Source: Desulfobacterales bacterium (GTDB lineage Bacteria > Desulfobacterota > Desulfobacteria > Desulfobacterales > UBA2245). From it: DNA of 64,000 nt. Made by a program: the position numbers and the translations under genes. Of this stretch, positions 1-64,000 are shown one piece after another. The stretch's first letter is position 1; the number at the start of each line of letters is the position of its first letter. The notes under the pieces are model-generated. The model was not told the origin of the DNA. It did no database searches and worked only from the letters and a program-made list of their open reading frames with translations. Location of the stretch: the NCBI GenBank assembly GCA_040771865.1, contig JAXGZF010000003.1, positions 372,001 to 436,000 on the forward strand, given 5' to 3'.

Positions 1-135
1 GGGCCGGCTGGAAGGCAGGATTTGCGCAGGAAATACGATCCGGGTGCTTGCATCGGGAATCTGCTCGGGTCAAATCATCTGCCGGAACCTGACGGTGGAG
101 GCCGGCGGCGTGATCAATGCCGAGATTGTCTGCAC

Positions 136-921
136 TCAGACGTCCGAAGTATCCGCATCCGCCATCTTGAAAATTCCGCAGACCGGATAGTGGTCCGACA
201 GGAAAATCCCGCGAACCGGTTCCTGAATCACCCGGCTCTCAACGGGAATCAGGCTTCCGCGGTGCAGAATCCAGTCGATATGCGGGCCTTCCTTTTTCCC
301 GGTAAAACCATGATGGGTCGCCGGATAAGGAGGCTTGAAGGCAAGCCGGAAACAGGGGCCATGAACCGGTTTTTCCGCAAGCTGGCCGGTCAAAGCAAGG
401 CCGCAGGTACTTTCCGGCAAGGCGTTGAAATCGCCGACCAGAATCGCCGGCATTGTTTCGGAAATGCCGGCGATGCGCTTCAGGATCAGCCTGGCGCTTT
501 GCACCTGGACTTCGGCATCAAAATCCAGATGGGTGGTGCCGAAAATCAGGGCGTGGCCCTTTTTTTGAAACACGCCGATGATGCATTGCCTGGCCCAGAG
601 ACTTTTCGCCCACCGGCTGGGAACCGAGGGCGTCGGGCTCAGGTAAAAATGATCCCGCAGAATGCAGTCCCAGTCTTTTCGGTAAAAGATCAGGTTGTCC
701 TGCCAGAAAGGCGGCGCCGGACTGCGCTGTCCGATGCAGTGATAATCCTTGAGCAGATCTTTTAAGAACTCCGCCTGGAAATCATTGGCTTCCTGAAAGG
801 CGATCAAATCCGCGTCATGGGTTTCAAAAAATTCGGGAAATACCTGCTTGCGGCAATTCCAGCTGTTGGGGCCGTCATCGGCCAGTCCGAATCGAAGATT
901 CAATGTGAGCACGCGGATCAT
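136..921 (-). CDS. Endonuclease/exonuclease/phosphatase (EEP) family protein
   Basis: N-terminal VLTLNLR, DLIAFQE, THLD, LVGDFN, IDWI and C-terminal SDHYPV motifs of the EEP fold. Confidence 0.9.
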   Translation of the reverse strand: MIRVLTLNLRFGLADDGPNSWNCRKQVFPEFFETHDADLIAFQEANDFQAEFLKDLLKDYHCIGQRSPAPPFWQDNLIFYRKDWDCILRDHFYLSPTPSVPSRWAKSLWARQCIIGVFQKKGHALIFGTTHLDFDAEVQVQSARLILKRIAGISETMPAILVGDFNALPESTCGLALTGQLAEKPVHGPCFRLAFKPPYPATHHGFTGKKEGPHIDWILHRGSLIPVESRVIQEPVRGIFLSDHYPVCGIFKMADADTSDV

Positions 922-948
922 GGAGAATATTCTTTCTGCTTAAGCGGA

Positions 949-1593
949 TTATTGCCGGTGATCGGAAACGGGTCCTTCAAGCGTTTCGGCGTCTGCTTCA
1001 AACCGGTGCATGACCCGGGCGATGTCGAGGCTTGCTCCCTTGAAATTCTCAAAGGTCAGGTCGGTAAACGGCAGTTCGAATTCTTTTCGAATCACTTCAA
1101 AGATGGCCAGATAATTGGCGGTGATGCGCTTTTTCCATAACAGGCCCAGGCGGCCGGCCATATCCTTGATGGCGTTTTTTTCACCCTCGATTTCCAGAAA
1201 ATTCCCAAAAGGCATGACATCCAGGCACAGGGTGCTTGTCTGAAACACAAAGGTTTCACGCCATTTTTCATAGACCTGTTCGGCATGGTATCCGAGCGCC
1301 TCGAGGATACGGCGCATGGTTGAAAAATCGCTGACCTCGACTTCCAGTTCTGTCAGGGTCTTGAATTCAGCGTCCGGGTCGTTTGAAGGGGCCTTGAACG
1401 TCAGACGTGTTCGGGCGTCTTTTCGAAGCCTGAGCAGGGATTGCCGCCGGATTAAATTTTTATCCGCATCTTCGAATCGAAGGTTGGTTTCGAAAATCCG
1501 GCCCGTGGATTCGGCGCTCAGGCGGATAATCATGTTGCGGACCGGCTCAATCTCTGGTAAATAAAATTTCACTTCGGTTTCAATGTGTTTCAT
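949..1593 (-). CDS. CYTH-domain protein (class IV adenylate cyclase-like)
   Basis: ETEVKF N-terminal motif, LRLR, LTFK, YEKWRE, FLEIEG; start placed at MKHIETEVKF rather than the ORF-track start at 1710. Confidence 0.85.
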   Translation of the reverse strand: MKHIETEVKFYLPEIEPVRNMIIRLSAESTGRIFETNLRFEDADKNLIRRQSLLRLRKDARTRLTFKAPSNDPDAEFKTLTELEVEVSDFSTMRRILEALGYHAEQVYEKWRETFVFQTSTLCLDVMPFGNFLEIEGEKNAIKDMAGRLGLLWKKRITANYLAIFEVIRKEFELPFTDLTFENFKGASLDIARVMHRFEADAETLEGPVSDHRQ

Positions 1594-1718
1594 GGAGAGG
1601 GTATCCAATCGTTTGCGGCTCGCACGTTTCTGACTGCCGGTTATATTGGAATCGCGCACGGATGTCAATGCGGCGGCTGTTATCCGGAAAGAGGATGCAT
1701 CGGCGCTCAACGCCCTCC

Positions 1719-1781
1719 CGCGGCGAACGGTTACCTGAAGCCGGCGGAAATTGCATCCGCTTCAGGTAACCGTTTGCCGCG
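1719..1781. repeat. Long intergenic inverted repeat (about 23-bp arms)
   Basis: cgcggcgaacggttacctgaagc ... gcttcaggtaaccgtttgccgcg between the divergent CYTH gene and rplM. Confidence 0.8.
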
Positions 1782-1811
1782 CCTTCTTTCGAATGATAAG
1801 CGAAATTACCC

Positions 1812-1849
1812 TTGACATGTTGACAAATTTTAATTAAAAGTGCCAAATT
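1812..1849 (+). promoter_or_regulatory. Probable sigma70 promoter(s) of rplM-rpsI
   Basis: Two TTGACA hexamers (1812, 1820); TAAAAG lies 17 bp after the first; AT-rich context. Confidence 0.55.
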
Positions 1850-1875
1850 CTTTATGAACAGGAGAACGGAATACG

Positions 1876-2310
1876 GTGAAAAAATATACATACAACGCAA
1901 AAGCGTCGGACAACAAAGACAAATGGTTGCTCGTCGATGCCGAAGGGAAAATCCTGGGCCGTCTGGCCAGCCAGGTTGCGGCTAGACTCAGAGGCAAGTG
2001 CAATCCCCTGTACACGCCCCATGCGGATATGGGAGATTCGGTCGTTGTCATCAATGCCGAGAAGATTGTGATGACCGGGCGAAAACTGGATCAGAAAAAT
2101 TATTACCGTCACAGCGGGTATACGGGTGGTCTTAAAACAATTACGGCCAGGAAACTGCTGGAGAAACGCCCCGAAGATGTGATTCGGTTTGCCGTCAGAG
2201 GAATGCTGCCCAAAAACAGCCTGGGCAGAAAGCTGATTAAAAAGCTGAAGGTCTATGCCGGCGCTTCTCATCCCCACGAGGCCCAGCAGCCCGAGGTTCT
2301 TGCGATTTAA
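1876..2310 (+). CDS. rplM: 50S ribosomal protein L13
   Basis: [47 protein letters not shown] start with AGGAG RBS. Confidence 0.98.
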
Positions 2311-2348
2311 TCGTCGTTTGATGAATATTTGATGACTTGGAGTATTCA

Positions 2349-2744
2349 ATGGAGAAAGAACAGGTATTTTACGCTACAGGCAGACGCAAATGCGCTGTCG
2401 CCAGAACCTGGCTCAAACCCGGTACGGGCAGGATCACCATCAATGACGTTCCGATGGAAGACTATATCAAGGTGGAATCCGCCAAGGCGCTTTTGTTTCA
2501 GCCCTTTGACCTGACCCATACCCGGGACAGTTTTGACCTGATGATTCGGGTTATGGGCGGGGGCATTGCCGGTCAGGCCGGCGCCATCCGTCACAGCATC
2601 ACCCGGGCCCTGATGCAGTACAATCCCGATTTCCGGCCGGCGCTTAAAAAGGCCGGTTTTGTCAGGCGCGATCCCCGCAGCAAGGAACGAAAGAAATACG
2701 GCCAGAAAGCCGCGCGCGCAAGGTTCCAGTTCTCCAAGCGTTAA
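2349..2744 (+). CDS. rpsI: 30S ribosomal protein S9
   Basis: YATGRRK, GGGIAGQAGAIR, RDPRSKERKKYG, C-terminal QFSKR; follows rplM. Confidence 0.98.
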   Translation: MEKEQVFYATGRRKCAVARTWLKPGTGRITINDVPMEDYIKVESAKALLFQPFDLTHTRDSFDLMIRVMGGGIAGQAGAIRHSITRALMQYNPDFRPALKKAGFVRRDPRSKERKKYGQKAARARFQFSKR

Positions 2745-2769
2745 CACGGGTTTCTGTTTCAAGTATGGC

Positions 2770-2806
2770 GAAGGGAACGGGAAATGGTCCTGTTCCCTTC
2801 TTTTTT
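2770..2806 (+). terminator. Rho-independent terminator after rpsI
   Basis: gaagggaacggga-aatgg-tcctgttcccttc stem followed by tttttt. Confidence 0.8.
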
Positions 2807-2854
2807 GCTTCACGGCAGGCATGAGGTCAATGCTTTAAAAAACAGTGTGATTTC

Positions 2855-4831
2855 ATGGCGTTGGTGGGTATTGACACCGGCGGAACCTTTACGGACTTCA
2901 TTTTTCAGGAAGGCGGCGGCTGGCGCGTCTTCAAATGCCTGTCCACGCCTTCAAATCCAGCCCTGGCGGTGCTGGAAGGATTAAAAAGCATCGGCGCCGC
3001 CGGCAGGCAGCATGTGGTCCACGGATCGACCGTGGCCACCAATGCGCTTCTGGAACGAAAAGGCGCGCGGACGGCTCTGATCACCAACCAAGGCTTTGAG
3101 GATGTGATCGAGATCGGCCGCCAGAACCGTCATGCGCTCTACGATCTGCGTTATCACCGCAATCCTCCCCTGGTTCCGTCCCGGGAACGCTTCGGACTGA
3201 GGTGCCGGATGGACTGCGCGGGCCGCATTCTTGAGGATCTGGATTTGAATGCGGCTGAAAAGCTGGTTCAGGAGATCGAGAAGGCCGGCATCGAATCGGT
3301 GGCCGTATCCTTTCTGTTTTCATACAAGAACCCCTGCCATGAGCGGATGATGGGCCGAATGCTTAGCAGGCTCGGCATTCCGGTTTCCCTTTCCCACGAG
3401 ATACTTTCCGAGTTCAGGGAATACGAGCGCGCCTCCACGACGGTGATCAATGCCTATGTGGCGACGAAGATTCAGGGATATCTTCAGAGCGTGCTCGATT
3501 TCATGAAAGACGCTCCGCTGCGGATCATGCAGTCCAACGGCGGAAGCATTTCCGCGCGCACGGCGATGCGGGAACCGGTGCGGACCATTTTTTCCGGGCC
3601 TGCGGGAGGCGTGGTCGGCGCTTTTGAGATCGGCCGGGCGGCCGGATTCAAAAGGCTGATCACCTTTGACATGGGGGGAACTTCAACGGATGTGGCCCTG
3701 ATTGACGGCCGGCTTCCGCTGACCCTGGAATCGTCCATTGCCCGGCATCCGGTTCGTGTGCCGATGATCGATATTCATACGGTCGGCGCCGGCGGGGGGT
3801 CCATCGCTCGAATGGATTCCGGAGGCGCCCTGCGGGTGGGGCCTCAGAGCGCCGGAAGCGACCCTGGACCGATCTGTTACGGAAAAGGCGAACAGCTCAC
3901 CGTGACCGATGCCAACCTTTTTCTCGGGCGGCTGATTCCGGACCATTTTCTCGGCGGATCCATGCGGCTGCACCCGGATAAAATTTCGGCCCCGTTCAGG
4001 CAGATGGCCGAAGAGGCGCGTCTGTCGGAAATTCAGGTGGCCGAAGGCATTGTACAGGTGGTCAACGCCGCCATGGAAAGGGCCATTCGAGTGGTTTCGG
4101 TGGAAAAGGGATTTGATCCGGCGGAGTTCACCCTGTTTGCGTTCGGCGGCGCCGGCGGGCTTCATGCCGTGTCTCTGGCAAGGCTGCTCAATATTCCCAG
4201 GGTCCTGGCGCCCGTCAATCCGGGCATTCTGTCGGCCATCGGCATGCTTCTGGCCGATGTGGTCAAGGATTATTCGCTGACCGTGATGACTTCCGGCGGC
4301 TGTGATCCGCAACGCCTCGAGGAGATGTTCGCCCCGCTTGAGACGGAGGCTGTTCGGGACTTGAACGCCGAAGGCATTCCCCTGAATCGAATTTCCCTGA
4401 GGCGGTACCTGGACATGCGGTACGAGGGGCAATCCTATGAGATTCTGGTGCCGGCCCAGGGCGGTGATCCGGTCGCCGCTTTTCATGAACTTCACCGTTG
4501 CGCATACGGGTATTGCAGTTTGCAGAAAAACACCGAGATCGTCAATATCCGCCTGCGGGCCGTGGGTGCTTTGGAAAAGCCGGTGCCGAAGAAAGGCGAA
4601 CTCTCGAACGGACCGCTTTGTGAAGCCTGTTTTCTGGGAAACCGTCCGGTGGTTTTTGACGGCAGGTTCATTTCCACCCCCATTCTTTCCAGGCAGGGGC
4701 TTTGCCCCGGCAATCGCGTACAGGGCCCGGCGGTGCTGGTGGAATACTCTTCCACAATTATCCTGCCGCCGGATTCGGCGGCTCAGGCAGATGCCTTCGG
4801 AAACCTGCTGATCGAAACATGGACCGATTGA
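2855..4831 (+). CDS. Hydantoinase/5-oxoprolinase subunit A (ATP-binding)
   Basis: GIDTGGTFTD, HGSTVATNALLE, SGPAGG, DMGGTSTD, GAGGGSI motifs. Confidence 0.92.
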   Translation: MALVGIDTGGTFTDFIFQEGGGWRVFKCLSTPSNPALAVLEGLKSIGAAGRQHVVHGSTVATNALLERKGARTALITNQGFEDVIEIGRQNRHALYDLRYHRNPPLVPSRERFGLRCRMDCAGRILEDLDLNAAEKLVQEIEKAGIESVAVSFLFSYKNPCHERMMGRMLSRLGIPVSLSHEILSEFREYERASTTVINAYVATKIQGYLQSVLDFMKDAPLRIMQSNGGSISARTAMREPVRTIFSGPAGGVVGAFEIGRAAGFKRLITFDMGGTSTDVALIDGRLPLTLESSIARHPVRVPMIDIHTVGAGGGSIARMDSGGALRVGPQSAGSDPGPICYGKGEQLTVTDANLFLGRLIPDHFLGGSMRLHPDKISAPFRQMAEEARLSEIQVAEGIVQVVNAAMERAIRVVSVEKGFDPAEFTLFAFGGAGGLHAVSLARLLNIPRVLAPVNPGILSAIGMLLADVVKDYSLTVMTSGGCDPQRLEEMFAPLETEAVRDLNAEGIPLNRISLRRYLDMRYEGQSYEILVPAQGGDPVAAFHELHRCAYGYCSLQKNTEIVNIRLRAVGALEKPVPKKGELSNGPLCEACFLGNRPVVFDGRFISTPILSRQGLCPGNRVQGPAVLVEYSSTIILPPDSAAQADAFGNLLIETWTD

Positions 4832-4846
4832 GGAAGGCGGCAGATC

Positions 4847-6418
4847 ATGGATATCAATCCCGTACTGCTGGAAATTTTTAAAAACCGGTTTTCCGCCATT
4901 GCCGAGGAAATGGGAGTAGTCCTGAACCGGACGGCGTTTTCTCCCAACATCAAGGAAAGAAGAGACTATTCCTGCGCGATCTTCGACGCAAAGGGCCATA
5001 TGATCGCTCAGGCGGCTCATATTCCGGTTCATCTGGGCTCCATGCCCATGTCCGTGCGCGCCGCCATGGAAATGCCCTTTTCCGAGGGCGACATGATCGT
5101 GCTTAATGATCCTTTCAGGGGCGGCACCCATCTTCCCGACATTACCCTGGTGGCGCCGGTTTTTCTGGATGACGAAAAACCGGCCTTTTATGCGGCCAAT
5201 CGCGCGCATCATGCCGACGTGGGCGGCATGAGCGCCGGTTCCATGCCCCTTTCGTCCTCGATTTTTCAGGAAGGGCTGATCATTCCGCCCCTGAAAATCG
5301 TTTCCGGCGGCAGGATCGATGCGGGGCTGATGAAATTTTTTCTCGGCAATGTGCGCACGCCCGTCGAGCGGGAAGGGGATTTTTCGGCCCAGATGATGGC
5401 CAATCTGACCGGAATCCGTCGATTCCGGGACCTGGTGCAAAGATACGGTTTTGAAACCGTCCGTCAATATGCTCAGGCCCTGCAGGATTATTCCGAAAAA
5501 ATGATGCGGCAGGCCATTGAAAGCATTCCCGACGGCACGTACCGGTTTTCCGATTGCATGGAAGACGATGGATTCGACGCCGAGGATGTCTGCATTCAGG
5601 CGACGATTCAGATCGAAAAGGACCGGGCGGTCGTGGATTTCGCCGGATCCGCCGCTCAGGTTTCGGGCTGCATCAACGCCGTATCGTCGATTACGCTTTC
5701 GGCGGTTCTTTACGTATTCCGGTCCCTTATGCCCGAAGGCGTCCCAACCAATGCCGGATGCTTTCGTCCCATTGAAATTCGAACCGAGCCCGGAACCGTT
5801 GTCGACGCGCTGTTTCCGGCCGCCGTTGCCGGCGGAAACGTGGAAACGTCTCAGCGGATCGTGGATGTGGTTCTGGGCGCCCTGGCCCGGGTCCTGCCCG
5901 GACAAATTCCGGCCGCATCTCAGGGAACGATGAACAACATCGCCATCGGCGGCGTGGACCCTCGAAGCGGCCGTCCCTTTGCCTATTACGAAACCATCGG
6001 CGGCGGCATGGGCGCCGGCGCATCTTTTCACGGAGCATCCGCCGTTCACTCCCACATGACCAACACGCTCAACACCCCGGTTGAGGCCCTGGAATACAGC
6101 TACCCCTTTCGAGTGACGCGGTACGCCGTTCGAAAGGGTTCCGGCGGCAAAGGCCTGTTTTGCGGAGGGGACGGCATCATTCGTGAAATCCGGCTCGATT
6201 GCGATGCCGAGGTGACGGTATTGTCTGAAAGGCGGAAAAGAGGACCTTACGGTCTTTACGGCGCGGAGGCGGGAAAACCCGGCAGGAATACGATTATCCG
6301 GCGCGGCCGAATCGATGTCCGGCCCTCCAAGTTTCACGAACGCCTGCGGGCAGGCGATTTGATTCACATCGAAACGCCCGGCGGCGGCGGATACGGCAGG
6401 GCGACTTCAGATGTTTAG
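4847..6418 (+). CDS. Hydantoinase B/5-oxoprolinase subunit B
   Basis: RTAFSPNIKERRDYSCA, HIPVHLGSM, NDPFRGGTHLPD, HHADVGG, ETPGGGGYG. Confidence 0.92.
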   Translation: MDINPVLLEIFKNRFSAIAEEMGVVLNRTAFSPNIKERRDYSCAIFDAKGHMIAQAAHIPVHLGSMPMSVRAAMEMPFSEGDMIVLNDPFRGGTHLPDITLVAPVFLDDEKPAFYAANRAHHADVGGMSAGSMPLSSSIFQEGLIIPPLKIVSGGRIDAGLMKFFLGNVRTPVEREGDFSAQMMANLTGIRRFRDLVQRYGFETVRQYAQALQDYSEKMMRQAIESIPDGTYRFSDCMEDDGFDAEDVCIQATIQIEKDRAVVDFAGSAAQVSGCINAVSSITLSAVLYVFRSLMPEGVPTNAGCFRPIEIRTEPGTVVDALFPAAVAGGNVETSQRIVDVVLGALARVLPGQIPAASQGTMNNIAIGGVDPRSGRPFAYYETIGGGMGAGASFHGASAVHSHMTNTLNTPVEALEYSYPFRVTRYAVRKGSGGKGLFCGGDGIIREIRLDCDAEVTVLSERRKRGPYGLYGAEAGKPGRNTIIRRGRIDVRPSKFHERLRAGDLIHIETPGGGGYGRATSDV

Positions 6419-7012
6419 CAGGCTGAACCGGTCGAGCTTCTCTTGAACCTGCTGGGCCTCCTTCCGAAGCAGAGCCATGGATTGTTTCAGGTCTCCTTCC
6501 GCGTCCATTCCGGATGCCTGCTGCACGGTATTTTCAAGCACGGTCATCAGGTTTTCATGGCAGGTTTTGGTTTCAAAAATCATCGACGAGATCGAATCGA
6601 CCATGGCATTGATTTTTTCTGCCTCGGGTTTGAGATAATCCGCTTTTCTCAACGAAACCTTTCGCGTCAGATCGCCCTTCGCCATGCGTTCAAAGGTATG
6701 TTCGAAATTGACCATGGGGCCGCAGATCCGATGCGTGGCGATGATGATATGAATGACGATCATGATAACCACACAGACGAAGGTCGGAGCCAGCCGCGAG
6801 GTCAGGACGAGAAAGGCCTGGGCCGACTGGTACTGAACTCCGGGATCTTCGGATAGATACATATCCTGCAGCAGGGGCCCCATCGCAATAACTCCGGTGA
6901 TCACCAGGATCAGCAGGGCGTAAATCACATTCAGGGCGGCCACCCGGAACTGTATATCCTTATTGACTATAAAATTCAAAAGCTTGCGATTTTTTTTTCC
7001 ATTCATGGCCAC
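6407..7012 (-). CDS. Membrane protein with two TM helices and a HAMP-like domain
   Basis: Two hydrophobic segments, then THRICGPM...MAKGDLT...LRKAD HAMP-like pattern. Confidence 0.7.
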   Translation of the reverse strand: MAMNGKKNRKLLNFIVNKDIQFRVAALNVIYALLILVITGVIAMGPLLQDMYLSEDPGVQYQSAQAFLVLTSRLAPTFVCVVIMIVIHIIIATHRICGPMVNFEHTFERMAKGDLTRKVSLRKADYLKPEAEKINAMVDSISSMIFETKTCHENLMTVLENTVQQASGMDAEGDLKQSMALLRKEAQQVQEKLDRFSLLNI

Positions 7013-7024
7013 TCACTTTAAGGG

Positions 7025-7471
7025 TTAGGGTTTGGTGGTTTCTTCAAACAGGCCTGTATTGAAACGATAGATGTACAGCTTGTCGGTCCTTTCGTGCCAT
7101 CCCTGAGCGATGAAATCGGCCTGGGATTCAGGATTTCCCGCCGTTGCAAGCGTGACGCCGGGGCTGAGTTTCATTCCCGGAAAATCGGAAAGGCCTGTAT
7201 AGGGCTTATACCGGTCGTGTTTCGCAAAATAAGCTTCTTCATATGTGATCAGGTTGCGAAGGTCGTATTTGGCCGATATTTCGTAAGCGTGATTCTTGGC
7301 GTGAAGATAAGTCGAAATCGCCAGGATCGACAGAATCATGATAATGCCGACAACGGTGATCATTTCAATCAGCGTAAATGCCATGGAACTGTCGGTATTC
7401 TGGATTTTTCGCAAGGCGGATTGATGGGAAAACGTTTCCGGGCGGCGAAAACGAACTCCTTTTGCATGCAT
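7025..7471 (-). CDS. Type IV pilin-like protein (prepilin N-terminal methylation motif)
   Basis: A|FTLIEMITVVGIIMILSILAI hydrophobic pilin N-terminus; AGGTGA RBS. Confidence 0.8.
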   Translation of the reverse strand: MHAKGVRFRRPETFSHQSALRKIQNTDSSMAFTLIEMITVVGIIMILSILAISTYLHAKNHAYEISAKYDLRNLITYEEAYFAKHDRYKPYTGLSDFPGMKLSPGVTLATAGNPESQADFIAQGWHERTDKLYIYRFNTGLFEETTKP

Positions 7472-7809
7472 GCTTCACCTCGAATGGCAGGTCCCTGTCC
7501 GTTGATCCGCCTCGAAACGGCGCTGCGTCAATGAACCTCAGATCTTTTGTTTGAAAACACTTCCTGATTTCGGCAAAAAGAAGTAAATTACTGTCTGTTC
7601 ACAGATTATCGGATATTCATTTTTTTGCGTTAGCAGCAAGAAAAGAAAATTTCAAATAAAAATTGAGAAGATCCTTTTCCCGTGCGAATGGATGATGCCG
7701 CCTGCTCTGCGCCGGTTAAACGAGTTTGCTTGAAAAACCCCATGTTCTGGTGTATTTCAGCCAGATCAATGCCTGCGCGTTTTCCCTCAGGCCGGTTCGG
7801 GAGCATTCC

Positions 7810-8853
7810 ATGGAACGATTGAACTATTTTATTCGGCGTTTTCTGCTGGTGATTCCAACCTTTGTCGGCATCACGCTGCTTTGCTTCGGCCTGATTCAGT
7901 TTGTGCCCGGGGGCCCCGTGGAACAGATGATCATGCAGATGAAGGGAATCGGAAGCGGGGATGCCGGCCACGGCGCCCAGGTGCGGGCCACGATATCGGA
8001 GGCCCAGCGCGAGGCCCTGGAGAAACATTTCGGATTTGACCGCCCGTTTCATCAGAGATACTGGAAGTGGCTGGTCGCAGACCGGCTGGGCATGCGCATG
8101 GAATCCTACAAATTTCCCAACAAAACCGCCTGGGAACTGATCAGCGGCCGGTTTCAGGTGTCTCTGATATTCGGCATCACCGGTTTTCTGCTGTCCTACC
8201 TGGTCTGCATTCCCCTGGGCATCGCCAAGGCCCTGCGGCACAACCAGCCCTTTGATCTGGCATCGAGCGTTCTGGTGTTCACCGGATACGCCATTCCCGC
8301 CTTTGCCTTCGGCATGGTGCTCAAGATGCTTTTCTGCGGCGCCGTTGAAGGCCTGTGGGATATCTTTCCGCTTTCGGGCTTTTATTCGGAAAATTTTGAC
8401 CAGCTTTCGTTCGCGGGGAAAACCCTGGATATTTTCCGGCACATGTTTCTGCCGGTTCTCTGCTACATGGTCGGCAATTTTGCCGTTCTGACCCTGCTGA
8501 TGAAGAATTCGCTGATGGAGCAGATCGGCAGGGATTACATTCGAACCGTGCTCGCCAAGGGCGGCACCTTTTCCCGGGCTGTCTGGGGGCATGCGCTGCG
8601 CAACGCCCTGGTGCCCATCGCCACCGGGTTCGGATCCATATTGACCGTCATGTTTGCGGGCTCCGTGATCATCGAGCAGGTGTTCGAGATTCCGGGCATG
8701 GGCCGCCTCAGCCTGGAGGCGATCGTCGGCCGGGATTATCCGGTTTTCATGGGGATTCTCTCTCTGACGTCCATACTGGGCCTGCTGGGAAACATCCTGT
8801 CGGATCTTTGCTATGTGCTGATCGATCCGAGAATCAATTTTCAGAAAAATTAG
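7810..8853 (+). CDS. Oligopeptide ABC transporter permease (YejB/OppB-like)
   Basis: YFIRRFLLVIPT, VPGGPVEQ, DYIRTVLAKG EAA-like loop, IEQVF, RDYPV, DPRI. Confidence 0.9.
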   Translation: MERLNYFIRRFLLVIPTFVGITLLCFGLIQFVPGGPVEQMIMQMKGIGSGDAGHGAQVRATISEAQREALEKHFGFDRPFHQRYWKWLVADRLGMRMESYKFPNKTAWELISGRFQVSLIFGITGFLLSYLVCIPLGIAKALRHNQPFDLASSVLVFTGYAIPAFAFGMVLKMLFCGAVEGLWDIFPLSGFYSENFDQLSFAGKTLDIFRHMFLPVLCYMVGNFAVLTLLMKNSLMEQIGRDYIRTVLAKGGTFSRAVWGHALRNALVPIATGFGSILTVMFAGSVIIEQVFEIPGMGRLSLEAIVGRDYPVFMGILSLTSILGLLGNILSDLCYVLIDPRINFQKN

Positions 8854-8859
8854 GCGGTC

Positions 8860-10455
8860 ATGCGGTTTTTGACGGTTTCAGATCCCATTTCCCAGAAACG
8901 GTTCAGGCGGTTTAAATCCGTCAAGCGGGCCTGGTTCTCGCTCTGGATTCTGGGAATCCTGTATCTGGGAAGCCTGGGCGCCGAACTGATCTGCAACGAT
9001 GTGCCGCTTTATGTGCGGTTTCAGGGCAAGTCCTATTTTCCGGTGTTCCGGTTCTACCCGGAGGATGAATTCCTTCAAAACGCAAGGCACACCCGCCCGA
9101 GCTACAAGGCCATTCATCGATCGCCGGTTTTTACCGAAGATTTAGAAAACCTCATGATTTTTGCCCCGATTCCCTTTGGGCCCTATGAGAGCATCGATCC
9201 GAATTCGATTCCAATGGCCGATCAGGTCACTTTGCGCTTCACCGCATTGCCGAAAATCGCAGCGGCCGACATCAGCCCTGAATACGTCGTCTTCCGGTTC
9301 ACCGGTCCGGATATTCTGTCCGGCAGGGACGCTCAGGCCCTTAAACAAACACCCCTGAGCACCCTGATCCGCATTTCGCCTCCGCTTGAGGAGGCCGTCG
9401 AATTGCGCTTTTCAAACCAGTCTGCGCCGGCATTCCGGGAATCGGTTCGAACCGCCGACAGCCGTCAAGTTCAGATCAGCCTTTCCACCTTTTCGCCCCG
9501 GGCGGCGCCGCCGGAAACCGTGCGCATGACTTTCCGGGAAGCGGAATTCGGCGATGCGCCGGAAGTCCGGATGGTTTTCAGCCGGGATACTGAGCCGGTT
9601 CAGGATCCGGCCAAGATCTGGTCCCGCATCGCCGAACCCGAACGTTCCATTCTTCGAGAACTTGTGAATCAAAGATTTTCCGGTTCCGTGGAGCCATATT
9701 CCCTGTCGATCGACGGCGCTGAATACGGCATTTCCTTTGAGAAATCGGATGTCCGGTTTCCCTATCCGCCAGTCAGGGGCCATTGGATGGGAATTGACGC
9801 GGCGGGCCGGGATGTGCTGGCGCGGGTTCTCTACGGTTTGCGGACCTCCATGTCATTCGGGTTGCTGCTGGTGGTCGGATCCATGGCGCTCGGTGTTTTC
9901 GCCGGCGCGGTGCAGGGCTACTACGGCGGGGCCGTGGACATCGGGGGCCAGCGGTTGATCGAGATCTGGAGCGCGCTGCCCTTTTTGTACATCATGATTC
10001 TGATGGGCTCGGTCTATGGAAGAAGTTTTGTCCTGCTGCTGATCTGTTACGGACTGTTTAACTGGATCGGAATCTCGTATTACATTCGAGCGGAGTTTCT
10101 CCGCCTGCGAAGCCAGGCGTTTGTCGAGGCGGCGCGCTGCATGGGGCTGTCCTCATACAGAATCATCGCCAAGCACATTCTGCCCAACGCCCTGGTGCCG
10201 GTGATCACCCTGTTCCCCTTTTCCCTGGTCGGCGCCATCGGATCACTGGCGGCCCTGGATTATCTGGGTTTCGGCCTGCCGCCGCCGACCGCGAGCTGGG
10301 GGGAGCTGCTTTTTCAAGCCCAGCAGTACCGATGGGCCTGGTGGCTGATTCTGTATCCGTCGTTGGCCCTGTTCGGCGTGATGCTTCTGGGCGTATTCGT
10401 GGGAGAGGGAATTCGAAACGCCTATGATCCCAAGCAGTACACCCGGCTGGAATAG
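8860..10455 (+). CDS. Oligopeptide ABC transporter permease (YejE/OppC-like) with an enlarged extracytoplasmic loop
   Basis: HWMGIDAAGRDVLAR, FVEAARCMG EAA motif, HILPNA, SWGELL. Confidence 0.88.
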   Translation: MRFLTVSDPISQKRFRRFKSVKRAWFSLWILGILYLGSLGAELICNDVPLYVRFQGKSYFPVFRFYPEDEFLQNARHTRPSYKAIHRSPVFTEDLENLMIFAPIPFGPYESIDPNSIPMADQVTLRFTALPKIAAADISPEYVVFRFTGPDILSGRDAQALKQTPLSTLIRISPPLEEAVELRFSNQSAPAFRESVRTADSRQVQISLSTFSPRAAPPETVRMTFREAEFGDAPEVRMVFSRDTEPVQDPAKIWSRIAEPERSILRELVNQRFSGSVEPYSLSIDGAEYGISFEKSDVRFPYPPVRGHWMGIDAAGRDVLARVLYGLRTSMSFGLLLVVGSMALGVFAGAVQGYYGGAVDIGGQRLIEIWSALPFLYIMILMGSVYGRSFVLLLICYGLFNWIGISYYIRAEFLRLRSQAFVEAARCMGLSSYRIIAKHILPNALVPVITLFPFSLVGAIGSLAALDYLGFGLPPPTASWGELLFQAQQYRWAWWLILYPSLALFGVMLLGVFVGEGIRNAYDPKQYTRLE

Positions 10456-10466
10456 GACTCGGAACC

Positions 10467-11447
10467 ATGAATAATGGAACGCTGTTGAAAATTCGGGATC
10501 TGACCGTTGCCTTTGAAACCGGGGAGGGTTCATTTCATGCGGTGGAGCGGGTCTCCTTTGACCTGAACAGAGGGGAGATCGTCGGTCTGGTCGGAGAGTC
10601 GGGCTGTGGAAAGTCGGTGACCGCCCTGAGCCTGCTTCGCCTGATACCCATGCCGCCGGGCAGGATAGTTTCCGGAAGCGCGCTTTTCAAGGGAGAAGAT
10701 CTCCTCAAAGCGCCGCCTTCAAGGCTTCGGGACATACGGGGCCAGGCCATCAGCATGATTTTTCAGGAACCCATGGCGGCACTGTCTCCGCTGCACCGAA
10801 TCGGGGACCAGCTGATCGAGGCCCTGCGGTTTCATCAGAATATTCCGAAGAAAACCGCCGAAGAAATTGCCCTGAGCTGGCTTCGAAAGGTGAATATTCC
10901 CGGCGCAGAGCAGAGAATGAACGCCTATCCTTTCGAGCTTTCCGGCGGAATGCAGCAGCGGGTCATGATTGCCATGGCCCTGATGATGCAGCCGGATCTG
11001 GTGATCGCCGACGAACCGACCACCGCGCTGGACGTGACGGTTCAGGCGCAGATTTTCGAGCTGATTCGGGAGATGCGGCGCCGGGAAACGACCCTTCTGC
11101 TGATCACGCACGACATGGGCGTGGTCTGGGAGATGTGCGACCGGATTCTGGTGATGTATGCCGGAAGACTGGCGGAGGAGGGGCGGCCGCAGGACATATT
11201 CTCAAACCCCCTTCACCCCTATACGCAGGGGCTTCTGCGTTCGATGCCCCGGCTGGATGTCCGTCGAAGAAGGCTGCCCGCGATTGCGGGAAGCGTTCCG
11301 TCTCCCGGAGACTATCCGGCCGGATGCCGGTTCCGGGACCGTTGCCCGAAGGTCCTGGATCGATGTGCCCTTGAGGAGCCCGGAATGGCGGTTCAGGCGG
11401 ACGGCCGTCGGGCCGCCTGTTTCAGGGCCCGTGAATATCTGAAATAA
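10467..11447 (+). CDS. Oligopeptide ABC transporter ATPase (OppD-like)
   Basis: GESGCGKS Walker A, LSGGMQQR signature, ADEPTTALD, C-terminal HPYT...GCRF..RC. Confidence 0.93.
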   Translation: MNNGTLLKIRDLTVAFETGEGSFHAVERVSFDLNRGEIVGLVGESGCGKSVTALSLLRLIPMPPGRIVSGSALFKGEDLLKAPPSRLRDIRGQAISMIFQEPMAALSPLHRIGDQLIEALRFHQNIPKKTAEEIALSWLRKVNIPGAEQRMNAYPFELSGGMQQRVMIAMALMMQPDLVIADEPTTALDVTVQAQIFELIREMRRRETTLLLITHDMGVVWEMCDRILVMYAGRLAEEGRPQDIFSNPLHPYTQGLLRSMPRLDVRRRRLPAIAGSVPSPGDYPAGCRFRDRCPKVLDRCALEEPGMAVQADGRRAACFRAREYLK

Positions 11448-11516
11448 AACGATGTATGGCGAACCGCCGCTTTTGCATTTCCGGAAAATAAGGCGGACAG
11501 GATAAAGAATGATTCG

Positions 11517-12491
11517 ATGAAGAACGATTCCGTGATTCTCAGCGCAACAGATCTGAAAAGCTGGTTTCCCATTCGGCGGGGGGTTCTGGCTCGAACGGTC
11601 GGGTATGTGCGCGCCGTGGACGGGGTTTCCCTGAATATCCACCCGGGCCGGACCCTGGGCCTTGTGGGAGAGTCCGGGTGCGGAAAGACGACCCTGGGCA
11701 GAACGCTGATCGGGCTGGAGCCGGTCCGTTCCGGGACGGTCTGTTTTGAAGGAAAAAATCTTGCCGCTCTCAACCGAAGCGAGATTCGTCAGCTGAGAAA
11801 ACGCATGCAGATCATTTTTCAGGATACGCTGTCCTCGTTGAACCCCCGTATGAATGTGCTGGATATCGTCACCGAGGGGCTGGCCGCGTTTCAAATGCTC
11901 AAGAAAAGCCGACGGGAACATGCCGAGGAACTGATGGCCGATGTCGGTCTGGATAAGGATGCGATTCACCGCTATCCACACGAGTTTTCCGGGGGTCAGC
12001 GCCAGCGGATCAGCATTGCCCGGGCCGTTTCCCTGAAACCGGATTTCATTGTCTGCGACGAGCCGGTCAGCTCGCTGGATGTTTCGGTTCAGGCCCAGGT
12101 CATGAATCTGCTGATGGATCTGAAAGAAAGATACGGTCTGTCCTATCTTTTTATTTCCCACGATTTGAGCGTGGTAAGCAACATCTCCGACCAGACGGCC
12201 GTGATGTACCTGGGAAAGATCATGGAATACGGGGAGGTCGAAGCGGTCATCGGCCGGCCCCTGCATCCCTACACCCGGGCCCTGGTGGATGCGGTTCCCA
12301 TACCGGGGGTTCACAGGGGTCGCCGTCGCATTCTGAGCGGAGAAACCCCCTCTCCGGCGGATCCGCCCTCCGGCTGCCGGTTTCATACCCGCTGCCCGGA
12401 AGTCATGCCGGTCTGCGCACAGATCGAGCCGGAAATGATCCGCTGTTCGGGCCGGGAGGTCCGGTGTCATCTGTATGCGCCGGATCCATGA
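11517..12491 (+). CDS. Oligopeptide ABC transporter ATPase (OppF-like)
   Basis: GESGCGKT, FSGGQRQR, CDEPVSSLD, HPYT, GCRFHTRCP. Confidence 0.93.
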   Translation: MKNDSVILSATDLKSWFPIRRGVLARTVGYVRAVDGVSLNIHPGRTLGLVGESGCGKTTLGRTLIGLEPVRSGTVCFEGKNLAALNRSEIRQLRKRMQIIFQDTLSSLNPRMNVLDIVTEGLAAFQMLKKSRREHAEELMADVGLDKDAIHRYPHEFSGGQRQRISIARAVSLKPDFIVCDEPVSSLDVSVQAQVMNLLMDLKERYGLSYLFISHDLSVVSNISDQTAVMYLGKIMEYGEVEAVIGRPLHPYTRALVDAVPIPGVHRGRRRILSGETPSPADPPSGCRFHTRCPEVMPVCAQIEPEMIRCSGREVRCHLYAPDP

Positions 12492-12517
12492 GTTTGAACC
12501 CGATATCTGGAAGCATT

Positions 12518-13333
12518 ATGGACCAAAGCCTTCGGGAAAAATACGACCGTCTCATAGCCGTTCTTTCATCCTGCGAAAGGCTGATCGTGGCTTTTTCGGG
12601 AGGAACGGACAGCGCCCTGCTCCTCTTTGCCGCACACCAGGCCCTGAAGCAAAACGTGCTGGCCGTTACCGCCGCATCGCCGATTCATGGCGCCGAGCAG
12701 ACCGCGTATGCCCGATCGCTGGCTTCCGACCTGGGCATCGCTCATGTCGAGATCGCGTCCGATGAGATGAATCTGCCCGAATTTGTCGCCAATACGGCCG
12801 ACCGGTGTTATGTCTGCAAAAAAAACCTGTTTGAAAAACTCTTTGCGCTGGGTGGACAACTGGGAATTCGAATGATCGCCCACGGCGCCAACACGGATGA
12901 TGCGAATGATTTCCGGCCGGGCCTTCGAGCCGCTGTTGAACTGGGCGTGATCGCACCGCTGATGGAAGCCGGACTCGGCAAGGCCGGGATTCGGGTTTTG
13001 TCCAGGGAGATGGGTCTTCCCACCTGGAACAGACCGGCCGATGCCTGTCTGGCCACGCGAATCCCTTATGGCGCGCCGATTACAAAAAACGCCCTCAAAC
13101 AGATTGAAAACGCGGAGCATTTTCTGCGGAGCCTGGGCATGGACGGATGCCGGGTTCGGCATCACGGGCAGGTGGCCCGCATCGAAACCGATGTTAAACA
13201 CTTTCAAATATTGCTGGATAAGGCGGTTCGCGCCCGAATCATTGCCGAATTCAGGTCTCTGGATTTTCTTCATATCGCGCTGGATCTGGAGGGCTATGTC
13301 CGCGGGGCGATGAATCGCGGGCTGAGCGTTTAG
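12518..13333 (+). CDS. larE: ATP-dependent sacrificial sulfur transferase LarE-like
   Basis: AFSGGTDS PP-loop, DRCYVCK, DFRPG, ACLATRIPYG, RVRHHG. Confidence 0.85.
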   Translation: MDQSLREKYDRLIAVLSSCERLIVAFSGGTDSALLLFAAHQALKQNVLAVTAASPIHGAEQTAYARSLASDLGIAHVEIASDEMNLPEFVANTADRCYVCKKNLFEKLFALGGQLGIRMIAHGANTDDANDFRPGLRAAVELGVIAPLMEAGLGKAGIRVLSREMGLPTWNRPADACLATRIPYGAPITKNALKQIENAEHFLRSLGMDGCRVRHHGQVARIETDVKHFQILLDKAVRARIIAEFRSLDFLHIALDLEGYVRGAMNRGLSV

Positions 13334-13461
13334 GCAACCGGATGCTTTACATTTCCGCTTTCCCCTGATAAATCCTTGACGATGCGGGGCTTTGCGCCAT
13401 TGAGATCGCGGCGTTCTCGTACCCTGTCTTCAACGGTCGGCTCTGATTGAAAGGAGACCCT

Positions 13462-13725
13462 ATGCTCAAGGTGTATCTGGCCGCCTGGTGTCCCCACTGC
13501 CGAATGACCGAGGCATTTCTTCGGGAAAACGGCATCGAGTATCTTGCCGTGGATATTGAAAAGGCCCCGAAGGATGTGGTGAAACAGGTGGTGGCGGTCA
13601 ATGGCGGAGAGGACTGGGTGGTTCCCACCCTGGAGTACCGGGGAAAATGGAGGCCCGGAAAAGCGTTTGACGCCGCCGGGCTGAAATCGGATTTGATCGA
13701 AATGGGCGTTATGAAAATGAAGTAG
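13462..13725 (+). CDS. Glutaredoxin-like protein
   Basis: WCPHC active site, VVPT cis-Pro motif; AAGGAG RBS. Confidence 0.85.
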   Translation: MLKVYLAAWCPHCRMTEAFLRENGIEYLAVDIEKAPKDVVKQVVAVNGGEDWVVPTLEYRGKWRPGKAFDAAGLKSDLIEMGVMKMK

Positions 13726-13770
13726 GTTCCATCCATTTATGGCTGGACACGAGCTGAGAACGGGTTGTTG

Positions 13771-15369
13771 ATGAACTACCGCATACACCAGTTGATTCTG
13801 CCCTTGGATTATGAAGAGAAAGACCTTCGGGCCGCCGTTCTCCGAAAACTGGGCTGTCAGGCGGACCAGCTTTCGGCCGTCAGCATCGCCCGGCGTTCCG
13901 TGGATTCCCGGCCGCGTTCTTCCGGACCTGTATTTGTCATGTCGGTTGAAGCTCGAACTTCGACCGCTATCGATTTGCCCGCAGACGGCGTGGAGGCGTT
14001 TTCACCCGAAGACTTCGAAGCGCCGCCGGTTTTGAAAAAAAAAGGGTGCCTGCGGCCGGTCGTGGTCGGCGCCGGTCCGGCGGGATTGATGGCGGCCCTG
14101 ACCCTGGCCCGGGCCGGATTGAATCCGGTGGTTCTGGAAAGAGGCGCATCCTGCGATGCGCGTCTCGAAAAGGTTCGCCTGTTCTGGAAGCACGGAGTAC
14201 TGGATCCGCAGACCAATGTGCTTTTCGGCGAGGGCGGGGCCGGGCTTTTCTCCGACGGCAAGCTGACCTCCCGCAGCAAGGACCGTCCCCGCGTCCGGCG
14301 GTTTCTCGACACCCTGGTGGAATGCGGCGCTTCGGAAGACATTCGCATCGACGCCGAACCTCATTTGGGAAGCGATGCCCTGATGCGCATTGTTCCAAAA
14401 CTGCGCCGGCATATCGAAGCAAAGGGCGGCGAGTTCAGGTTTAACGCCCTTGTGGAGGACATGCGCGTTGAAAACGGATCGCTTCGTGCGCTTCGGGTCA
14501 ACGGAGTCTGGATGGATGCGGATGCCTGCATGCTGGCCGCCGGTCACAGCGCTCGGGATGTCTTTGCCATGCTGAATCGGGCCGGCGCGGTTCCGGAGGC
14601 TAAACCCCTTGCCGTCGGCGTTCGTCTGGAGCTGGCCCAGGATCGAATCGACCGCGCTCAATGGGGAAGGTGGGCCGGTCATCCGCGACTCGGAGCCGCC
14701 GCATTCCGACTGACCCATTCGGGCCGGGACCCGCATCGGGCCTGTTACACTTTCTGCATGTGTCCGGGCGGGGAGGTGATACCCTGCGCATCGGCGCCCG
14801 GCGAAATGACTACCAACGGCATGAGTTATGCGGCCAGAAGCGGCGCCTTTGCCAATGCGGCGTTTCTGGTTCCGGTAGATTCAAAGGATTATCCGGTTGC
14901 TGACAATCTGTCCGGGGTTCCGGCCGGATGCAAATTTCAGGCTGACATCGAACGGGCCGTTTTTGCAGCGGGCGGTTCGGATTACAGTCTGCCGGCTTCG
15001 GACCTGGAGTCCTTTCTCAAGGGCCGTGTTCCCCAGGACCTGCCCCAACGATCCTGGGCAAGGTCCCGTCCCGCGGATATCCGCCGATGCCTGCCGGGTT
15101 TTGTCGCCGACAGCCTGGCCGATGCGATTCCGGCCATGCTCAAACGCCTCAGGGGGGTGGGGCCGGAGGCGGTTCTGATTTACGGTGCCGAGACCCGGAG
15201 CTCGAGTCCGGTGCGCGTGCTGCGGGGAGGAGACGGTCAGGCGCTGGGCGTCAGGGGGCTTTATCCCTGCGGCGAGGGTTCCGGTTATGCCGGCGGCATC
15301 GTCAGTTCCGCCGTGGACGGCATCATCGCCGCTGAAGCCCTGTTGCGCTTAAAAATGGATTGCGGTTAA
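13771..15369 (+). CDS. FAD-dependent oxidoreductase/dehydrogenase
   Basis: VVGAGPAG, GEGGAGLFSDGKL, YTFCMCPGG, ETRSSSPVR, GEGSGYAGGIVSSAVDG. Confidence 0.88.
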   Translation: MNYRIHQLILPLDYEEKDLRAAVLRKLGCQADQLSAVSIARRSVDSRPRSSGPVFVMSVEARTSTAIDLPADGVEAFSPEDFEAPPVLKKKGCLRPVVVGAGPAGLMAALTLARAGLNPVVLERGASCDARLEKVRLFWKHGVLDPQTNVLFGEGGAGLFSDGKLTSRSKDRPRVRRFLDTLVECGASEDIRIDAEPHLGSDALMRIVPKLRRHIEAKGGEFRFNALVEDMRVENGSLRALRVNGVWMDADACMLAAGHSARDVFAMLNRAGAVPEAKPLAVGVRLELAQDRIDRAQWGRWAGHPRLGAAAFRLTHSGRDPHRACYTFCMCPGGEVIPCASAPGEMTTNGMSYAARSGAFANAAFLVPVDSKDYPVADNLSGVPAGCKFQADIERAVFAAGGSDYSLPASDLESFLKGRVPQDLPQRSWARSRPADIRRCLPGFVADSLADAIPAMLKRLRGVGPEAVLIYGAETRSSSPVRVLRGGDGQALGVRGLYPCGEGSGYAGGIVSSAVDGIIAAEALLRLKMDCG

Positions 15370-15444
15370 AGGAAAATATCGAAATTCGTAAAAGACGCCG
15401 ACTTCGATGAAACACTTCAAACCGTTTGGAAAAAGGATGCTTTC

Positions 15445-17148
15445 ATGAAAAAGCTGATGGTCGTGATTCTGGCGGCCTGCCTTCTGGCGGCCGGTCTGTG
15501 GTATTACGTGCGAACGCCGCTGAAAACCGTCGATCCGGACCGAGTGCTTCCGGCAGATACCCTGCTGACCTTGGAATGCCGGGATTTAAAAGAACGTCTG
15601 GCCAAGTTCCGGTCGACTCCGCTGGGAAAGAAACTTGGCGAGATTGATTTCGTCGCAGCGATGAAAAAACTCGAGGCGCCGCCGCAATGGACGCAATCTT
15701 ATGAGAACTTTGAAACCAGGCTCAAAGCCGTCCTGCAGAGCCAGCTGTTTGAGGAAATTTTCGGCCGGCGGGCGGTTCTGGCCTGGCTTCCGCACAAGGA
15801 GGCGGCTCTTGAATTCAACGATCCCCTGAATCTGATCAGGCAGGCGGTTCTGGTCGCCCAGCCTCGAAGCCGAATCGAGCTGGTGGAGCTGGCGGGCAAG
15901 GTTCTGTCCAGGGATCTGGTCTTCACGTTCGAGAAGTACAAGGAATACGAGATCCGGCGCTTTGAGCTTCAGACCGACCTTCCGGTTTATTACACGCTGG
16001 CCAAGGGGCTTCTGATCGCCGCTTCGAGCCGGGAAAACATCATCCGTTGCATCGATCAGCTCGAAACTTCGAAAGGCGCGCTGGTCTCGGTTCCGAATTA
16101 CCAAAAACTGCGGCCCGGGAAAACCGGCCGGGTCAATACACTTGTATATGGAAACATAGAGGGCTTCTTTGACATTCTCAAGGCCGGGCTCAAGGAGAAT
16201 GCCGAATTTCAGCAAAAAGCCGCCATGTTCAACGGGTTGAAGCATTTCGGCCTGGTCTCCCTTCAGGATGAAAGGATTCAGAATCATCTGCGGATTCTTT
16301 TCGACGCTCAGGCGCTGGATCCGCGCAACGTGCCGCTTTACAGCCGTGCGCCGGAGATCCACCAGCCCCTGGCCTGGGCCCCGGAAAACCCGCTGCTGTA
16401 CTACAGCGTCAATACGATGGATCTGAATCTGAAGCTTCAGCGCGATCTGGCCGATGCGGGGGCCCGGGAAGCGTTTGCAGACGGATTCATGAAAACGACC
16501 CAGATGCATCCGGACAAGCTGATCGACAGCCTGGGGCATCAGTTCGGGCTGATTATTGACGATCTTCGGGCTGGAGAGTTTCTGCCAAGCGCCAGGATAG
16601 CGGTTTTTATCGAGCTCAACGAGACCGGTCCGATGAACCGGCTGATCAGGTCCGTGGCCGAACAGCTGAACGTCGAATTGAGCGTCCAGCAGAAAAATGG
16701 AATCGACATGCACACCCTGTCGCTTCCCCTGGCCGGCGATTTCCAGCCGACCTTTGCGTTTTACAGGGGATTCTGCCTGCTGGCCTCGAACGGACAGATG
16801 ATTTCCGATATCATCGAAAAAGGGGAGAACCCCTCCGGTCTCTCGAACAATCCCGAGTTTCAGGCGGTTCTCAAGGGATGTCCTGATGCGGTTAATTCGG
16901 TTTCCTACCTGAAATTCGACCGGATGATGGATGCGATCCGCGAACTTCTGGAATGGGGCCGCCGCATGGCCGGTCTTGAAAATGCGAAACGGGCCGAACA
17001 ATTGACCATTCTCACCGACGAGGTGATCTTTCCGCTGCTGGAAGGCCTGAAGATGTACCAGAGCATGGGGTCGTTTGCCCAGCTCAAGGACGGTGAAATG
17101 GAGGCTTATTCCTTCACCCGCGTGGCGTCGGAAGCAAAGTCCAAATGA
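15445..17148 (+). CDS. Membrane-anchored exported protein (DUF3352-like)
   Basis: N-terminal hydrophobic anchor followed by LPAD; two repeated alpha/beta halves; family assignment from overall pattern only. Confidence 0.55.
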   Translation: MKKLMVVILAACLLAAGLWYYVRTPLKTVDPDRVLPADTLLTLECRDLKERLAKFRSTPLGKKLGEIDFVAAMKKLEAPPQWTQSYENFETRLKAVLQSQLFEEIFGRRAVLAWLPHKEAALEFNDPLNLIRQAVLVAQPRSRIELVELAGKVLSRDLVFTFEKYKEYEIRRFELQTDLPVYYTLAKGLLIAASSRENIIRCIDQLETSKGALVSVPNYQKLRPGKTGRVNTLVYGNIEGFFDILKAGLKENAEFQQKAAMFNGLKHFGLVSLQDERIQNHLRILFDAQALDPRNVPLYSRAPEIHQPLAWAPENPLLYYSVNTMDLNLKLQRDLADAGAREAFADGFMKTTQMHPDKLIDSLGHQFGLIIDDLRAGEFLPSARIAVFIELNETGPMNRLIRSVAEQLNVELSVQQKNGIDMHTLSLPLAGDFQPTFAFYRGFCLLASNGQMISDIIEKGENPSGLSNNPEFQAVLKGCPDAVNSVSYLKFDRMMDAIRELLEWGRRMAGLENAKRAEQLTILTDEVIFPLLEGLKMYQSMGSFAQLKDGEMEAYSFTRVASEAKSK

Positions 17149-17696
17149 ACGAAAGCCCGAACGGTGAGATCCGGCCCCAAAAAAGCCGAACGCGGATCAA
17201 GCGCGAAATGATTGCGCTTCAGGAGCTTGGCGGGCGGCTGGCAAAGCTTTCCGAGGTCCAGCTTCAGCGGATCAATCTGCCGGCCGAGCTTTGCGAGGCG
17301 GTGCGTTTTGCCGCAACCCTCAAATCCCGCGGGGCGATTCGCCGGCAGATTCAGTATATCGGCGTTCTGATGCGCGATATCGATTCCGGGCCGATTCAAG
17401 AGGCCCTGGAGCGGATCGACCAGGCATCGGGCCAGGATGCGGCCTCTTTCAAACAGATCGAACTGTGGCGCGATGCGCTTGCGGCCGGAGATGCGCAGGT
17501 TCTGGAAAGGATTCTGCAGGAATATCCGGAAGCCGACCGCGCCCGCATGAACCAGCTGGCGAGAAACGCCCGAAAGGAAAAACGCGAAGGCCGGCCTCCC
17601 AAAGCGTCCCGGGAGCTTTTCCGGTATCTTCGGATCCTCTGCCAGGCCGGTCCGGCAGGCAATTCGAATGAACATCCTTCGGACGGGGCGCCTTAG
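17145..17696 (+). CDS. darP: Ribosome biogenesis factor YjgA/DarP (DUF615)
   Basis: SRTRIKREMIALQELG, RRQIQYIGVLMR, ELWRDAL, RELFRYL. Confidence 0.9.
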   Translation: MNESPNGEIRPQKSRTRIKREMIALQELGGRLAKLSEVQLQRINLPAELCEAVRFAATLKSRGAIRRQIQYIGVLMRDIDSGPIQEALERIDQASGQDAASFKQIELWRDALAAGDAQVLERILQEYPEADRARMNQLARNARKEKREGRPPKASRELFRYLRILCQAGPAGNSNEHPSDGAP

Positions 17697-17700
17697 GATC

Positions 17701-18663
17701 ATGCCGGTTTTAAATGCAGACCAGATTTTGAAGCGGTCCGAAATCCTCAGGCAGAAGGTTTCCCCCTGCGAGCTGTGCCCGCGGCAGTGCCGGGCCCTTC
17801 GGCTGCAGGGTGAAAAGGGATTCTGCGGCCTGACCGATGCGGCGGTCCTCTCTCACTGCCTGCCGCATTTCGGGGAAGAGCCGCCGATCAGCGGCGGCAG
17901 CGGGTCCGGCACGGTCTTTCTTTCCGGCTGCAACGCCGCCTGTCTGTTCTGCCAGAACTATCAGATCAGCCGCCTGCGAATGGGGCGCGCGGTTTCCAGT
18001 ATGGAACTGGCCGAAGCATTCCTGAAACTTCAGGACCGGGGGTGTGTCAATATCAACTGGGTGACTCCCACCCCGCATCTGCCTTTTCTGGTCGAGGCTC
18101 TGGCCCTGGCCGTCGCGAACGGCCTGAGACTTCCCGTGGTCTACAACACCAACGGATACGATCGCGTGAAGATCCTTCGCCTGCTTTCCGGCGTGGTGGA
18201 CGTGTATCTTCCGGACATGAAATACGGTGAAAACCACTGGGCCGAAAGTTTTTCTCAAATGCCGGGGTATGTGGAGATCAGCTTCGAGGCGGTTCGCGAA
18301 ATGGTCCGGCAGGTCGGACCGCTCGAACTCGACTCCGCCGGAACGGCCCGGCGCGGAGTCCTGATCCGTCATCTGGTGCTGCCCGAGGATACGGCTTCAA
18401 GCCGTCTGGTTTTTCAGCGCATTGCGCAGCTTGGCCGGATTCCCGTCAGCGTCATGGCCCAGTACAAACCCTGTTTCGAAGCTCGGAAACATCCGGTGCT
18501 CAACCGGGGCCTGTATCCCTTTGAGTACCGGGAGGCTTTGAAAGCCTTTGAGGAGGCGGGGCTGTCGGCCGGGTATATTCAGGATCTGGAATCCCTGGAT
18601 GTCCAGGACGCCTATTTCCCGGATTTCAGCAAGGATACAGACGACATTTTCGGGCAGTCATGA
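17701..18663 (+). CDS. Radical SAM protein (PflX-like)
   Basis: CELCPRQC, HFGEEPPISG, CNAACLFCQN (CxxxCxxC), YLPDMKY, LIRHLVLP. Confidence 0.9.
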   Translation: MPVLNADQILKRSEILRQKVSPCELCPRQCRALRLQGEKGFCGLTDAAVLSHCLPHFGEEPPISGGSGSGTVFLSGCNAACLFCQNYQISRLRMGRAVSSMELAEAFLKLQDRGCVNINWVTPTPHLPFLVEALALAVANGLRLPVVYNTNGYDRVKILRLLSGVVDVYLPDMKYGENHWAESFSQMPGYVEISFEAVREMVRQVGPLELDSAGTARRGVLIRHLVLPEDTASSRLVFQRIAQLGRIPVSVMAQYKPCFEARKHPVLNRGLYPFEYREALKAFEEAGLSAGYIQDLESLDVQDAYFPDFSKDTDDIFGQS

Positions 18664-18775
18664 GAAGGCGGGGAGAATAGCCCTTGATTTCAGGCCGCAT
18701 ATTCATTAGAAAATTCGAGCGGTTCGAAGAAACGTTCAAACAGGGAATATCGAAGCCGAGAATGCATAATTGAAC

Positions 18776-19681
18776 ATGAAATGCCGGCAAACCATCATAT
18801 GGGCCGTTATCCTTGCGGTTGTTCTGGCCGCCGCGCCCGCGCAGGCCCGGCGAAACGTTCAGGATCAGCTCGGCCGGTCGGTGAGCGTTCCGGAGCATCC
18901 ACAGCGTGTGATCGCCATGGCCCCCAGTATTACGGAAATTGTCTTTGCCCTGGGCCGCCAGTCGTGTCTTGTGGGCGTGACCCGGTACAGCGATTATCCG
19001 CCCGAGACCGCCAATTTCCCCAAAGTGGGATCCTATGTGCAGCCGGATTTGGAGAGAATTCTGGCCCTCAGGCCGGATCTGTGCATCGCGGTCAAAGACG
19101 GCAATCCCGAGATGGTGGCCAAGAGACTCGAGGCCGTCAAGGTTCCAGTTTACGCGGTGGACCCGAGGAATCTGGAAGAGGTAATGAAAACTATCGGCGA
19201 TATCGGCGGCTTGCTTGACGCGAAACAGCAAGCCGATGAACTGGTCCAAAAGATGAAGACGCGCATCGATTTTGTTAAATCCCGGGCTGCCGAGGCTGCC
19301 GGCCGGCCCCGGGTATTTTTTCAGATCGGCATTTCTCCCATTGTCTCTGCGGGAACGGATACCTTTGCCAACGAGATCATCGAGCTTGCCGGAGGCGTAA
19401 ACCTGGCAAGGGGAGATACGGCCTATCCGCGTTTCAGCCGCGAGCAGCTTCTGGCGCTTTGCCCGGATATTGTCGTCATCACCTCCATGGAACGCGCGGG
19501 GGTTTTTGAAAGAGCCCGGGCCGAGTGGGAAGAATGGGGAGGCCGGATTCCTGCTGCCCGCGATCACCGTATTCATCTGGTAGACTCGAACATCTTTGAC
19601 CGGCCCACGCCGCGGCTGGTCGAAGCCCTGGAACTGATGGCCCGCCTGATTCATCCTGAAAAATTCGAGGCAAAACCGTGA
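18776..19681 (+). CDS. Cobalamin/iron-complex ABC transporter substrate-binding protein (BtuF-like)
   Basis: Signal peptide ending AQA; RVIAMAPSITEIVFALG, YSDYP, ERILALRPDL, RPTPRL. Confidence 0.88.
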   Translation: MKCRQTIIWAVILAVVLAAAPAQARRNVQDQLGRSVSVPEHPQRVIAMAPSITEIVFALGRQSCLVGVTRYSDYPPETANFPKVGSYVQPDLERILALRPDLCIAVKDGNPEMVAKRLEAVKVPVYAVDPRNLEEVMKTIGDIGGLLDAKQQADELVQKMKTRIDFVKSRAAEAAGRPRVFFQIGISPIVSAGTDTFANEIIELAGGVNLARGDTAYPRFSREQLLALCPDIVVITSMERAGVFERARAEWEEWGGRIPAARDHRIHLVDSNIFDRPTPRLVEALELMARLIHPEKFEAKP

Positions 19682-20682
19682 ACGATCGCGCTCCGTCCCT
19701 GATGCGACGCATGCTGGTCGTCAGCGTCCTGGCGGGCTTGCTACTGGCCGCATCCATCGTGCTGGGAATTTCCCTGGGATCAACCGGCGGGGGATCGGAT
19801 TTCTGGAACTGGGCGTTTGGCGATGCGAGTGACCCGGTGCTGGAAACCATTGTGTGGAATATCCGGCTGCCCAGAGTGCTGATGGCGGCCCTGGTGGGCG
19901 CTGTTTTGTCCCTTGGCGGACTGGTGTTTCAGGCTCTGCTTCGAAACCCCCTGGCAGAGCCCTATATTCTGGGAATATCCGGCGGATCGGCTGTGGGCGC
20001 CATCATCGGCATTCTCATGGGCCTGTCCCGGTTTCCCGGCGTCAGCATCACGGCCTTTGCCGGCAGCATGGCCACGCTGGCTTTAATTTTGCTGCTGGCC
20101 TCCGAACGCTCGATCCTGAAAAAAGACTCCCTGCTGCTTTCCGGCGTCATGGTCAACTCGTTTTGCACGGCGGTCATCATGTTTCTCGTTTCCATGACGC
20201 AGGATTCGCGGCTTCACAACATCATCTACTGGCTGATGGGCGATCTGGCTTCAGCCGACATGGGGCAGGTGAAGATCGTGTGCCTGATGGTGCTGCCCTG
20301 CGTGGTGTTGATTTTCTGCCTGTCTCACGCCATGAACCTGCTTTTGATGGGAAAGGAAATGGCCCGGACCATGGGGGTCAATATCGCCGTCGTCACCCTG
20401 GCGCTGCTGACCGTCACCTCCCTGATGGTCAGCCTTACGGTGAGCGCCTGCGGCCTGCTGGGTTTTGTGGGTCTGGTCATACCCCATCTGCTTCGGCTGA
20501 TTCTGGGGCCGGATCACCGGGTGCTCGTTCCGGCCTGCATTCTTGGCGGAGGCGCCTACATGGTGCTTTGCGATGTTCTGGCCCGCGTGCTTCCCCAGCA
20601 GGGCGAGATGCCTGCCGGCGTGATCACCGCCATGATCGGCGCTCCCCTGTTTGTTTTCCTGCTTAAGAGGTCCGGATCATGA
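19678..20682 (+). CDS. FecCD/BtuC-family ABC permease
   Basis: IRLPR, LLRNPLAEPYILGISGG, GFVGLVIPH, GVITAMIGAP. Confidence 0.92.
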   Translation: MNDRAPSLMRRMLVVSVLAGLLLAASIVLGISLGSTGGGSDFWNWAFGDASDPVLETIVWNIRLPRVLMAALVGAVLSLGGLVFQALLRNPLAEPYILGISGGSAVGAIIGILMGLSRFPGVSITAFAGSMATLALILLLASERSILKKDSLLLSGVMVNSFCTAVIMFLVSMTQDSRLHNIIYWLMGDLASADMGQVKIVCLMVLPCVVLIFCLSHAMNLLLMGKEMARTMGVNIAVVTLALLTVTSLMVSLTVSACGLLGFVGLVIPHLLRLILGPDHRVLVPACILGGGAYMVLCDVLARVLPQQGEMPAGVITAMIGAPLFVFLLKRSGS

Positions 20683-21497
20683 CCGATGCGCTGACCGTCA
20701 AGGATCTGAGTTACGATTACGCAGGCCGGCCGGTTCTGTCCGACGTTTCGTTTGCCGCAGGCCAGGGAGAGTTTTTCATCATCATCGGCCCCAACGGGTC
20801 TGGAAAAACCACGCTGATGAAGATTATGGCCGGCGTGCTTCGCCGCCCGGATCATTGCCCGAAGGTCTTTGGAAAACCCCTGGATCGCTACGGGCGAAAA
20901 GAACTGGCCCGGCGTCTGGCCTTTGTCCCCCAGTCGGTTCCTGCAGATTTCCCCTTTACCGTGCGCGAGGTGACGCTCATGGGACGATCTCCGCACCAGG
21001 GAATCCTTGGCTTGGAGAAAGACCGCGACATGGAAATCGTCGAACAGGCCATGAAATTTACCGAGGTGCGGCATCTGGCGGATCGCAGAATCGACCAGCT
21101 TTCCGGCGGAGAGCGCCAGCGGGTGTTTATCGCCCGGGCGATTTGTCAGGAACCGCAGATCATGCTCCTCGACGAACCCACCGCAGCCCTGGATCTGTCT
21201 CACCAGGTTCGGCTGATGGATCTTCTGGAAAAGCTCAAGCGCGACAGGGGCGTCACCGTGGTGATGGTGTCCCACGACCTGAACCTTGCCGCCATGTACG
21301 GAGACCGGGTCCTGCTGCTCAAGTCCGGAAAGATCGTCTGCATCGGATCGCCGGACCAGGTGATGACCTTTGACACCCTCGAATCCGTCTACGGCTGCAC
21401 GCTTCTGGTCGACGTCAGCCCCCTGGGAAGCTTCCCGCGAATCACCCTGGTTCCGCAGCGATTCAAAACGCTGAATTCCGGCGGCGGCTCGGAATAA
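20679..21497 (+). CDS. FecE/BtuD-family ABC ATPase
   Basis: GPNGSGKT, LSGGERQR, LLDEPTAALD, SHDLNLA. Confidence 0.92.
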   Translation: MTDALTVKDLSYDYAGRPVLSDVSFAAGQGEFFIIIGPNGSGKTTLMKIMAGVLRRPDHCPKVFGKPLDRYGRKELARRLAFVPQSVPADFPFTVREVTLMGRSPHQGILGLEKDRDMEIVEQAMKFTEVRHLADRRIDQLSGGERQRVFIARAICQEPQIMLLDEPTAALDLSHQVRLMDLLEKLKRDRGVTVVMVSHDLNLAAMYGDRVLLLKSGKIVCIGSPDQVMTFDTLESVYGCTLLVDVSPLGSFPRITLVPQRFKTLNSGGGSE

Positions 21498-21767
21498 AGC
21501 CCGTTCTTTAATCGCGAAGCCGCCACCATTGCGCTGGGTTCGGTTTTTTCCTTGACCGCCTCCATTCGCGGGGTTTATAAGAAAATTTCTTATCCTTCAG
21601 GCGTATTCGCCTCGTACTTTTCGCTGCGGTTTTATGTTTCATTGTTTTAAGGCATAGATGCAAGATCAGATCGGGAAACGTTAAAATACTTGCAACCCGT
21701 GACGAATTAAATTGATAAAAATGAAAAGCGTTTTCCAAATATCGAAATTGGGTTGGGCGAAATGCTT

Positions 21768-21797
21768 AAAGAGCCAAGAGCAGACCTGACCCGTTTT
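21768..21797 (-). repeat. REP-like palindrome, RAYT-end copy
   Basis: aaagagccaagagcagacctgacccgtttt is the near reverse complement of the REP copies at 23389 and 25808; on + it encodes LKSQEQT*, matching the LKSQ seen at the end of the RAYT domain. Confidence 0.75.
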
Positions 21798-21813
21798 CAG
21801 TTTTGCAGCCGGC

Positions 21814-21820
21814 GTTAGAC
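21814..21820 (+). mobile_element. Integron cassette core site (GTTRRRY) preceding the UDG-like gene
   Basis: GTTAGAC 17 bp upstream of the ATG, preceded by a half-attC-like tgcagccggc. Confidence 0.6.
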
Positions 21821-21837
21821 CGAGTAATTCAAACAGT

Positions 21838-22596
21838 ATGGATAATTTCGAACGCTATAAAATGCTTGATTATGGAGTACCTGAAGACATTTCATGCGTT
21901 CCGACCGAGTTCGTCCTTCATAAAGATGGTGCACTAAAAGTATTGTGGGCACCCTGCGATCACATCAATACCGGTGCCAAAATTGCTATTGTCGGGATCA
22001 CTCCAGGTTGGCAACAGACAAAAATCGCTTACACAGAAGCCCAAAAAGCTCTAAAAGAAGGACTTAGCTATCCGGAAGCATGCAAACGTGCGAAAGGTCA
22101 AGCCGCATTCGCTGGAACTATGCGAAAGAACCTCATTGCAACGCTTGATGATATCGGCGTCGCTCAAGCATTAGGTATTGCCTCGACTGTTGAAATTTTT
22201 GGCAGGTCACACCCCTTACTCCATTCGACGTCGGCATTGCGTTACCCGGTTTTTCGTAACAATAAAAATTATACCGGCCACATACCAGATCCTTTGAAGA
22301 ATGATTACCTGCGTTCAATGACAGAGACTATACTCACGGAGGAGCTAAGGGCGGTATCACCAGCTTTGGTGGTTCCACTTGGAAAGGCCGCGAATGCATG
22401 CGTCAAACACGCGTTATCAATTTGTCATGCAGAAGTTTCTCTTTTAGATATGTTTCCACATCCCTCAGGGGCAAACGCGCACCGCATGCGCCAGTTTAAA
22501 GAACAAAAGAAAACTCTCAAGAAAATTGTTGAAGATTGGCAACATCTGCCTAATAAGGCTAATTCAGCCGGCGCACAAAACCGCGCGGCTGATTAA
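21838..22596 (+). CDS. Uracil-DNA glycosylase-like superfamily protein (integron cassette gene)
   Basis: IAIVGITPG, VVPLGK and FPHPSG motifs of the UDG fold; visibly lower GC than the flanks; stop codon lies inside the attC. Confidence 0.72.
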   Translation: MDNFERYKMLDYGVPEDISCVPTEFVLHKDGALKVLWAPCDHINTGAKIAIVGITPGWQQTKIAYTEAQKALKEGLSYPEACKRAKGQAAFAGTMRKNLIATLDDIGVAQALGIASTVEIFGRSHPLLHSTSALRYPVFRNNKNYTGHIPDPLKNDYLRSMTETILTEELRAVSPALVVPLGKAANACVKHALSICHAEVSLLDMFPHPSGANAHRMRQFKEQKKTLKKIVEDWQHLPNKANSAGAQNRAAD

Positions 22597-22607
22597 CGAC
22601 GTTGGGC
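22548..22607 (+). mobile_element. attC site (60 bp)
   Basis: GCCTAAT-aaggc-taattcagccg...cggctgatta-acgac-GTTGGGC, with an extra base in the left arm as expected for attC. Confidence 0.8.
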
Positions 22608-22641
22608 GCTCAATAAAAGTCGCGTGATTTTGGGGAATGGC

Positions 22642-23361
22642 ATGTCATCGAAGACGGTTAGTCAAAAGGCAGTTCAAACAGCGTCACCTCGCCAGTGGAT
22701 CGGTATAGTTGTGGTGTATCTCTTCATCCCACTGGCTTTATTGGTATGCGGAGGGGATTTCGGTTGGTGGCAGGCGTGGATCTATTCCCTGCTGATCGTT
22801 GCCGCAGGCATAGGGGGGCGCATTTGGGCGGAACGGCGGCATCCGGGGTTGTTGGCCGAACGACAAAATATTGAGAAGATGCAAAGCGCGAAAGCTTGGG
22901 ACAAAGTGCTTGCTCCGCTGATGGCGCTGAGTGTAGGATTCCCACTGGTCATTGTGGCAGGGCTGGATCACCGCTGTGGCTGGTCCCCCATATTTCCGCT
23001 ATGGCTCATCGTGCTTGGCTTCATCTTGATCTCGCTCGGATACGCTTTCGCTGTGTGGGCATTGGCAGAGAACCGCTTTTTCTCGGGCGTGGTGCGTATT
23101 CAGACGGATCGAGGGCATGTGGTGTGTGACAGTGGCCCATACCGGATTGTGCGGCATCCGGGCTATGCCGGAAATATTCTGCCACTGCTGGGTATAGTGC
23201 TGGCCTTAGGCTCGGTGTGGACACTTGTTCCGGCGGCGGTGGCGTTGATCATCGCGGTGATCAGAACCGCACTGGAAGACCGGACTCTACAGGAAGAGTT
23301 GCCGGGCTATCGAGACTATGCGCGGCGTGTGCGCTATCGGTTGATTCCGGGGATATACTGA
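22642..23361 (+). CDS. Isoprenylcysteine carboxylmethyltransferase (ICMT/PEMT) family membrane protein; probable cassette gene
   Basis: ENRFFS.VVRIQ, GPYRIVRHPGY, EDRTL, GYRDY; begins just after the attC core GTTGGGC. Confidence 0.88.
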   Translation: MSSKTVSQKAVQTASPRQWIGIVVVYLFIPLALLVCGGDFGWWQAWIYSLLIVAAGIGGRIWAERRHPGLLAERQNIEKMQSAKAWDKVLAPLMALSVGFPLVIVAGLDHRCGWSPIFPLWLIVLGFILISLGYAFAVWALAENRFFSGVVRIQTDRGHVVCDSGPYRIVRHPGYAGNILPLLGIVLALGSVWTLVPAAVALIIAVIRTALEDRTLQEELPGYRDYARRVRYRLIPGIY

Positions 23362-23388
23362 GGGGCCTCGCCCCTTTGAAAAAGGGGA

Positions 23389-23417
23389 AAAGGGGTCAAG
23401 TCTGCTCTTGACCTTTT
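23389..23417 (+). repeat. REP-like palindrome upstream of RAYT
   Basis: aaaggggtcaag-tctgct-cttgaccttttt hairpin 28 bp before the RAYT ATG. Confidence 0.8.
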
Positions 23418-23445
23418 TGGCCGGCAATGATAGGCAATTGCCATT

Positions 23446-25809
23446 ATGTCGCGTCCCCTTCGAATAGAATATCCCGATGCCTGGTATCATGTGATGAACC
23501 GCGGCCGGCGCACTGAGGAGATTTTTGCGGATAAAGAAGATTACGCCATGTTTACGGAGCTGTTGAAAGAAACCTCCGAGATGTGGAACGTTCGAATCGC
23601 CGCCTACTGCCTGATGCCGAATCATTACCACCTCCTGGTTCAAACCCCTGAAGCCAACATTTCCAGAAGCATGCGCTACTTAAACGGCATATACACTCAG
23701 CGATACAACCGCCGGCATGGCTGCGACGGCCAGCTTTTCCGTGGACGCTTTAAATCCATACTCATCGACGGCGACATCTATCTGCTTCAGGCGGTTCGAT
23801 ATATCCACCGAAACCCGTTGCGAGCCGGGCTGGTAGAGCGCATCGACCAGCATCCATGGAGCAGCCACAAAGGGTATATCTCCATTTCGAAGAAATGGGA
23901 TTGGCTTCATAAGAATTACATCCTGTCCTTGTTGTCGAAAAATCGAAAGGACTGGTTGCGGCATTACAAACAGTGGGTGGCCCTTGCGGATGAAGATGAG
24001 GTCGGCAGGAAAATTGAGGGGAAAAAATGGCCTTCGCTTTTAGGGCCGGAAGCGTTCATCGACCGGATCAAGGAACGCTATGGGTTGAAACAGATTAATG
24101 AAGAAGTTCCTTCAGCCAAGGACCTGCTTCCGGAGGTGGATCAGATCCTTAAAACTGTGGCCGGGTTTTATGACGTTGAGCCTTCCGAGCTTTTAAAAAA
24201 ACGGCGAGGAAGTCCTTTTGAGGCCCGAAGCGCTGCCATATTCCTGACCCGGAAACTGAGGCGCGACGCCTTGAAGGAGATTGGCGAGGCGTTTCAAATC
24301 GAAAAATACAGCACCGTGAGCAGCGCAATTGAACGCATGAAAAAACGAGTTTCCGAAGATCAAGCGTTGCGTCGCCGATTAGATGAAATGGGAAACTCGA
24401 TCTTAAAGAGTCAAGGAAAAGGGGGCGAGTTCGCTCTTAACCCCCTAAATTGGCGATCTCGTAAAACAGCAACGGCAGAAAGGCGCGCCCGGCCCATGAA
24501 TGCTCATGATTATTATGCAAGCGTTGGCAGCAGGCTGAAACAATGTTTCCTTTTCAGTGATTACGTGGTCGCCACCGGCAGCGAACTGACCGCATCCGGA
24601 GCAGACCCGGCCTTTCCGGCCACAGCCGAACCCATTGAGCGCCTTGAGGAACTGACGGTCGAACGTAGCCTTCAGGTCCATCTTCCCATCATTGGAAAGC
24701 GGTCTCAAAGCGTGTTGATGCCGATAGATCTTGAACTGTTTCTCAAGGACGAGAACCACCTGCTGTATACCAGCCCGGAAAGCCAGAAAGCGCTCTTTTC
24801 ACAGCTGATTCCGGTTTTCCGTTTCCTCGAGAATTTTCTCCGTTCCCGGGGCCTTCCCTACCTGCTGGATTATACCCCCTCGGGATGCCATATTCTGTTT
24901 CATAATCTCCTGGGACAGCGCGCAACCGACCATCTGGTTGAAATCGGCTACCTGGAAGAGGACCTGATCCGGGCCTGCGACTTCCGCGACCCGAACGATA
25001 TCCGCCGCCGTAACGGCGTTTCACACCCGGCGGCCCGAGCGTTCAGCGGACTGGGAAAACTGGCCGAATACATTTCCCTGGTTACCATGGAGGCATTCAA
25101 GGACAACGAATCCCGGGGAATGTTTCCCGTCTTTATCTCGGATGCCCTGGATCGCAGCATCAACTTCGACAACTCATGGAACGAGGGCTCCCCGTTCATG
25201 CGCTCGATTCGAAGCCCCTTCAGCCTTCATAAAAAGAACCTGGAAAAATACGGCATCGTGGGCCGCGGCCCCCTGGTGGATGTGATCGGCGCCTGCTTTG
25301 ACGGCTCACAGGCAATTGAAGAAACTGATATGGACCGGATTCTGAACGCCATGTGGAATCTGGAAAACGCCTCGAAACATGCACAAAAATTTTCCGGCCG
25401 CATTCCCTGTTCCAATGACACCCTGATTGACCTGATTCAAGAATACAAAGCCTCCGATCTGTACCGGTTTCATGAGGAATTTGACGGACAGGAAGATATG
25501 CCTGCAGGCGAAGCCCTAGAGCACGCCAGGCGGGAGACAAGGGTTCCGGACTGGGCTGTAGATATCCTCTATCATCCCAACCCGAGAGCGCTGCAGCCGA
25601 AAAACATGATCGGTCTGATTTATGATTTCTTAATCCGTGCCGACTGGAAACCCAAGCATATCGCCAACATCCTGCGCGATCTGTATCAGAACCCCTCGTT
25701 TCAGTGGACTCAGGATTTTTTCAAGTATCCGGCCGTAGAAAAAGCCAACTTCTGGGTCAGGACCTACAGCGCGGTGACGCTATTGAAGCAGGGCCGCCTG
25801 AGCCTGTAA
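23446..25809 (+). CDS. RAYT (REP-associated Y1 HUH transposase with DnaA-C-like HTH; about aa 1-325) in frame with an AEP primase/polymerase-like protein (from Met at 24496)
   Basis: RAYT: YHVMNRG, NHYHLL (HUH), RYIHRNP (catalytic Tyr), WSS, C-terminal ARSAAIFL..LKEIG..F...YSTV. Distal part: MPIDLE, YTPSGCH, INFDNS, RSIRSPFSLH AEP-type motifs. Confidence 0.8.
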   Translation: MSRPLRIEYPDAWYHVMNRGRRTEEIFADKEDYAMFTELLKETSEMWNVRIAAYCLMPNHYHLLVQTPEANISRSMRYLNGIYTQRYNRRHGCDGQLFRGRFKSILIDGDIYLLQAVRYIHRNPLRAGLVERIDQHPWSSHKGYISISKKWDWLHKNYILSLLSKNRKDWLRHYKQWVALADEDEVGRKIEGKKWPSLLGPEAFIDRIKERYGLKQINEEVPSAKDLLPEVDQILKTVAGFYDVEPSELLKKRRGSPFEARSAAIFLTRKLRRDALKEIGEAFQIEKYSTVSSAIERMKKRVSEDQALRRRLDEMGNSILKSQGKGGEFALNPLNWRSRKTATAERRARPMNAHDYYASVGSRLKQCFLFSDYVVATGSELTASGADPAFPATAEPIERLEELTVERSLQVHLPIIGKRSQSVLMPIDLELFLKDENHLLYTSPESQKALFSQLIPVFRFLENFLRSRGLPYLLDYTPSGCHILFHNLLGQRATDHLVEIGYLEEDLIRACDFRDPNDIRRRNGVSHPAARAFSGLGKLAEYISLVTMEAFKDNESRGMFPVFISDALDRSINFDNSWNEGSPFMRSIRSPFSLHKKNLEKYGIVGRGPLVDVIGACFDGSQAIEETDMDRILNAMWNLENASKHAQKFSGRIPCSNDTLIDLIQEYKASDLYRFHEEFDGQEDMPAGEALEHARRETRVPDWAVDILYHPNPRALQPKNMIGLIYDFLIRADWKPKHIANILRDLYQNPSFQWTQDFFKYPAVEKANFWVRTYSAVTLLKQGRLSL
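24416..24446 (+). repeat. Degenerate REP copy at the RAYT/AEP junction
   Basis: gaaaagggggcgagttcgctcttaaccccct aligns with gaaaaggggtcaagtctgctcttgacctttt; contains no in-frame stop. Confidence 0.65.
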
Positions 25810-25836
25810 AGGGGTCAAGTCTGCTCTTGGCCTTTT
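25808..25836 (+). repeat. REP-like palindrome overlapping the AEP stop codon
   Basis: aaaggggtcaagtctgctcttggcctttt. Confidence 0.8.
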
Positions 25837-25864
25837 GGGTTGATAATGATAGGCAGTTGTCGTT

Positions 25865-26172
25865 ATGTCTCGTTCCCTTCGAATAGAACATCCAGATGCG
25901 TGGCGCCATGTGATGAACCGCGGCCGGCGCGCCGAGGAGATTTTCGCGGATCAAGAAGATTACGCCATGTTTACGGAGCTGTTGAAAGAAACCTTCGAAA
26001 TGTGGAATGTTCGAATTGCCGTCACCTGCTTGATGCCCGATCATCGCCATCTTCCGGTTCAAACCTTCGAAGCCGATATTTCCGAAAGCGTGCGCCGCTC
26101 AAATGGCGTATATATCCAGCGATACAACCGAAGGCATGGCTGCGACGGACCAGTGTTCCGGGGTCGTTTTAA
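25865..26172 (+). pseudogene. Truncated, degenerate second RAYT copy
   Basis: Near-copy of 23446-23753 (MSRSLRIEHPDAWRHVMNRG...); HUH changed to DHRH; homology ends at RGRF before the catalytic Tyr. Confidence 0.85.
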
Positions 26173-26220
26173 TTTCTTGCCTTACTCAATTCCCGGCGGG
26201 ACCCCTCGGAGAATGAAGCG

Positions 26221-26943
26221 ATGACCTATTCATTTGAACCCATTGGCGTGATCCGTTCCTGCTTTCAGCAGAAGTTCGGCATTCCGCGTCAGCCGGGGCT
26301 GGTTCCGGAAGCCAAGGCCGTGCTGGAACTTTTTCCGCCTTACAACCGCATGGAATCCCTCAGGGGGCTGGAAGGCTTTTCCCACCTGTGGGTGATATTC
26401 GTTTTTCATGAATGCAAATCCGATTCTTCAAGAACCACGGTGCGCCCGCCGCGTCTGGGCGGAAACAGGCGTGTCGGGGTCTTTGCGACCCGTTCGGGAT
26501 TCAGGCCCAATCCCATCGGCATGTCCGCCGTCGAAATGGAAAAGATCGAAGGCGACGACAAGGGCATCAGAATTCACCTCAACGGCGTGGATCTGCTGGA
26601 CGGCACGCCGGTGCTCGACATCAAGCCCTATCTGCCCTATGCGGACCGGATCTTCGAAGCAACGGGCGGATTTGCCGACAGGGCGCCTGACAAGAAATTC
26701 GCCGTGAGCTTCACTCCTTGTGCTTTGGAGGCCTGCCGGCGCATCGAGGCCGACAAGGGCATTTGCCTGGAGCCCGTTGTTTTTGGCATGCTTTCCTATG
26801 ACCCGCGACCCGCTTATTATACTCAGGATTCTTCAAAAAGCGATTTTGCAGCCTGCGTCTGCGGATTTCAGGTCCGGTGGAAAATCTGCGGCGATCAGGC
26901 TGTGGTGCAATCCATTGAGGGTCCCGAGGTCAAGGCAAGTTAA
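26221..26943 (+). CDS. trmO: tRNA (N6-threonylcarbamoyladenosine37-N6)-methyltransferase TrmO
   Basis: KFGIPRQPGL, FSHLW, TVRPPRLGGN, GVFATRS.FRPNPIG, DGTPVLDIKPY. Confidence 0.93.
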   Translation: MTYSFEPIGVIRSCFQQKFGIPRQPGLVPEAKAVLELFPPYNRMESLRGLEGFSHLWVIFVFHECKSDSSRTTVRPPRLGGNRRVGVFATRSGFRPNPIGMSAVEMEKIEGDDKGIRIHLNGVDLLDGTPVLDIKPYLPYADRIFEATGGFADRAPDKKFAVSFTPCALEACRRIEADKGICLEPVVFGMLSYDPRPAYYTQDSSKSDFAACVCGFQVRWKICGDQAVVQSIEGPEVKAS

Positions 26944-27067
26944 CATTCTGAAATAAAAACGGTATCACTTAAAAAACGCGATTCCGATATATTCCGCAGC
27001 CGGGGCGAAGTCAGCAAACCCGGCTTCTCCTGTTCGAGAGAATATCCGCTTTGGGTGGTTGTTCGGA

Positions 27068-27187
27068 TGCGCCGGCGGTGAATCGGAAATACTTTGGGAA
27101 AAACAGGCTTCAAAACAAGTCAATATATTGAGTCGCTGGGAGCGAGCCTTGAATTATGAATTTTTCTGATAAAGCTTCAGCGCAACA
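27068..27187 (+). repeat. Bipartite non-coding motif, copy 1 (copy 2 at 33281-33394)
   Basis: Shared blocks tgcgccggcggtgaatcggaaa and gaatWatgaatttNNctgataaagctNcNgcgcaaca. Confidence 0.7.
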
Positions 27188-27345
27188 TTCCGGGACGCCT
27201 TGCCAAGCGCCGCAAAATTTTCATGGAGTGCTTTGCTTTTCAAAACAAACGGTCAATCGGGGCGAAAAATCGTAAAAGACAGGGGGACTCATGTTCCCGA
27301 AATGATGGATGGCAACATATCAAGGGGCCCCGAGATGCCCGAGAG

Positions 27346-27888
27346 TTACACACCATCTGGAAGCTTCGATCGCATCATTTCCCTTCGATTCAACCTGCGC
27401 CCATCCACTATAAAAGTTCCATCGCCAACTGCGTGAATAGTTCGCTTCTCTTTTCGTGAACTATCGAAGTACGCAGCAACGCCTTCGAGTACGACAATAT
27501 TGTGCTTTTTGACGATATCGATAACTTTACATTCGATATTTGCCAGGCATTCCTCAATTAGAGGCGAGCCGACATACTTTCCCTTCACAGGAGTTAGCCC
27601 AAACTTTTCAAATTTATCCGTGTCGGCGCCGGAACATGTTCCCACGCCAACGACCTGGTCAATTAGATCCACAGTGGGAATTGCAATTACGCATTCTCTT
27701 GATTCGCTGAGCGCGGTGTAGGAATAGTTCCAGGGACCTGTAGTTATGGCGAATATCGGCGTAAAATCAACCACCATGGTCCATGAGATCGTCATGATGT
27801 TGTTCTTCTCTCCATTATTTGTCGTAATGAGGACAACTGGGCCTGGTTCGATCAGAGTGAATGCTTTGCTAATCTGCATAGTTTTCAT
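27346..27888 (-). CDS. Flavin reductase-like (DIM6/NTAB) protein; probable cassette gene
   Basis: EPGPVVLITT, NIMTISW, GTCSGADTDKF, PLIEECLANIEC; lower GC; preceded on the minus strand by GTCAGGC and an attI-like repeat. Confidence 0.85.
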   Translation of the reverse strand: MKTMQISKAFTLIEPGPVVLITTNNGEKNNIMTISWTMVVDFTPIFAITTGPWNYSYTALSESRECVIAIPTVDLIDQVVGVGTCSGADTDKFEKFGLTPVKGKYVGSPLIEECLANIECKVIDIVKKHNIVVLEGVAAYFDSSRKEKRTIHAVGDGTFIVDGRRLNRREMMRSKLPDGV

Positions 27889-27910
27889 CACTGCACACCT
27901 CATAGTATTT

Positions 27911-28041
27911 GCCTGACTATTTAAATAGATGGAAAATTGTCCATCTATCACCTACATAAAACGGAAAATATTCCGCCTATGCTGATACTCTATGTTAATA
28001 AACATGGAAAAGACAGGCCATGATTTTTCCATGTTTCTGGT
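27911..28041 (-). mobile_element. attI-like/intI promoter region, copy A
   Basis: Direct repeat of 29569-29696 with palindromes atagatgga..tccatctat and aaacatggaaaa..ttttccatgttt; core GTCAGGC on the minus strand. Confidence 0.6.
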
Positions 28042-28176
28042 CGTGATCCATAGTTGACGCTTCGGAAGCCTTGATCCGCATTATTTTTGCAGAACTGAGC
28101 CCCGCAAGATTTCATGAAGCGCATTTCACTTCAAAACAAACGGGCAATCGTGGCCAAAATGATTCCGGAATGATTT

Positions 28177-28656
28177 ATGTCAATATACCAATGCCCGTCC
28201 CTGATATGCCCCACGCAGTGGGTGGTTGACTGCAAGGATGCAGGCGACGGCGAGGAGGCCCTTGTCTATCTTGGCCGCTACCTGTACCGGGGCGTCATCC
28301 GGGAGCAGGACATTCTGCAGTGCCGGGACGGCATGGTAACCTTCCGCTATCGCCATGCCAAAAGCGGAGAAGACCGGACCAGAACCATCAAGGGCGAGTA
28401 CTTCCTCTACCTGCTCATGCTCCATGTGCTGCCCCGAGGATTTCGACGGGCAAGGTCGTATGGCTTCCTCCATGCATGCAGCAAAAAGCTCGTCCGTTTC
28501 CTGCAACTGGTGCTGCGGGCCACGCCTTGGCGCTCCCTTATCCGCAACCTCAAGCAACGGTCGGCAATCATCTGCCCGGCCTGCGGGGCCGCCATGGTGA
28601 TCATCGCAACGAAAATTGCCCGGCCACCGGCCCTGGCCGCTGCGTTACAGCAATAG
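28177..28656 (+). pseudogene. IS91-family (Y2 rolling-circle) transposase, C-terminal fragment
   Basis: YLGRYLYRG (YxxxY), VTFRY, LHVLPRGFRRARSYGFL, C-terminal CPACG; N-terminal half absent. Confidence 0.85.
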
Positions 28657-28900
28657 ACGATCGGAGGCAAGGGCATGTAAACGGGAGCCATGACATTACC
28701 GAGGGCAAGGGCCGGATTTCACCGGAGTGGAACTCATACGCCCGGAAAATACCCAAAAACAGCGTAAAACAACATGATACAACACTTATATCCATCTCAA
28801 AGAACATTGCAGGGGTCGCTTCCACCTTCCTACCATCCAGCCGACTGATCCAACCCCCTCGGCGCCAAAAAGCTCTTTTCTATATATGACCGCCGGGCTC

Positions 28901-28963
28901 GTCCAACAAACGGTTCAGATTGTGGCTCGCTACGCACGCACAATCTAACCTTATTCGATAGGC
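28901..28963 (+). mobile_element. attC-like site downstream of the IS91 remnant (core GAT variant)
   Basis: GTCCAAC-aaac-ggttcagattgtg...cacaatctaacc-ttattc-GATAGGC; extra C in the left arm. Confidence 0.7.
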
Positions 28964-29050
28964 GGAGCGCGAGCGAAGCCTATCAAGGGCGTGAAGAGAC
29001 GATGCTCAACAGCCGGCGATAGGGCGGACCCGAGCGCAGCGAACGGTCCA

Positions 29051-29099
29051 CCCTATCGCCCCGCATCACCAGCTTGTCTGGTGAATGCGGTGGTTATGT
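29051..29099 (-). mobile_element. attC site of the zinc-ribbon cassette (core GAT variant)
   Basis: Minus strand: ACATAAC-cacc-gcattcacca..tggtgatgc-ggggc-GATAGGG; ACATAAC is the exact complement of GTTATGT at the cassette start. Confidence 0.75.
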
Positions 29100-29108
29100 G
29101 AGGATTTG

Positions 29109-29531
29109 TTAATCATCTAAATTAAACGCTTCACCTTTGCCATAACCTCTATCGCATGTGGCGCAATAAAGATCGGATGAAAGCGGTGAATGACATTTTT
29201 GACAAAAAAGAACGCCCGATGTTTTATGTTGCCAGACACCCGGATCGGGGAGCCAGTCGCAAGTTTTTGAATTTATTTCATTTATATAAGATTTAATAAT
29301 AGATTTTTGTTTCTTTTGGAGGATAACTGATGAAAATATTAATCCAATTACTACCAATAACAATATCGAGCATATTTTTATTAACAATCCCTTGGGCATT
29401 GAATCGACAAGCGATAAAAGCCAATTTTCGGGAGGAAGAGATAGGATTGATGAACTCAGGAATACTATTAGGAGCCATATTAATAGTAATTTCCCATTTT
29501 TTATGGCGATTTTTAGAATATCTACTATCAT
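29109..29531 (-). CDS. Hypothetical AT-rich cassette protein with two TM helices and a C-terminal CxxC...CxxC zinc ribbon
   Basis: Two hydrophobic helices, FCQKCH...YCATCD; bounded by GTTATGTG and CACATAAC on the minus strand. Confidence 0.7.
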   Translation of the reverse strand: MIVDILKIAIKNGKLLLIWLLIVFLSSSILSLPPENWLLSLVDSMPKGLLIKICSILLLVVIGLIFSSVILQKKQKSIIKSYINEINSKTCDWLPDPGVWQHKTSGVLFCQKCHSPLSSDLYCATCDRGYGKGEAFNLDD

Positions 29532-29568
29532 TATACTTGCCACCTTGCTGCATCTGTTGATTTTCAAC

Positions 29569-29696
29569 ACATAACATTGTCAATAGATGGAAAATTGTCC
29601 ATCTATTACCTATATAAAACTGAAAATATTCCATCTATTCCGATATTGAGTTATAAAACATGGAAAAATAGGCTTAAATTTTTCCATGTTTCCGGT
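29569..29696 (-). mobile_element. attI/intI promoter region, copy B
   Basis: GTTATGT core on the minus strand directly before the cassette; divergent intI stub 17 bp beyond; repeat of 27911-28041. Confidence 0.7.
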
Positions 29697-29712
29697 TCAA
29701 TATGCAAATCGT

Positions 29713-29829
29713 ATGGAAACAGAGAGCAAATCCAAATTCAGACCGGATCCAAAATTAAAGCTGATGGTCCAGGTTCGTCAGGTGCTGCGTTATCGTCACT
29801 TACAGTCATCATGCCGCGAAAATCGATAA
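29713..29829 (+). pseudogene. intI: Integron integrase 5' remnant (38 codons)
   Basis: Manual translation METESKSKFRPDPKLKLMVQVRQVLRYRH resembles the IntI N-terminal KL(L/M)DQVR..LR..HY motif; divergent from attI. Confidence 0.7.
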
Positions 29830-29909
29830 TTGTCGCTGCCGAAGCTTATCCAATTCCCCTGGAATGTTGAATCCGGGGAGAGTTGTTCTCTCATTTTTGT
29901 TTCCTGACC

Positions 29910-32582
29910 TCAGCCGTGATTGCCGGGCAGGCCTTCGTCGTCTTTATATCCTTTTGCGACGACATAAAAGTATTTGCCGACGGCCCTTCCGTTTTTACGG
30001 ATAACAAGTTCCTGAACATCGCCCATTTGGCTGATGCGCGAGCGGACGCTGGCTTTACTTAAATAGCGGCGTTCGGGGCATACCAGAATCAGCGGCCGGT
30101 TTTCGTTCACTTTTTCAGGAAACCAGTACCGATACATCAGGCTGTTGCCGCCAAACAGATGACAGCCGGATGTCTCCGCGACACCTTCACTCGCCGTCAG
30201 GCCATTTTTATCCTCTGCTAATTCCGGACGATAAAATGCGAGCAAACTGGCGGTTCTGTATTTATCCATTCCCACCACGAGCGGCTCCACGCCGCTTGCC
30301 AGTTCAATATCATTTTCAATCTGTTCGATTTGCTGTCCAAGATCGCTGCCTCCCACAAGCGGAAAGTTTTCAGGATAGGGAATGCCCGGAATCCCCAGGG
30401 AAATGTAATGAAGCGAAGCGGCATAGATCAGCAAACTTGCGGCAATGGTGGCGGGCCAGGCGCGTTGAACCAGATGGGCCAGTCGCCGGGATGCGATGCC
30501 CGTTTCCGGCGCCATATAGTGGGCGATAAACGGCATCAACGAGAGCCATAATGGCCCCGTCCAGTTAAGTTTGACGGGTTTTGAAAGGCTGAATGTCAGG
30601 AAAACGGACAGTGGAACCAGCAGGAGCACCAACGAAAAGGTGTAGCTGCGACTTTTTGAATGGATGGGGGCAAGAGAAGAACCCGCCCGGCATGATTTTC
30701 TGAAAAAGAGGAGTGAAACGGCGGCTGCAAACCCCGTCGGGGTGAGTAAAACAAGAATGCTGCCGATCAGCTCATGCAGGGAAAAATCAACTCCTCCGGC
30801 AACCCTGCGCGGCCCTTGGAATATAAAAGAGGCCCATTCGTGATCGAAGTTCCAGGCAATGACCGGTGAAAAGAGCGCCAGGCCGATACATGCCGCAATA
30901 TATGGGTCCGGTTTCAAAAACCAGCGGCGGGATCGAGGGTCCATGACCATGAAAAGCAATGCGGCCGGGCCAAGGAGTGCGATCGTATATTTGGAAAGCA
31001 TTCCGAGCCCCAAACAGACGCCGACTCCCAGCCAGGCATGACGACTCTCTTCAATCAGCGCTCGGTACAGGAAATAAAGCGTTCCGGACCAGCAGGCGAT
31101 AAGCGGGGCATCGGGCGTCATTAAAAGACCCACGCTAAAGAAAATCGGCAGGATGGCGATCAGCATCAGCGTTCTGAAGGCGGTTGACTTGTCGAAAATT
31201 CGATACGCAAGTTTATAAGAAAAGAGCGCTGTAAACAGCCAGCAGACAAAAGCCCCGATGCGAACGCCGAATTCGGTGTCTCCAAAAAGCATCGTTCCCA
31301 AGTGGATGATCCAGGCCACCATCGGGGGATGATCCAGGTAGCCGATGTCCAGGTGCTGCGCATAATTCCAGTAATAGGCCTCCTGATGAAGCAGTTCCGT
31401 GGCCCCGATATAGACGCCCCTTAAAAACAGTAAATAGCCGACGACGAACATGGAGAAAATGCGCCACCGTATATTCGACTGGTTTCCGGAAGTGGCTTGG
31501 GGAAAAACAAAAAAGGCGCACCCCAGATAATTGATCCCGGCCGCGGCCCCGATAGCCGCCAGTATAGCCGCATGAACAGGCCATCCGAAAACCTGCGTCA
31601 AGGTAGCCAAAACCCCTCCTCGAAGGAATACGGCCAGAAGCGCGATCATGAGAAATGACGGGTAACGGCGGGATTCGCAGACCGCATGGGTCTCAATTTC
31701 CTGACGAAACGCCCATCTGGAATTCAGAAAATAGTTGGTCAGCGAGGCCGCAACAAAACTTACGGTGTGGGCCGCCCCTAAGCTCAGCCCACTTGAAAAG
31801 AGCGCTTGAAATATTGATAAATCAACGACAAGCCCCAGAAGGCCGACCATCATGAAGCGAAGGCCGCTGGCAGCCGAGACATTTCCGCCGGCCAGTTGTA
31901 TCAACTGGTGTATATATTCCCAGATGATCCTCGGCCCGAGCTTTGAAGTTCCCATGCGGCGGTCATGAAATTCAATCGGCACTTCGACCACCCGCAGCGA
32001 ATCGCCCCCGGCCGCCAGCAGTTCCAGCCCGATTTTGAAACCGGAAACGTCTCTTTGCAACTGGAGAAGTCGATTCCGTCGCACGGCAAAGAAGCCGGAC
32101 ATGGGATCATTCACGTCACAAAACGGCCACGCGAGAAGGGTTGCCGTACGGGAGGCAATTTTACGGAAAACCTTCCAGTCCGGTGTCGAGCCCCCGGGAA
32201 TATACCGGCTGCCGATGGCCATATCGCAGGCGTTATTCAATAGCGGCGCAATAAGGGCCGTTATGGCTTCCGGCGGGTGGCTTAGATCCGCGTCCATGAC
32301 AACGGCAATATCTCCGGTGGCGATTGCTGCACCGTCCACGATTGCGCTTGCCAGTCCACGTTTTTCCAAACGGCGAAGAATCCGGACCGGGAAAACGGAT
32401 TGATGCCTTTCAGCCACATCGCAGGTGCCATCCGTTGACCCATCATCGACAATGACCACCTCCAGATCATAGGACCTCGATGAACAGCAGCGGGCGATTC
32501 TCGAAAGCAGCTCGTCCATATTTTCAGCTTCGTTTACAGTCGGTATAATAATCGAGACTGATTGCATCTTGGATGATTCCAT
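29910..32582 (-). CDS. Fused polyprenol-phosphate glycosyl synthase (GT2, DPM1-like) + GtrA-like + ArnT/PMT-type membrane glycosyltransferase
   Basis: IIIPTVNEAEN, VDDGSTDGT, MDADLSHPP, DPMSGFF; GtrA-like NYFLNSRWAF; QEAYYWNYAQHLDIGYLDHPPM, TPDAPL, LSKYT. Confidence 0.88.
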   Translation of the reverse strand: MESSKMQSVSIIIPTVNEAENMDELLSRIARCCSSRSYDLEVVIVDDGSTDGTCDVAERHQSVFPVRILRRLEKRGLASAIVDGAAIATGDIAVVMDADLSHPPEAITALIAPLLNNACDMAIGSRYIPGGSTPDWKVFRKIASRTATLLAWPFCDVNDPMSGFFAVRRNRLLQLQRDVSGFKIGLELLAAGGDSLRVVEVPIEFHDRRMGTSKLGPRIIWEYIHQLIQLAGGNVSAASGLRFMMVGLLGLVVDLSIFQALFSSGLSLGAAHTVSFVAASLTNYFLNSRWAFRQEIETHAVCESRRYPSFLMIALLAVFLRGGVLATLTQVFGWPVHAAILAAIGAAAGINYLGCAFFVFPQATSGNQSNIRWRIFSMFVVGYLLFLRGVYIGATELLHQEAYYWNYAQHLDIGYLDHPPMVAWIIHLGTMLFGDTEFGVRIGAFVCWLFTALFSYKLAYRIFDKSTAFRTLMLIAILPIFFSVGLLMTPDAPLIACWSGTLYFLYRALIEESRHAWLGVGVCLGLGMLSKYTIALLGPAALLFMVMDPRSRRWFLKPDPYIAACIGLALFSPVIAWNFDHEWASFIFQGPRRVAGGVDFSLHELIGSILVLLTPTGFAAAVSLLFFRKSCRAGSSLAPIHSKSRSYTFSLVLLLVPLSVFLTFSLSKPVKLNWTGPLWLSLMPFIAHYMAPETGIASRRLAHLVQRAWPATIAASLLIYAASLHYISLGIPGIPYPENFPLVGGSDLGQQIEQIENDIELASGVEPLVVGMDKYRTASLLAFYRPELAEDKNGLTASEGVAETSGCHLFGGNSLMYRYWFPEKVNENRPLILVCPERRYLSKASVRSRISQMGDVQELVIRKNGRAVGKYFYVVAKGYKDDEGLPGNHG

Positions 32583-32929
32583 TCTTTTGTTATCCTCAAT
32601 AATTCCTCTGAATATCCGGGATGTTCCGGAACCTTACCGCTCCCGCCCTGTGCGTCTGCAACGTCTTGAACGGGGCAAAAATCGGGGCATCCTATGTTTT
32701 TATGCGTTTATATGTCATCAGTTCTAACTGCTTTTCCTTTTCAAGCTGTTCACCCATTTTTCGGCAAGACTTACCGCCGGCCGGCCGCCTGTGACTATAT
32801 CATCCGGAGTAACTTGCGCAAGTTGTTAAAGGGGTGAACTACGTGAATCGAATCAAACAAAAAGGATCGCCTCCTATTCCATACAACTTTTGAATATAAC
32901 GCTGGCAAAGGACATATCGGCCGTTTTAA

Positions 32930-33072
32930 CAGGCTGTTGAAAAACTGCGCCTGAGGCCGCCATTCAGCGTTGCGCGGCTCTCGCCAATGCTCACATATGC
33001 TTGAATATGCTGCGCTTGTCGCATCGCCGCGCGCCTTGCCTGACGGCCTGATTCTTGTTTTTCAACACCCTG
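32930..33072. mobile_element. 143-bp MITE, copy 1, TTAA target duplication
   Basis: Terminal inverted repeats CAGGCTGTTGAAAAAC / GTTTTTCAACACCCTG, flanked by TTAA on both sides; near-identical to 44129-44271. Confidence 0.9.
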
Positions 33073-33280
33073 TTAAGCTCGGTAGACCGCCTGATCGAAA
33101 ATGCGAGATAAACACACAGCCTCGTCTTTGACAAGATAATTTCCCTAATGCCAGACACGACTTCTATAATATATCGGCGAACGGGAAGACAAGGAGAAAT
33201 TCTGCCCATATGCATCGCCATATTGTGTGTGCACGATGGGGGTATGCGGCGAACCGGAATGCGGTTCGGGCTGAATCGAT

Positions 33281-33394
33281 TGCGCCGGCGGTGAATCGGA
33301 AAAATAGGGAAGAAGCGCGATACGAAAGAAGCCGGTGAAGCGGTGGGGCCGGACCGCGAATAATGAATTTGCCTGATAAAGCTCCGGCGCAACA
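33281..33394 (+). repeat. Bipartite non-coding motif, copy 2
   Basis: Same two conserved blocks as 27068-27187. Confidence 0.7.
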
Positions 33395-33667
33395 GCCTTC
33401 GCATATTTTGCTTGACCCGGTATTTTCAGGCGCTTATAAAAAATCAAGGCGCCTCATTCAAGACTTGTCAATCGGCAGCTCCATTGGATTCGAATTCTGA
33501 GTTTTTAGTTTGACGCCACCAAGGGAACGTTCAGATGAAAATCAGACTCGTTCAATATTTAATCCCCGACATCAGGAAAACAAGCAGCCCGTCCTTGTTT
33601 ATGGATTATTGCACCTTAAGGGATGCGCAATTGCAGCCTGCCTGCAGAATAAGGGAAAGGAGAAGAA

Positions 33668-34846
33668 ATGAATCCAGCCAATATCGTTTCAACCCCCCTG
33701 CGGTATCTTGACAAGGCCCTCAATGGCCTGCGCGACATGGGTCTCATGCCCGCAAAGCCGGACGAGATGCCGGTCGTCGCCCTGATCAACCGGATCAGCG
33801 ACCTGGACGAGGAGAAAACCATTGCGATCGCCCGCACTCTCAGCAACACCACGGTTTTCAACGAGGTGGTGCGCGAGCAGATTACAGCGATGAACGTGGG
33901 CGAGCGATATGAAGTCATCACCAATGCGTTCGACAGTATCCGCGACGACGCCAAATCCATGGTCGATCAGCTCAGCGACGGCAAAATCGACACCATGGAG
34001 AAGATTTCCAACTTCTGGATGAAGGCCACCCGCGGAGATATTCCCAGCCGCTTTCGCAAGATCAAGAAGACCTACATGGAGGTATCATCCGACACCAAGG
34101 ACCAGATGGAGCGAGAGGTTCGGATTCTGGAGTCCTACCGGGATTTTCGAGGGGCTCTGAAAGAGGCTCAGGTTATGGCTTTTCAGGTGCTCAAAAAAGC
34201 CGAGACTGCAGTCGAGGTGGCCAAGGCCCGTCTGGAAGAGGCGGTCAAGGCGCTGGAAACATACACCGGGCAGGACCGGGAGCAGATTGCGAGACTGGAG
34301 CTTGCCCGCGACGAGCTTCTGCGCGAACTGCAGGTGCAGGACAAACGGTATCAAATTGCAAAGGACCTGGCCGAGAACCTGTCGGTAAGCTACAACACCA
34401 CCGAGGTGGTGATGGCGCGTCTGGCCCAGACCTCCGATATCAAGGAGCGTGTTTACTCCCAGGCGGTCTCTTTCTTCGGCACCAATGAAACGGTGTTTAC
34501 GGCCTTAAACGCCTCTTTTACAAGCCTGCAGGGGCTCCACGAGAGCACTGAAACCCTGAACGCCATGAAGGAGGGCATCAACAAGAGCCTCGAGACCCTG
34601 TCCGATGTGGGCGACAAGGTTCAGGAGAAGGCCCTTCGGGCCGGCTACGGACCCACCATCAAGGCTGAAAGCGTTAAGAAACTGCTCGACTCGGTGATAA
34701 ATTTCCAGGAAAAGTCCCGCTCTCTGATTGCCGAAATGCGCGAACTCAGCACCCGCAACGAGCTGGAGATCCGGCAGGCGGTGGAGGACGGCAAGCGGCG
34801 TCTCGTGCAGCTGACCGCAGCCGGAAAGCAATTGGCCAATGAGTGA
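33668..34846 (+). CDS. Conserved alpha-helical/coiled-coil protein of unknown function
   Basis: 392-aa ORF with host-like codon usage, strong RBS, long heptad-rich helices, no signal peptide. Confidence 0.8.
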   Translation: MNPANIVSTPLRYLDKALNGLRDMGLMPAKPDEMPVVALINRISDLDEEKTIAIARTLSNTTVFNEVVREQITAMNVGERYEVITNAFDSIRDDAKSMVDQLSDGKIDTMEKISNFWMKATRGDIPSRFRKIKKTYMEVSSDTKDQMEREVRILESYRDFRGALKEAQVMAFQVLKKAETAVEVAKARLEEAVKALETYTGQDREQIARLELARDELLRELQVQDKRYQIAKDLAENLSVSYNTTEVVMARLAQTSDIKERVYSQAVSFFGTNETVFTALNASFTSLQGLHESTETLNAMKEGINKSLETLSDVGDKVQEKALRAGYGPTIKAESVKKLLDSVINFQEKSRSLIAEMRELSTRNELEIRQAVEDGKRRLVQLTAAGKQLANE

Positions 34847-35783
34847 CAACGAACAGACCCGAAAGACCGATCTCAACGAGGTCATGCTGGCCATGGACGT
34901 GGTGGACACGCTGCGGCACCAGCAGTCGCTTGTCGACCGCGAGCTCGGGGCGGAGGATCATGACCGTGCGCTGATCGAAAAGGTCCGGGACATCTACGCC
35001 GGACAGGGGCTTACCGTATCTGAAGACATTATCGCCGAAGGCGTGAGAGCCCTTCGCGAGGAGCGTTTTACCTACCGTCCTCCGAAAGACAGTTTTCAGT
35101 TGACCCTTGCCCGCCTGTACGTCAACCGCGGGCGTTGGGTCAAGCGGGGGGCGCTGGCGGTTCTGGTCCTGCTGGCGATTTACATGATGCACCACCTCTT
35201 TGTGGTCGCGCCTCAGAATCGTGTCCGGGAGCAGCAGCAGCGAACCTTGCAGGAACTGACGGCCATGCCGGCAAAGCTTGCCGAGGAGCGGGATCGGGTG
35301 CTGGCCGAGGCTCGTGAGGATGCGGCACGGAAGAAGGCTGAAGGGCTTTACGAGGATGCCATGGCCGGCGTGTCGCGTCAGGATGCCGAGGCCGCGAACA
35401 AAGGATATGCGGCGCTCAGGCAGCTTTATGATCAGTTGACCCTGGAATATCAGTTGCACATCGTTTCAAGGCCGGGCGCGTCCAGCGGCGTATGGAGAGT
35501 TCCCGAGAACAACCCGAATGCCCGGAACTACTATATTATCGTTGAGGCCGTTGCCCATGACGGCAGACGCCTTGCGCTTCCCGTCGTCAGCGAGGAGGAC
35601 GGCAAAACGCATACCGTGGAGCAGTGGGGCTTGCGCGTCAAATCCGATGTTTTTGAACAGGTCAGACGCGACAAGATGGACGACGGCATCATCAATCGCA
35701 ATGTGTTCGGGGTTAAAAAGCGCGGGTACCTGACGCCTGAGTTCAGTTTTCCGACCACCGGCGGCGCCATTGCCCAGTGGTAG
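34839..35783 (+). CDS. DUF6384-like single-pass membrane protein
   Basis: LNEVMLAMDVVDTLRH N-terminus, one TM helix, C-terminal RNYYIIVEA and DKMDDGII; overlaps the upstream stop. Confidence 0.7.
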   Translation: MSDNEQTRKTDLNEVMLAMDVVDTLRHQQSLVDRELGAEDHDRALIEKVRDIYAGQGLTVSEDIIAEGVRALREERFTYRPPKDSFQLTLARLYVNRGRWVKRGALAVLVLLAIYMMHHLFVVAPQNRVREQQQRTLQELTAMPAKLAEERDRVLAEAREDAARKKAEGLYEDAMAGVSRQDAEAANKGYAALRQLYDQLTLEYQLHIVSRPGASSGVWRVPENNPNARNYYIIVEAVAHDGRRLALPVVSEEDGKTHTVEQWGLRVKSDVFEQVRRDKMDDGIINRNVFGVKKRGYLTPEFSFPTTGGAIAQW

Positions 35784-35923
35784 ATCCGGTTTGAGGGCTT
35801 TTGAAAACCTGCTGCGGCTGTTAAATGAAAAAACAATCCGCGGCGCTATCGACATCCGGTCTCAGCCTGCCGCCGGTTCTTCCCTGTCATCAAATGCCCT
35901 TGTTCCATGAGGAGTGATATAAA

Positions 35924-37312
35924 ATGATCACCGGCAGAAAAACGCTAGAGGAAATCGACAACCATGTTCTGCAGGCCCAGTTCCGAATTGCCGAAGCCGA
36001 CCGGGAGATGGAGGACCTGAACGCTCAGTTAAACCGGTTGCGCATCGAAACAACGGAGCAGTACCGGGGGCTGGCCAGGTTCAGGCTTGATGAGATCAGA
36101 GCCGGCAACGTGACGGACCGTCTGGATAAGGTCTATCTGGCTGTTCAGGCTTTAATCGAACAGCATAAACAGGCTTTGGAGGCGCTTGAAAAGGATATCG
36201 CTCAGGGCCAAGAGCGCCAGCAGACGCTCAATCAGCAGCGGGAAACCTGCCGGGACGCACGCGACAGGGCTGCCGACGCCCTTCAGAAACAGATCCAGAA
36301 TACCAGATCGGCGCTGGAAAAGACCGAAGGCTATCGGCTTCAGCAGGAAAAAGCGGTTGCCGCTGATCGCGTCGCTCAGCGGGCTGATGAAAAAGCATCC
36401 CAGTCCGAGGCCGACCTTTCCAGCAAGGGCAAGCCTTATCAGGATGATGTGCTTTTCATGTATCTGTGGAACCGCCGGTTCCTCACGCCCGATTACCGGC
36501 ACGGAGGGATTGCCCGCATGCTGGACGAATGGGTGGCCAGGCTCATCCGCTTTAAGGAAACCCGCGCCGACTATCACATGCTGAACGAGCTTCCAAAGCG
36601 CCTCAGAGAGCATGCCGTCCAGGCACTCGAGGAGGCGGATCGCCAGAGACAAATATTGCTGACCATGGAGAAAGAGGCGGCCGAGAAAGACGGTATGCCC
36701 GCACTTCAGGCCGCCCTGGATGCGGCTGAGAAACAGCTTCGGAAGGTCAATGAAGAAATCGAAATCGAGGAGAAGCGATACCGGGAACTTTTAAGCAAAA
36801 AAAACGACTTTGCCGCCGGCGAGGATGAATACACACGAAAAGCCGTCACGATGATGGCAACCGAATTGGAGCGTGAAGACATCATCGTGCTTTTTCAGCA
36901 GGCTCAAACCACGCCCCGGCCGGTGGACGACGCCATCGTCATGCGCCTTCACCAGCTGCAGCAGGAGCAAAAGAGCCTGACGGACCGGATTGCCGGGCTG
37001 AAAACCAGCCAGCTGGATCAACGAAAGGCGCTGGAGGAACTCATCAGCCTGCGGGAAAGATTCCGCCGCAGCAATTACGATGCCAGCCATTCCGCTTTTC
37101 CCACCGACCTCGCGCTGGGCATTCTGCTGGGGGAGATACTGCGCGGCGGCATGTCGTCGGGCAAGGCGTGGGACCGTATCAGCCGTTCTCAGAGATGGAA
37201 TTTTCCCGGTTCCGGCCGATCCGGAGGCGGCTTCGGCGGATTCGGCGGGGGGGGATTTCGCGGAGGCGGCGGCTTCGGCGGCGGAGGGTTTCGTACCGGC
37301 GGCAAATTTTAA
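35924..37312 (+). CDS. Long coiled-coil protein with Gly-rich C-terminal tail
   Basis: 462 aa, KGKPY..D.LFMYLW.R motif, tail GGGFGGFGGGGFRGGGGFGGGGFRTGGKF; AGGAG RBS. Confidence 0.8.
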   Translation: MITGRKTLEEIDNHVLQAQFRIAEADREMEDLNAQLNRLRIETTEQYRGLARFRLDEIRAGNVTDRLDKVYLAVQALIEQHKQALEALEKDIAQGQERQQTLNQQRETCRDARDRAADALQKQIQNTRSALEKTEGYRLQQEKAVAADRVAQRADEKASQSEADLSSKGKPYQDDVLFMYLWNRRFLTPDYRHGGIARMLDEWVARLIRFKETRADYHMLNELPKRLREHAVQALEEADRQRQILLTMEKEAAEKDGMPALQAALDAAEKQLRKVNEEIEIEEKRYRELLSKKNDFAAGEDEYTRKAVTMMATELEREDIIVLFQQAQTTPRPVDDAIVMRLHQLQQEQKSLTDRIAGLKTSQLDQRKALEELISLRERFRRSNYDASHSAFPTDLALGILLGEILRGGMSSGKAWDRISRSQRWNFPGSGRSGGGFGGFGGGGFRGGGGFGGGGFRTGGKF

Positions 37313-37433
37313 TTCATTGTCGTCCCGATGGTTTGGGCGTTTTCGAAGCCGGGCTTTTCGAAGCGGCTTCCTTGAAGCAGCCCCTCATCGGCTCATGGGC
37401 GGCAAGAGTAATTGATCGGCGGGGAATTTTTCT

Positions 37434-38210
37434 ATGCCGCAGTTAATGCATAATACCGGCCTTATTTACACACTGGAGACCGCCTTGAAAATGCTCCTGG
37501 AATATCAGGTGATTTTTCTGGGAGAGCGGCATGATTCCAGTGCCGCCCACGAGGCCGAACTGGGTCTTCTGACCGGCCTGTACAGCCTGGATTCGAACCT
37601 GGCGCTGGCCATGGAGATGTTTGAAAGGGATGTGCAGGAGATTCTGAATGCGTATCTTGAAGGGAAAATTTCGGAAGCGGCGTTTCGAGAACAATCCCGT
37701 CCCTGGCACAACTATCAGGAGGCTTACCGGCCCCTGATCGAATTTTCCAAATTCGAGGGCGTTCCGGTTATTGCCGCCAATGTGCCGCGAAGGGCGGCGG
37801 CGGCCGTGGCCAGGGCCAACAGAATTTCCCCGGAAGTTTTGGGCGCCGATTCGATCTATCTTCCTGAAAAACCGCCTTTCAGGTCCCGCAGGTACTGCGA
37901 GTTGTTCAAGGCCGCCGTGCAGGATATGCCGGCCGGCCCCATGGGGCCGATCAAACCCCAGGCACTTTTCAAGGCCCAGATTCTGAAAGATGCCGTCATG
38001 GCGGCCTCGCTCGAGGCCTTTCTGGACCGTCGCATCCTTTTCTGCTGCGGCCACTTTCATTCCGATTACCATCTGGGCATTCCCTATCAGCTCAAGAGGG
38101 TCCATCCAGGCATCAAGATCGCCGTAATCGCCATGGCCTTCGCCGTAGAAGCTGTTCCCATGAAAATGTTGTCCAGGCTGGCGGATTTCTTCTGGATACC
38201 GGATGAATAA
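37434..38210 (+). CDS. ChaN-like (Tiki/EreA fold) protein
   Basis: VIFLGERHD, LAMEMFER, YRPL, AANVPR, AQILKDAVMA, GHFH; no lipoprotein signal visible. Confidence 0.82.
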   Translation: MPQLMHNTGLIYTLETALKMLLEYQVIFLGERHDSSAAHEAELGLLTGLYSLDSNLALAMEMFERDVQEILNAYLEGKISEAAFREQSRPWHNYQEAYRPLIEFSKFEGVPVIAANVPRRAAAAVARANRISPEVLGADSIYLPEKPPFRSRRYCELFKAAVQDMPAGPMGPIKPQALFKAQILKDAVMAASLEAFLDRRILFCCGHFHSDYHLGIPYQLKRVHPGIKIAVIAMAFAVEAVPMKMLSRLADFFWIPDE

Positions 38211-38435
38211 GGGAAACGGGATTGCATTATTCTTGGCAGGGAGCATCATGATTGGCGCCATTTTCGTGGAACTCGCCGCAATCCGTATGTTGACTTTCAA
38301 TCGGCAATCGATGCTCTCATGGACTAGAATCACAAAAAGAGAATGCGCATTTCCGGCTGATTGAGTGCCTTCGCAGACAGAGATGTTGTTTGTTTTCCAA
38401 TAAATTGCAAATCGTTTCATGAAAGAAGGGAAGTT

Positions 38436-39875
38436 ATGAAAAGAGAAATCTTGTTAGCGAGGTATCTCTTTCTTGGGATCATGCTTCTGGGGGTTTGGGG
38501 ATACCAGTGCGCGCAGGCAGGCAACAACCCGAGGGAAGATCTCTTTCAGCGGGAAAATGAAAAACCGCCTTCCGGGAATTTTTTAGGACCTCAGTCATCC
38601 CGCGGGAAAGGAGAGCAACGGCTTCTCATCGTGGCAGTTCGTTTTCCGGATGTCGAACCGAGGTTTCACCTGGAAAAGATCCGGCAAAAAGTGCTGGGGG
38701 GATTGGGCAATTATGTGAAAGTTCAGTCTTATGGCCTTGCATGGGTCGCGCCTCATTTCATGGGATGGGTGAACCTGCCCGACTCCATTTCAGCGTATCG
38801 AATAAGCCCGGACAACTTCAAGGTTGACCGGAGCCGGGTCAGGAAGCTCGTCGAGGACACGATGACGGCCATCGAGAACGAGGCGGACTTCTCGAAATTT
38901 CAGAACATGCTCATCATACCGGGAGCTGCCACCCTTCCGGGAAAGGGATACGGCATGATGTGTTACTGCGCCAACCCGGGGATGCTGACAGGGGTAAGGG
39001 GGAATCCCAGTTTCGTGACCCTGAGGTCAAAGGCGGGACGTGAGTTTTCAGGGGGCATCTTCGTGGGAACGGAAAACGCTCCTTTGGGCATGTTCGCCCA
39101 TGACTTTTTCCACGCGCTGGGAGGGGTTTATGCCGCCAAGCGCCTGGCACCCTGACTATACAATTTCAAGCGTCAGGCTGACGCTTCGAGGAACCATCGC
39201 TGGGAGGAGTGCACGACTTATATGGGATCATGGGATGTGATGTCTTCACACTACATCGATGTCAATTCCCCCCCGCCGGGACTTTCCTCCTTCACGAGAA
39301 TCAGGCTGGGATGGATTTTGCCAGATCAGGTGATTCTGGTAAAGCCCGGTGAAACCCGGGGTGTATTTCTTTCACCCCTGGACCGGGGAGGAAAAACTCT
39401 TGCCGTCAAGATACCCTTAACGAGCGGGGAATATTATCTGGTGGAAAACCGTCAACGCACGGGATTCGACAGGATTCAGCCCGATTCGGGTCTTCTGATC
39501 ATCAAGGTAAATCCGGAAGCTGAGGAAGGTTCTGGTACGGCGATCATTATGGATGCCGATCCTGAATCTGCCAATTTCTCCCATGCCACATACAGACCGG
39601 ACAAGGAAAAAGGGGCCATTTTCGAAGACAAAAAGAACGACATAGCCGTCATACCGCTTTGGTTGCGGGGAGAGAACCAGGGCGCCCTCGTTACAACCGT
39701 TGAGAAAAGTGCGGACGCCCTGAAAGCGACGCGGCTCATATCAGAGATATGGAACCGCCATGACGATGGGGTTGGCAAAAACAAAGAACGAATGGATGCC
39801 TGTCTGGACGCGTTTGAGAACTTCGATTTCATGAAAAGCCATGAAATAGCCCGACAGATGCAATCAGGCAATTGA
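38436..39875 (+). CDS. Secreted M6 (immune inhibitor A)-like metallopeptidase with in-frame TGA at codon 240; candidate selenoprotein
   Basis: ORFs 38361-39155 and 39222-39875 share one frame, separated only by TGA 39153-39155; signal peptide ending AQA; LIVAVRFPD, QSYG, AHDFFHALG...P*LY, GSWDVMS, LGW, YYLVENRQ. Confidence 0.8.
39168..39186 (+). promoter_or_regulatory. Putative bacterial SECIS hairpin
   Basis: aagcgtca-ggc-tgacgctt: perfect 8-bp stem starting 12 nt after the TGA, with a G-initiated apical loop 20 nt from the TGA. Confidence 0.7.
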
Positions 39876-40208
39876 GTTGAGAAAATAATTTTGGAAAAGT
39901 CATGGTCCGGCGCCCTGTGCGTATGGACAGCGGCCCGGGCGTATGGAGACGGACATCGATATAGATTTTTCTGCTCAGGGCTTTAATTTCCTGGAGCGAC
40001 ACTGCAAAATCAGTTGCGCCAGAATTAGTCTGCCGCGTCTGATCCCAAATCCATCTTTCGCAATTACAATCAGTCGCATTACAGCGTCTATGAGCCCTCA
40101 ATAAGTTGCATAAATGCGACCTTTTAAAACCCCCGCAATTTTTTATATTATCTTATATTTGTATTTATTACAGTAATTTATATCTGTCATGGTGAATAAC
40201 GACTAAAC

Positions 40209-40224
40209 TGGCATTCCTTTTGCT
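40209..40224 (+). promoter_or_regulatory. Sigma54 (-24/-12) promoter
   Basis: TGGCAttccttTTGCT with GG-N10-GC spacing; AT-rich tract and imperfect palindrome gttgcataaatgcgac upstream. Confidence 0.7.
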
Positions 40225-40370
40225 GTTAATCAGGTCAGCGATGCACGGGTTTCGATCCGAAGACAGCGTTGGCATACCGGAATCTGAAAATGAAACGCAC
40301 GGAACGGATTTATATCGATTGAATTCAGACGCGCTGACACAAAAAGCGCGCAGCCGAAAAGGAGAACATC

Positions 40371-40571
40371 ATGGATGAAAGAAAACCTTCAGGCGGCGCG
40401 GGCTCTGGAAGAGGGCCCGGCCGGGGGCAAGGCCAGGGCGGCCAGGGACGCGGCCGGATGGGCGGCAATTGCATCTGCCCGAAATGCGGCTACAAAGAAC
40501 CGCATGAACGCGGCGTTCCCTGCTTTGAGCGACCGTGCCCGAAATGCGGAACCGTAATGGTAAGAGAATAA
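40371..40571 (+). CDS. Small Gly-rich, Cys-rich (zinc-ribbon) protein
   Basis: CICPKCG...GVPC...CPKCG; AAGGAG RBS. Confidence 0.8.
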
Positions 40572-40602
40572 TATTCTATTTTCAGGAAAGGAGGATATGA
40601 CC

Positions 40603-40977
40603 ATGCCGGGAGGAGATCGTACAGGACCCATGGGAATGGGATCAAGAACCGGACGGGGGCTGGGATACTGCTCGGGTTCCGGAATGCCCGGATACGCGAA
40701 TGATGCTTACGGACGCGGGTTTGGAACGGGTTTCCGAAGAGGCCGCGGTTTTTTTGGCCGGGGAGCTTTCGGCGGCGGACGCGGAAGACGCAATATGTTT
40801 TATGCCACCGGTCAAACGGGTTGGATGCGCTTCGGCGGATATCCGGCGCAGCTTCAGGGGCCCGATCCGGAGTTGGACAAACCGGCGCTTCAAAGGCAGG
40901 CCGAAGCCTTGCAGTCGGAACTGGATCTGATCAGGAAGCGGCTGGCCGAACTTGAGGCCGGAATCAGCGAGGGTTAA
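40603..40977 (+). CDS. DUF5320-family protein
   Basis: MPGGDRTGPMGMGSRTGRGLGYC N-terminus, Gly/Arg-rich middle, C-terminal coiled coil. Confidence 0.85.
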   Translation: MPGGDRTGPMGMGSRTGRGLGYCSGSGMPGYANDAYGRGFGTGFRRGRGFFGRGAFGGGRGRRNMFYATGQTGWMRFGGYPAQLQGPDPELDKPALQRQAEALQSELDLIRKRLAELEAGISEG

Positions 40978-41102
40978 CCCTTGTTTGCATTCGGGATGCG
41001 GTGCTGAAGGCAGGCGCTTCATAAACCCCGTGTACGGGTTGACTGGACGTTATGCGCCATCATGCTTTGGCGCCGCACCGATTTATTCAGGAGGTTGTTG
41101 AC

Positions 41103-41393
41103 ATGCCGAAATTCGACGGAACCGGGCCGTTCGGCACGGGTCCCATGACAGGCAAAGGCGATGGGCATTGCGTGCTGAAGATGCCTCAGAACCTGGATGA
41201 ACCGCAAACAGGATTTGCCGGTCTGGCCGGAAATCCGGTCATTCTGTTGCCGGACTCCGCCGGTATCGACAGCGACCGTTCGTTTTCAAACCAGCATCGT
41301 TCTGAAAACCTGCCGATCGCCAGGGTCGGCGCCGGCAGGTTTTGTTGCGGCCGGAACGGACGATGCCGCCGGCCCATGCGCGCAGGTCGATGA
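41103..41393 (+). CDS. DUF5320-like protein
   Basis: MPKFDGTGPFGTGPMTGKGDGHC N-terminus; AGGAGG RBS. Confidence 0.7.
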   Translation: MPKFDGTGPFGTGPMTGKGDGHCVLKMPQNLDEPQTGFAGLAGNPVILLPDSAGIDSDRSFSNQHRSENLPIARVGAGRFCCGRNGRCRRPMRAGR

Positions 41394-42367
41394 TGGAAAA
41401 CGAGGGATTTCGGTATTCCTACGGGCCAGTGCCCTCGCGCCGCCTGGGCAAAAGCCTGGGAGTCAACAATATTCCGGCCAAGGCATGCAGCTATGCCTGC
41501 ATCTACTGCCAGGTCGGGCCTACCACGCGCATACAGACGGATCGGCAGTTTTTCTACGAACCGGGCGAGATTTTCATGGATGTGTGGCGCAGAGTGAACC
41601 AGGCCCGGGCCGCCTTGGAGCGGATTGATTATCTGACCTTTGTTCCGGACGGAGAACCCACTCTGGATGCGCGTCTGGGAGAATCCATAGCCGCTCTGAG
41701 GTCGCTGGGAATTCCAATTGCGGTGATTACCAACAGTTCGCTGATATGGCGCGATGATGTGAGGGCTGCGCTCGCTCAGGCAGATTGGGTGTCGCTGAAG
41801 GTGGATGCCCTGCAGGAAAGAATCTGGCGTAGAATTAATCGGCCTCATAAGGCATTGCGGCTGTCGGCGATTCTGGATGGCATGTGCGAGTTTTCAGAAA
41901 ATTTTACCGGCCGGCTGGTCACGGAAACCATGCTTGTCGGCGGGGTGAATGAAAGCGAGGAAAGCGCTGAAGAACTGGCTGTTTTTCTCAACCAGTTGCA
42001 GCCCCATACGACATACCTGAGCATTCCCACCCGTCCTCCGGCAGAGCCATGGGTCCGCTGCCCGGATGAAGAAGTTTTCAACCGGACGTATCAGATTCTC
42101 AGTGCAAAGGTCAATCGGGTGGAATGCCTTTCGGGCTACGAGGGGAATGCCTTTGCCTTTACGGACAATGTCGAACAGGATCTGCTGAGCATTACCGCCG
42201 TGCATCCGATGCGAAAAGACGCCGTGTCCGCGCTTTTATTACGGGCCGGCGCCGGCTGGGAGGTTGTGGATCGCCTCGTGAGCCGGGGTGATCTGGTTCA
42301 GGCTCAATACAGAGGACACCTTTTTTATCTGAGAAAGTTCCCCCAAAAAAATAATGTCGATACATGA
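41390..42367 (+). CDS. Radical SAM protein (TYW1-related Fe-S oxidoreductase group)
   Basis: YGPVPSRRLGKSLG, CSYACIYC, DGEPTL, TNSSL. Confidence 0.9.
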   Translation: MMENEGFRYSYGPVPSRRLGKSLGVNNIPAKACSYACIYCQVGPTTRIQTDRQFFYEPGEIFMDVWRRVNQARAALERIDYLTFVPDGEPTLDARLGESIAALRSLGIPIAVITNSSLIWRDDVRAALAQADWVSLKVDALQERIWRRINRPHKALRLSAILDGMCEFSENFTGRLVTETMLVGGVNESEESAEELAVFLNQLQPHTTYLSIPTRPPAEPWVRCPDEEVFNRTYQILSAKVNRVECLSGYEGNAFAFTDNVEQDLLSITAVHPMRKDAVSALLLRAGAGWEVVDRLVSRGDLVQAQYRGHLFYLRKFPQKNNVDT

Positions 42368-42755
42368 GATCCTTTATCGGTCTGAATTTTCAGACCCGCC
42401 TTCGGCTTCCGCGTTCCTTGCTTCACCGTGCAATGCGATCTGAAATCGTATTCGCATCCGCATCCTCGACAATTCTTCATCTCAGCATCAATATAACTGT
42501 CCTTGAATTTGAACCCGAATGCCTGGGAAACCGGCGCGGCTTCGAGCTTGCTTTTCAAAGGCACTCCGGGTAAATTAAAAAAAAGTTGCGGGGAGACCCC
42601 CCTTCACAATCGCCGGGGCTGATGACTTCTTTCGACACCGATGTACGGCGGGGTTTTGATCAGAAAATTTGTCTGAAGGCGGTTTTTTGTTGCCTGCAAC
42701 GCAGCCCAATGACGAGTCTGAATTTTCGAGCATTCCACAATAAGGCGCCATACAG

Positions 42756-43235
42756 ATGATGTTGGAACAAAAAGGCATTCATGTTGAGATACCGGGCAGT
42801 GAAACGCTGATGCTGAAACAGCTGGTTCTGGATTTCAGCGGAACCCTCTCGTGCGACGGCATCCTGATTCCGGGCGTTGCCGAACGGCTGAAAGCGCTTG
42901 CAAAAGAGCTGAACATCACCGTGCTGACGGCGGATACCTTCGGTACCGCGGCCCGGCAGCTGGATGGATTGCCTGTTGCGCTTCACCATATCGAGACCGG
43001 CCGCGACAAGGCCGACTTTATTGCCGGATTGAACCGCCGGGAAACGGCGGCCGTGGGCAACGGCCTGAACGATGTGGAGATGATTCGAAGCGCCGCGCTG
43101 GGCATTGCGGTCATCCAACCGGAAGGTTGCGCCGGAGAACTGATTGCGGCCGCCCGGATTGTCTGCAGCGATATTCTGGCGGCCCTGGATCTGATGCTCA
43201 AGCCACTTCGAATCAAGGCTTCGCTCCGGATATGA
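42756..43235 (+). CDS. HAD-superfamily hydrolase (soluble P-type ATPase-like)
   Basis: LVLDFSGTL, TADTFG, VGNGLND, EG. Confidence 0.85.
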   Translation: MMLEQKGIHVEIPGSETLMLKQLVLDFSGTLSCDGILIPGVAERLKALAKELNITVLTADTFGTAARQLDGLPVALHHIETGRDKADFIAGLNRRETAAVGNGLNDVEMIRSAALGIAVIQPEGCAGELIAAARIVCSDILAALDLMLKPLRIKASLRI

Positions 43236-43680
43236 GTAAAACGATACGGCCATGGATTCCGGCTTTCAGCTGCAGGAAAGTACTGACGCCGGCCAGGAAG
43301 GCCAACAACGCATCACACCCGGAATGATCGGAAGGAATTCTGCGGAGTGAAGTCGACAGCGAGAGGATCGGGACGGAACCGGGGCGAAAGAGGAAAAGGC
43401 ACTCCTCTCAGCGCTCATCGCGCTATATTTCTTGCCTGTGGAGATGCGTGATTGCTGTAAGGGCGCAAAATAAAATATATTGAAGTCATCGCAGGAGTAG
43501 ATTCCAAGTCAAAAGAGCCTTGGATTCAAATGAACGGGTCACCATTTACTAAGGAGATCATAAGTTTATAGACATGTAGTTTGTTTTAAATACTTGATAT
43601 TATTGTATTTAAATGTACTCGAAGCTTGAAAATATCGTCCATACACTTATAATCGGCTTAGTAACCTGGAGGGATTAATC

Positions 43681-44082
43681 ATGAGCTTTCTGAAAGAGTT
43701 CAAGGAGTTTGCCGTAAAGGGGAATGTGGTCGACATGGCGGTCGGTATCATTGTCGGCGCCGCATTCGGTAAGATCGTTTCTTCCTTTGTAGCTGATGTG
43801 GTCATGCCGCCAATCGGAGTGCTCCTGGGCGGAGTCGATTTCACCGATTTGGCAATCACGTTAAAACAAGCTACTGCAGAAGCTCCAGCCGTGGTAATCA
43901 GTTATGGAAAGTTCATTCAGACGGTCGTCGACTTTACCATCATCGCCTTTGCCATTTTTGTCGCCATCAAAGCCATCAACTTGCTCAAGCGAAAAGAGGA
44001 AGAAGCGCCCAAGCTTCCACCGGAGCCCAGCGCTCAGGAAGTACTGCTTGCGGAGATACGTGATCTTCTGAAGCAAAAGTAA
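43681..44082 (+). CDS. mscL: Large-conductance mechanosensitive channel
   Basis: [41 protein letters not shown]. Confidence 0.97.
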
Positions 44083-44128
44083 ACCGTCTTCGGCATCACA
44101 TCGTGCTGCGCCGTCTGACATGTCCTAT

Positions 44129-44271
44129 CAGGCTGTTGAAAAACTGCGCCTGAGGCTGCCATTCAGCGTTGCGCGGCTCTCGCCAATGCTCACATATGTT
44201 TGAATATGCTGCGCTTGTCGTATCGCCGCGCGCCTTGCCTGACGGCTTGATTCTTGTTTTTCAACACCCTG
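44129..44271. mobile_element. 143-bp MITE, copy 2, CTAT target duplication
   Basis: Same terminal inverted repeats and length as copy 1; flanked by CTAT on both sides. Confidence 0.9.
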
Positions 44272-44276
44272 CTATA

Positions 44277-44339
44277 GTTCCCCCTCAGCCCGAAGCAGGC
44301 GAAAAGCGCTTTTGACGCGCCTGCTTCGGGGCGGGGAAC
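44277..44339. terminator. GC-rich hairpin between convergent mscL and femAB-like genes
   Basis: cccgaagcaggcg...cgcctgcttcggg arms, extendable to gttcccc/ggggaac. Confidence 0.5.
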
Positions 44340-44357
44340 ATACTGAAAGATTATCCC

Positions 44358-45443
44358 CTATACGGAGCGGGAAAATCCGTCAAACGTCTCGTAGCTGCGA
44401 AAGATTTTATAGCCCTTGTCGTTCAGCGGATAATCCCAGGATCCGCTCTGATGGATGATTCTTCCGCCGAAACCGGTTTTGAAACGGTAGAGACCATAAA
44501 ACGGGTGGTCGGGGATTTTTCCGGGCGAAACCGCGCCCAGATCGTATTGCAGGCACCCCCGTGTCCGTGCAAGCTGTATCGCCGTCCAGTGGATTGCGTA
44601 AGGCGCCATTAAATTTCTTTTCTCATTGGCGGAAGCGCCAAACAGATAGGTTGCCGTCCGGCCGGAAATCACGATAATGGCGCCGGCAAGCATGTACTTG
44701 CCGTGAGCGGCGAGAAGAAACAGAATTTCGCATGAACCGGGATGCGAGAGCAATGCAAGGAACAGCGCGGAGAAATGCCGGTATTCACAGAGATTGAAGC
44801 GGTTGCGTTCAGCGGTCTGCCGGTACAGTTCATAGAAGTCTGGAAGTAAATCGGGGGTTGCGGCGAACGCCCTGACGCCCTTTTTTTGAGCCAGGTGAAT
44901 ATTGTATCGGGTTTTGGGCTTCATGTTCGACAGGATTTCCGCTTCGTTCCGGTTCAGATCGAGTACGAACCTGTCGGCAAATGTGAGGTCGATTGCCGCT
45001 TTTTGAAGGTTCCAGGTTCTGGTGCCGAAGTTCATGCGCAACTCCTGGAGTCGCGGTTCAGGGCACTCAAATTTTGGTGGAGAGACCGAACCGCCTGATC
45101 CCGCAAACGCGTACTGGGATTCCCAGGGAAGGTCATACCGGATAAACGCAACTCCAGGATCCAAATACGCGCTTAACGCATCGGAGAGCGCTTCCAGAAA
45201 AATACCGTACTGATCCGGTTCGGGGCGGAATTCCGGACCCTGCGGAACCCAGGCCATGGAAATTCCGGGCAATGATGTTCTGGTCAGTACCAGGACGTCG
45301 CCATGCGGTTCCGAGGAAGCCAGATCAAAAGCGAGCGGCTTCCAGCCAAGGCGTGATTTGACTGCGCTCCAGAACGGAGTCTGGAAAACAATGTCCGTAG
45401 GAAAAGCCTCCTCCGCTTCCTTTTGTTTCAAATGTATCTTCAC
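44358..45443 (-). CDS. FemAB/FemX-like aminoacyl-tRNA-dependent transferase
   Basis: FQTPFW..VK..LGW, MKPKTRYNI.LA.KKGV, YLFGAS, YDLG, GLYRFKTGFGG. Confidence 0.88.
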   Translation of the reverse strand: MKIHLKQKEAEEAFPTDIVFQTPFWSAVKSRLGWKPLAFDLASSEPHGDVLVLTRTSLPGISMAWVPQGPEFRPEPDQYGIFLEALSDALSAYLDPGVAFIRYDLPWESQYAFAGSGGSVSPPKFECPEPRLQELRMNFGTRTWNLQKAAIDLTFADRFVLDLNRNEAEILSNMKPKTRYNIHLAQKKGVRAFAATPDLLPDFYELYRQTAERNRFNLCEYRHFSALFLALLSHPGSCEILFLLAAHGKYMLAGAIIVISGRTATYLFGASANEKRNLMAPYAIHWTAIQLARTRGCLQYDLGAVSPGKIPDHPFYGLYRFKTGFGGRIIHQSGSWDYPLNDKGYKIFRSYETFDGFSRSV

Positions 45444-45527
45444 CCTGTATCTCCATTGCCAAACCGGGAAATCCGATGCGGTTTGGGGCTGATTCTCCTG
45501 GTTTTTGAAACATCGACAGCCATGTGT

Positions 45528-45962
45528 TTAATTTTCTACCGGGCTGTGACGATTCAACTCGAAATAGAGCTTCTCCAGTGTTGCAACAAAAAATGGAGGC
45601 TGCGGCGTGCTTCTGAGTTTTGCAGTTACTTTTTGCGCCTCTGTGTTTATCCCATCGCAGAATCCATCCCGAAGGCTTTTCAACAGCTGAATCAATGCGT
45701 GTCCGGCCAGAATCCTCGCGTCGTAATAAATGTTGTCGTCGGCCAGAATGCTGAGCACCTGAGAAACCAGATCTTCGGAGGGCGTTTGAATCTCTCCGAC
45801 TCGCTTCAGAACCGCTTCGCGAAGTCGCCAGTTTCCCTTGTACCGAAGTATTCGAATCAGACCCGGCTGACATTCTGCCAGTTCGCCTTTGTCCGCCAAA
45901 TCGTGAACAAGCTCCAGAACCGGCTGGTAGTCGGCAAGGTTTCCAAATGGATCTTTTTTCAT
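45528..45962 (-). CDS. HEAT-repeat-like hypothetical protein
   Basis: NWRLREAVL and DARILAGHAL helical repeat motifs; AAGGAG RBS. Confidence 0.65.
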   Translation of the reverse strand: MKKDPFGNLADYQPVLELVHDLADKGELAECQPGLIRILRYKGNWRLREAVLKRVGEIQTPSEDLVSQVLSILADDNIYYDARILAGHALIQLLKSLRDGFCDGINTEAQKVTAKLRSTPQPPFFVATLEKLYFELNRHSPVEN

Positions 45963-46033
45963 CGTGCCGCTCCTTTGCCGTGAAGCCGCTTTGAAAGAAA
46001 CTTTATCATACCGTCCGGATCCGCAGCCGGCGC

Positions 46034-46252
46034 TTATTCATTAAAATATTCCGCATATCTTTCCATCTGCGGCTTTGTCAGATGGAGATTCCGTTGCGGC
46101 TTTCTGGGATCAAATGCAATCTGAGGTCCGAAGAGCAACCGCTCAAGGCTTTTGACCTTGCCCTCAGGTGTAATGAGCAGCAGACAGGCGCCGCCGGTAT
46201 CATCGATCACGATAAAGGATTTGCCTGAAGCTTTGTTTTGGACCAGTTCCAT
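46034..46252 (-). CDS. Small hypothetical protein
   Basis: MELVQNKASGKSFIVIDD...LLITPEGKVKSLE reads as protein-like; co-oriented with neighbours. Confidence 0.5.
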   Translation of the reverse strand: MELVQNKASGKSFIVIDDTGGACLLLITPEGKVKSLERLLFGPQIAFDPRKPQRNLHLTKPQMERYAEYFNE

Positions 46253-46534
46253 AGAAAGCGACCCCCAAGAATGTTGTTTCAGTTCATCGGGCATATACGC
46301 ATACGAGACGCGCTGAACGTCAGTCAATCTCAGTCAGAGCAAGGGCGATGCCAGAATCGATATCTGTTTATAACTATCCGATATAAAAGAATATTTTGAT
46401 CGAAGGAGAGGTTCGGGCTCGTACAGAAGATGGGACAATAACGCCCTGTACTTCAGGTGAAATTGATTTAATAATCTGGAATTGCTGAGAAATTCATGGC
46501 GAGCTGAAACGCCCGGTATGGGCGTTTCTGGCAC

Positions 46535-48382
46535 TCAAGATGTGGGCATCTTCCGAAAAAGGGCTCTTCGAGATACGCCTAGCAGGGCTGCGGCCTGGGT
46601 TCGATTGCCTCTCGTCCGGCGCAACGCCTTGGAAATGAGGGATTTTTCCAATTGCTGGACCGCTTCGCGCAGTTTGAATTCTTCCGTCATGGATGCCGTT
46701 TTGAATTCCGGATCAGGCGACAGAAATTCGAGGTGGCCAAGGGTTACATATCTTTGCAGTACATTGCGCAACTCGCGGACATTGCCGGGCCATTCGTGTT
46801 CGATGAGAATGTCCATGATGCGTCCGGGAACTCTCGCAGTGCCGGAAGCAGGTTTCATCTTTCGCAGAAAATGTTCCGCCAGCAGCGGGATGTCCTGCTT
46901 CCGATGGCGCAACGGCGGCAATTGAATGAGTATCACCTGAATACGATAGAAAAAATCCGTGCGCATCTGCCCGCTGCCGACCTTATCGTTCAGAGGGGTG
47001 TTGGATGCCGAAATAAGGCGAAAATCAGCGGAAACAGTCTCCGTGCCGCCTACCGGCCGGTATCCGGCTCCTTCGAGGGCCCTCAGCAACTTGGCCTGCA
47101 TGTTGACGGTCAACTCGCCGACTTCATCCAGAAACAGGGTGCCTCCGTCGGCCATATCCAGATATCCCGGAGAATCCGCATGAGCGCTGGAGAATGCGCC
47201 TTTGCGGTGGCCGAAAAATTCCCGTTCAAATAAGGACTCCTGGATTGCGCCGCAGTTCACTGCTAAAAATCGCTTGTTTTTTCTGGAGCTGTGATCATGA
47301 ATGGCGTGAGCAACCAGTTCTTTGCCGGTGCCGGATTCGCCCAATATGGCAACGCTTGCGTCCGTAGCTGCGGCCTTGAGAATCAGCTCATACACCTCCT
47401 GCATGACCGGCGAACGGCCGATAATATCTCCGAGTCGATACCGTTCCTTCAGCGAAGACCGCAGCACGATGTTTTCATTGTTTAAAAGGTCCGCCCTGCG
47501 TTGCGCGGTCATCTGCTGTTCTTTGATTTCAGTAATATCCTTGAATGTCGACAGCAGTGCGGGCCGGCCTTTAAAGGTAATCGGGCTGTGACAAACCTGT
47601 ATCCAGAATGTCTTTTCGGGCCGGACAAGACGATGAATCTCTTCAATCCGGGTCTCAATGATCCCGTCCGGTCCTGATTGGTATAGACGTGCGATCTCAT
47701 CGGCGTTGCCCGCGGAAAGACTCCGTACCTGTCCATTGCGCACGTCATCGGCCGAAGGAATGTTGAACATTTTGCAGAAAGCCGGGTTGACATAGCAAAA
47801 TCGGGAATCTTGAACCAGGGCGACGCCTTCATCGACCTGTTCGGTCAGTATCCGATACCGCTCCTCACTTTCTTTAAGCGTTTCTTCCGAGCGTTTCAGC
47901 CATAAAACCTTGCTCAAACGCTCGCCGATCGCCCTCAACAGGCGGCCTTCTTCTTCGAGAAACGGTTCGCCGTCGACTTTCGGCGGGGCTTGAATATAAT
48001 ACACATCCACATCGCCGACGTGTTTGTCATTCAGCATGATTTTCGTGTTCTGGCGCCAGCAAGTCGCCTTGAAATTTCTGGAGAAATACTCCCGGCCATC
48101 GAGTATGATGCGTGCGCACGCGTTTTCAGGGTACTGCCAGGCGGTCGGAATCAGTTCAACAGCGCGCTGCATGATCCATGACAGGGAAACATCCTGATTT
48201 TCGAAAAGGTTGGATATGCCGTACAGGCAGTTCAGTTCCTTAACCCGCTCGGAAAGGGCGTTCTCCACGGAGGAAACCGGCAATGGCTTGCTGCGGTCTT
48301 TATCGGCCGGGTTTTTCTGCTGCCCGGTGCCTGTAGTTGAAACATCATTTGGATGTTCGGATTTCATTCGTGCATTTTCCAT
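46535..48382 (-). CDS. Sigma54-dependent transcriptional activator with GAF-like/PAS input, AAA+ and Fis-type HTH
   Basis: GESGTGKE, VNCGAI, GAFSSA (GAFTGA variant), LFLDEV, WPGNVREL, GNRTQAAALLG. Confidence 0.93.
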   Translation of the reverse strand: MENARMKSEHPNDVSTTGTGQQKNPADKDRSKPLPVSSVENALSERVKELNCLYGISNLFENQDVSLSWIMQRAVELIPTAWQYPENACARIILDGREYFSRNFKATCWRQNTKIMLNDKHVGDVDVYYIQAPPKVDGEPFLEEEGRLLRAIGERLSKVLWLKRSEETLKESEERYRILTEQVDEGVALVQDSRFCYVNPAFCKMFNIPSADDVRNGQVRSLSAGNADEIARLYQSGPDGIIETRIEEIHRLVRPEKTFWIQVCHSPITFKGRPALLSTFKDITEIKEQQMTAQRRADLLNNENIVLRSSLKERYRLGDIIGRSPVMQEVYELILKAAATDASVAILGESGTGKELVAHAIHDHSSRKNKRFLAVNCGAIQESLFEREFFGHRKGAFSSAHADSPGYLDMADGGTLFLDEVGELTVNMQAKLLRALEGAGYRPVGGTETVSADFRLISASNTPLNDKVGSGQMRTDFFYRIQVILIQLPPLRHRKQDIPLLAEHFLRKMKPASGTARVPGRIMDILIEHEWPGNVRELRNVLQRYVTLGHLEFLSPDPEFKTASMTEEFKLREAVQQLEKSLISKALRRTRGNRTQAAALLGVSRRALFRKMPTS

Positions 48383-48512
48383 CAGGAGTATTCAAAAAAT
48401 CATGTTGTACTCAAATTCAGCTCGAGCCTTATTTATTCAAAAAAGCCAGATAAAAAAAAGATTATAGAGAGTTAAGGGCTATTTGTCATCAAAATCAGTC
48501 AAACACGCCGAT

Positions 48513-49415
48513 TCAGGGCTTCGAAGAACCGGTCGTTTCAAAAGAAATCTCGTTGAAAAAACCGGATTCAAGGTCCACGCACATCAGGCGGTTTCTGAAG
48601 ACACGACCCCGGTTCAGCAGGAGCTTTACAACTTCCATGGCCTGAAGGCCGGCGATCAGGCAGGGGGTCGGCGCCGGAACTCCGAGGAAGGATTCGGCAT
48701 TTTTGGAGACGGATTTCTTTGGGGGCGTTTTTTTACCGTAAAGATGCTTCAACCCGAGGTCGCCGGGCAAGATGGTCATCACCTGGCCGGCAAAACCGGC
48801 AATGGCGCCGTGAACCATGGGGATTTCATATTTTTGAGCCGCATTCTGAAGGATCAGCCGGTCGCGAATGCTGTCCAGGGCGTCGACAACCACATCCATG
48901 CTTTTTAAAATCTCGGGTGCCGTGTTACGGTTCAACGGGCAGACAAGGGAACGGACTTCTACGGCCGGATTAATTTCCGCTGCTGCCTGGACCGCCGCAT
49001 TTGCCTTGGATTGACCTGTATTGGCCATGGTGGAAAGGGACTGCCGGTTGAGATTGGTTTCGTCAAACACATCGGGGTCCACCACGGTGATATGGCCCAC
49101 TCCGAGCCTGGCCAGCATCAGAATCAGGTGGCCTCCCAGGCCGCCGGCGCCGATCACGGCAACCCGGGACCCGGCTAGGCGAAGCTGGTCGTCAAGGGCC
49201 AATGTATCCTGGTTGCGAATATAACGATACGGCCATATGTCCAGATTCATGGCCAGAGTGTATACTGCGGCCAGGCTGCATTCAAGGTGTTCCGCAAGCG
49301 CCAGGGCCTGGTTGTCTTTGATGACATCGATTTTCCTCCCCGCAGGATCGATGATGGTTACGGCTTGTTCGATAAGCAGGCGCGTTAAATTTTCATGCGG
49401 TTTCGAATCCGTCAT
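48513..49415 (-). CDS. ThiF/MoeB/HesA-family adenylyltransferase
   Basis: VIGAGGLG, VDPDVFDETNLNRQ, K, VVDALD. Confidence 0.9.
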   Translation of the reverse strand: MTDSKPHENLTRLLIEQAVTIIDPAGRKIDVIKDNQALALAEHLECSLAAVYTLAMNLDIWPYRYIRNQDTLALDDQLRLAGSRVAVIGAGGLGGHLILMLARLGVGHITVVDPDVFDETNLNRQSLSTMANTGQSKANAAVQAAAEINPAVEVRSLVCPLNRNTAPEILKSMDVVVDALDSIRDRLILQNAAQKYEIPMVHGAIAGFAGQVMTILPGDLGLKHLYGKKTPPKKSVSKNAESFLGVPAPTPCLIAGLQAMEVVKLLLNRGRVFRNRLMCVDLESGFFNEISFETTGSSKP

Positions 49416-49512
49416 CTGTTGTTTCAAACCCTCTTGCCTGAGAGCGAATCGCATAATAAGCTTGATTTAAAATCCAGTGCGGTTCGCCTGAAGTTTTTTG
49501 TGGAGGCCTGTT

Positions 49513-49752
49513 ATGAAAATTCAAGTTCATCTGTATGCGTCCCTGACCCGGCATCTTCCGGATGAAATCAGGGGACAAGAGCCGTGGATCGAGGTTCCGG
49601 AAGGTGTTTCGGTCCGGAATCTGCTGGTGAAATGGAACGTGCCTCTGGACCAGGTCAAGCTGGTTTTCATCAACGGCATTCATGCCGAACTGGACGCCGT
49701 TCTCAGGACCGAGGACCGTCTGGGGGTTTTCCCACCCATCGGCGGCGGTTAA
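49513..49752 (+). CDS. MoaD/ThiS-family sulfur carrier
   Basis: C-terminal FPPIGGG, VFING; GGAGG RBS. Confidence 0.9.
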   Translation: MKIQVHLYASLTRHLPDEIRGQEPWIEVPEGVSVRNLLVKWNVPLDQVKLVFINGIHAELDAVLRTEDRLGVFPPIGGG

Positions 49753-50381
49753 ACCGCTATATATTCCTGATCCACAGAGGGTTCCACGAACAACTGAATC
49801 ATCCGGTTTTTCAAGTTCAGAGCGTCCAGCGCTGCCGGTGTGGATTTCCGGCCATTGATTTCCACACGCTGCAGGCCTTCGAAGAGCGTTTCCGCGCAGG
49901 TCTGAAGAACCGCTTCAAAGTCGCTGCCGGCAATTTCGATTCCGTATTTCAGGAAAAAAGGGCCGATCGTCGGTCCGGTCAGGTTAAACAGTTTTACGGT
50001 CAGACTCCCCGGCCGCAGGCCCTGACCTTTACCCGTTCCGTGAAAAGAAACCGCCTCGCGAAGACCGGCATAGAATCCGGATTTTCGAAAGGCCGCTCCG
50101 ACCAGACCGGGTAATGCGCCTGATAGAGAAAGGGTGCAGCCGTCTTCGATGATGCTTTGATGCAGATCGTCGATCGCCTTGCCGTTGAGAAAAACCGTCT
50201 GAACATGCGTTTCCAGAAGCTGTTCGTCGATATTCAGCTGATGGCGCAACAGATCGTAAATGCTGCATCCCACCTGAGCGTGAACCGCAACTCCCCTGGA
50301 CAGCAGGGAGAAAAAGCAGGAGAGACTCTGCGGTCGGACAGTCAGTCGAAGTTCGGCATGGGGAGTTTGTTTCACGGGCAT
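49749..50381 (-). CDS. Hypothetical protein downstream of AOR with an internal ubiquitin-like segment
   Basis: TVFLNGKAIDDL...IEDGCTLSLSGALPGLVG resembles a MoaD-like beta-grasp without a terminal GG. Confidence 0.65.
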   Translation of the reverse strand: MPVKQTPHAELRLTVRPQSLSCFFSLLSRGVAVHAQVGCSIYDLLRHQLNIDEQLLETHVQTVFLNGKAIDDLHQSIIEDGCTLSLSGALPGLVGAAFRKSGFYAGLREAVSFHGTGKGQGLRPGSLTVKLFNLTGPTIGPFFLKYGIEIAGSDFEAVLQTCAETLFEGLQRVEINGRKSTPAALDALNLKNRMIQLFVEPSVDQEYIAV

Positions 50382-50400
50382 TTTTCAAATACGTCAAGGG

Positions 50401-50431
50401 AAAAAGGGGGAAGTCTCCGGACTTCCCCCTT
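50401..50431 (-). terminator. Rho-independent terminator after aor
   Basis: Minus strand agggggaagtc-cgga-gacttccccc followed by ttttt. Confidence 0.8.
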
Positions 50432-50442
50432 ATTTGCGTGCT

Positions 50443-52179
50443 TTACCAGTTGAACACCTTGTCGAGCTCCTCGTCGGTCACCCTGAAGGTGACGTTGTGC
50501 GGCGGCAGAGCTTCTTTCTTGAAAAATTCGGGTAGCCGGTCGTCCTTGGCGGTGAATCCGGCCCGGGCATTGAAATTTCTTTCCGTTTTCAGCACGGTTT
50601 TTCCCAGTTCAACCACGCCGTCGGCCGTCAGATTCAGGCCGTAAAAGGCGTTGATCATATCGATCAGGGCCTGAAAGGTTTCAGGCTGGTCCAGAACGGC
50701 GAAGGCGATAAACAGACACATGCCAGTGGAATCGACAGCGGCCGTTGCGATTTGAAGGTTTCGGGACAGTTCCACCTGCCCTTCGGGTGATAGAGGGTCG
50801 ACCTTCCCGCCCACGCCCAGAATATTGGCGGTCACGGCGTATCCGGCGGTGTGATCCGCACCCATGGGGCTTGTGGCGTAGGTGACGCCGATGCCGTGCA
50901 CACCGCGGGGATCGTAGGCCGGAAGCGCCTGGCCTTTGACAACCGGCACTCTTTCAACGCCGAACACCTTGCCGGTGACCGCCGCGCCGCTTCCCAGAAT
51001 GCGTCCGAGCGGGGTCCCTTTTCCCACCTCCCTGACCAGGTTGATCGCCGCCTGGGCATCTCCGAACTTTGCGATTCCGGCCTCCATGGCCACGGCGATG
51101 GTTGCGCCCATTTCAATGGTGTCCAGTCCGAAATCGTCATCCAGGCGGTCGAGCATGGCAATGGCGTCCAGATCGTCGATGCCGCAGTTGCCGCCGTGGG
51201 CCCAGACCGTTTCGTATTCCGGCTGCTTGCTCAGATAATGGCCGTCCTTATCCATATAGATGCCGGAACACTGGATCACGCATCCCCGGTGACAGCCCTT
51301 GGTGGTTATGCCTCCGCGCTGTGTTTCCCTTTCGACCTCCGCTTCGCCGCTGATTTTGGACCCGCCTTCGAACCGTCCTTCCTTGAAGTTCCGGGTGGGG
51401 TAGGCGCCGGCCTCGTTGAGAATGTTGGTCAGCACGTTGGTGCCGTAGGCCGGAAGGGCCTGACCGGTGACGGGATGGCTTTTCAGCCCTTCGACGAATT
51501 TTTTGTTGGCGGCCTTGAATTTTTCAGGATCCCTGGGCTCGCGCATTTTCATTCCCGTGTCGTCGAGCACGATCACCTTGACTCCCTTGGAACCCATTAC
51601 GGCTCCGACGCCTCCGCGGCCGGCATGGCGGGTGGGGCGGAATTCCGTATCGGTGATTGCCACCGTGGCGGCTGAAAGCTTCATTTCTCCGGCCGGGCCG
51701 ATGGAGATGCAGGCTGCGGCTGTCTGGTATTCATGCCTGATCTTTTCAACCAGGTCGTAGTTGCCCAGCATGCGCAGGCTGTTGTCTTCAAAAATTCCAG
51801 CGCCGTTCTTGTTGATCACTACTTTATATAGGGAATCTTTTTTGGGTTTTCCCTCGATGATAATGGCCGCATATCCCAGACGGGCCAGAACCTGGGCACC
51901 CTGACCCCCTGCGTTGGCCTCCTTGATTCCTCCGGTCAGCGGGCTCTTGCATCCGACGGAAATGCGTCCGGAGTTTGCAGCGATGGTGCCGCTGAGAAGG
52001 CCCGGCGCGATGATGAGCTTGTTGTCCGAACCCAGGGGATGACACATCGGGGGAACCTCTTTTGAGACAACAGTTGAGGTCATGGCCCTGCCACCAAGGC
52101 CCGCATAGTCCCCGAGAGGGGTTTCTGTGCAGACCGGATCCGCATCCGGTCCCATATGAATCCTCAAGATCTTATCCAC
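50443..52179 (-). CDS. aor: Aldehyde:ferredoxin oxidoreductase (tungstopterin family)
   Basis: KSPLTGGIKEANAGG, AGRGGVGAVMGSKG, GCHRGCVIQC, EYET, DDFGLDTI, PAYDPR. Confidence 0.93.
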   Translation of the reverse strand: MDKILRIHMGPDADPVCTETPLGDYAGLGGRAMTSTVVSKEVPPMCHPLGSDNKLIIAPGLLSGTIAANSGRISVGCKSPLTGGIKEANAGGQGAQVLARLGYAAIIIEGKPKKDSLYKVVINKNGAGIFEDNSLRMLGNYDLVEKIRHEYQTAAACISIGPAGEMKLSAATVAITDTEFRPTRHAGRGGVGAVMGSKGVKVIVLDDTGMKMREPRDPEKFKAANKKFVEGLKSHPVTGQALPAYGTNVLTNILNEAGAYPTRNFKEGRFEGGSKISGEAEVERETQRGGITTKGCHRGCVIQCSGIYMDKDGHYLSKQPEYETVWAHGGNCGIDDLDAIAMLDRLDDDFGLDTIEMGATIAVAMEAGIAKFGDAQAAINLVREVGKGTPLGRILGSGAAVTGKVFGVERVPVVKGQALPAYDPRGVHGIGVTYATSPMGADHTAGYAVTANILGVGGKVDPLSPEGQVELSRNLQIATAAVDSTGMCLFIAFAVLDQPETFQALIDMINAFYGLNLTADGVVELGKTVLKTERNFNARAGFTAKDDRLPEFFKKEALPPHNVTFRVTDEELDKVFNW

Positions 52180-52485
52180 GGCGAACCTCCTTGTTTTGAA
52201 TAACCGGTTTTACAGCTGTGTGTTATGGTTAAATGGTAGATAATAATTTACTGATAGAAAACCGTACTCCAAAATCCATCGATCGGGTTGCGGCTGCCGG
52301 TTGAAAAAACGATCATGAGCGAGAAATGACGTTCCCGCGACCTGAGAATATTTTATTGAATGATATTTAGTTGATAAATGAATTATGTTAAATATAACAT
52401 TTTTTTTAATAAAAGAAAGTTTGATTTTGAGTCAAGGCATCCGGACGGCGAACTCGCATGTGTTTGTTTCCGGAAAAAACGGGGA

Positions 52486-53820
52486 ATGGATAATTCAGAA
52501 CGATTTCGAGCCTGTTTTTCAGATAACATGAACTGGCTTCTGTCCTTTGTCTACCTCCCGCAGATTCACTTTCGCATCGATCTGAACGGACGCCTGGATG
52601 AGATGCGCCTGCTGGAAGCCCTTGAACTTGCGGTTCGCGCGACCCCGGTTCTCAGCTGCCGCTATGTCGAGCACAGGATACGCCCTTACTGGGAGCTGAA
52701 TCCTGAAGTAGATTGCCGGAGGGAGGATGTTTTTTGCATCCGCCAGGTGGACGAAGCCCGTTTTCAGGGCGTTCTGCATGATTTTCTTTCCACCCGGATT
52801 TCTGAACAACTCGGCCCGCAATTCAAGGTCATGGTGCTCCGCACCGCTTCAACCGACAGCCTGATTCTGAAATTAAACCACCAGGTGGCCGATGCCTGCG
52901 CGGTAAAAGAATTCGGTTATCTGCTGGCTTTCTTGTACGACAGGCTTAAAACCTGCCCGCAATTCCAGCCGCAGGTCGATTGCAGAAGCAGAAGCCTGCG
53001 GCAGGTGTTCGGCCCGTTTTCGGCCGGCCGGCTGCTGCGGGTGGCTGCCCGGCATGTGGCGGAAACCCTGGATAATTTCCATCCTTCAAAAAATCTTTAT
53101 TTTCCGGTGTCTGGAACATTTGGTGGCGCTTTCCGATGGGTTTTCAAACGCTTCGATCAGGTTCGGGTCCGTGCGGTGAAGACGTACTGCATCCAGACCC
53201 GGGCCACGGTAAACGACGTGATGACGACGGCTCTGGTCCGGGCCTGGTCCGAACTTGGAACATGGCCGGAAAACGGTGTCATGCGCGTGGTCGGAACCGT
53301 GGACCTTCGCCGGCATCTTCCGGATTCATGTTCTGCGGGGCTGTGCAACCTGAGTTCGTTTTACTTTCTGAATCTGGGCAAAGACCCAGGTGACGATTTT
53401 TGCCAGACCCTGAAACGTGTGAAAACCCGAATGGACGCCCTGAAGTCAAAGGATATCGGGCTTGGCTTCATTCTGGGCAACTGGCTGTTTACGGGGTGCC
53501 TTCCCTTTGCGCTGCAAAAATTCTGGGTTCGAAAAGTGATGTTCAGGCTGATGCATATCGGCCATGTGCCGCCCGTTATGACCAACATGGGAGAAATCGA
53601 TGAGAGACGTCTGGATTTCGGAAATCCTGGTGTCGCCGCGGCGGAGCTGATTGCCCCGCCCTGTTATCCGCCATTTTTCGGAGCGGGCCTTTCCGGCTTT
53701 CGGAATTGTCTTTCCCTGAGCGCCGGAGGAAGTACCGCATCTGATTTTGTTGATCGAACGCAGGCGTTGTTTGACTGCGTTGACCGGGAGCTTTTGCTTG
53801 AAATCCCCAAAATGCGGTGA
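52486..53820 (+). CDS. Stand-alone condensation-domain/CoA-dependent acyltransferase
   Basis: NHQVADA (HxxxD) motif, ATVNDV, VDLRRHL, TNMG. Confidence 0.78.
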   Translation: MDNSERFRACFSDNMNWLLSFVYLPQIHFRIDLNGRLDEMRLLEALELAVRATPVLSCRYVEHRIRPYWELNPEVDCRREDVFCIRQVDEARFQGVLHDFLSTRISEQLGPQFKVMVLRTASTDSLILKLNHQVADACAVKEFGYLLAFLYDRLKTCPQFQPQVDCRSRSLRQVFGPFSAGRLLRVAARHVAETLDNFHPSKNLYFPVSGTFGGAFRWVFKRFDQVRVRAVKTYCIQTRATVNDVMTTALVRAWSELGTWPENGVMRVVGTVDLRRHLPDSCSAGLCNLSSFYFLNLGKDPGDDFCQTLKRVKTRMDALKSKDIGLGFILGNWLFTGCLPFALQKFWVRKVMFRLMHIGHVPPVMTNMGEIDERRLDFGNPGVAAAELIAPPCYPPFFGAGLSGFRNCLSLSAGGSTASDFVDRTQALFDCVDRELLLEIPKMR

Positions 53821-53868
53821 TAGGGGTTTTGATCAGGGAAAAACACAGGTCGGCGATGGAAGTTCCGC

Positions 53869-54603
53869 ATGTATCCGGTTCTGATAGTTAAAACAGGCAC
53901 AACCTTTGCCGGAATTCGAAAAACCTTCGGGGATTTCGAGGACTGGATTCTGCGCGGCATGGGCTGCAGCAGCCAGAACGCCAGAGTTGTTGACGTCTGC
54001 CTGGGCGAATCGGTGCCGGAAGGTAAATTTTCCGGCGTGGTGATTTCCGGTTCTCATGCCATGGTGACGGATCGGGAGCCCTGGAACCAGCGTCTCGTGC
54101 CCTGGATTTGCCGATGGATCGACAACCGTATGCCAATGCTGGGCGTATGTTTCGGTCACCAGCTCCTGGCGCATGCCATGGGCGGCACGGTGGGAGAGCA
54201 TTCAGGAGGGCCTGAGATCGGAACGGTTCGAATCTCAATCCGGCCCGAAGCAGTTTCTGATTTTCTGCTGGTCGACCATCCTTCGGAATTCAGCGCGCAT
54301 GTCACGCACTGGCAGACCGTGCTTCGACTGCCTGCCAAAGCGGTCTGTCTTGCGGAAAGTGATATTGAACCGCATCATATGTTTCGAATCGGACCCTGCG
54401 CCTGGGGAGTTCAATTTCATCCGGAATTTTGTGAAGAGGTCATGAGGGCTTATGTGGATGCCCAGGCTGATGCAATGGCGGCAAAAGGTCTTGATGCCGA
54501 CGCTGTTCGCGCAGGAGTGCGGCCGACTCCGGATTCGGCCCGGTTGTTGAGCCTTTTTTACCAGTTCGTCCGGTTCCGCAGCCCTCGGGCAACTGACCGG
54601 TGA
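53869..54603 (+). CDS. Class I glutamine amidotransferase
   Basis: ISGSHAMV, LGVCFGHQ (Cys nucleophile), QFHPE. Confidence 0.9.
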   Translation: MYPVLIVKTGTTFAGIRKTFGDFEDWILRGMGCSSQNARVVDVCLGESVPEGKFSGVVISGSHAMVTDREPWNQRLVPWICRWIDNRMPMLGVCFGHQLLAHAMGGTVGEHSGGPEIGTVRISIRPEAVSDFLLVDHPSEFSAHVTHWQTVLRLPAKAVCLAESDIEPHHMFRIGPCAWGVQFHPEFCEEVMRAYVDAQADAMAAKGLDADAVRAGVRPTPDSARLLSLFYQFVRFRSPRATDR

Positions 54604-54734
54604 TTCTCGGCAAATCACATGATATATGAAAGGTGATCCGAGTTTTTGAATTCATTTTTCGATGTGCCCGGCTTCAGGAAGATATTTCCTGACGACCTTT
54701 TCGATAAACGATATTTCTGATTCATGCGGTTTTT

Positions 54735-55910
54735 ATGAAATTTAACGGCATTATCGACCGATATATCATCCGCGAGTTGATTCCGCCCTTTTTCGTCAAT
54801 GTGGTATTTTTTACCTTCGTATTTCTGATGACCCGGCTGCTGGACATCACCAAACTGGTCGTCAACTATCAGGTCGGTCTCTGGGATGTCGCGCGGATGC
54901 TGTTCTATTCCATGCCGTTTTTCTTTGAATTCGTGATTCCGATGTCGGTGATGATCGCCGTGCTGTTGACCTTCCTGCGGCTTTCCAACGACAACGAGAT
55001 TGTGGCCCTCAAGGGCGGGGGCATGAGCATTTACCGGCTGGCGGCGCCGGTGATGATTTTTGCCCTGGCCGGTTGCCTTCTCACCGCTTTCATGACTGTT
55101 TATGTCCATCCCTGGGGACGGCTGGCGTTCAGGAACCTGCTGGTTGAGGCCGCCGGATCCAGTCTGGACGCCGGATTGAAACAGCGCACTTTCATGGATG
55201 ATTTCGCTGGAGTTATGCTTTATGTCAACCGTATCGATCTGAAGGAAAGACTCTTGATCGACGTGTTTATCGAAGACCGGCGCAATCCCGACACGGTCGC
55301 CACGGTGGTCGCTCCCCGAGGACAATTCGTGGCGGATTCGAAGACTCAAACCTTTCATCTCCGTTTATTCAACGGCAGCATCAACCGAACGGATATCAAG
55401 GCCCGATCGGTCGACGTCGTTGATTTCGACAGCTACGACATGCGTCTGGAAATGGAAAGAATGCTTCCCGGAACCGGGGGCGACAAGCATAGAAAGGAAA
55501 TGACGCTTTCCGAGCTGAGACAGTTTATCGAGACCCGCCTGAAGAAAGACGACCGGTATTACCTGGCGCTCATGGAGTTTCACAAGAAATTTTCCCTTTC
55601 CTTTGCCTGCTTTCCCCTCGGCCTTTTGGCCATACCCCTGGGAATTCATTCGCGAATGCGTCGAAAATTCTGGGGCATCGGGCTGGGCCTGTTTTTTTTC
55701 CTGCTGTATTATATGATGCTGTCCGCTGGCTGGGTTTTCGGGGAAGCCGGAATCTACCCGCCGGGCGTGGGCATGTGGGCGCCCAATGTGGTGATGGGAG
55801 GCGTCGGCCTGTTTCTGCTGGTTCGAGCGGCCAGAGAACGCTACTTCGAGATGGACGCCATGATCGGCCGCATCAAACAGATGAAGTCAAGGTGGTTGCG
55901 ATGCCGATAA
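54735..55910 (+). CDS. lptF: LPS export ABC permease LptF
   Basis: IDRYIIRE, LRLSNDNEIVALKGGG, multi-TM; first of an LptF/G pair. Confidence 0.9.
   Translation: MKFNGIIDRYIIRELIPPFFVNVVFFTFVFLMTRLLDITKLVVNYQVGLWDVARMLFYSMPFFFEFVIPMSVMIAVLLTFLRLSNDNEIVALKGGGMSIYRLAAPVMIFALAGCLLTAFMTVYVHPWGRLAFRNLLVEAAGSSLDAGLKQRTFMDDFAGVMLYVNRIDLKERLLIDVFIEDRRNPDTVATVVAPRGQFVADSKTQTFHLRLFNGSINRTDIKARSVDVVDFDSYDMRLEMERMLPGTGGDKHRKEMTLSELRQFIETRLKKDDRYYLALMEFHKKFSLSFACFPLGLLAIPLGIHSRMRRKFWGIGLGLFFFLLYYMMLSAGWVFGEAGIYPPGVGMWAPNVVMGGVGLFLLVRAARERYFEMDAMIGRIKQMKSRWLRCR

Positions 55911-64000: not shown

Follow-up and report, generated by a model that had tools for sequence, protein, structure and literature searches.

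In the 64,000-nt stretch of a Desulfobacterales genome analysed here (the window), one open reading frame joins a repeat-associated Y1/HUH transposase to a downstream gene, "X", whose product has a predicted AEP fold. We consider it likely that these are two genes joined through a lost stop codon, a local accident common to two sister species, and not a designed two-part enzyme. As the initial annotation described, the frame (23446..25809, + strand) is single and uninterrupted, comprising 787 codons with no internal stop. The genome of the window is referred to as G000; G001, a sister species of the same genus with 91.5% nucleotide identity to G000, served as the reference for pairwise comparison. 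The features of the locus are as follows.

21763..21793, - strand: remnant of the 3' end of a native transposase, of which the + strand reads MLKSQEQT* (compare the native end in G042).
23392..23413, + strand: left flanking repeat (REP/TIR), GGGG followed by the hairpin GGTCAAG-TCTGCT-CTTGACC, 32 nt upstream of the transposase ATG.
23446..24420, + strand: RAYT/TIRYT-type Y1 HUH transposase, codons 1–325, with a Y1_Tnp domain that includes HUH and Tyr and with a Bac_DnaA_C-like HTH (dN/dS 0.12 against G001).
24421..24495, + strand: read-through linker of 25 codons, made of a degenerate repeat copy and the 5' leader of X, with the native stop missing.
24496..25809, + strand: stand-alone gene X, 437 aa (codons 351–787), with a predicted AEP catalytic domain at about residues 1–325 and a helical C-terminal domain.
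25811..25832, + strand: third forward repeat copy, 1 mismatch, starting directly past the X stop codon and missing there in G001.
25865..26224, + strand: truncated second transposase copy, a 119-codon ORF with 69% identity to residues 1–125 of the first copy (Y1_Tnp, E 2.9e-7).

The 787-codon ORF is real and not an assembly error: the frame recurs in G001, and the junction is spanned, free of indels, by DNA contigs of two independent studies (X3 record 18, 23921–24656; X1 record 5, 24393–24982). The missing stop might be attributed to an assembly or sequencing error, given that these are genomes assembled from metagenomes and that the junction sits within a repeat, but the identical frame in G001 and the contigs of the two studies leave this explanation scarcely credible. 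The initial annotation had named an assembly artefact at the junction, and a stop codon in related strains, as findings that would speak against its reading; the junction is no artefact, and the close relatives lack the stop too. A contig joint going back 2419 positions is no circle junction; it arises because the compared stretch stopped at 25900, within the second transposase copy.

Gene 1 encodes a Y1/HUH tyrosine transposase associated with repeats and belongs to the subclass with a DnaA-C-like HTH (TnpA_REP 2.1.2, "TIRYT"), in agreement with the initial description of an intact RAYT in the first ~325 aa. Pfam identified Y1_Tnp (PF01797) at residues 11–122 with 53.2 bits (cut-off 23) and Bac_DnaA_C (PF08299) at residues 231–297 with 44.1 bits (cut-off 31.5). 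The motifs NHYH (residues 59–62) and RYIHRNP (residues 118–124, including Y119) are identical in G000 and G001, and from the motifs of the family we take the HUH of NHYH and Y119 to be the catalytic residues. The NCBIfam model REP_Tyr_transpos scored 75.9 bits, just below its cut-off of 80, a near miss that is expected for the longer, HTH-bearing subclass. All 120 listed transposase homologues are 306–351 aa long (326 aa in 63 and 322 aa in 19), nearly all carry both the Y1 and Bac_DnaA_C domains, and 60 of the 120 end in ..KSQExT*. The closest intact homologue, in G042 (69% identity), also has a native KSQExT*-type end. The initial annotation had placed a related copy at 21768, continuing with EQT*. 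By tblastn there is no transposase copy at that place but an 8-codon relic, MLKSQEQT*, which overlaps with a flanking-repeat copy in inverted orientation (core 21772–21793, 4 mismatches); the relic does show the native ending, as in the homologues above. The truncated second copy ends abruptly at the start of a trmO-like gene (26221..26943).

X is an autonomous gene with its own conserved ATG and a Shine-Dalgarno-like GAAAGG, which lies at 24478–24483, 12 nt upstream of ATG 24496, as first annotated. We found 197 X homologues of 240–765 aa; among 120 listed, 64 have exactly 437 aa and 103 have 434–445 aa. The start Met corresponding to ATG 24496 is common to all 15 aligned homologues, one of which has a 15-residue extension before it. 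In G017, X is present without the transposase, and DNA homology starts ~40 nt upstream of the ATG, GAAAGG included. The family shows 55–74% identity among records of Desulfobacterota, Elusimicrobiota and Victivallales, with a patchy distribution and no fixed gene partner. The presence of an AP_endonuc_2 TIM-barrel domain in two distant members hints at a role in repair.

The initial reading of the distal part as AEP primase/polymerase-like holds at the level of structure. The AEP fold is supported because the predicted model (pLDDT 96.9) matches AEP primase-polymerases and because acidic, His and basic residues are conserved. VIA-align returned AEP enzymes in all of its 22 best rows (Z 5.4–17.2), followed by a row at Z 4.2. 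The top rows in Foldseek were the same AEP families at weak E-values (best 1.2e-3), and the nearest named Atlas clusters carry DNA_primase_S. D78, G130, D225 and K247 are invariant in 67 aligned sequences, H132, R236 and R239 are conserved in at least 90%, and E80 is invariant among 15 close homologues; on the model strands these acidic, His and basic residues follow the usual AEP order, and would be equivalent to AEP motifs I–III. Searches by sequence gave no such signal: no Pfam family matched X at E ≤ 1, nor any of the 67 aligned members at E ≤ 0.01; no NCBIfam family matched X; the family profile gave chance-level rows against PDB sequences, none below E 0.025; there was no PHROG match, a single PADLOC row at E 0.021 without meaning, and no match to curated AEP sequence families such as PF01896 or PF21686. 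Judging from the model, X most likely works as a repair-type primase-polymerase like Prim-PolC or the LigD PolDom, without dependence on the transposase.

The way in which the stop was lost can be read from the flanking repeats. In G042, the right repeat is a perfect reverse complement of the left one and contains the transposase TGA. The window departs from the G042 sequence immediately after AAGAGTCAAG; its left repeat is intact at 23392–23413, whereas the right repeat is replaced by a degenerate forward copy. The stop is therefore gone, since it lay natively inside the right inverted repeat and that repeat is rearranged here. Past LKSQ (codons 322–325), the frame crosses this forward copy (24421–24442, 5 mismatches against the 22-nt core) without a stop, as initially noted. 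The chance of an open, in-frame 25-codon junction is ~0.11. No terminator was found at the junction in the promoter/terminator scan, in which shuffled controls gave similar counts.

These data suggest the following course. Before G000 and G001 diverged, the right repeat of the transposase would have been rearranged in their shared ancestor, with a repeat copy in forward orientation taking the place of the last 3–4 codons and the stop. The frame may, by chance (~1 in 10), have stayed open and in register over 25 codons into X. Ribosomes starting at 23446 would then necessarily yield the 787-aa chimera, which is presumably tolerated, with free X probably made in addition from 24496. The alternative offered in the initial annotation, that the stop was lost by accident and that X is translated independently from ATG 24496, fits these data.

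The block 23387–25808 was also considered as a mobile unit, as homology between G000 and G001 begins at the left repeat (23387) and runs to the X stop. This was rejected: a gene 1.5 kb rightward in G000 sits ~10 kb rightward on the same G001 contig, the block is as divergent as the genome background, and in G001 no repeat follows X.

Comparison of G000 with G001 indicated that both halves of the frame are under purifying selection, with dN/dS of 0.12 for the transposase (325 codons, ~103 substitutions) and 0.21 for X, while the linker evolves neutrally (~1.06, a value that rests on just 12 differences). The frame has been kept open in both species across dS 0.17–0.41, and the 92-nt junction region is free of indels. 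Purifying selection on both halves suggests that the 787-aa chimera is probably made and tolerated; as the transposase is constrained though it is translatable solely as the chimera, its function is at least compatible with being part of the chimera. A scan for sigma-70-like promoters before 24496 found none, with counts at the shuffled-control level, and the native promoter region of X appears displaced, because the homology with G017 starts only ~40 nt upstream. Taken together, the displaced promoter region and the empty scan suggest that X is probably co-transcribed with the transposase. RNA-library contigs (runs X11 and X12) lie within the transposase part (23515–23792) and within X (25113–25426), where DNA carry-over is possible; none crosses the junction, and such contigs are uninformative on strand, ends and absence. 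Counting against an accidental origin are the open frame retained in both species, the constraint still acting on the transposase and the likely co-transcription, as are the small number of differences behind the linker dN/dS and the predicted nature of the enzymatic activity of X.

The transposase part could instead be silent or dying, with X alone expressed and the long ORF an annotation curiosity. The truncated second copy adjoining the locus, the small size of the repeat family (4 copies with at most 2 mismatches in 2.98 Mb) and the retention by X of its own start and GAAAGG agree with this. The low dN/dS of the transposase, the HUH and Tyr intact in both species and, subject to the carry-over noted above, the RNA-library contigs at 23515–23792 argue against it, and we regard it as decidedly unlikely.

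Alternatively, the chimera may be a selected bifunctional protein, in which the HUH domain would nick or bind the repeat hairpin and the tethered AEP domain would prime or extend, with free X made from the internal start. The open frame in two species, purifying selection on both halves, the intact HUH and Tyr and the likely co-transcription would all fit such a protein; relaxase-primase fusions with an internal start offer precedents (PMC6854812, PMC5862659), and RepB' is among the structural matches of X (Z 8.2–8.3). However, the linker dN/dS is ~1, the junction is clearly built from a rearranged repeat and the untranslated X leader, and the open frame has the chance expectation of ~0.11 given above.

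The distribution of the fusion also argues against a bifunctional protein, which we consider unlikely. With an alignment of the 15 closest sequences we located 79 X loci, whose relatives have at least 38% identity (mostly 55–70%). A Y1 transposase lies directly upstream of X in one of the 79, L006, which is the sister lineage with the same event; thus the search for other RAYT-AEP fusions or adjacency, proposed with the initial annotation, was positive for that lineage and negative for all other loci. Most of the others have a stop within ~30 codons upstream of X, and the longest remaining open stretches are 206, 106, 100 and 99 codons. The search for longer X relatives found none of at least 766 aa, which is weak evidence; among 150 listed representatives, four reach at least 560 aa and none of the four has a Y1 domain. 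On the transposase side, open frames longer than 410 aa among 150 listed matches (151 genomes of the order) occur only in G000, G001, G097 (524 aa) and a broken fragment in G034. The fusion frame is not conserved among homologues of either half, and among those transposase matches it is found in G000 and G001 only.

A Pfam scan of 104 immediate X neighbours found no Y1_Tnp or other mobile-element gene, again at odds with a bifunctional protein. When 692 ORFs from 80 X loci were clustered, the most widespread neighbour family, generic ABC ATPases, occurred in 12 loci. Scattered repeats among the 104 neighbours were RtcA (3), DksA/TraR zinc finger (4), DinB_2 (3), HD/GAF (4) and several glycogen enzymes. 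The coupling of nicking to synthesis for repeat copying, put forward in the initial annotation, is thus not supported: X homologues are stand-alone proteins of ~437 aa, the one adjacent Y1 transposase belongs to the sister lineage, and the linker is without constraint.

On the reading we prefer, two genes joined by stop loss, the case shows a route by which this transposase subclass can gain extensions: the stop codon lies inside the terminal repeat, and therefore any rearrangement of the repeat can lengthen the protein. A gene caller or reader meets here a striking "fusion" for which function need not be invoked. X represents a well-conserved family, predicted to be AEP-fold, that is covered by no Pfam or NCBIfam model and is of modest wider interest. 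If the chimera were active, nature would have supplied a test case for tethering an HUH nickase to a primase-polymerase.

The transposase part resembles TnpA_REP subclass 2.1.2, the TIRYT "TIRtrons", whose Y1 transposases are described as RAYT-like, as ending in a Bac_DnaA_C domain or HTH (PMC6006769) and as flanked by inverted repeats with GGGGWSAS (PMC3733652). The order of Y1 followed by Bac_DnaA_C in ~325 aa is shared, the flanking repeat here begins GGGGTCAA, fitting 7 of the 8 positions, and in the intact homologue of G042 the right repeat overlaps the transposase 3' end. Unlike the TIRYT norm, the right repeat here is rearranged, the stop is lost and the frame runs 462 codons further.

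The best structural matches of X are bacterial repair AEPs, namely Prim-PolC of M. smegmatis and the LigD polymerase domain (6sa0, Z 17.2, 252 residues, rmsd 3.6; 2fao, Z 15.5; 5dmu, Z 15.3; 2iru, Z 15.0). Unlike these enzymes, X has no sequence similarity to them detectable in Pfam, NCBIfam or PDB sequence searches, and it has an extra helical C-terminal domain of ~110 residues. In contrast to the NHEJ/LigD system, no Ku or ATP-dependent ligase was found among the 104 immediate X neighbours or beside X in G000, G001 and G017. The IS-excision enhancer (IEE) of E. coli O157, described as an AEP-type polymerase working with a transposase (PMC9943667), is likewise an AEP enzyme tied to a transposable element; unlike X, it is described as a separate protein acting with IS629, whereas the 79 loci and 104 neighbours show no conserved link between X and Y1.

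A known precedent in architecture is MobA(RepB) of RSF1010/R1162, described as a fusion of an HUH relaxase with an AEP-fold primase in which an internal in-frame start also yields the RepB' primase (PMC6854812); other members of the RepB' family are described as likewise carrying an N-terminal relaxase domain (PMC5862659). That nature has a functional fusion of HUH nickase and AEP primase with an internal start (RSF1010 MobA/RepB, RepB'; PMC6854812) counts against an accidental reading of the present locus. In both cases an N-terminal HUH nickase and a C-terminal AEP-fold part share one frame, and the C-terminal part has its own start codon; the X model matches RepB' structures 3h25 (Z 8.3) and 3h20 (Z 8.2). 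In this genus the Y1/HUH repeat-associated transposase would be found solely as a 787-aa AEP chimera, and it is conceivable, though doubtful, that this is a young enzyme of natural origin that nicks and primes at repeat hairpins, which would make it a chromosomal counterpart of MobA/RepB built on a transposase, with the internal start providing free AEP. In contrast to RSF1010, the nickase part is not a Mob relaxase but a Y1 transposase (PF01797), X is nearer to Prim-PolC, LigD and PriS (Z 12–17) than to RepB', the locus is chromosomal and not on a plasmid, and the fusion is limited to one genus and has an unconstrained linker.

A single open frame on the + strand extended from ATG 23446 to TAA 25809, and the in-frame RAYT and distal region described by the initial annotation were both present, arranged as follows:

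23446..25809, + strand, open frame of 787 codons
Codons 1-325 of this frame, + strand, transposase
24421-24495, + strand, linker of 25 codons (the junction)
24496-25809, + strand, distal gene from ATG 24496, encoding a 437-aa protein (hereafter X)

A sister species of the same genus (G001) carried a matching 787-codon ORF (locus L004, 3259..5622), with 91.5% DNA identity to the genome of the window (G000, with the window at C3:372001-436000) over 23387-25808. The junction was also crossed by public DNA contigs from two different studies: X3 record 18 spanned 23921-24656 with three substitutions and no indels, and X1 record 5 spanned 24393-24982 with neither. The fusion is real at the DNA level and not an artefact; a stop missing through assembly error is exceedingly improbable and was excluded for practical purposes.

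The transposase part matched Pfam Y1_Tnp (PF01797; residues 11-122, E 4.2e-14, 53.2 bits, cut-off 23) and Bac_DnaA_C (PF08299; residues 231-297, E 2.2e-11, 44.1 bits, cut-off 31.5), scored 75.9 bits against NCBIfam REP_Tyr_transpos, slightly below the cut-off of 80, and contained both the NHYH and RYIHRNP motifs. Among the 120 matches listed for query residues 1-330, all homologues were 306-351 aa long (326 aa in 63, 322 aa in 19), ending in KSQExT in 60 cases and in KS in 25. Of the intact homologues found within the order, that of G042 was the closest (69% identity). It ended in ILKSQERT, with a hairpin repeat (GGGG + GTCAAG/loop/CTTGAC) upstream of the gene, and its TGA lay inside a right-hand repeat matching the reverse complement of the left one exactly. 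The window followed this native sequence as far as AAGAGTCAAG (…LKSQ), beyond which lay a forward-oriented degenerate repeat copy (24421-24442, 5 mismatches; near-perfect in G001). Because this forward copy stands where the inverted repeat should have continued into its second half, the stop is absent. The sequence at 21768, which had been taken for a related copy, does show the native end, but it is an 8-codon relic (MLKSQEQT and a stop) plus an inverted repeat copy rather than a transposase gene.

The repeat family was small in G000. Within 2 mismatches of the 22-nt core there were 4 copies, two of them in the window and the others at C5:238238 and C7:407272; allowing up to 5 mismatches raised the number to 11, several of them probably chance. 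One copy, at 25811, started straight after the X stop, which is TAA in G000 and TAG in G001. Synteny with G001 contig C21 ended at ~21663. A UDG-superfamily gene and an ICMT/PEMT-like methyltransferase gene (21838-23361), flanked by an inverted (21772-21793) and a forward (23392-23413) repeat copy, had no match in G001. Upstream of the region in G000 lay a ~117-nt segment (21537-21653) with a promoter-like TTGACC-17-TATAAG; G001 held it twice (86% identical), in the syntenic place on C21 and ~185 nt downstream of X (C31, L004 5807-5922). The next gene after X in G001 (L004 6003-11423), missing there in G000, encoded a 1,806-aa protein with DEAD/Helicase_C and UvrD-helicase domains. A truncated second transposase copy (25865-26224) overlapped by 4 nt the start of a trmO-like tRNA methyltransferase gene (26221-26943).

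The chance of a random 25-codon junction being open and in frame was ~0.11. The 151 genomes of the order yielded 150 listed transposase matches, and just four of these had an open frame >410 aa.

Transposase matches with open frames longer than 410 aa
G000 and G001, 791 each: transposase-X frame
G097, 524: transposase read-through into low-complexity sequence
G034, 825: broken fragment with an internal stop

The G097 case is a second, independent stop-loss read-through. At this locus (L097, G097:C100), a transposase of the same family (35% identity) in a 524-aa frame continued ~190 codons beyond the usual end into Pro/Gly/Arg-rich sequence.

X is a separate gene. Among 5.8 billion proteins, 197 homologues of 240-765 aa were found; exactly 437 aa was found in 64 and 434-445 aa in 103 of the 120 matches listed, and all 15 aligned homologues began at the Met encoded by ATG 24496, in one case after a 15-residue extension. 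Limiting the search to proteins of 766-2185 aa gave no X relative, an absence that counts as weak evidence. HMMER, run exhaustively against 1.84 billion representatives, returned 214 hits; among the 150 matches listed, 84 were of 400-520 aa and only four were at least 560 aa, none of these four with a Y1 domain and two with a C-terminal AP_endonuc_2 TIM barrel. A Y1 transposase lay directly upstream of an X relative at only one of 79 genome loci (L006), which has the contig coordinates and ORF of G001 and is no independent case. One other locus had an unrelated Y1 hit ~4.8 kb away on the opposite strand. The remaining loci mostly had a stop within ~30 codons 5' of the start, with open stretches of 206, 106, 100 and 99 codons as the longest among the others, and none of 104 immediate neighbours of X relatives contained a Y1 domain, Ku or ligase. 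In another family of the order (G017), X was present without any transposase, and DNA homology to the window started ~40 nt upstream of the ATG, GAAAGG included. DNA identity over 24496-25809 was 88.5%, with a dS of 0.377, no greater than that of ordinary genes between the two same-genus genomes G000 and G001; given this dS, and as just 3 of the order's 41 genomes were found to carry it, X was likely transferred horizontally among these lineages. A group II intron reverse transcriptase/maturase fragment (L005 11525-12319; RVT_1 + GIIM, 264 aa) lay ~2.7 kb from X in G017.

The distal 437 residues had no Pfam or NCBIfam match even at E≤1, and no curated sequence family in Pfam, NCBIfam or a PDB sequence search covered X. 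The AlphaFold2 model from 67 sequences (mean pLDDT 96.9, pTM 0.94) was compared with 48,161 PDB representatives; all 22 top matches were AEP enzymes, bearing out the AEP call at the fold level, and the first non-AEP row had Z 4.2.

Structural matches to the X model
Prim-PolC 6sa0: Z 17.2, 252 residues, rmsd 3.6
LigD polymerase domains: Z 15.0-15.5
Archaeal and eukaryotic PriS: Z 10.5-12.2
CAPP Prim-Pol: Z 11.5
RepB': Z 8.2-8.3

Foldseek found the same families weakly (best E 1.2e-3), and the closest named ESM-Atlas clusters bore DNA_primase_S or LigD_Prim-Pol. Across the 67 sequences, D78, G130, D225 and K247 did not vary and H132, R236 and R239 hardly did, with E80 invariant in close homologues; such an order would be expected of AEP motifs I-III together with the basic residues that bind nucleotides, to which these positions may correspond. 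Two distant relatives, P0195 and P0263 (724 and 747 aa), had an X-like AEP region followed by AP_endonuc_2 (xylose-isomerase-like TIM barrel). From the nearest folds and these fusions, we infer that X is a repair-type primase-polymerase; the fusions hint that the family may act in repair. Among the papers listed by a literature search, no title pointed to the X family, which supplements may name.

Substitution rates between G000 and G001
Transposase (325 codons): dS 0.41, dN/dS 0.12
X: dS 0.175, dN/dS 0.21
Linker (25 codons, 12 differences): dS 0.17, dN/dS 1.06

Flanking genes had dS 0.19-0.43. Since the dS of the 23387-25808 block resembles these values, the block looks vertically inherited, and the junction is older than the G000/G001 split. 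The linker peptide is unconstrained. A silent transposase is very unlikely, being disfavoured by its dN/dS of 0.12. Metatranscriptome contigs from the study of X1 matched 23515-23792 (transposase) and 25113-25426 (X) at 98-100% identity; none crossed the junction, and DNA carry-over is a possible source.

The best explanation of the fusion is an accidental read-through at the level of the genus. Probably the stop was lost by accident, as the initial annotation had held in its alternative together with translation from ATG 24496: a rearrangement of the right-hand repeat would have removed the transposase stop and created a tolerated chimera, and X would additionally be translated from its own start. 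Without a stop, every ribosome initiating at 23446 would make the 787-aa protein, and because purifying selection still acts on the transposase part, this chimera is probably both produced and compatible with the function of the transposase. The coupling of nickase to primase that had been preferred, a functional nick-and-prime chimera, is unlikely and found no support here, the arrangement being confined to a single lineage and the neutral linker consisting of repeat and untranslated leader. It has a genuine precedent in RSF1010, whose full-length MobA/RepB acts both as relaxase and as primase, RepB' arising from an alternative start (PMC6854812), and further relaxase-RepB' fusions have been noted (PMC5862659). 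Among the papers listed by literature searches, no title pointed to a RAYT-primase fusion. The intact G042 layout, repeat-flanked and with the stop in the right repeat, is that described for the RAYT-like TIRYT/TIRtron genes with GGGGWSAS repeats (PMC3733652), and is likewise consistent with TnpA_REP subclass 2.1.2, whose members bear a Bac_DnaA_C-like C-terminus (PMC6006769).
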